In this document: one piece after another, positions 1-32,000 of the stretch
Layout of the letters: every line of letters starts with the position of its first letter
Numbering within the stretch: position 1 is the stretch's first letter
Assembly (NCBI GenBank): GCA_023898425.1
Contig: CP060222.1
Location: 840,001 to 872,000 of the forward strand
Source of the DNA: Candidatus Saccharimonadota bacterium
GTDB lineage: Bacteria > Patescibacteriota > Patescibacteriia > 2-12-FULL-60-25
Length of the DNA stretch: 32,000 nt
Direction of reading: 5' to 3'
Program-made: the position numbers and the translations under genes
The notes under the pieces: model-generated
Databases searched by the model: none
What the model saw: the letters and a program-made list of their open reading frames with translations, nothing else
Told to the model about the DNA's origin: nothing

Positions 1-435
1 TCCTTAATTTTGCTTGGACCTTCAAATTTTCAGCGACACGTCTCTCCGTATGTAGCTCTAAATAAGCATCCTCGCGTACATGATGAAACATTGTTTTGTG
101 ATGAACTTGGACTGATACTGCATCAGAATTCACTCAATAAAAACATTAACATTCCGTGCATATTTAGCGATGCTCTACGCATCCCTTATGACAGCTTTGA
201 CGTACTCTTCAGATATGCCGTGCTCTTCGGCCGTTATGCAGAAGTTCCGCTAACTGTCCTAAGTCAGTCAGAATATCTCTGGATCGCCCTTTTGCAAGAC
301 ATATTACCGCACCTTTCGGTAACCATTCAATTTCAATCTCAATGTATCTACTGTCTTTATATCCGCTACAACGGACAAGAATCTAAACCCGTTACACTCA
401 ATACCCTTCAAGCCTCTTGGCTTTTTGGTCAATAA
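1..435 (+). CDS. hypothetical protein, C-terminal part (ORF open to the window edge)
   Basis: The frame is open from nt 1 to TAA 433-435. An intrinsic terminator on the same strand follows immediately. No recognisable motif. Confidence 0.4.
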   Translation, partial: SLILLGPSNFQRHVSPYVALNKHPRVHDETLFCDELGLILHQNSLNKNINIPCIFSDALRIPYDSFDVLFRYAVLFGRYAEVPLTVLSQSEYLWIALLQDILPHLSVTIQFQSQCIYCLYIRYNGQESKPVTLNTLQASWLFGQ

Positions 436-465
436 CCTCCAGTTTATGGAGGTTTTTCTTTCTTG
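434..465 (+). terminator. intrinsic terminator
   Basis: Stem AACCTCCA (434-441), loop GTTTA, stem TGGAGGTT (447-454), then TTTTTCTTTCTT. The T-tail is present only on the plus strand. Confidence 0.6.
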
Positions 466-512
466 ACGTGCAACGAAGTTCGGCATAACGTCGTTTAGAC
501 AGGAGGGTCATC

Positions 513-1049
513 ATGTCCAATGACTATCAGAAACCGTTCTTTCTCGAAGTACCTTCACATTTTTTTCGCTGCACCGATGAACTACATAATGTGCGCGACA
601 ACCTATTGATAGAGGTGGCTAGTAACGCTGACAGCTTCATGATCAGAGGTCCGGCACTCCTCTCAAAAGGCTTTCATATTCGCTTCTCAAACCGATCAAA
701 AGCGAAGAGCGCTAGCTTACATCTCATGATATCCATCGAACCAAGAATAATTTTTGATTTTGATGAAGCTGAGATTAACACCGCCTATCTAGAGCTATTG
801 CAAGACATAGAAAACGAAGATGACTATACAGCAAATCAGATATGCTGCACCGTAGCACTACGTGAATTGTTTGAGCATCAACGTCTCGCACTCAGGCTTG
901 ATATGAAGCACCGTCGGCTCTACGCGCACATGAACAGGAGGCATTACGATCCGTCCTTTGTTGAACTTGAGGCATTTCAGATGCGTTGGCTTGCGATGCA
1001 AAAACCCACTCAACAAACTTCATCGTCTGTCCGACGAAAGCAAAAATAA
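513..1049 (+). CDS. hypothetical protein (178 aa)
   Basis: ATG preceded by AGGAGG at 7 nt spacing, one of the few clear SD sites in the window. The stop overlaps the next ATG (TAATG at 1047-1051). Confidence 0.6.
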   Translation: MSNDYQKPFFLEVPSHFFRCTDELHNVRDNLLIEVASNADSFMIRGPALLSKGFHIRFSNRSKAKSASLHLMISIEPRIIFDFDEAEINTAYLELLQDIENEDDYTANQICCTVALRELFEHQRLALRLDMKHRRLYAHMNRRHYDPSFVELEAFQMRWLAMQKPTQQTSSSVRRKQK

Positions 1050-1518
1050 TGAGTGATGATTGCTATATTGAATTCATCTCTCATGAATACGATTTGCGAG
1101 AGAATCGATTCATTATCCCCATCCAAAAACAGAAACTCTTCGGGGTAAAAACAAAGACAAAAAGAATATCCTTTTGGAGAATATTCACTTGTTTGTCTTT
1201 GCGCCCACGCGAGAAGTTACTCAAACGCTTGAATGGGAATATAAAACCAAGTCACCGCTCAAACACACGGTCAACCACAACTACACAGCTTTGCGATGTA
1301 AATCCACCACTCCAGACTACCTTGATTTCTTGAGACTAGGTAAGGATGATTTAGCCAAGCTGTACAATGTGTATGACGCCTTAATGTGCAATGGCATTCA
1401 TTGTGGCATCGAAACCATCAAAGGGATTCCGTACTTTTGTCTTTATCAATTCAAAGCACGTTTAACCGCGTGGCCATTAAGTCCGATAAAGCTCGCTTGG
1501 CTCACCTACATCTACTGA
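1049..1518 (+). pseudogene. hypothetical protein, about 156 aa if one base is restored (frame change between 1087 and about 1175)
   Basis: MSDDCYIEFISHEYDLRENRF... (frame of 1049) continues as ...LENIHLFVFAPTREVTQTLEWEYK... (frame of 1174). The A-rich run aaaaacaaagacaaaaagaa lies in the overlap. Length plus 1 nt is divisible by 3. Confidence 0.4.
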
Positions 1519-1563
1519 TGGGGTGGGTCTTTTCTTTTGCTCCAAAATAGCCATGATAGCCTT

Positions 1564-3024
1564 ATGCAAACGATTCAAGAAGGAATTCAGCTTATTGCAA
1601 CCGAAGTAGCAAAACTTCAGGCCGTATCAGGATGGACAGGATCGCCTCGAGCGCTGCTTGTGGGTGGCTATGTTCGTGACATGCTCCTTGAAGTAGAGAC
1701 AGATGATGCCGATATCGAGATCTATGGCCTAGAACCTCAAAGACTAGAAGAACTCTTGCAACGATTATTTGTTGGGCGTGTACACCTTGTTGGTCGTCAA
1801 TTTGGTGTATTTCATATCCCCTGCTCAAACGGAACTCTTGATGTTGCTATACCGAGACGCGAATCAAAAATCGCTGCCGGTCATCGTGGTTTTGAAGTTA
1901 CGGGTGACCCGACCATGTCTTTTGAAGACGCGGCGCGTCGTCGTGATTTTACGATGAATGCTATTTTCCAGGATCCTCTTACAAAAAAGCTCATCGACCC
2001 TTATAACGGGCAAGAGGCTATTCGCTTGCGACAGCTACGCGTCGTAAATACGCAGACCTTTATCGAGGATCCATTGCGCCTTTATCGTGCGGCTCAATTT
2101 GTTGCGCGTTTCGGTCTAGATATCGAAGGCGAGACCCTCGAATTACTAAAAACCATGAATAAAAATGGTAGTTTAGATGAGTTACCGTCAGAGCGTATTA
2201 CCGATGAATTAAAAAAACTTCTCCTCTCCGATAAGCCTTCACTTGGCTTCGAAATGCTTAAGACCACAGGCGTTATTGATCGTTATCATCCTGAACTCGC
2301 CAAACTTAAAGAGACTCCCCAAGAACCTGAGTGGCATCCAGAAGGTGACGTATGGATTCACACAATGATGGTTATTGATCAAGCGGCGCTACTGTCTACA
2401 CGTGACAATCTTACGCCGTCACAAAAACTCCAGTGTGTTCTTGGTGCGCTTTGTCATGACCTTGGCAAGGCATTGACCACCGCTCCGCAAGAAAAAGATG
2501 GCATCATACGCATGCGATCACTCGGTCACGAAAAAGCCGGCGTCGAACCAACACGAACATTATTAAGCCGTTTTACTTTTGGTGAAGACGTAAATCTTTT
2601 TTGCGAATATGTCGCGCACTATCACTTACAACCAACCGCGCTTTTTCGTGAATGGGAAAAAGGCAATCTTTCAGAAGGCGGATATGAAAATGCCGTTCGT
2701 AAATTTTTAAAAAAGATTTTACCTTATGACTGGAAAATCTTTTTACTTTGTTGTGAGGCCGACTATCGTGGACGAACATTGCCAGATATAGAAAATGATC
2801 CGTTTGAAATTGGTAAAAAATTTTATGATACCGTCCAAACATTTAACCTCGATGCTGCTGCTAAAACACTTCTTGTCACCGGCGAGGAGCTGATTCAACT
2901 TGGTGTACAACCAGGTAAACACTTAGGTAATTTACTACGCACCGTTGAGAATGAACGTGATAGCGGACGCATTAAAACAAAAGAAGAAGCGCTCGCGTTT
3001 CTTCAACAAGAAGGCTTATTATGA
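1564..3024 (+). CDS. cca: CCA-adding tRNA nucleotidyltransferase (class II NTase head plus HD domain)
   Basis: GGYVRDMLL...DADIEIYG and RRDFTMNA NTase motifs, and an HD motif CHDLGK. ATG 1564 is preferred over TTG 1537. Confidence 0.8.
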   Translation: MQTIQEGIQLIATEVAKLQAVSGWTGSPRALLVGGYVRDMLLEVETDDADIEIYGLEPQRLEELLQRLFVGRVHLVGRQFGVFHIPCSNGTLDVAIPRRESKIAAGHRGFEVTGDPTMSFEDAARRRDFTMNAIFQDPLTKKLIDPYNGQEAIRLRQLRVVNTQTFIEDPLRLYRAAQFVARFGLDIEGETLELLKTMNKNGSLDELPSERITDELKKLLLSDKPSLGFEMLKTTGVIDRYHPELAKLKETPQEPEWHPEGDVWIHTMMVIDQAALLSTRDNLTPSQKLQCVLGALCHDLGKALTTAPQEKDGIIRMRSLGHEKAGVEPTRTLLSRFTFGEDVNLFCEYVAHYHLQPTALFREWEKGNLSEGGYENAVRKFLKKILPYDWKIFLLCCEADYRGRTLPDIENDPFEIGKKFYDTVQTFNLDAAAKTLLVTGEELIQLGVQPGKHLGNLLRTVENERDSGRIKTKEEALAFLQQEGLL

Positions 3025-3870
3025 CGTATAAAACATCTTTACTTGAGGCGCCATTTAAAGACGGATTGATTCGCGGCACCATTACTGAACGAACTCCCCC
3101 TACCCCCTCTTTTACTAAAGAGGGGGCTGAACACAAATTAAAGACACTCGTTTGCGTTCATGGGTTTGAGTGGCCGGCAAGCATTGATCAAAAATTTCGT
3201 GTCCTTGCCGAAGAATTACCGAAGCACGGTTATCGCGTGATTCGTTTTGATTATCGCGGCAATGGATTATCTGACGGAAAGTTTCGTGACACACGTATTG
3301 CAACCATGCTCGAAGATCTTTCTTTGGTTCTCGATCATGTTGCACCAGACGAAAATGTTGAGATCGCAAGTTACAGCATCGGTACAGCCATCACATCGTT
3401 GTACTGGAAAAATAATCCATCACGTATCGGAAAGATTATTTTCTTTGGTGCAGCTTTTGATCATGCGAGCATCAGTCGTTTTGTAACGCTGAAACGCGCG
3501 CTGCTTACTCTCCCTTTCGTTCGATTCACCCCGCGCGCTCTCTCGTAGAGAGGGTTGCTTGGCGATTCAAACAATGTGCCCTGATTGATAAGATTTTGAA
3601 AAACCGTTTCATCCAACAAAATTCTCACATGAGATTTCTTCAGATTTTTATCGTGACCTTCTTGATCTCAATGTAAATCCGATTGCTGAGACCATTCCGC
3701 AAGAACAACGCGCTCTTGTGCACGGTGATCGAGATCATTCTTCGCCGCGTCAAAATGTCACCGCTACCTTTGAAAACGAGATTGTGGTGAAAAACGGTGA
3801 CCATCACCTAGAAAAACCAGCCTTTATTGAACAGTGGTTGCCGTTTGTGAAGAGGTTTTTGGGTATTTAA
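3021..3870 (+). pseudogene. alpha/beta-fold hydrolase, interrupted by two -1 frame changes (about 283 aa if restored)
   Basis: The N-terminal part (VCVHGFEW, ASYSIGTA nucleophile-elbow-like) is in frame 0 to about 3545. The middle piece ...SLVERVAWRFKQCALIDKILKNRF is in frame -1. The C-terminal piece ...ALVHGDRDHSSP...NGDHHLEKP...FLGI ends at TAA 3868-3870 in the third frame. ATGA overlap with cca. Confidence 0.6.
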
Positions 3871-3915
3871 TAGTAAGGGCTTTTCTTTTTCTTTAAAAAA
3901 GACTACTCTCCGGCC

Positions 3916-4122
3916 ATGAAGATTTTTACGTGGCGCCAAAGAGTCTGGGTCATTTTGACAAATCTCGTCATGATTGGCGTATTTGCCGGCATTGGCTATT
4001 GGCTTGATGTAAAGTTCGACAAGAAACCCCTCTTTTTGATTCTTGGTGTTCTTACCTCATTTCCATTAGGACAGTGGATCTTGATTAAAATCCTCAAAAG
4101 CGAGCATACTAACGGCCGATAA
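3916..4122 (+). CDS. small two-TM membrane protein at the head of the atp operon (AtpZ/AtpI-like)
   Basis: 68 aa with two hydrophobic helices, positioned directly upstream of atpB. Confidence 0.55.
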   Translation: MKIFTWRQRVWVILTNLVMIGVFAGIGYWLDVKFDKKPLFLILGVLTSFPLGQWILIKILKSEHTNGR

Positions 4123-4135
4123 ATCGCCAAACCCT

Positions 4136-4915
4136 ATGTTAAATATCCAACTCCCCTCCGAAGTCCTCTTCAATATCGGACCTCTGCCTGTCACAAATAG
4201 CATGCTAGCAACAACTGCGATTACGCTTTTTGTGGCTATTTTTGCTGTTTGGTTTCGTTATACGTTAAAGATTGTGCCACGTCGTGCACAAACGACGATG
4301 GAAGTTGTTCATGGGTTTTGGATCAAACAAGCCACGGCGGCTTTTGGCTCAGAAGAGCTCGCAAAAAAGATGCTCCCGATGTTCTTTACCTTGTTTATTT
4401 TGCTAACATTAGCCAATCAATTTGCTTTAATCCCTCTTGCTGGATCTGTGTTCTTCGGTAGCGTGCCAGCTTTTAGAACGCCAACCTCAGATCTTTCTCA
4501 TACGATTGCCCTTGCGATTGCGGTAATTGCTTTTGCACATATCGTAGCTTTTACCGCACATCCTCTACAGCATCTCGGAAATTACATTAAAATAAAACCC
4601 CTTTTGCAAGTTCGCTCGCTAAAGGACTTTGGTAATGCCTTGATTGAGGTCTTTTTAGGTCTTATGGACATTATTGGCGAGATCGCCAAGGTCCTTTCGC
4701 TCTCTGGTCGTCTCTTTGGAAATATTTTTGCCGGGGATGTGATGGTGGTTGTTATTGCTTCTTTGGCTGCGGCAACCTATTATTTTGTGCCAATTCCTTT
4801 CATTTTTCTTAGTCTTTTCTCTGGTTTTGTTCAGGCCGCGGTGTTCACCATGCTCTCGATGCTCTTCATTGCCGGTACCGCTGGAACAGCGCTACAAGAG
4901 AGGGCGAGTAAATAG
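4136..4915 (+). CDS. atpB: F0F1 ATP synthase subunit a
   Basis: Multi-TM protein with the conserved LSGRLFGNIFAGD arginine motif. Confidence 0.93.
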   Translation: MLNIQLPSEVLFNIGPLPVTNSMLATTAITLFVAIFAVWFRYTLKIVPRRAQTTMEVVHGFWIKQATAAFGSEELAKKMLPMFFTLFILLTLANQFALIPLAGSVFFGSVPAFRTPTSDLSHTIALAIAVIAFAHIVAFTAHPLQHLGNYIKIKPLLQVRSLKDFGNALIEVFLGLMDIIGEIAKVLSLSGRLFGNIFAGDVMVVVIASLAAATYYFVPIPFIFLSLFSGFVQAAVFTMLSMLFIAGTAGTALQERASK

Positions 4916-4930
4916 TTGACGTTTTCTCGC

Positions 4931-4958
4931 AAAAAAGCCACAATCTTGTGGCTTTTTT
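4931..4958 (+). terminator. terminator-like hairpin between atpB and atpE
   Basis: AAAAAA-GCCACA-ATCT-TGTGGC-TTTTTT. Confidence 0.5.
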
Positions 4959-4982
4959 ATTTATTTTTATTGTATTATCTCT

Positions 4983-5213
4983 ATGGACATCGTATCCGCT
5001 AAAGTTATCGCTGCAGGTATTTGTATGGGTCTTGGTGCTATTGGTCCTGCTATTGGTGAAGGTATGGTTGCATCAAAGGCTATGGAAGCTATTGGTCGTA
5101 ACCCAGCAGTAGGTGACAAGATCATCCCAAACATGATCGTTGCTATGGCTATTACCGAATCAACCGGTATTTACGCTTTGGTTATTTCATTGATCATTCT
5201 TTTCGCCGTCTAA
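4983..5213 (+). CDS. atpE: F0F1 ATP synthase subunit c
   Basis: 76-aa hairpin proteolipid with a Gly-rich helix 1 (GLGAIGPAIGEG) and the carboxylate in AITESTGIYALV. Confidence 0.93.
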   Translation: MDIVSAKVIAAGICMGLGAIGPAIGEGMVASKAMEAIGRNPAVGDKIIPNMIVAMAITESTGIYALVISLIILFAV

Positions 5214-5234
5214 CGCGAGGCGCGCCATACCTCT

Positions 5235-5747
5235 ATGGAAGCTTTGCAAAAACTCGGCATTGATGGCGCCAGCATTCTTTTCTACTTGGTGAACTATGGT
5301 GTTTTGTTTTTTATCTTAAACAAATTCGTCATACGTCCGCTCACGAAGACAATGGATGAGCGCAGCAATCAAATCCGCACAAACCTTCAAGAAGCTGAGC
5401 AGCTACGCATCGACTTTCAAACAGAGATGGCGCGTAAGACTGCCGAAGCAAGTGATCGTGATCAACAATTAAATCACGACCTCACAGCAATTCGTGAAAA
5501 CGCTGAAAAACAAGCACAGCATTTGTTGAAAGAGGCGGAAAAACAACGCGAACAACTCCTCGCGAAAACAAATGAGGATATTGCCGGGATGAAAGATCGT
5601 CTTTTATCTGACATCGAGCGTGATCTTCTTGGTCGCATCGAAAGCATTGTTCGCCACGTGCTTGATGAGACACGCACGGACGAAAAAACCGTACAATCGA
5701 GCGTAAAGAATGCTTGGGACAAACTCAAACAATCTTCGAAGCTATGA
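5235..5747 (+). CDS. atpF: F0F1 ATP synthase subunit b
   Basis: N-terminal TM helix followed by a long charged coiled coil, in the expected operon position. Confidence 0.85.
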   Translation: MEALQKLGIDGASILFYLVNYGVLFFILNKFVIRPLTKTMDERSNQIRTNLQEAEQLRIDFQTEMARKTAEASDRDQQLNHDLTAIRENAEKQAQHLLKEAEKQREQLLAKTNEDIAGMKDRLLSDIERDLLGRIESIVRHVLDETRTDEKTVQSSVKNAWDKLKQSSKL

Positions 5748-6214
5748 TCTCGCAACGTGTTCGTGATGAACTCTTCACCTTTTTAACAGAAGACTTCAAC
5801 ATTTTTCTCAATACGGTTGATGCATCATTCTTCGCAAGCTCACCTCGTCGTCGTCAACAAGCACTTGATCTTTTTACCGAAAAACACTCAACGGCTATTA
5901 AGATTACGGTAAAACTTTTTATCACCGGCAGCTATCACGAATTAAGTACAAGACTTTATCGTTTAGCAAAAGCCTTTGGTAAGCCAAAACTCCTTATCAT
6001 TCAAAGTGCGGCAACGCCTTCGACAGAACAGCGTGACGGCATGATTCATGCCCTTACAGAAAAATATCCGAAAGCGATTATTCAACAGCGTGTATCACCA
6101 GAACTGTATGGCGGTATGCGACTCTTCTTAGACGGTACGCTTTTGGATGAAACGTGGAACGGTACCCTAGGTAAACTGATGCAATCGATTCAACAACGTC
6201 TCTATGTCTCGTAA
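5744..6214 (+). CDS. atpH: F0F1 ATP synthase subunit delta
   Basis: ATGA overlap with atpF. The C-terminal ...ELYGGMRLFLDGTLLDETW resembles the delta/OSCP C-terminus. Expected operon position. Confidence 0.8.
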   Translation: MISQRVRDELFTFLTEDFNIFLNTVDASFFASSPRRRQQALDLFTEKHSTAIKITVKLFITGSYHELSTRLYRLAKAFGKPKLLIIQSAATPSTEQRDGMIHALTEKYPKAIIQQRVSPELYGGMRLFLDGTLLDETWNGTLGKLMQSIQQRLYVS

Positions 6215-7712
6215 CTCTCTACAATCCCTTATCACCGCTATCGATCAATCGCTTTCGCAAGACAAGCGTGAATCGACACCAGTACAAAGCGGGCTCATCC
6301 GTTCTACCAAGGACGGCATTATTGAAATAATCGCTTTGCCAGGCTTATCCCTCGGCGAAGTGCTTCAGATTGAAGAAGCTGATGCGAAAGCATTGGTGAT
6401 GAATATCGAAGCTGATGGCGGTCTTGCCGTGGTCTTAAACAATAGCCAGCGCGTAAAAGAAGGTCAGGCCATTAAACAAACGGGCTCAACACTTTCTATC
6501 CCTGTTGGTGATGAAATGCTCGGCCGCGTTGTTGACTCTCTTGGTCAAGCAATCGATGAAGGCAAGCCTATTTCTACCAAACATCTTCGTCCTATCGAGC
6601 AAATTGCTCCAGACGTAATGTCTCGTTCTCCTGTTGAGACACCTGTGCAAACAGGCATCTTAGCGATTGATGCGCTTATCCCTGTTGGTCGTGGTCAGCG
6701 CGAGTTGATTATCGGTGATCGTCAGACGGGTAAAACAACCATTGCTATTGATACCATCATCAACCAAAAAGATCAGAACATGATTTGTGTGTACGTTGCC
6801 ATTGGTCAACGTGATAGCAAAACGGCTGAAGTTGTTCGTACGCTTCGTGAACACGGCGCACTCGACTATACGGTAGTTGTGTCTTCAAGCGCATCGTCTC
6901 CGGCGATTATGCAATTCTTGTCACCATATTCTGGCTGTGCAATTGCTGAACATTTCTTACATCAAGGCAAAGACGTGCTTATTGTCTACGATGATCTCTC
7001 AAAACATGCTGTTGCTTATCGTGAATTGTCACTCTTGCTTCGTACGCCACCTGGTCGTGAAGCCTATCCTGGTGATGTCTTCTACTTGCACTCACGTCTC
7101 TTAGAACGCGCCGTCAAGCTTGATGAAAAACTTGGCGGAGGCTCAATCACCGCTCTTCCAATTGTCGAAACGCAGGCTGGAGATGTCTCGGCATATATTC
7201 CAACAAATGTGATCTCGATTACTGATGGTCAAATCTTCTTGGATACGACCTTGTTCTATCGTGGTATTCGTCCTGCTATTAACGTCGGTATCTCGGTCTC
7301 ACGTGTTGGTTCTGCGGCACAGACCAATATCATGAAGAAAACATCGGGTACAACGAAACTTGATCTTGCACAATTTAATGAGTTGGCTGCCTTCTCACAA
7401 TTTGCGAGTGAGCTCGATGACGCAACCAAAAAGCAACTCACCCGCGGACAACGCACGGTAGAAGCGCTTAAACAAAAAGCCCATAAGCCTCTCTCGCTTT
7501 GGAAAGAAGTCGCAACCCTCTGGGCAGCAAAAGAAGGCGCGCTCGACAATGTAGAGCCACAAGAAGTACGTAAATTTATTGAACTCTTCTTGATCCATCT
7601 TGAAACGCACGAAGCAGAACTCGTAAAAACCATTCAAGAAGGACAAAAGTTAACGGACGAAGTTGCTGATGCGCTCAAAGGAGCTATCAAACGCTTCTTC
7701 CAAGCAAACTAG
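6204..7712 (+). CDS. atpA: F0F1 ATP synthase subunit alpha
   Basis: Walker A GDRQTGKT; strongly alpha-like sequence throughout (PGREAYPGDVFYLHSRLLERA). Confidence 0.97.
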   Translation: MSRNSLQSLITAIDQSLSQDKRESTPVQSGLIRSTKDGIIEIIALPGLSLGEVLQIEEADAKALVMNIEADGGLAVVLNNSQRVKEGQAIKQTGSTLSIPVGDEMLGRVVDSLGQAIDEGKPISTKHLRPIEQIAPDVMSRSPVETPVQTGILAIDALIPVGRGQRELIIGDRQTGKTTIAIDTIINQKDQNMICVYVAIGQRDSKTAEVVRTLREHGALDYTVVVSSSASSPAIMQFLSPYSGCAIAEHFLHQGKDVLIVYDDLSKHAVAYRELSLLLRTPPGREAYPGDVFYLHSRLLERAVKLDEKLGGGSITALPIVETQAGDVSAYIPTNVISITDGQIFLDTTLFYRGIRPAINVGISVSRVGSAAQTNIMKKTSGTTKLDLAQFNELAAFSQFASELDDATKKQLTRGQRTVEALKQKAHKPLSLWKEVATLWAAKEGALDNVEPQEVRKFIELFLIHLETHEAELVKTIQEGQKLTDEVADALKGAIKRFFQAN

Positions 7713-7715
7713 TCT

Positions 7716-10377
<2,662 letters not shown>

Positions 10378-10379
<2 letters not shown>

Positions 10380-10402
10380 CGCCCTCTGGGCGTTATTGTT
10401 TT
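10378..10402 (+). terminator. intrinsic terminator of the atp operon
   Basis: Stem AGCGCCC, loop TCT, stem GGGCGTT, followed by ATTGTTTT. Confidence 0.55.
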
Positions 10403-10441
10403 ACTTGCCTACTTTGCTCTAAAAGACTAGCCTATCTGCAT

Positions 10442-11023
10442 ATGATGAAAACCTACGAAGCAAAAACCTTTGCTCTTGAAGAGCTCGAAGGCCTCAGCGC
10501 AAAACAAATCGAAGAACACCTTAAGCTCTATGCGGGCTATGTCAAAAATACTAACGCTCTCATCGAGAAAATTGAGACGCATAAGAAAAATTCTGAGTCG
10601 ATGATGATCGAGCTTTCAGAGCTCACGCGTCGCATGGGCTTTGAATGGAATGGCATGCGTCTCCACGAAATCTATTTTTCACAATTTGAAAAAGGTGGAG
10701 AATCAGCAACAGCACTTCAAGACGCTCTCGCAGCTCAATACGGCTCATTTGAAGCCTGGAAGCAGCAAGTAACGGCTACCGGCATGATGCGTGGCATTGG
10801 CTGGGTCTTACTTATTAACGACAAAGAATCAGGCAATCTCCACACGATTTGGGTAAGTGATCACGAATACGGCCATCTCGCAGGTACGGACATCCTCTTT
10901 GCAATGGATGTTTGGGAGCACGCTTATACCGTTGACTACACTCCAACTCAACGCGGAGCCTATATCGAGGCTTTTTGGAAGAATCTCAATTGGAGCAAAG
11001 TAGAGGCTCGTTACTCCCGTTAA
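10442..11023 (+). CDS. sod: Fe/Mn-family superoxide dismutase
   Basis: DVWEHAYTVDY C-terminal motif. Candidate metal ligands are EEH (N-terminal helix), RLHEIYF, D and H of DVWEH. Confidence 0.88.
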   Translation: MMKTYEAKTFALEELEGLSAKQIEEHLKLYAGYVKNTNALIEKIETHKKNSESMMIELSELTRRMGFEWNGMRLHEIYFSQFEKGGESATALQDALAAQYGSFEAWKQQVTATGMMRGIGWVLLINDKESGNLHTIWVSDHEYGHLAGTDILFAMDVWEHAYTVDYTPTQRGAYIEAFWKNLNWSKVEARYSR

Positions 11024-11050
11024 ATAACGGGCATCAAAGTATACTGTCAT

Positions 11051-11073
11051 AAAAACGGCTTCGGCCGTTTTTT
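11051..11073. terminator. bidirectional-looking intrinsic terminator
   Basis: AAAAACGGC-TTCG-GCCGTTTTTT. Confidence 0.7.
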
Positions 11074-11095
11074 AAGTATAACCACACACTCTACT

Positions 11096-11932
11096 ATGAA
11101 ATACACACCAAAAATCGCTTTACTTAGCCTCCTTGCAGCGACTCTGCTCGTAGGTACTGCTACCGCCGCATATATGCGCCTTAATACCACAAATCCTAGC
11201 AAAGCCGACGGAATCCCTTTTTCCATCGAACAACGCTCTGAAGTGCTAGCAGAAAATGACTTTCGTTCGCTATTACCAGAAAACCTTACCATCCAAGAAG
11301 TGCTTAGGGTTTCTGACTCTATACACATTGTCATTGCTTATACTCCACTTTCTGATGACGGTAACTATCACACCACGTTAAGCTTGTGGCGCGTAGATAA
11401 AGACAAAAATATCGCTGAGAATATCCACGAGTTTAGAAGCGATGTACCTGATGGACTCACAACAACTATTGAACGAAGCTTTAGCCGTAACGAATATATT
11501 CTTACCATCGATGAAGCGTGGGAAGGAATCCGTATTGTTGAGCGTATTACGCTTGATAAAGAAGGAAATATCGTTACGATTATTTCGCAATCATCGGACA
11601 TGGAATTTACCGTAAAGAGCAAAAATCATAGCTATACCGTTAAACCACAAGGTGAAACATGTCATGGCTCTAAATCACAGGCTCTTACAACACAGTCCGT
11701 CATCACGAAGCTCTTGGTTAACGATGAAGTTATTACCCTTAATAAACCTTACACGGTAAACTGTTCATTATCAGAAATGTACGGCGAGCAATGGGGCATA
11801 CTCTTTACGGACATCCATGTGAGTTCACTGGATTACTATAAGGAACGCTATATCTATATTCCTCTCTATAAGAGCGATCAAACTCTTAGCTTCGTACTCA
11901 AGCAAGATGGATCGATGGTGATTCACAAATAA
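11096..11932 (+). CDS. exported or membrane-anchored hypothetical protein (278 aa)
   Basis: N-terminal hydrophobic signal/anchor MKYTPKIALLSLLAATLLVGTATAAY. No known motif recognised. Confidence 0.6.
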   Translation: MKYTPKIALLSLLAATLLVGTATAAYMRLNTTNPSKADGIPFSIEQRSEVLAENDFRSLLPENLTIQEVLRVSDSIHIVIAYTPLSDDGNYHTTLSLWRVDKDKNIAENIHEFRSDVPDGLTTTIERSFSRNEYILTIDEAWEGIRIVERITLDKEGNIVTIISQSSDMEFTVKSKNHSYTVKPQGETCHGSKSQALTTQSVITKLLVNDEVITLNKPYTVNCSLSEMYGEQWGILFTDIHVSSLDYYKERYIYIPLYKSDQTLSFVLKQDGSMVIHK

Positions 11933-11934
11933 TG

Positions 11935-11965
11935 AAAACACTGCTCAACCGAGCAGTGTTTTTTA
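11935..11965 (+). terminator. intrinsic terminator
   Basis: AACACTGCTC-AACC-GAGCAGTGTT followed by TTTT. Confidence 0.75.
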
Positions 11966-11974
11966 TGTTACAAT
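11966..11974 (+). promoter_or_regulatory. extended -10 box (TGtTACAAT), 6 nt upstream of the corA ATG
   Basis: TG at 11966-67, TACAAT at 11969-74, ATG at 11981, no SD. Geometry predicts a leaderless transcript. Confidence 0.45.
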
Positions 11975-11980
11975 GTTCAC

Positions 11981-12907
11981 ATGTATTCGATGTACTTTCG
12001 CTCATTAAAAGAAGAAGCCCTAACCGAAATAAAGACGCATAAGAGCGGTGTTTGGATTCGTTCAGAAAATCCAGATAAAAAAGAGCTCGCTAAGCTTGTT
12101 TCTCAGTTTGATTTGGAACCCGGTCATCTGCACGATGCGACAGATCCGCTTGAGGTACCACGTCTTGAGGTAGAAGATAAAACCGTATATCTTTTTACTC
12201 GTATCCCTGTAAAAGATGACGGCACAGCGGTGACCGTTCCGATCCTTATTGCCTATACTACTGACAATATCGTGACTGTCAGTAATAGAAAACTTACGTC
12301 TATCGACCAATGGATCAGTCGTGACAAGACTATTATCACCACTCAACGTACAAAACTTTTATTGCAGATCCTTCAGCACATTAATACCGCTTTCGTTACT
12401 CATGTAAATACCATCGCGCGTCAGATTCGCGCCATTAGTTTACAACTCCATACGGCCGACATTAAAAACCGTGAGATTAGTCAGCTCGTTGCCTATGAAG
12501 GAGTCTTACAAGACTTCATGTCATCCCTTATCCCAACGAATGCAATACTTACACAGATACTTTCAGGTCGCATTATCAAGCTTTACGAAGAAGATAAGGA
12601 TTTTGTCGAAGATCTTGTCTTGAGCACAAATCAACTTGTCGAGTTATGTAGAGCCAATCTCAAAACAATTGTCTCGCTTCGCGAAGCCACGGCAACCATC
12701 ATGACGAATAACTTGAATCGTGTGATTAAACTCCTTACGTCTTTAACGGTTATTTTGATGATTCCAAATCTCATTACTGGTCTTTATGGGATGAATGTAA
12801 AACTACCTTTCGACCAACATCCGCTCGCCTTCTTTATTGTCTTTGGGACCATTGTTACATCTACCGTCTTTACCTTCTATATCTTTCTCCGTAACAGATG
12901 GCTTTAG
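11981..12907 (+). CDS. corA: CorA-family magnesium/cobalt transporter
   Basis: GLYGMNV (GMN motif) between two C-terminal TM helices, in a 308-aa CorA-like layout. Confidence 0.9.
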   Translation: MYSMYFRSLKEEALTEIKTHKSGVWIRSENPDKKELAKLVSQFDLEPGHLHDATDPLEVPRLEVEDKTVYLFTRIPVKDDGTAVTVPILIAYTTDNIVTVSNRKLTSIDQWISRDKTIITTQRTKLLLQILQHINTAFVTHVNTIARQIRAISLQLHTADIKNREISQLVAYEGVLQDFMSSLIPTNAILTQILSGRIIKLYEEDKDFVEDLVLSTNQLVELCRANLKTIVSLREATATIMTNNLNRVIKLLTSLTVILMIPNLITGLYGMNVKLPFDQHPLAFFIVFGTIVTSTVFTFYIFLRNRWL

Positions 12908-12957
12908 GCTTGCCCCTAGCCAAAATGTCCATTTTCGTTTAGACTCCCTCTATACCT

Positions 12958-13686
12958 ATGAAAGACATTTCTCCTATTTTACGTTCTCTTGGCCTTGCTG
13001 AGAGCGATGTAACCACCTATTTAAACGCACTTCAGAACGGTCCTAGCACCGTTGTTGACCTTGCTAAACGCACCGGGCTCTCACGTCAGGCTGTCTATCT
13101 TTCAATTGACGCCATGACCGAGCGCAGCCTCATGTCGAGTATCCAACGTGGTAAAAAGCGTTACTTTACGGCAGAGCCCCCAACAAAGCTTCTTGCACAC
13201 GCAAAAAGACAAGCGCAAAAAGTTGATGAATATATCGCTGATTTAGAAAAAGCAATTCCACAACTCGAGCTTCAAGTTGCCGGCGAAAGACCTATTGTAC
13301 GCCTTTATGAAGGTAAGGAGAGCGTCCGTGTTCACTTAGAAGAAGTTAGCAAAACACGCGCTAAGGATATTTATGAGTTCTCAGATCTTGATGCATTGAG
13401 CACGATACTTGTAAACAATGAGAGAGACCCAATAAAAAAAGCTATACAAGATCGAAAGCACACTGTCCACTCACTGTACCGCGTAGCAAGTACCGGAGCC
13501 AAGAAACCTCACTACGACTATTTACCTAGCTCGATAGAATCATTTAAATCTAATATCACTGTTTTTGGAAACACTCTTATCCTCACAACTCTGAGCGGTA
13601 AAATGCACTCTATAGCTATAGACGACAAACACCTTGCTGAAAGCCTTAAAATCCTCATCAAGTACGCTAAAAAAGGGGTGAAATAA
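12958..13686 (+). CDS. TrmB-family HTH transcriptional regulator
   Basis: N-terminal winged-helix pattern LGLAESDVTTYLNALQNGPSTVVDLAKRTGLSRQAVYLSIDAMTERSLM...GKKRYFTAEPP. Confidence 0.75.
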   Translation: MKDISPILRSLGLAESDVTTYLNALQNGPSTVVDLAKRTGLSRQAVYLSIDAMTERSLMSSIQRGKKRYFTAEPPTKLLAHAKRQAQKVDEYIADLEKAIPQLELQVAGERPIVRLYEGKESVRVHLEEVSKTRAKDIYEFSDLDALSTILVNNERDPIKKAIQDRKHTVHSLYRVASTGAKKPHYDYLPSSIESFKSNITVFGNTLILTTLSGKMHSIAIDDKHLAESLKILIKYAKKGVK

Positions 13687-13700
13687 AAACAATTAAAGAA

Positions 13701-13751
13701 GCCCGCCGAGTGTACAGACATCCTAAGTAGGGTATCGTACATTTGGCGGGC
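13701..13751. other. long imperfect hairpin (H1) immediately after trmB
   Basis: GCCCGCC(GAG)TGTAC...GTACA(TTT)GGCGGGC with an inner ATCCT/AGGGT stem. On the minus strand it is followed by a T-rich tail (TTCTTTAATTGTTTTTATTT). Confidence 0.6.
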
Positions 13752-13762
13752 TCCAGGAAGTA

Positions 13763-13810
13763 GTCCAATTACCTATCACTGTAGTTCAGTGTCTGGTAAA
13801 AGGACTTTTT
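13763..13810 (+). terminator. extended hairpin (H2) plus U5, a candidate terminator of trmB
   Basis: GTCC-AA-TTACC-TAT-CACTG-TAGTT-CAGTG-TCT-GGTAA-AA-GGAC followed by TTTTT. Confidence 0.55.
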
Positions 13811-13965
13811 ATGTTTCACACATGCTCTCCCCCTTTGTGAGGAGGGTATCAGTCGAACTTACAGTGCCGCCAAGCACGCTACTTAATGGATGTTTCATCC
13901 TAGAACTTACGTTCATGCGCGCACCTATTGGCGTGCTCCCGGTGCCGACTGATAACCGAAAGCAC
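13811..13965 (+). ncRNA. unassigned multi-helix RNA-like element (strand uncertain, plus slightly favoured)
   Basis: Nested helices: 13825-30/13841-46, 13847-55/13946-54 (9 bp), 13864-68/13941-45 and 13873-79/13931-37, with inner hairpins 13888-13900 and 13903-13914. Wobble pairs work only on the plus strand. No match to RNase P, tmRNA or SRP core motifs. Confidence 0.35.
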
Positions 13966-13971
13966 ATACTA

Positions 13972-14000
13972 TCTATATCATAATATCGATATTTTGTCAA
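13972..14000 (-). promoter_or_regulatory. candidate sigma70-type promoter reading into the structured region on the minus strand
   Basis: Minus strand reads TTGACA (13995-14000), 17 nt, TATAGA (13972-77). Confidence 0.4.
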
Positions 14001-14061
14001 TATTATAGTTTACGTAAATATGGCTATTTTTTGTAAAAAAGGCTAAGGTTCGCCACATCTT

Positions 14062-15831
14062 ATGTCCGTTCTCCTTCATACCGAAGGTCTTTCGAAGACC
14101 CTGGGTGCTCGCGTGCTTTTTCACGAGGGTACTTTTGCCATATATGAAGGACTAAAAATAGGCCTTATTGGCCGAAATGGCGCCGGTAAAACGACCCTTA
14201 TGAAAATGCTGGCTGGTGTAGAAAAACCAGATTCAGGTACTATCGTTGTCCATCCAGGAACCCGAGTCGCCTACCTCTCGCAGCATGTTGCCTTTAAAGG
14301 CGATGAAACCGTTTTACATTATCTAGAGCGCATTTCTTACAAAGCTGAATGGGAGTGTTCAAAAATAGCAGGTGCTTTTGACCTTAAAAAAGAGAAGCTC
14401 CATGTACCCGTGTCATCACTCTCTGGTGGTTGGCAAATGCGCGTTCAGCTCGCTGGGCTTTTGCTTCATGATCCAAATCTCCTTCTTCTTGATGAACCAA
14501 CTAACTATCTTGATGTACAAACCCAGCTTCTTCTTGAAGAGTTTTTACGTAACTGGAATGGCGCTGTTTTAGTCATCTCGCACGATCGTTCTTTTTTGAT
14601 GAACGTTTGTGATCACACCATGGAGATTGATCAAGGCGACATCACACTCTACGATGGCGACGTAAATACGTATGAAGCGTTTAAAGAAGAGCGGCTTGCT
14701 TTCAATATCAAATTCAATCAAAAAATTGATCAGCAAAAAAAGCATCTGATGGATTTTGTCACACGTTTTGGTGCAAAAGCGACGAAAGCAACACAAGCCC
14801 AATCAAAGCTCAAACAAATTCGTAAATTAAAACCGGTTGAAATCAAGCAAAGATTAAAAAGTACAAATATCCGCATTCAATCAACAGATCCGCGAAAAAC
14901 GTTTGCGGTAAAAGCGAAAGACCTCGTTGTTGGATATGACGATCGAATCATTGCTCGTGATGGAAATTTTGAAATTGATCGTGGTCAAAAAGTCGCGATT
15001 CTCGGTGAAAATGGCGCAGGTAAATCCACTCTTCTTAAAACACTTGGCGGAACGCTCGAGAAAATTGATGGCACATTTACTTGGAATAACCGTATTGAAA
15101 TCGCTTACTACGATCAGTTTTCTGCAGCAACACTTCATCCAAAAGACACGATTGGAGACTATCTCAAACGACAAGCAGGCTATCTTGAAGCTGAAGATGT
15201 TTTGCGTATGGCTGGTGCCTTTTTATTTAAGCTCGAAGATCTTGATAAAACCGTCAGCGTTTTATCAGGAGGCGAAAGAGCGCGTCTCGTACTCGCTGGT
15301 ATTCTTTTGAAAGCTCCTGATGCTCTTCTCCTTGATGAACCAACGAACCATTTAGACTTGGAAACCGTTGAAACATTGGCGGATGCTCTTCATCGCTGGA
15401 ACGGCACCGTGCTCTTTATTAGTCATAGCCGTAGTTTTGTTAATCTTCTTGCGACGCGTATTCTTGAGGTAAAGGACAAAGCTATTCGCAACTTTCCTGG
15501 TACATACGAAGAGTATCTTTATGCACTGAGTCTTGAAGCAGGCATTCCACAAGAAAAACAAGACGACGATGTTATTACAGAAACCGTAAATAAAAAAGAA
15601 CGTCACGAAAAACGCAAAGAACTTTTACGCAATGTCCAAAAACTTGAAAAGCAATTAGAAGATCTCGAGCTAGAAAGAGAAATACTCATGAAGTCTATTC
15701 TCACTGACCCTACCAAAATAGATGTTGAGCGCGACCGCCGATTACAAACACTCGCTACAATTATCACCCATACAGAAAGCGAATGGCTTAAGACCCAAGA
15801 AGAGGTACAAAAGATTGAAGAACGTCCATAA
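14062..15831 (+). CDS. ABC-F family ATPase (two ABC domains, no TM domain)
   Basis: Two Walker A sites (GRNGAGKTT, GENGAGKST), two signatures (LSGGWQMRVQLA, LSGGERARLVLA), an inter-domain linker and a C-terminal coiled-coil tail. Confidence 0.9.
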   Translation: MSVLLHTEGLSKTLGARVLFHEGTFAIYEGLKIGLIGRNGAGKTTLMKMLAGVEKPDSGTIVVHPGTRVAYLSQHVAFKGDETVLHYLERISYKAEWECSKIAGAFDLKKEKLHVPVSSLSGGWQMRVQLAGLLLHDPNLLLLDEPTNYLDVQTQLLLEEFLRNWNGAVLVISHDRSFLMNVCDHTMEIDQGDITLYDGDVNTYEAFKEERLAFNIKFNQKIDQQKKHLMDFVTRFGAKATKATQAQSKLKQIRKLKPVEIKQRLKSTNIRIQSTDPRKTFAVKAKDLVVGYDDRIIARDGNFEIDRGQKVAILGENGAGKSTLLKTLGGTLEKIDGTFTWNNRIEIAYYDQFSAATLHPKDTIGDYLKRQAGYLEAEDVLRMAGAFLFKLEDLDKTVSVLSGGERARLVLAGILLKAPDALLLDEPTNHLDLETVETLADALHRWNGTVLFISHSRSFVNLLATRILEVKDKAIRNFPGTYEEYLYALSLEAGIPQEKQDDDVITETVNKKERHEKRKELLRNVQKLEKQLEDLELEREILMKSILTDPTKIDVERDRRLQTLATIITHTESEWLKTQEEVQKIEERP

Positions 15832-15843
15832 GACGTTCTTTTT
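15820..15843 (+). terminator. intrinsic terminator overlapping the ABC-F stop codon
   Basis: GAACGTC-CATAA-GACGTTC-TTTTT. Confidence 0.6.
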
Positions 15844-15845
15844 CG

Positions 15846-15854
15846 TGCTATAAT
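15846..15854 (+). promoter_or_regulatory. extended -10 box (TGcTATAAT), 6 nt upstream of ATG 15861
   Basis: Consensus TATAAT at 15849-54 with upstream TG. No SD. Leaderless geometry. Confidence 0.5.
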
Positions 15855-15860
15855 GCACCC

Positions 15861-16949
15861 ATGAAACGATTGGTTGGCGTATCGCTTATAGTATTCTTTG
15901 TATTGCTTTTAACGCTACGATTACCGGCAACAGAAGAAGTAGTAGAGCAACTCCCAGCAACAAAGCCAACCATACAGAAAACACTTATCCCTATTAATGA
16001 TCAGCCTGAGTTCTACATTGATTATGGACTATCCTTTATTAAGCAGGATCAACCAATGATTGACTCTAAAATACTACTTGTCCCTCATCACCTGCTCCCC
16101 GTTAAACAAATTGGTGAAGCATTTGCGTCGGCGCCAAATGAAAAACGCGTTATTCTGCTAGCACCAGATCATTTTTCTGGTTGTCCAACTTTTGTCTGTA
16201 CAACCGAAGCTGACTTCTCCTATCAAGCAATCACGATACCTACAGTAGCCGCAGAACAATCTCCTATCACGAAATCAGATTTTCTCTTCACACGAGAGCA
16301 TGCTATCCGTGGACTGCTGCCTTTTCTTAAAAAGCGTTGGCCTGAATCTGAACTCATTCCCATTACTATTAAAGCAGATGCTGACGTTGAAACGATTGAT
16401 CGTCTCGCTCAATGGATACTCACCGAACTCCAACGAGGCGATACCTATCTCGTTGCAACCATTGATCTTTCACACTATCTCCCTGCTTATCTTGCCGATA
16501 TTCATGACCTCGTCACCATCCGAGATCTGCTGACACCAGACCCAGAGCGCTGGAAACCAATGGAAATTGATAATCCGCCTATCGCTAGGATTGTCCAAAC
16601 GCTCTCGAGAGACCTAGGTCTTAAAGGTAGCGTTCAAAGCCATACCAATTCATTGCGCTTGGTCCAATCTAAAAAAGAACGCGAGGGCACAAGCCATGTG
16701 ATTATTCGTTATTCAAACGAAGGCGAAGTACCAGAAGAAGTTTCAACCATTCTTTACACTGACCCAAGTCGAAAGATCTACAGCATAGAAGACCGTTATT
16801 ATTGGGGGTTTGATCAAATAATCACAACGTCGACAAAACAAGATTGGGCTGAGGTTATTACCCCAACGACCACCACACGTATCGATCTACCCTTTGAACG
16901 AATCGATGGATTAAATAAACCTGTCATCGATAGCGTACAAGCTCGTTAA
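15861..16949 (+). CDS. membrane-anchored Memo / AmmeMemoRadiSam-B-like family protein
   Basis: N-terminal TM helix. Blocks LLVPHH, ILLAPDHF, TREHAIRGLLPFLKK and VATIDLSHYLP resemble the Memo-family blocks PHAGY, GPNH, EHSxExqLPFL and SxDLSHY. Confidence 0.55.
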   Translation: MKRLVGVSLIVFFVLLLTLRLPATEEVVEQLPATKPTIQKTLIPINDQPEFYIDYGLSFIKQDQPMIDSKILLVPHHLLPVKQIGEAFASAPNEKRVILLAPDHFSGCPTFVCTTEADFSYQAITIPTVAAEQSPITKSDFLFTREHAIRGLLPFLKKRWPESELIPITIKADADVETIDRLAQWILTELQRGDTYLVATIDLSHYLPAYLADIHDLVTIRDLLTPDPERWKPMEIDNPPIARIVQTLSRDLGLKGSVQSHTNSLRLVQSKKEREGTSHVIIRYSNEGEVPEEVSTILYTDPSRKIYSIEDRYYWGFDQIITTSTKQDWAEVITPTTTTRIDLPFERIDGLNKPVIDSVQAR

Positions 16950-16982
16950 CATCAGTATATTAAGCTACACTTACCTATAATT

Positions 16983-18698
16983 ATGAAAATTTCTCCAACA
17001 ATAAAAAATGCCATTCTTATGGCGGGAGGGGCTGTCTTGCTTGTCAGCCTTGTGATGAACGGTGTTTTGTATAATCAAACAAAACAACTCGTTGATCAAA
17101 TCAAAACTACGGTAACGCAATCAACTCCTGTGGCTTCTAAACCCATCCCTCAACAGCCACTGACAGATGAGAATACGGATGAACCAGAAGAGATAGAACA
17201 TATTGTTCTTGATATTGATTGGCAAAAGCCTGTGCCGCTTTCGGAAGAGATGATTTTTAAATATCGCCTTAGAGATATGCCCTGGGACCAAGGCTTATAT
17301 GGTATTGATTCTAATTTTGGACAAATTAGTGGTGTCGTAAAAAATGCTCAATACCTTAACTGGAATTTTGTTGTTATGCGCAGCGAGCCTGGTATGGGAG
17401 GCTATAATTATTCATATGCATTAATCCCTCCCAATGATAATGCGAATCAAGAACCAGTGTTGCTACCTATGTTAAAGAATGGTGGTTCTACGGAAGACTA
17501 TGAGAATAGATCCTACTTCGAGATACCAAACCAAAGCGCTACTTTACCGGGTGGCAAAGTCGTTTCAGTACACGATTCATATTTTTCCTGGGATTTAAAC
17601 ACTGCTTTTTCCGGTTTAATCATGAAAACAATGAAGACGAAAGAAGGATACACTGTGAGTCTGACTGATAAAGGCTACTATTTTATTGAATATCCAGGTG
17701 GTATTTTCACTACGTACTTTGAAGAACCGATTAGGGATAATGACCGTAGCGATGATTCTCTTCAGTTACAAAGTGCAGGAATTCAAAAAAATCTCTTATT
17801 CGTTCCAGGTAGCTTAGCTCCCTATGAAATCGGTGGCTGTGGTGGCCCTGCGACGGTCGTCTTTATCGATTCTTCCTCAAACAAGAATGCTGCAGAAAGC
17901 ACATTCAAAAGTAGTGAACTTAAAGCGATCAGAACGGGCACAGGATCCACAGTATACCGCGTAACAAATCTTCAGCACCCGGCTTACGAACGTGCTTATG
18001 AACAATGGTATCTACCGTCATGGAAAGACGGCCTAAAACCAACTTACGAAGAGTTTCTAAAAATGAATGACCTACCGTTTTTCCTCTTTAAAGATTCTGT
18101 TGGTACTTGGACGATGTATACCGCTGCTGGCATTGGATCTTTTGCTGAGTGTGGTAAGCCCGTTATCTACCTCTATCCTCCACAAGAAACCGAAGTACAC
18201 GTTAAGCTCCCTACGAGTATCGATGTAACCGTCTCTGAACCTACCTATCCAAAAAACGGCTGGACGACCGTAGCGAAACCTAATGGAGATCTCACCATGT
18301 CTGACGGAAGCCGTTACACCTCACTTTTTTGGGAAGGCTATGGAGCTACCTATAAAACACCAACAACAGGCTTTATTGTTAAAGGACAAGACGTAGAATC
18401 ATTCTTGAACACCACACTGCGTAACTACGGGTTAAATGATCAAGAAACAAAAGAATTTAGTGAGTTCTGGGTGCCGATCATGAAAGAGTACCCAACCACG
18501 CGTGTTTCCTTTATCACTGATGAATGGGATCAAAATGTACCTCTAGATGTAACACCAAAGCCGGATACTACGATTAGACTCTTTATGGACTGGTCTCCGG
18601 TAAGCGCAGATGCGACCATCGAAAAACCTAAGGAAGTTACTACTGCAAAACGATCAGGATTCACTCTGGTTGAATGGGGCGGTCTTCTCAGAAGATAA
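16983..18698 (+). CDS. membrane-anchored extracytoplasmic hypothetical protein (571 aa)
   Basis: N-terminal TM helix (AILMAGGAVLLVSLVMNGVL) and a long uninterrupted ORF. No motif I can name. Confidence 0.6.
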   Translation: MKISPTIKNAILMAGGAVLLVSLVMNGVLYNQTKQLVDQIKTTVTQSTPVASKPIPQQPLTDENTDEPEEIEHIVLDIDWQKPVPLSEEMIFKYRLRDMPWDQGLYGIDSNFGQISGVVKNAQYLNWNFVVMRSEPGMGGYNYSYALIPPNDNANQEPVLLPMLKNGGSTEDYENRSYFEIPNQSATLPGGKVVSVHDSYFSWDLNTAFSGLIMKTMKTKEGYTVSLTDKGYYFIEYPGGIFTTYFEEPIRDNDRSDDSLQLQSAGIQKNLLFVPGSLAPYEIGGCGGPATVVFIDSSSNKNAAESTFKSSELKAIRTGTGSTVYRVTNLQHPAYERAYEQWYLPSWKDGLKPTYEEFLKMNDLPFFLFKDSVGTWTMYTAAGIGSFAECGKPVIYLYPPQETEVHVKLPTSIDVTVSEPTYPKNGWTTVAKPNGDLTMSDGSRYTSLFWEGYGATYKTPTTGFIVKGQDVESFLNTTLRNYGLNDQETKEFSEFWVPIMKEYPTTRVSFITDEWDQNVPLDVTPKPDTTIRLFMDWSPVSADATIEKPKEVTTAKRSGFTLVEWGGLLRR

Positions 18699-18730
18699 TC
18701 ATAAAACCCTCCGATCGGAGGGTTTTATGA
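18699..18730. terminator. perfect palindromic bidirectional terminator
   Basis: TCATAAAACCCTCC-GATC-GGAGGGTTTTATGA lies between the convergent 571-aa gene and the tRNA. Confidence 0.7.
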
Positions 18731-18807
18731 TGGTGGGACCAGATGGAGTCGAACCATCGACCGGTCGTGTATAAGACGACTGCTCTAACCAACTGAGCTA
18801 TGGTCCC
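18731..18807 (-). tRNA. tRNA-Ile, anticodon UAU, CCA encoded
   Basis: Manual cloverleaf: acceptor GGGACCA/TGGTCCC, D arm GCTC-AGTTGGTTA-GAGC, anticodon arm GTCGT-CTTATAC-ACGAC, variable loop CGGTC, T arm GATGG-TTCGACT-CCATC, discriminator A, CCA. Confidence 0.9.
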
Positions 18808-18894
18808 TAATGTGGCCCTACGGTACGCTTTTTGCTCCGAGTGATCAATCCCCTTGTTTATTGGCTTACCATGGACAAAAAAGCCAATTTCGGC

Positions 18895-18900
18895 TAGTAT
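18895..18900 (+). promoter_or_regulatory. -10 box TAGTAT, 6 nt upstream of the rluD-like ATG
   Basis: TAGTAT at 18895-900, ATG at 18907, no SD. Confidence 0.35.
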
Positions 18901-18906
18901 CGCCGC

Positions 18907-19878
18907 ATGCCAAAGACCTCCCCGACACTCAAATGGACTGTCACAGAAGACCAAGTTGATATGCGCTTGGATCACTTCTTGACTCAAGAAACGGATAAGA
19001 CCCGTTCGTCTTTGCAAAACGCGATTAAAAAAGGCCTCGTTACGGTAAGCGGTCAAAAACCGACGGTGCACCGCTTTTTACGTTTAGGTGACGAAATTAT
19101 TTTTACACCAGAAGTAAAACCAACCGCCCTTGAACGCGCCGAAGAAAAAGTAAAAAACCCAGAACTACGCTTGCCAACGCTTGCGAGCATTTTAATTGAT
19201 ACACATCCAGATTATTACGTTATCAACAAACCAGCGGGACTCATGGTTCACCCTGATAATCGTGGCGAAGGTGACACCTTGGTTGATGTTATTTTGACGG
19301 CAGAACCAGAGATCGTAAAAGTTGGTGAAGATCCATCACGTCCTGGTATTGTGCATCGTCTTGATAAAGATGTAAGCGGCCTCATGCTTATCGCTCGTAC
19401 GCAAAAAGGCTTTGATGCTCTTAAAGACGAGTTTGCGCAACGTAATGTAAAGAAAACCTATATCGTTCTCGTACACGGAGCACTTCCACACGATGAAGAC
19501 GATATCAAATTTCGTATCGCACGCTCGACAAGCAAGGCTCGTATGGCGGCACTCCCCCAAAATGACAGCGAGGGTAAGGCCGCTTGGACACACTATCGCG
19601 TCTTAGAACGCTTTCGTGTTGCAACATTAGCGGAGGTAGAAATTTTAAGTGGTCGCACGCACCAAATTCGTGCTCATATGCACGCCCTTGGATGCCCTGT
19701 TATTGGCGACGGTCTCTATACCATTAAAAAAACCGAGTTTGATCGCACAAAGAGTCCAAAACTTCTTCTGCAAAGTGTTGGGATTCAATTTACTGATCCC
19801 GAGACAGGAGAAAGAAAAAGCTATACTATAGAACGTGACCCTGCTTTTGCGCAGGTGATGGCCGATCTCCCACGTTAA
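18907..19878 (+). CDS. rluD: RluA/RluD-family 23S rRNA pseudouridine synthase
   Basis: N-terminal S4-like domain (RLDHFLTQ...), catalytic HRLDKDVSGLMLIA, and GRTHQIRAHM. Confidence 0.9.
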   Translation: MPKTSPTLKWTVTEDQVDMRLDHFLTQETDKTRSSLQNAIKKGLVTVSGQKPTVHRFLRLGDEIIFTPEVKPTALERAEEKVKNPELRLPTLASILIDTHPDYYVINKPAGLMVHPDNRGEGDTLVDVILTAEPEIVKVGEDPSRPGIVHRLDKDVSGLMLIARTQKGFDALKDEFAQRNVKKTYIVLVHGALPHDEDDIKFRIARSTSKARMAALPQNDSEGKAAWTHYRVLERFRVATLAEVEILSGRTHQIRAHMHALGCPVIGDGLYTIKKTEFDRTKSPKLLLQSVGIQFTDPETGERKSYTIERDPAFAQVMADLPR

Positions 19879-19881
19879 TCT

Positions 19882-20445
19882 ATGTCTCGCACCTCGCTCT
19901 TTCTTATTGCTGGTAATTCAGCCACAGGCAAATCAACGCTTGTAAAAACATTGTTGAAAAAATCAAATCTTGAGCTTGCTCGATGCATCACAACCACAAC
20001 ACGCCCCATGCGTCGTGGTGAAGTTCAAGATAGTTCTTACCACTTTATTTCAAACGAACGCTTTCAGTCATTAATAAAGAAACAAGCTTTTGTTGAATAT
20101 GCCACCGTTTTTGGGCATTGCTACGGAACACAAAAAGCTGATTTAGAAAAACTTCTAAAAGCAAAGAAAAACGTACTTCTTATTTTAGACAAGGTCGGTA
20201 TTAAATCCGTGTTAGAAATCTATCCTGAGGCGATGCTCATCATGCTTACAGCAAAGCGTGAAACCATTAAGAATCGTCTCATAAAACGTGGCACTGATCC
20301 AAAAGAGATTCGAGATCGGCTCTCCCATTTGAAAGAAGAAAAAGAGCTCCTACCTTTAGCAGATCTCGTTATCGCAACCGATCAAACAACACCAAGACAA
20401 GTAGCGGGACAAGTAGACGCGTTTATTCATCATATTGTTACGTAA
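19882..20445 (+). CDS. gmk: guanylate kinase
   Basis: P-loop GNSATGKST, TTTRPMRRGEVQDSSYHFIS, and EYATVFGHCYGT. Confidence 0.9.
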   Translation: MSRTSLFLIAGNSATGKSTLVKTLLKKSNLELARCITTTTRPMRRGEVQDSSYHFISNERFQSLIKKQAFVEYATVFGHCYGTQKADLEKLLKAKKNVLLILDKVGIKSVLEIYPEAMLIMLTAKRETIKNRLIKRGTDPKEIRDRLSHLKEEKELLPLADLVIATDQTTPRQVAGQVDAFIHHIVT

Positions 20446-20447
20446 GT

Positions 20448-20478
20448 AAACAGCCATGCAAATGCATGGCTGTTTTTT
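20448..20478 (+). terminator. intrinsic terminator
   Basis: CAGCCATGCA-AA-TGCATGGCTG followed by TTTTTT. Confidence 0.75.
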
Positions 20479-20504
20479 GACCCTACGGGTATACTGTCAA
20501 TCAT

Positions 20505-21364
20505 ATGATGAAACGAATGACTCTTGCATGGCTCACGGCTTTTGTACTCCCGTTATCGGTACAAGCAGCAACCATTCCAGTTGATCCAAACCTTTCGACT
20601 TCTGGCGCTGATAAACTTGAGGTAAAAGCTGATGGCATAGACAGTGCTCGCATCTCAATCAACTTAAAAAATACAAATTTTGGCTCTGTAGAAGGCGCTG
20701 TTGTATCGTTAACATCTTCACGTGGACCAATTGATGATATTTCTCCCGAAGAAACAACGACATCACTAAGCGGTCGCGCTAGTTTTACGGTAAAGTCACT
20801 AAAAAACGGCACGTCTGTTTTACCCCTAGCTATAACGGCACCGTTTTTAACAAGCCAGTCACCATTATTTTTAAAGACGGTTTAAATCTCGCGTTATCCG
20901 TAGGATCGCTCATCAAAATCCCTGATGATAATAACGTAAATACTTTGAGTGATACCGCCGTTTACTACTATGCTTCAAATGGTAAACGTTACGTATTTGC
21001 TAACGAAAAAGTCTTCTTTAGTTGGTATCCAAGTTTTTCGGATGTGCAGACCATCACTCTCGAACAAATGTCACTTATCCCTATTGGAGGTAATGTCACC
21101 TATCGTCCTGGTTCAAAGCTCGTTAAGTTTCAAACCGATGTTAAGACATACCTACCAACAAAAGGCGGTGTCTTGCGCTGGGTAACATCTGAGCAGGTTG
21201 CACGACAATGGTTTGGTGAAAATTGGAATACTCATGTTGATGATATCTCAGAAGCCTTCTTCGTTAATTATCGTATGGGTGAACCAATTGCCCATGAGCT
21301 CGATGTAAGCCCCGAAGGATTACGTGCTCAAGTCACAACTATTGATAAAGATCTAGGATTCTAA
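20505..21364 (+). pseudogene. exported protein with a bacterial Ig-like (Big_1-type) domain, one -1 frame change (about 286 aa if restored)
   Basis: Signal peptide MMKRMTLAWLTAFVLPLSVQA. ADGIDSARISINLKN...GRASFTVKSLKNGTSV is Ig-like. The frame switches in the T4 run at 20817-20820 (tct gtt tt- acc) and continues PSYNGTVFNKPVTIIFKDG...YYYASNGKRYVFANEKVFFSWY to 21364. Confidence 0.6.
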
Positions 21365-21370
21365 GCAAAC

Positions 21371-21405
21371 AAAAAAACCCTCGGTGTTAAGACCGAGGGT
21401 TTTTT
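21371..21405. terminator. bidirectional intrinsic terminator
   Basis: AAAAAA-ACCCTCGG-TGTTAAGA-CCGAGGGT-TTTTT between convergent genes. Confidence 0.75.
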
Positions 21406-21409
21406 GATA

Positions 21410-21772
21410 TTACGCTTTTGCTGGTTTGAGCTTGATGTCTTTTACATCTTTCAAACGCTTCTTGTTGTGACGTACAAAAGAGATGTCGTTTTTCGTGACT
21501 CTTGCCTTACGTACGAGCTCAATCTTTGAGATAGAAGGGAGGTTGAGTGGGAAGATCTTTTCAACGCCAACACGTTCAGCAATTTTGCGAACGGTCATTG
21601 TTTTGTGACCAGAGCCACCAACAGCAATAACAAGGCCTTCGTAGACCTGGATACGCTCACGTTCTGCGCCAGCTTTTGTGACGTCTTTGATCTTCTGGTG
21701 CACGCGAATCGTCATACCTGTCTCAATTTGAGAGGTATGGATCTCTGCAGGAAGGATAAGGGTTTCAGCCAT
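21410..21772 (-). CDS. rplS: 50S ribosomal protein L19
   Basis: ERIQVYEGLVIAVGGSGHKTMTVRKIAERVGVEKIFPLNLPSISKIELV is a close match to the L19 pattern. Confidence 0.95.
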   Translation of the reverse strand: MAETLILPAEIHTSQIETGMTIRVHQKIKDVTKAGAERERIQVYEGLVIAVGGSGHKTMTVRKIAERVGVEKIFPLNLPSISKIELVRKARVTKNDISFVRHNKKRLKDVKDIKLKPAKA

Positions 21773-21784
21773 ATGATTGCGAGA

Positions 21785-21813
21785 AGACTAGCGAATTTGA
21801 CGAAAGAGGTCAA
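21785..21813 (-). promoter_or_regulatory. candidate rplS promoter overlapping the uvrA stop codon
   Basis: Minus strand reads TTGACC (21808-13), 17 nt, TAGTCT (21785-90). The ATG lies 12 nt downstream of the -10 box. Confidence 0.45.
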
Positions 21814-24638
21814 GTCCTGCGTAAGACTTGGCGTAAATATGGGGCTGTTTTGCTTGTTTTGGACTTTGCGACCTCTTCGGGGGTCCCTTGGGCCATAATC
21901 TGGCCTCCGCGTAGACCTCCGTCTGGGCCCATATCGATCATCCAATCTGCCGCCTTCATGATATCGGTATTATGCTCAATAACGAGCACGGTATTACCTT
22001 TGTCCACCAATGCCTGTAAAACCTGCAAAAGACGCTGCATATCCTCGAAATGAAGGCCTGTTGTTGGCTCGTCTAGGATATAGAGGGTTTTACCCGTAGA
22101 ACGCCGTGAGAGCTCCGTTGAGAGCTTTACACGCTGTGCCTCGCCCCCAGAGAGGGTCGTGGCTGATTGCCCAAGACGTACATAACCCAAGCCAACCTCT
22201 TCAAGTACGGCAATCTTGTCATAAATAGCCGGTTGATCGAGAAAGAAGCGCTTCGCCTCTTCTACGGTCATATGCAAAATATCCGCGATGGTTTTGCCGC
22301 GATAACGCACCTCGAGTGCTTCGGCATTATAGCGTTGACCATGACATTCATGACATTCAACATACACATCCGGCATAAATTGCATGGAGATTTGAATACT
22401 CCCGTCACCTGAACAAGCCTCACAACGTCCACCACCTTTTACATTAAAAGAAAACTTACCCGCATCAAAACCTCTAGCCTTTGCTTCGGGCATCTCGGTA
22501 AACAAATCACGAATAGCCGTAAAGACACCCGTATATGTCGCTGGGTTTGAGCGAGGTGTGCGTCCTATAGGTGATTGGTCAACCGTTACGACTTTGTCGA
22601 TATACTCCATCCCATCAATACGCTTATGCTCTGCGATGGGATCTTTTGTATTATAGAAGTGACTCGATAAGGCACGGCCAAGAATATCGAGAATCAATGT
22701 CGACTTACCAGACCCAGAAACACCAGAGATACAAACGAGCTTACCTAGCGGAATCTGACAATCAACATTTTTAAGATGGTAAGCCGAAGCTCCCTTGATC
22801 GTGAGATGCTTTCCATTGCCCTTTCGGCGTTTCGCTGGCGCTTCAATCCCATGCTTACCTGCAAGATATTGACCTGTTTTTGAGTCTTTTGCTTTTTTTA
22901 TCTGAGCCAAAGTACCTTCTGCGATGATATGTCCACCGTACTCGCCTGCTCCAGGACCAATATCAACAATCCAATCAGCGGCTTTCATGACTTCTTCGTC
23001 ATGCTCTACGACAATCACGGTATTTCCGAGATCACGTAAACGTTTAATCGTGCCTATCAGTTTATCATTATCACGAGGATGCAACCCAATAGACGGCTCA
23101 TCTAAAATATAAATCACTCCAGATAGTTCGCTCCCTAGTTGTGCCGCAAGTCTTACGCGTTGAGACTCCCCGCCTGATAGAGACATGGACGAACGATCGA
23201 GCGTTAGATAATCCAAACCAACATCAAGTAAATGCTTGAGTCGTTTTGTGACTTCGGTTGAAACTTGCTTCATGACGGCGCGCTCATGCGGTAATAAGTC
23301 GATCTTTTTTTCGTTTTTGACAAAGAGTTCAAAAAACGTTTGAAGCTCATCAAGTGGCATCGTAACCAAATCTGCAATGCGCTTATTCATGAGCGACACC
23401 GAAAGCGCTGTGCGACATAAGCGTGCGCCTTTACAATCAGGACACGTAAGCACGCGCATATAGGTCTCTAACTCTTTTTGTAAATATTCAGAATCGGTTT
23501 CGCGATGCTTTGTTTCGAGCATTGCGAGCACACCCTCAAAAACAAATTCTTTTTCTCCTACTTCAAAATGTTCTTCGCCCGTTCCATAAAAAAGCACTTT
23601 TATTGCCTTTGCGGAAAACGTCTGGATAGCATCATTGATGCTGAATCCGTATTTTTTACCCACCTCTTCTATAAGTTTGAGCTGAGTACTTTGATTACCC
23701 GCCATACGTGCCCAAGGCTTAATAGCACCTTGCGCGATGGTAAGTTTTTTATTTGGGATAACAAGTTCAGGCTCTAAAACAAGCTTCGTCCCTAGACCTG
23801 TACAAGCAGGGCAAGCACCGTGAGGTGAATTAAACGAAAATAATCTTGGCTCAATTGGCGGCAGCGATAATTCACACACTGAACAAAAAAGTGAACATGA
23901 GAGTAATTGCTCATCACCATTTTCTTCATTCAGAAAGATGAGGGTACCGTTCGCTAATTCAACCGCCTGCTTTACCGCTAAAAGCGCTACATCAATGACA
24001 AGCGACGAACTTTTATCAAATCGCCCGGTGATCACCTCGATGGTGTGCTCTTTTGTCTTATCTATTTTTGTTTTACTAAGCTCAGCGATATCAACCAAGG
24101 TTCCGTCAAAACGCACTTCTTGAAAACCTCGTTGCTTGAGCGATTGCAAAACCACTTTATGCTCACCTTTTTTTTCGCGAATAACTGGCGCGAGTACTGT
24201 GATCGGATGTTTCTTTACACGCTTCATCAAATCTTCTGCCATCGCTTGTGGAGATTGTTCACTTACAAGTGCATCACATTTTGGACAATGCGGTCGTCCG
24301 GCACGCGCAAAAAGCACGCGTAAAAAATCATACATCTCCGTGGTTGTACCTACAGTAGAGCGTGGATTATTAGATGTTGTTTTTGATCAATGGCGATGGT
24401 TGGAGACAAGCCTTCGATTGCATCGAGATCTGGCTTGTCCTGCATCTCCATAAACTGACGCGCATACGAAGACATACTCTCCATATAACGACGCTGACCC
24501 TCTGCATGAATCGTATCGAAAGCGAGTGATGATTTACCAGAGCCTGAAAGTCCGGTCATCACGATGAAGGCGTTTTTCGGTAAATCGAGTGAGACGTTTT
24601 TAAATTATGAACGCGTGCTCCTCGTACCGAAAGGACAT
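21810..24638 (-). pseudogene. uvrA: excinuclease ABC subunit A, three -1 frame changes within the first ~90 codons (943 aa if restored)
   Basis: The main ORF 21810-24335 carries both ABC signatures (LSGGESQRVRLA, LSGGEAQRVKLS), the second Walker A (GVSGSGKST) and Zn-finger Cys pairs. N-terminal pieces [10 protein letters not shown] / [29 protein letters not shown]...IDQK lie in other frames. The breaks are at runs 24630-32, 24597-601 and 24380-84. Confidence 0.9.
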
Positions 24639-24707
24639 GTTGTTTGTGTGCTTTGGCCTTTGGCATGTTGGCGCGAGGCTAGCACTTATGACCTTTCTTA
24701 TCAAGGG

Positions 24708-26733
24708 TCACGGCGCACCACCAGTACAAGTGTTCCCTACGATCAAATTTAAATTCAAGAACCTGCTGCTGGGGGTTAGGCATGCGCCGATATATTTTGC
24801 TTCAGGGTCAGAGATGGCGTTAAGCTCAGTAATGCGACCGCCTTTACAAAATACGCATTTATTACTATCAGTGGCGCATTGTCTTGGGTAGATGCTATTC
24901 CCCGATCTAAAACAAGGCGATGACGGAAGTGAAACAGACGATACCTCCGTTTCCGCAGTAAGACAAATTTTTGTCGTACCCCCCTTGGCCCATTGCAAAT
25001 ACTATCAGGCTCAGTGCTCGGATCTTCGCATTCTGGCTGGATAGTGCACTTAGCATCTTCAGGCACAACCCAATTGACCTCTACCAGTCTTGGAACTTGA
25101 AGTTTTTCAACCGATCCTCGGCATAAGGCAAAATCATGGTCTGAGTTTGGCGTAAGCAAATCTTCGATAACAGTGCCAGCATTTCGATAGCCAGAAACAC
25201 AATCAGCGCTGCCACCGCTTGGCGTCACGCACTGATCGTTACTTGTACAAGGTGAACCAACTGGATTATTTGTTGTCTTAATACAAAGTTTCCAGCTATT
25301 TGACTCACAGACTAGGCCAGATTCACCTTTGCAATCATCATCAGTACCACAAGGCGCTAAAAATGTTCCATCTGAACACTCTTTGATCGTTTGACCAGAA
25401 GCAAGCCCTGTCGGTTCGCCATCACTACCGAACAATGAACTACTCCAAAATGAGGCACGTTGTTCCGTCGATCGAACAAAACGAGTCTCAAGGCATTTTT
25501 GACCACTGCTACAATCGGTATCCGTTGAACAATTTGATACAGCGTTACGACGAGAGTTACTACCGCTATAGCCAAAGTTCGCAGTGAATTCCCGACATAT
25601 AATGTCATCTGGAGGACTTGTGAACTGCAATACCGTTGTCGCTGGATTAATAGTATTTAAAATGACATACGCACCCAATACTAAACCATCCCAACAATAC
25701 CGTTTTTAATAATGTCTTTGCCATCACTAACACCAAGCGGTGTAGCGGATACGAGGTAACGAAAACCACCATACGTAACCATCACGATAGCGACCACTAA
25801 GACAATCGAAGTGAGGTAACGATAAACAACGTTAATATATTCGGTGAGACCGTTTACTTGAGAAACGCCTCCGATAGAAATACCAAGCGTGACCGGAAAT
25901 ACAGGGTTTGTATCCTCACAACGTGCAGCAATTGAACGATTAACGTCTTCTTGTGTACGACCAAGGGTATCTGTGACAGGCGCTGTGCTACCTGTATTTG
26001 TATTATCATTTTCAGTAGGAGAAGTAATTCCGTAACGGCATTCTCTATCAGCTGGGTTGCCTCCATCTAAAGCGCCCTTAATTAAAGGCCCTATGCACTG
26101 GGTTAAAGCTGCGTATCCGCCGTCAACAAAGTGTGCCTGGTAACGATCAAGTGGATAATCGATTCCTTTGTTTAAGCCTTGATACCACTTCACTCCTAAA
26201 CTAGGTAAAGTGCTTTGTTGGATTTGAGAAGTTGCTCTATGCGTATTAAGCGTGATCGAGCCATTCGTACTTGGCTGACCATTAGACCACATAGTGCCAA
26301 TCCAAACGATATTATTCGTCTTTTGCTTTATTGTATTCACAAAAGAAGCCAAACTTGTTTGAAGATTATCTCCACAGTCATTTGCCTGACAAACATTGCC
26401 ATTAGCACTTGCACACCCACAGTCATTACCACCAAGAAAAACAACAACTCCATATACAGGCTCAGAAATACTGTTAAACCCATCCCGAGATAAATGGCCG
26501 CCTGCACCCAAGAAAGAACGCGTTTCTTCGCCACTATGTGTTATCGTTTTAATTACACGGAACCCTTGTGATTCTAAGTATGTTTTCATCGGAGCCTTAA
26601 ATCCATCTCCTTGACTATCACCGATGATGACAATGTTTTTTGTCTGCTGCGCGTGCACAAAAGATAATGGCACGCTAGAAAAAAGCGCGAGCAGTGAAAG
26701 AGTTGCCGCTATACGGCGAAAAAGAGCGTTCAT
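24708..26733 (-). pseudogene. exported mosaic protein: signal peptide, SGNH/GDSL-type hydrolase domain, pilin-like TM hairpin, Cys-rich C-terminal region (about 675 aa if two bases are restored)
   Basis: Three consecutive ORFs (26733-25681, 25678-, 24998-24708) each shift by -1. Features are GDS block VIIGDSQGDG and FLGGNDCG, a TM hairpin IVLVVAIVMVTYGGFRYLVSA...GIVGMV|LGAYVILNTINP split by the stop at 25681-83, and a G6 run at 24975-80. The ATG overlaps the dsbA-like stop (ATGA). Confidence 0.6.
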
Positions 26734-27497
26734 AGTTTTGTTTTTGGTAGAGTGTTTTGTTTTTCTAACCATTTGATGATCGAATCAAAAGCCTCACGAT
26801 CAAGTGAGCCTTGTACGCGATGACCGTTTAAGAAAAAGGTAGGCGTCCCTTGTACACCTGATTGCAATCCGAGGGCGATATCTGTTTCTACGGCAGTACG
26901 TGTACGACCTGATGTAAGGCATTCTTCAAAGAGTAGTGGTGCAACACCAGCCTCTTGAGCATAACGAGTTAAATCTTTATCGCTAAACAATTGATTGAGA
27001 AAAAGCTTATCGTGATAACTCCAAAACTTGTCTTTATCAATTTGTTGTACGCAACGCGCAGCCATCGCAGCTTTCGTTGCGCCTGGATGTAGGTATTCGA
27101 TTGGAAAATCTCTCACGATCAAACGCACTTCGTCTGGTTTATCGGTAACAAGCTGGCGCACATGCTCGAAAGATTGCTTACAAAACGGGCAGCCATAATC
27201 TAAAAATTCAACAATTACCACTGGAGCATCCATAGAACCAACCGAAGGAGCGTCATCAGATTGCAAGCGTAATAAGTCTGACTTGCTCACATTTGGTGAT
27301 ACGGCGCGATTACTGACACTCGAACCAAAGGTCCGGTCAAAGACAGGATCAATATCTCCATTGCGTATACCCGAATAAAAATCAAAAACCTGACGTGTAA
27401 ATGCAAGCACACCAACGACCAATAATAAAAGAAAAAGCCATCCTATCGTTTTAGGTAGACTGAGACGGGGCTTAGATTTTAAAGGGAGCTCAGCCAT
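26730..27497 (-). CDS. membrane-anchored DsbA/BdbD-like thiol:disulfide oxidoreductase
   Basis: N-terminal TM helix, thioredoxin-fold active site FLDYGCPFCKQ, and C-terminal GTPTFFLNG (cis-Pro loop region). Confidence 0.85.
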   Translation of the reverse strand: MAELPLKSKPRLSLPKTIGWLFLLLLVVGVLAFTRQVFDFYSGIRNGDIDPVFDRTFGSSVSNRAVSPNVSKSDLLRLQSDDAPSVGSMDAPVVIVEFLDYGCPFCKQSFEHVRQLVTDKPDEVRLIVRDFPIEYLHPGATKAAMAARCVQQIDKDKFWSYHDKLFLNQLFSDKDLTRYAQEAGVAPLLFEECLTSGRTRTAVETDIALGLQSGVQGTPTFFLNGHRVQGSLDREAFDSIIKWLEKQNTLPKTKL

Positions 27498-27506
27498 ATT
27501 AACTCC

Positions 27507-27515
27507 ATTATATCA
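27507..27515 (-). promoter_or_regulatory. extended -10 box (TGaTATAAT) upstream of the dsbA-like gene
   Basis: Minus strand reads cgTGaTATAATggagttaatATG, with a 9-nt gap to the ATG. Confidence 0.4.
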
Positions 27516-27556
27516 CGTTGACGTAATACCTGTCTTGCGTTAACGTGAGCGCCGAT

Positions 27557-27778
27557 ATGAGACAAACTATTCTCGCTATTGTCATGATCACCCTCTCGAT
27601 CGTCTTGACGATCTTGATTCTTCTTCAGCAAAGAGGCTCTGGCCTTGGTGCTGCTTTTGGCGGTGATTCGAGTGTTTTTCGTACAAAACGTGGTCTTGAG
27701 AAGGTCATTTTCTATAGCACTATCGGTGTAGCGGTATTGTTCTTCGGTGTTGCCATTCTCAACCTCGTTCTCGCTTAA
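27557..27778 (+). CDS. secG: preprotein translocase subunit SecG
   Basis: 73-aa two-TM protein with LLQQRGSGLGAAFGG...VFRTKRGLEK. Confidence 0.85.
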   Translation: MRQTILAIVMITLSIVLTILILLQQRGSGLGAAFGGDSSVFRTKRGLEKVIFYSTIGVAVLFFGVAILNLVLA

Positions 27779-27786
27779 TTTGACCG

Positions 27787-27808
27787 CCCTTCGTTTTGAA
27801 GGGTTTTT
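27787..27808 (+). terminator. intrinsic terminator after secG
   Basis: CCCTTC-GTTTT-GAAGGG-TTTTT. Confidence 0.65.
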
Positions 27809-27812
27809 CGCT

Positions 27813-27818
27813 TACAAT
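27813..27818 (+). promoter_or_regulatory. -10 box TACAAT, 7 nt upstream of ATG 27826
   Basis: cttTACAATtgaccttATG, no SD. Leaderless geometry. Confidence 0.4.
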
Positions 27819-27825
27819 TGACCTT

Positions 27826-29645
27826 ATGCCTATGACGTTCTTCGATCGATTGAAACGCGCGTGGCAGCAGGTCTTTTTTTGGCAAAAGACTGATAGCTCC
27901 ACCGCAGAGATTGCATCCCATGCACATGATGACCATGCGCTTGTTCTTGCCGTAACAAAAACCAAGTCCACAAAAGGACTTAAGCAGTTACGATTTGTTA
28001 ATAAAGTACTAAGCGACAAAGAGAAAAGACTATTCTGGATCGCCTTTTTACTCGCTATCCTTTCTCTTGGAGCTCTTATAACGGAGATTATTCGTCATAA
28101 TACCGTCACTAGCCCAAGCGTTGGTGGCACCTATGTCGAAGCACTTGTTGGATCACCAAAGCTCGTGAATCCACTATTTGCGCCAGCAAATGACGTTGAT
28201 CGTGATCTATCATCACTTATTTTCTCTAGCCTCTTTCGTGTTGGTCCTGAATTACAACCAATGCCTGAGCTTGCCGAAAGCTACCAGTGGTTAGATGACG
28301 GCAAAACATTACAAGTCGTCTTACGTAAAGACGCGCGTTTTCATGACGGCGAAACCGTAGATGCTGACGATGTGATCTTTACCGTTGCCGCCGCAAAAAA
28401 CACTGCTTGGCGTTCACCTGTAAGCGCTCTCTTAAAGGATGTGCAAACCGTGCGTGTAGATGACTTTACGGTGCAATTTCAGCTACCCGAAGCTCGTCCA
28501 ACATTTCTTTTAGATCTCACCTTCGGCATTTTGCCAGAGCATCTTTGGAATGATATTCAAGATGCAAATGCACAATTAGCTGATCTTAATATACGACCTA
28601 TCGGTAGTGGACCCTATCGCGTAACGGCATTTACTCGCGATAGCAAAGGGGCTGTTCTTCATTATGATCTTGAGCGCTTTGATGCGTTTTACGGGATCAA
28701 GCCAGCGATTGAGCATATCCGTTTTCGTTTTTACCCTGATCGAAAAACAGCCATCGATGCGTTAAAACAACAACAAGTAAACGGTTTAGCTTTTGTACCA
28801 TGGGGTGATGTTAAATCACTCAATACATCCAAGATTCACACAGCTCAACTCGAGCTCCCGCAAGAAACGGTTGTCTTCTTTAATACAAAGATAGTCTTTT
28901 GCAGGATGCAAAAATTCGTGAAGCTCTCATGAAAGCGATTCAACCTTCTGAGATCCTTGGTCTTCTTCAAGCGCCTTCAATGCTTGTAAATGGCCCTTAT
29001 CCTTTATAAATAGCGCATCTTCAACACAAACCCTGACCTTGATAAAGCGCGTCAGATGCTCAATGATGCAGGATGGATTCTCACCGAAGGCGCTTCGATA
29101 CGTACACTTAAAACAAAAGATACAAACGCTTCGTCGACACCTCAAGAGCTTACGCTTCGAATTAATGTTCCAGAACAGCCAGACCTGCAAAAAGTTGCTG
29201 AGGCCCTACAGCGTTTCTGGTCTCTTGCTGGTGCCAAAGTTGAAATCAATGTCAGCGATGTCCGTGAGATTGTCGCCAACCGAAATCACCAAGTCTACGT
29301 TACAAATATTCAGATTTCACCTAACCAAGACATGAAGCCATTTTGGAGCAGCACAGCAGCAACGGAGCCGGATATAATTTTGCCAACCTAGCAGATCGCG
29401 ATATCGACGCTGCATTGATCGCCATCGATCAGGCAACGAGCACCGAAGCTATTGCTATAGCTCAACAACATTTTTCCGATAAGCTTCAGAGTAAATTTGC
29501 CGCCTACTTCTTGCTACGACCTTCGTATGCTTATGCAATATCGAGTGACATTAAAGGCGTGACAAATGAAAAAATCTCTCGTCCGTCAGATCGTTTTCAA
29601 TCGATCAATCAATGGTTCATCAAAACCCATTGGACTTGGAAATAA
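27826..29645 (+). pseudogene. family-5 (peptide/nickel, OppA/DppA-like) ABC substrate-binding protein with N-terminal cytoplasmic tail and TM anchor, four -1 frame changes (607 aa if restored)
   Basis: The SBP_5-like core (PLFAPANDVDRDLSSLIFSSLFRV...AESYQWLDDGKTLQVVLRKDARFHDGETVDADDVIFT) continues in successive -1 frames as KDSLLQDAKIREALMKAI, FINSA, FNTNPDLDKARQMLNDAGW and GAGYNFANLADRDIDAAL. No permease or ATPase genes are adjacent. Confidence 0.8.
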
Positions 29646-29654
29646 TGCCTATAA

Positions 29655-29680
29655 AACCACCGCTTAATACGGTGGTTTTT
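29655..29680 (+). terminator. intrinsic terminator
   Basis: AACCACCG-CTTAATA-CGGTGGTT-TTT. Confidence 0.7.
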
Positions 29681-29688
29681 GAACAAAG

Positions 29689-29728
29689 ATCCGATGTGTG
29701 AATGACGAGGTCACTCAAACACATCGGA
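29689..29728. other. 11-bp hairpin with an 18-nt loop, a possible terminator for the minus-strand cassette
   Basis: ATCCGATGTGT...ACACATCGGAT. The minus strand continues CTTTGTTC. Confidence 0.35.
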
Positions 29729-29787
29729 TTTTAAGAAAGAAGGTGCGGACTATTCGCCGCGTGCGTCCTGATAATACTTACGCATTC

Positions 29788-30307
29788 TCATAAGGAACGG
29801 CACATATTTTGCTGAAGGAGTAGCTCTACCGCCTTCACAGCAATCGCCATAGGCTCAATATCTGGTGAAGCCGCGATGTAAAGCATGTCTGCGATACGCT
29901 TTGCCAACTCTTCCTTCTTGATCTGTGTTCTCACCCATTTAGCGCATACGTTCAGAACACGAAGACGCGCTTCTGTTTCAGTGAGCAGCCTTAGCTCCAT
30001 CGCACAATCGATGATGTGCTTATGCAGTCCAAGAGCAAAGTACGGACTTTCGGAGTCGTGCAAAGACGAATCCTTCATCACAGACCAATACAATCTGTTG
30101 CTCGATACTCTGCTTTTTCAAGCAATCTTCCATAACTGCATCGAATTTCACTGGATCATCTTGTAAAATCCTTCTGAGAACGGCCTTTACTTTCTTGAGA
30201 TCTTTTTCCAGGCTTTGTTGCTTGGATATGTGACCCTGCATGGTACCCAGGCTCACTTCAGATATGTCCACGGTTCCTCCAACCTGCCAAAGGCGAAATC
30301 GTCTCAC
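29788..30307 (-). pseudogene. hypothetical protein encoded by two overlapping ORFs in different frames (about 170 aa if joined)
   Basis: ORF 30307-30020 and ORF 30093-29788 overlap by 74 nt with a +1 offset. Both translate to helical, protein-like sequence, while the plus-strand ORF over the same DNA looks like antisense noise. Confidence 0.35.
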
Positions 30308-30349
30308 AAGCCGTGAGAGGGCCGACTATCTCATAATATGATACATGCG

Positions 30350-30617
30350 TCAAGCAGCACTCTTTTGGCTCAAGACGTAAAGATCAATTTTTTCAATGAG
30401 CTGATCTCTCTTTTCGAGAGTGCTTAACTTTACGCTATACAGAGCCTTTTTTAGGTCTGTTAGCGCCTCTAAAATCTCTTTTTGCGATGGATCGTTAGAC
30501 ACTCTTTTCACAAGCGCTTCATATTCATCGTTAAGATCATATTTCTTGAGAAGATCTATGATCCCTTTATGCTACGAACATTTTTAACGCTTGTGCTGTT
30601 GAAGTCTCTTTGTTCAC
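30350..30617 (-). pseudogene. small helical hypothetical protein, disrupted (open frame 30571-30350 lacks a start; upstream start candidates at 30617 and 30581 are out of frame)
   Basis: ...KGIIDLLKKYDLNDEYEALVKRVSNDPSQKEILEALTDLKKALYSVKLSTLEKRDQLIEKIDLYVLSQKSAA stop. It lies downstream of a strong promoter. Confidence 0.25.
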
Positions 30618-30665
30618 GTTAAACCCTTGTGACAACGCGGTCCACAATTGGATGCGTACTGGGCA

Positions 30666-30693
30666 TACTATTGAAATTGTATTATTTGTCAAG
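30666..30693 (-). promoter_or_regulatory. candidate strong sigma70-type promoter for the minus-strand cassette
   Basis: Minus strand reads TTGACA (30688-93), 16 nt, TAGTAT (30666-71). Confidence 0.5.
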
Positions 30694-30787
30694 TAAGCAC
30701 ACCTCATTATTTTGCTAATATTAGCGTAATATTTGTCTTATCCACTTGACGGGACCTGTTGTTTCTGTGATAGCTTGTCCTCGTTGA

Positions 30788-30835
30788 ACGCTTTTCGTCT
30801 CTCATTGAACTCACTCAATGGGGGACGAAAGTCGT
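30788..30835 (+). promoter_or_regulatory. long hairpin in the presumed 5' leader of RNase J
   Basis: ACGCTTTTCGTCTCTCATTGA-ACTCAC-TCAATGGGGGACGAAAGTCGT forms about 20 pairs, including three G-U pairs valid only on the plus strand. Confidence 0.4.
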
Positions 30836-30914
30836 GACAACCTCGAACAAGTAAATAGAACAATAAGCTCTTTTCTTTTTTGCTGGCTGACCGATTCTGA
30901 ATATTTACCATTTT

Positions 30915-32000
30915 ATGGAACCAAACAATACATCGGGTTCAAGCGCTGCGGCGCCGTCAAACCCAACCCCACGTCCGCAAACGCCACGTGGTCCACGCCC
31001 TCCTTTTAAACCAAGGACTGGCGCAAATTATAATACCCGCGATAGCCTTAAATCAGGCTTCGCAAAAGAAGAAGGCTATAAAGGTCGCGGCACAAGCGAT
31101 AAAAACGAAGTCAAACGCGCTAACCGCCGTCGCGGACCTTTGAGCATGATTCAACCGCTACCACGCATGGGTGCGTATAAGCACAATCCTCAACGTAAAA
31201 CCGGTAGTGATACTGACGCGCTTCATGCTGAGGGTACTCGCTTAAAAGTCACCGTTGTTGGTGGTAACGAAGAGATTGGTCGTAACTGTACGCTTCTTGA
31301 GTATGGTGATGACATTATTATTATCGATCTTGGTCTTCAGTTTCCTGATGACGACATGCCTGGTGTTGATTACATCATTCCAAATCTTTCTTCGCTAAAA
31401 GGCAGAGAGAAGAATGTTCGTGGTGTTATTATCACCCATGGTCACTATGATCATATCGGTGGTGTGCCACACATTGTCCCAATGCTCGGTAACCCACCGG
31501 TTTTTGCAACCGATCTTACGTGCGGCATTATCGCAAAACGACAAGAAGATCATAAAGATAAGCCTCGCTTAAATCTTTTTTCTGTCACCTCTGATGACGT
31601 GCTTCAACTTGGAGCTTTTAAAGTCGAGTTTTTTGGTGTTGCGCACTCCGTACCATCATCCCTCGGTGTTATCGTAAATACCCCAGCTGGTATCATCGTC
31701 CACACGGGTGACTTTAAACTCGAAGAAGGTCCTGGTGCACAGTCCAAGCAAGACACAGAAAAAATTAAAGCTCTTGGTGATCGCAATGTTCTTGCGCTCA
31801 TGTGTGACTCGACCAATGCTTCTAAGCCAGGTCGTCAAATGCCCGAGATCGAGATTCAAAACAATATCGACGAGATTATTAAAAACGCGAAAGGCCGTAT
31901 TATTATCGGTACCTTTGCCTCAATGATTGCTCGTGTTCAACAGATTATTAAAGCCTGTGAACGTAGTGGCCGTAAAGTCGCTATCGAAGGCTTCTCCATG
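30915..32000 (+). CDS. rnj: ribonuclease J (metallo-beta-lactamase / beta-CASP), 5' part running off the window
   Basis: LKVTVVGGNEEIGRNCTLLEYGDDIIIIDLG, the ITHGHYDHIGG metal motif, and HTGDFKL. It is absent from the ORF track because no stop occurs in the window. It is preceded by a basic/Pro-rich extension of roughly 100 aa. Confidence 0.9.
   Translation, partial: MEPNNTSGSSAAAPSNPTPRPQTPRGPRPPFKPRTGANYNTRDSLKSGFAKEEGYKGRGTSDKNEVKRANRRRGPLSMIQPLPRMGAYKHNPQRKTGSDTDALHAEGTRLKVTVVGGNEEIGRNCTLLEYGDDIIIIDLGLQFPDDDMPGVDYIIPNLSSLKGREKNVRGVIITHGHYDHIGGVPHIVPMLGNPPVFATDLTCGIIAKRQEDHKDKPRLNLFSVTSDDVLQLGAFKVEFFGVAHSVPSSLGVIVNTPAGIIVHTGDFKLEEGPGAQSKQDTEKIKALGDRNVLALMCDSTNASKPGRQMPEIEIQNNIDEIIKNAKGRIIIGTFASMIARVQQIIKACERSGRKVAIEGFSM

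Follow-up and report, generated by a model that had tools for sequence, protein, structure and literature searches.

A DsbA-like gene paired with a gene for a mosaic protein with a VirB2-like hairpin and exchangeable ectodomains in a Patescibacteria genome

Within the window, the 32,000-nucleotide stretch of DNA analyzed here, a DsbA-like gene (27497..26730, on the minus strand, as are the other features located below except SecG) is followed by the gene for a large mosaic protein (24708..26733), read by stitching its reading frames and encoding a 675-aa product after repair of two single-base deletions. Translation of the DsbA-like gene ends in CTA TGA and the mosaic ATG occupies 26733..26731, so both reading frames bear out the ATGA stop/start overlap at 26730..26733 that had been noticed previously. 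The mosaic product begins with MNALFRRIAATLSLLALFSSVPLSFVHA; because the same type of N-terminus is common to all of the full-length homologs inspected (16/16), ATG 26733 is the conserved start. An upstream ATG at 26772 was considered and rejected, since the N-terminus type of the homologs fits ATG 26733. Given the overlap, translational coupling is probable, and the two genes probably constitute a two-gene operon. Approximately 10 nt upstream of the DsbA ATG lies a promoter-like site (27507..27536; AAGACA, an 18-nt spacer, and TG-TATAAT) with an extended -10 element and 10 of 12 consensus positions; it is a consensus match only, and such sites do not occur in the region above the shuffle expectation. 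SecG is divergent from the DsbA gene and starts at 27545.

The mosaic gene is broken twice, at ~25685 and ~24979. At the first break (25684..25686), one base is missing, the window reading GT- TTA where the related locus L001 reads GTC TTA, and at the second (24979..24985), the window has a G6 run versus G7 in L001. Two breaks within a 2-kb gene might mean that the gene is decaying, with real frameshifts and with the three open reading frames as pseudogene remnants, and the G6 run is in principle a possible phase-variation tract. However, all five of the frame-breaking differences between the window and L001 in 10.7 kb of shared sequence are single-base deletions in the window; besides the two in the mosaic gene, UvrA is broken twice and the Big_1 gene once. 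Three of the five fall within homopolymers of 4-6 bases, and another is next to a T run. Further genes are split elsewhere in the window. In addition, the mosaic gene is intact in both L001 and L054, which are 98-99% identical to the window, and the C-terminal domain differs from that of L001 at only 2 positions apart from indels. A sister MAG (98.2% identical) has neither deletion and an intact 676-aa protein, P0001, which is 96% identical to the restored window protein. Both breaks look like sequencing errors, and decay is very unlikely. The two frame breaks and the 675-aa restored product given in the earlier note are therefore upheld by the frame stitching and the intact relative, and the three open reading frames are one gene rather than separate or decayed ones.

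The upstream gene encodes a 255-aa thiol-disulfide oxidoreductase of the DsbA/BdbD type. Its match to Thioredoxin_4 (104.8 bits, 7e-30; cut-off 23.2) confirms the original DsbA-like assignment, and it also matches DSBA (69.3 bits, 5e-19; cut-off 25.6). The closest solved relatives are 3gyk, ScsC 4gxz, and BdbD 3eu3, with E-values of 1e-15 to 1e-12 against ScsC, BdbD, and DsbA chains. In the translation, CPFC is found at aa 103-106 and a GTPTF cis-Pro loop near the C-terminus; a basic segment at the N-terminus precedes a hydrophobic stretch, IGWLFLLLLVVGVLAF, which would serve as an anchor, and the enzyme is predicted to be a membrane-tethered oxidase. Neither a DsbB nor a VKOR re-oxidation partner was found among the window genes scanned. 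Patescibacteria are generally thought to be without respiratory quinones, yet DsbA is present.

The pairing of the two genes recurs in relatives, including a second, non-syntenic class of loci, a recurrence that the earlier note had proposed to check. Of 44 related loci, 41 have DsbA as the immediately preceding gene in the same orientation, and one of the three loci without it is cut by a contig end. From the DsbA stop to the first possible start of the hairpin ORF, the 41 loci range from an overlap to at most 12 nt, where the largest apparent overlaps may merely reflect upstream alternative starts. A CxxC motif is present in 36 of these 41 upstream ORFs; the other five include at least one contig-end fragment. 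Two main paralogous locus classes are seen, with a few loci that fit neither: in class 1, UvrA follows, and in class 2, a RadA-like gene. Both classes are present together in at least 11 genomes, and the recovered genomes of Uhrbacteria and Magasanikbacteria type retain the module. Identity between the two DsbA paralogs is just 27%, their CxxC dipeptides differ (CxYC in class 2), and the class-2 hairpin proteins carry Peptidase_M15, SLT, and Peptidase_C39_2 domains.

It might be argued that these proteins are ordinary membrane-anchored ecto-esterases next to a general oxidase, and that the adjacency reflects synteny inherited in one order, beside SecG. The entire class-1 neighbourhood (SBP_bac_5, SecG, DsbA, X, UvrA, L19, Big_1, Gmk) is indeed syntenic across loci, DsbA adjoins SecG, which is a general secretion gene, and the origins of the adjacency are few; within each locus class it could be inherited synteny, with ~2-3 independent origins. 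Such an explanation, whose value would be modest and descriptive, is nevertheless unlikely. The same genomes encode the divergent second DsbA directly ahead of hairpin paralogs at a locus unrelated to the first, the close spacing is seen in 41/41 loci despite the free replacement of the downstream domains, and a partner with 30 Cys is among the most Cys-rich possible substrates. These findings suggest that DsbA may be dedicated to the mosaic protein.

The mosaic protein itself starts with a signal peptide (aa 1-28; 26650..26733; predicted cleavage after VHA), which had been proposed before and is supported by the sequence reading, a hydropathy peak at ~residue 17, and the N-termini of homologs. 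Its conserved core (aa 271-362; 25649..25923) comprises a juxtamembrane Cys271, a short beta-hairpin, and a VirB2-like two-helix hairpin with TM1 at ~307-327, TM2 at ~344-361, and a near-invariant G338-K339 in the loop. Kyte-Doolittle peaks above 1.6 are limited to the signal peptide and the two helices (308-321 and 349-356), and AF2 places helices at 296-328 and 332-362 (pLDDT 82-92), in agreement with the earlier description of two hydrophobic helices separated by a short loop. The resemblance to VirB2/TrbC-like pilins that had been suggested also holds, since T4SS_pilin (PF18895) matches aa 294-362 with 30.9 bits versus a curated cut-off of 26.6 (E 3e-7; profile positions 3-71 of 71). Between members with just ~25% identity in the flanking domains, the core retains 64-99% identity, falling to 44-55% against the four most distant members. 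Cys271, before TM1, and Cys380, after TM2, are both present in 31 proteins, both missing in 19, and discordant in 3, counts that are uncorrected for kinship; the two residues probably form a disulfide staple.

With such a core, the protein might be a working VirB2-type pilin module, that is, a minor or tip subunit of a T4SS pilus with its enzyme and binding domain outside and with DsbA as assembly factor. DsbA-type pilus or T4SS assembly factors include TrbB/TraF in F-type systems and MdbA/BdbD for Gram-positive pilins. The PF18895 match above the curated cut-off and the near-invariant Gly338-Lys339 between the helices would fit a pilus subunit, as would the wide occurrence of VirB2-like pilins and T4SS genes across Patescibacteria (PMC12102498). 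Furthermore, paralogs join the same hairpin to an SLT domain, which is the VirB1-type activity; VirB1 itself has been inferred to be dispensable in Patescibacteria, where other glycosidases in its role remain possible (PMC12102498). However, no VirB4, VirB6, or VirD4-type gene is found in the 32-kb window or around nine relative loci whose flanks were annotated with Pfam, and the gene context (SecG, UvrA, L19, RadA) is housekeeping. In addition, the hairpin is internal to a 675-aa protein rather than part of a small standalone subunit of ~100 aa, and the ectodomains of ~270 and 311 aa on either side seem hard to fit into VirB2-type helical packing. A role as a pilus subunit is thus improbable.

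Ahead of the core lies an ectodomain (aa ~31-225; 26059..26643) that is PatB/DUF459-like, with Ser40, Gly102/Asn103, and His201. The SGNH blocks VIIGDSQGDG and FLGGNDCG reported previously are both in the translation. Block I (G38-D39-S40, with the nucleophilic serine) is invariant in 11 aligned family members; block III reads G101-G102-N103-D104, with no variation at G102 and conservation of at least 90% at N103 in the same 11, and H201 of block V is invariant in the aligned family members. As a single sequence, the window domain falls below the Pfam cut-offs (Lipase_GDSL_2, 17.6-20.3 bits vs 32.9; DUF459, 13.7-17.9 bits vs 27.2), but the SGNH assignment stands on the family profile and on the AF2 model with its Foldseek match. 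Among the 11 SGNH homologs, Lipase_GDSL_2 matches 6 (best 2.7e-9) and DUF459 matches 5 (best 4e-12), and the family profile matches PatB structures 7tjb/7trr/8tlb over the whole domain (E 2.8e-7 to 5e-6) and the DUF459 structure 8gr2 (E 4e-6). The AF2 model of the domain has a pLDDT of mostly 82-96, with three surface loops at 62-69, and Foldseek matches it to PatB/DUF459 structures with probability 1.0 and TM ~0.6, the top match being PatB 8tlb (E 5e-6). The best 50 PDB matches all align to this domain and consist of SGNH-type proteins or designed scaffolds; their target-normalised TM-scores range from 0.33 to 0.68. According to the model, the domain is an SGNH three-layer alpha/beta/alpha fold.

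Judging from these likenesses, the most likely activity of the candidate SGNH enzyme is removal or transfer of O-acetyl groups, with peptidoglycan or a similar glycan as the substrate. The scanned genes of the window and the gene tables for related loci contain no PatA/MBOAT partner. In the window protein and P0001, Tyr198 is found at His-3 and Asp196 at -5, where other members have DxxH or DxH, and the Tyr in place of Asp at His-3 could reduce or alter SGNH activity. Some orthologs have a Cys-rich 'CWCQ' domain in place of SGNH or have no N-domain; consequently, the function conserved at the locus is not that of the enzyme. SGNH is an accessory domain that can be swapped, and what does not vary is the hairpin together with the Cys-rich domain.

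This Cys-rich C-terminal ectodomain (311 aa; 24711..25642) would be a lineage-restricted disulfide scaffold with Dickkopf-like Cys modules. The earlier count of 23 Cys after the hairpin is correct (7.4% of 311 residues), and with 7 on the N-domain side, the flanks of the hairpin contain 30. All four of the Cys modules listed in the earlier note are present, and their Cys columns are invariant or at least 90% conserved in 20-22 homologs whose mean identity is only 27-29%, a conservation far beyond chance; the homologous C-domains have 19-22 invariant Cys. Only ~29 full-length representatives, or sequence clusters, are found among 1.84 billion. No PDB or BFVD match to the fold was obtained (model pLDDT 72), nor was any match to toxin families. 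Profile positions ~94-177 have the pattern C-x-DG-x2-G-x-PC-x4-DC-x2-G-x2-C, and there is weak similarity to Dickkopf (Dickkopf-1, E 0.002; Dickkopf_N in 3/22 members) and to the myxobacterial Cys-rich repeat TIGR04201 (E 0.007). The domain, a 23-Cys scaffold with variable loops, is most likely a putative binding module.

The conserved hairpin core is flanked by two ectodomains that assort independently of each other. The window protein and P0002 are 98% identical in the N-domain vs 25% in the C-domain, the window protein and P0003 are 26% vs 77% identical, and P0011 and P0012 are 100% vs 36% identical. In L007, the flanks are 94-97% identical and both ectodomains are unalignable, and of 189 differences between the window and L001, 128 lie within one 700-nt patch of the mosaic gene. 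L054 matches the window at 99% identity on either side, but all similarity is lost between the end of the hairpin and the stop codon, the replacement beginning after the conserved motif …NTINPATT. Variable C-terminal toxin domains after a conserved motif are a feature of CdiA-CT and Rhs, and an exchange in otherwise 99%-identical DNA with …NTINPATT and the stop codon as its exact limits might suggest a polymorphic-toxin-like effector whose C-terminal cassette is such a toxin domain. However, no small immunity-type gene comes next, and in every class-1 locus UvrA begins ~40 nt further on; homology among the variant C-domains, with their shared invariant Cys, sets them apart from unrelated toxin folds; and no toxin family is matched. 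An effector of this kind is extremely improbable. Chimeric metagenome assembly could account for some mosaic contigs. The recombination of ectodomain cassettes around the hairpin core points to a strain-variable surface determinant.

Taken together, these results favor, with a probability of roughly 0.6, a co-translated oxidase/substrate module for making a hypervariable surface protein that is anchored by its hairpin and directed at the cell wall. In this model, a two-gene operon in a Patescibacteria genome related to Magasanikbacteria and Uhrbacteria would export the mosaic product via a cleavable signal peptide, and the internal VirB2-like hairpin would hold it in the cytoplasmic membrane. 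The hairpin loop would face inward and both termini outward, thus placing both disulfide-rich domains on the cell surface. DsbA would oxidise the 30 Cys as the mosaic chain emerges, probably including those of the Cys271-Cys380 staple, and the ectodomains would be exchangeable cassettes that recombine around the hairpin core. The proposal that the pair forms an oxidative-folding and surface-display unit is therefore supported, with the qualifications that a dedicated role of DsbA and an esterase or adhesin activity of the mosaic protein are putative and that the SGNH domain is swappable.

Patescibacteria depend on host cells, and few of their surface molecules are understood. The conserved module, the DsbA adjacency, and the wholesale replacement of ectodomains between 99%-identical strains make the mosaic protein a candidate host- or phage-interaction protein. 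The module would tie together the presence of DsbA, the abundance of VirB2-like hairpins, and the apparent lack of VirB1-type hydrolases (PMC12102498), and it offers as targets a PatB-like enzyme, a new ~300-aa disulfide-rich fold, and an enzyme-substrate pair for oxidative folding. A bolder and rather unlikely idea is that the hairpin fusions are true VirB2-type subunits within or capping a T4SS pilus, enzyme-armed to open the host cell wall. If so, the filament would display wall-modifying enzymes (an SGNH de-O-acetylase in this protein; SLT, M15, and C39-like hydrolases in its paralogs) together with a hypervariable binding domain of the disulfide-knot type; host range at the level of strains would depend on the exchangeable cassettes, and the upstream DsbA paralogs would be private folding catalysts.

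Each part of the preferred oxidase/substrate module has known counterparts. Like the T4SS_pilin proteins of Patescibacteria (PF18895; PMC12102498), the mosaic protein has a hydrophobic two-helix hairpin with a short Gly-Lys loop and a Sec signal peptide ahead of it, and it comes from the same phylum. Unlike them, it has its hairpin between two large disulfide-rich ectodomains inside a 675-aa protein, its gene lies away from virB4 and other T4SS genes and outside any pilin array, and a DsbA gene precedes genes of its type (41/44 loci). In the text of PMC12102498, 'DsbA' and 'disulfide' have 0 occurrences, and hairpin fusions are unmentioned. The multidomain VirB1-type peptidoglycan hydrolases of monoderm T4SS, PrgK, TraG of pIP501, and CwlT (PMC12102498), are membrane-anchored with SLT, M15, or C39/NlpC-like domains, as are the class-2 paralogs; however, their anchor is a single N-terminal helix rather than a VirB2-like hairpin, T4SS genes do not adjoin the hairpin-protein genes, and the SGNH domain of the window protein is neither a glycosidase nor a peptidase.

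The best full-length profile and fold matches of the N-domain are PatB and DUF459/CJ0610C (7tjb, 7trr, 8tlb, 8gr2), with which it shares the GDS serine, the GGND asparagine, the block V histidine, and a predicted extracytoplasmic location. Nevertheless, identity is only ~14-18%, the window protein has Tyr for Asp at His-3 and carries the domain in fusion with a membrane hairpin and a Cys-rich region, and, unlike for PatB, no PatA/MBOAT gene is near the mosaic gene. BdbD (3eu3) and actinobacterial MdbA/DsbA fold pilins and exported proteins in Gram-positives. The window enzyme shares with them the thioredoxin fold with a helical insertion, CxxC, the cis-Pro loop, a predicted N-terminal membrane anchor, and a monoderm-type envelope, but it has a CPFC active-site dipeptide, and genes of its type lie directly upstream of one Cys-rich substrate gene and are duplicated with a second substrate locus. 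Small disulfide-knot modules (Dickkopf N-terminal/colipase-type, WAP, TIGR04201) have a Cys pattern like that of the mid C-domain, although the likeness spans ~70/311 residues at the level of Cys pattern only and the full 23-Cys domain is without a PDB or BFVD fold match. No description of the mosaic protein's domain order was found in Pfam, NCBIfam, or the Patescibacteria T4SS paper (PMC12102498), consistent with the earlier impression that it is not that of a described family. The module is a new variant assembled from known parts.

The DsbA-like ORF (255 aa; 27497..26730, minus strand) ends ...CTA TGA, and the ATG of the mosaic gene (26733..26731, minus strand) overlaps this stop codon. The ORF end at 26730 and the ATG at 26733..26731 bear out the ATGA stop/start overlap claimed in the earlier note, and all of the peptide strings quoted there are found in the window translation. 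The DsbA-like product matches Thioredoxin_4 (7e-30) and DSBA (5e-19); its translation shows CPFC as the CxxC motif, GTPTF as the cis-Pro loop, and a putative hydrophobic N-terminal anchor, and its nearest solved relatives are ScsC, BdbD, and DsbA proteins (1e-15 to 1e-12). By these matches, the first gene of the pair is a DsbA. Consensus matching alone places a promoter-like site with an extended -10 just upstream of DsbA (27536..27507) and finds no terminator-like sites between DsbA, the mosaic gene, and UvrA. The start codons of DsbA and SecG are divergent and 47 nt apart (27498-27544); the promoter-like -10 ends ~10 nt before the DsbA ATG, a distance that suggests a very short or absent leader.

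In the window translation, the mosaic reading frame is interrupted twice, yielding three pieces on the minus strand: a first ORF of 350 aa (26733..25684), a second extending to about 24985, and a third with its stop codon at 24710..24708. When stitched together, the three frames encode 675 aa with 30 Cys, 23 of which are C-terminal to the VirB2-like two-helix segment (the hairpin). A contig from a Candidatus Magasanikbacteria MAG, L001 (JAGQLC010000012), is 98.2% identical to window 27416..16711 (10.7 kb) and encodes an intact homolog of 676 aa, P0001, which is 96% identical to the restored window protein. The window/L001 alignment has 12 gaps, five of which break a frame, every one a single-base deletion in the window: two in the mosaic gene (25685, minus strand, GT-TTA vs GTCTTA in L001; 24979, minus strand, G6 vs G7), two in UvrA (24597 and 24380, listed with A5 vs A6), and one in the Big_1 gene (20818, A4 vs A5). 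The first mosaic break is also read through in a second contig, L054 (99% identical), and other genes in the window are apparently split as well (513-1518 and 27796-29645). Thus, the frame breaks in the mosaic gene are most likely sequencing errors, and the gene has been treated as intact because there are intact relatives and deletions of the same type in other window genes. The ideas that the gene is a pseudogene or that the G6 run is phase-variable were rejected, given the same single-base deletions in UvrA and the Big_1 gene. More generally, single-base deletions are numerous in the window, mostly in homopolymer runs, and interrupt UvrA, the Big_1 protein, and the SBP_bac_5 gene as well as a series of ORFs near the window start. 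The consensus quality of the assembly is poor, and therefore any of its frameshifts is to be distrusted.

The restored protein begins with a signal peptide (residues 1-28, ending VHA). At this region, L054 (2357-2372, about 26637-26652 of the window) carries a run of 16 A vs GCGCAGCAGACAAAAAA in the window, the contig being otherwise 99% identical; the run alters the cleavage region from VHAQQTK to VHEKKKK and is probably an assembly artefact of that contig. An SGNH domain follows (residues about 31-225). The window protein alone scores only 17.6-20.3 bits against Lipase_GDSL_2, under the Pfam cut-off of 32.9, and a single-sequence phmmer search of the N-domain against PDB gave no match. Among 11 aligned homologs of the domain, G38-D39-S40, G102, and H201 are invariant and N103 nearly so; six of the 11 match Lipase_GDSL_2 and five match DUF459. 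A profile of the N-domain family searched against PDB matches peptidoglycan O-acetyltransferase B (PatB; 7tjb, 7trr, 8tlb), with E values between 3e-7 and 5e-6, and also the DUF459 protein 8gr2 (E 4e-6), with the full domain covered. The AF2 model has a pLDDT of mostly 82-96 (62-69 in three surface loops), and its best Foldseek matches in PDB are PatB 8tlb (5e-6), CJ0610C/DUF459 8gr2, and other SGNH enzymes, with target-normalised TM-scores of about 0.5-0.68 for most of the top matches. The residue at -3 from the catalytic His is Tyr, rather than the usual Asp. In this strain, the N-terminal ectodomain is a PatB/DUF459-like SGNH enzyme whose targets are probably O-acetyl groups on peptidoglycan or a similar glycan, an assignment that fits the wall-hydrolase domains carried by paralogs.

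A low-complexity linker (residues about 226-270) leads to a conserved core (residues 271-364), which is made up of Cys271, a small beta-hairpin, and a pair of long helices (296-328 and 332-362; AF2 pLDDT 82-92). The core matches T4SS_pilin (PF18895) at 30.9 bits, exceeding the cut-off of 26.6, and the inter-helix loop Gly338-Lys339 is nearly invariant among homologs. The two core helices and the signal peptide are the only hydrophobic segments of the protein. Because a cleaved signal peptide precedes two membrane helices, the protein should be anchored in the membrane with both large domains outward and the 16-residue loop inward, the orientation of membrane-held VirB2-type pilins. The presence of Cys-rich domains on both sides of the hairpin is consistent with outward placement. 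Furthermore, the Cys counts of the N-part and of the C-part are each odd in nearly all members, and a Cys ~25 residues before TM1 and another ~16 after TM2 are both present in 31 proteins, both absent in 19, and discordant in three (Fisher's test, 3e-11, ignoring the relatedness of the proteins). Given this co-occurrence and parity, Cys271 and Cys380 would pair as a disulfide staple at the hairpin's mouth.

The C-domain (residues 365-675) contains the 23 Cys, and 19-22 Cys columns are invariant across 20-22 homologs that average 27-29% identity. An AF2 model of the isolated domain (pLDDT 72, pTM 0.61) gave nothing significant in a fold search against PDB (best E 2.3) and nothing usable against BFVD (best E 0.01, probability 0.28). 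The middle of the domain weakly resembles small Cys-knot modules (Dickkopf-1, E 0.002; TIGR04201, E 0.007), and there is a weak Dickkopf_N match, to this middle part only, in three of 22 members. When 1.84 billion representative proteins were searched with a profile of the domain, there were 55 matches, about 29 of them to the full domain and the remainder covering only the Cys-knot-like repeat unit of the middle part; the domain is rare and lineage-restricted. In many variants of the C-domain (those of P0006, P0008, P0010, and P0014-P0025; alignment A1, columns about 130-230), conserved Cys 3 and 4 are separated by a glycine-rich, hydrophobic insert of 30-100 residues (e.g., LAAGAGGGAVFAGPLGAVVGGVGSIG); at this position the loop of the window protein is short and polar. 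One possibility is that this insert is a membrane-active loop.

Segment identities along the window protein and its homologs are incongruent between the N-domain, core, and C-domain. Relative to the window protein, the respective values are 98%, 95%, and 25% for P0002 (from L054), 26%, 73%, and 77% for P0003, and 30%, 93%, and 27% for P0005; P0011 and P0012 share 100%, 93%, and 36%, and P0006 and P0007 share 83%, 91%, and 24%. At the DNA level, L054 matches the window with 99.06% identity over 29005-25593 and with 98.75% identity beyond 24708, with no similarity between 25593 and 24708. Because identity is lost only there, the C-domain has been replaced with its limits precisely at the hairpin end and the stop codon. 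In L007, the P0005 contig, the flanks are 94-97% identical to the window, DsbA and signal peptide included, and within the mosaic gene the core alone can be aligned. Likewise, 137 of the 189 differences between the window and L001 fall inside the mosaic gene, 128 of them in one 700-nt patch that runs from halfway through the SGNH domain, across the linker, into the core start. Some of the mosaic contigs could be chimeric assemblies; the pattern repeats in independent NCBI, ENA, and Logan assemblies, and alternative cassettes coexist in near-identical backgrounds, chimeric contigs or not. The combination of an invariant Cys scaffold, variable loops, and cassette exchange suggests a binding role on which hosts or phages impose diversifying selection. 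A polymorphic toxin was rejected, as there is no immunity gene downstream and the variant C-domains have one common Cys scaffold.

Homologs both close and distant, with 30-96% identity to the window protein, led to eight loci. All eight have SBP_bac_5 and SecG on one strand and DsbA, the hairpin protein, UvrA, and L19 on the opposite strand, with DsbA and the hairpin gene overlapping by up to 4 nt or lying at most 3 nt apart; in some homologs a Cys-rich 'CWCQ' N-domain replaces SGNH. On another contig of GCA_020854265, a paralog of the hairpin protein has a second DsbA 2 nt upstream (CQYC motif, 27% identical to the first DsbA) and is followed by a further hairpin protein bearing an SLT domain. 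When one genome was scanned for each GTDB species, 44 loci were obtained, and in 41 of these an HMM trained on eight DsbA sequences detects a DsbA-like ORF immediately upstream on the same strand, with spacing from overlap to 12 nt. One of the other three is truncated at a contig end, and the remaining two are themselves weak or distant matches. Most loci fall into two classes, with a few in neither: DsbA (CPFC or CPYC), a hairpin protein bearing the 23-Cys C-domain, and UvrA (class 1); or DsbA (CxYC), one or two hairpin proteins, and a RadA-like gene (class 2). Both classes occur together in at least 11 genomes, and the class-2 hairpin proteins bear domains of the cell-wall hydrolase kind (Peptidase_M15, SLT, or Peptidase_C39_2). 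The pair seems to be conserved well past simple synteny. This Patescibacteria-specific locus, in typical Uhrbacteria-like synteny, is also found in many GTDB-representative MAGs whose title reads 'uncultured Gammaproteobacteria bacterium' (binchicken or SRP co-assemblies: L014, L016, L018, L019, L021, L022, L028-L032, L034, L036, L038-L040, L044, L046, L049, and L051); these titles look like wrong taxonomic labels.

The best-supported reading of these results is a co-translated oxidase and substrate module that builds a hairpin-anchored surface protein. In this model, DsbA would be the oxidase and the mosaic protein its substrate, the two being translated together, and the product would be a surface protein with two exchangeable disulfide-rich ectodomains around the hairpin anchor. 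The main rival, a less probable one, holds that the hairpin, as a T4SS_pilin match, is a working pilin module and that the proteins are pilus-borne enzymes. The size of the fused domains is hard to square with VirB2-type packing, and this idea is without genomic support: neither the 32-kb window nor the annotated sequence flanking related loci contains T4SS genes. The rest of the window consists of housekeeping genes (CCA-adding enzyme, the ATP synthase operon, SOD, CorA, ABC-F, Memo, RluD, Gmk, a Big_1 protein, L19, UvrA, SecG, and SBP_bac_5, among those annotated). The Big_1 protein (~286 aa; 20505-21364, plus strand) has Ig-like domains of the Big_1/Invasin_D3 type and is a further candidate surface protein near the mosaic gene; its gene is kept beside L19 in all class-1 loci. 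Two window ORFs have no Pfam match (16983-18698, plus strand, 571 aa; 11096-11932, plus strand, 278 aa), the 571-aa one being conserved, with an identical copy in L001. Window 18698-18731 and L001 8694-8727 match perfectly over 34 nt in opposite orientation, which indicates an inverted repeat, intergenic between the 571-aa gene and RluD, which may be a bidirectional terminator.

The component parts of the oxidase-substrate pair are known families. In the literature and databases searched, there is no description of an internal pilin hairpin between two ectodomains, a fixed DsbA partner at two paralogous loci, cassette behaviour of hairpin proteins, or the 23-Cys domain, and nothing specific was found on DsbA, disulfide, or fusion proteins in Patescibacteria. 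A 2025 survey of T4SS reported VirB2-like pilins, often arrayed, in 1,948 Patescibacteria assemblies, was unable to rule out that other glycosidases fill the role of VirB1, and makes no mention of hairpin fusions or DsbA (PMC12102498). At L009 (6647-7966), L025 (7233-8552), and further class-2 loci (L035, L039, L040, and L043), the VirB2-like hairpin is fused to an SLT lytic transglycosylase or an M15 or C39-like peptidase. These class-2 proteins resemble fusions of the VirB1/VirB2 type, which are not described in that survey (PMC12102498), and may account for the reported scarcity of VirB1 homologues.
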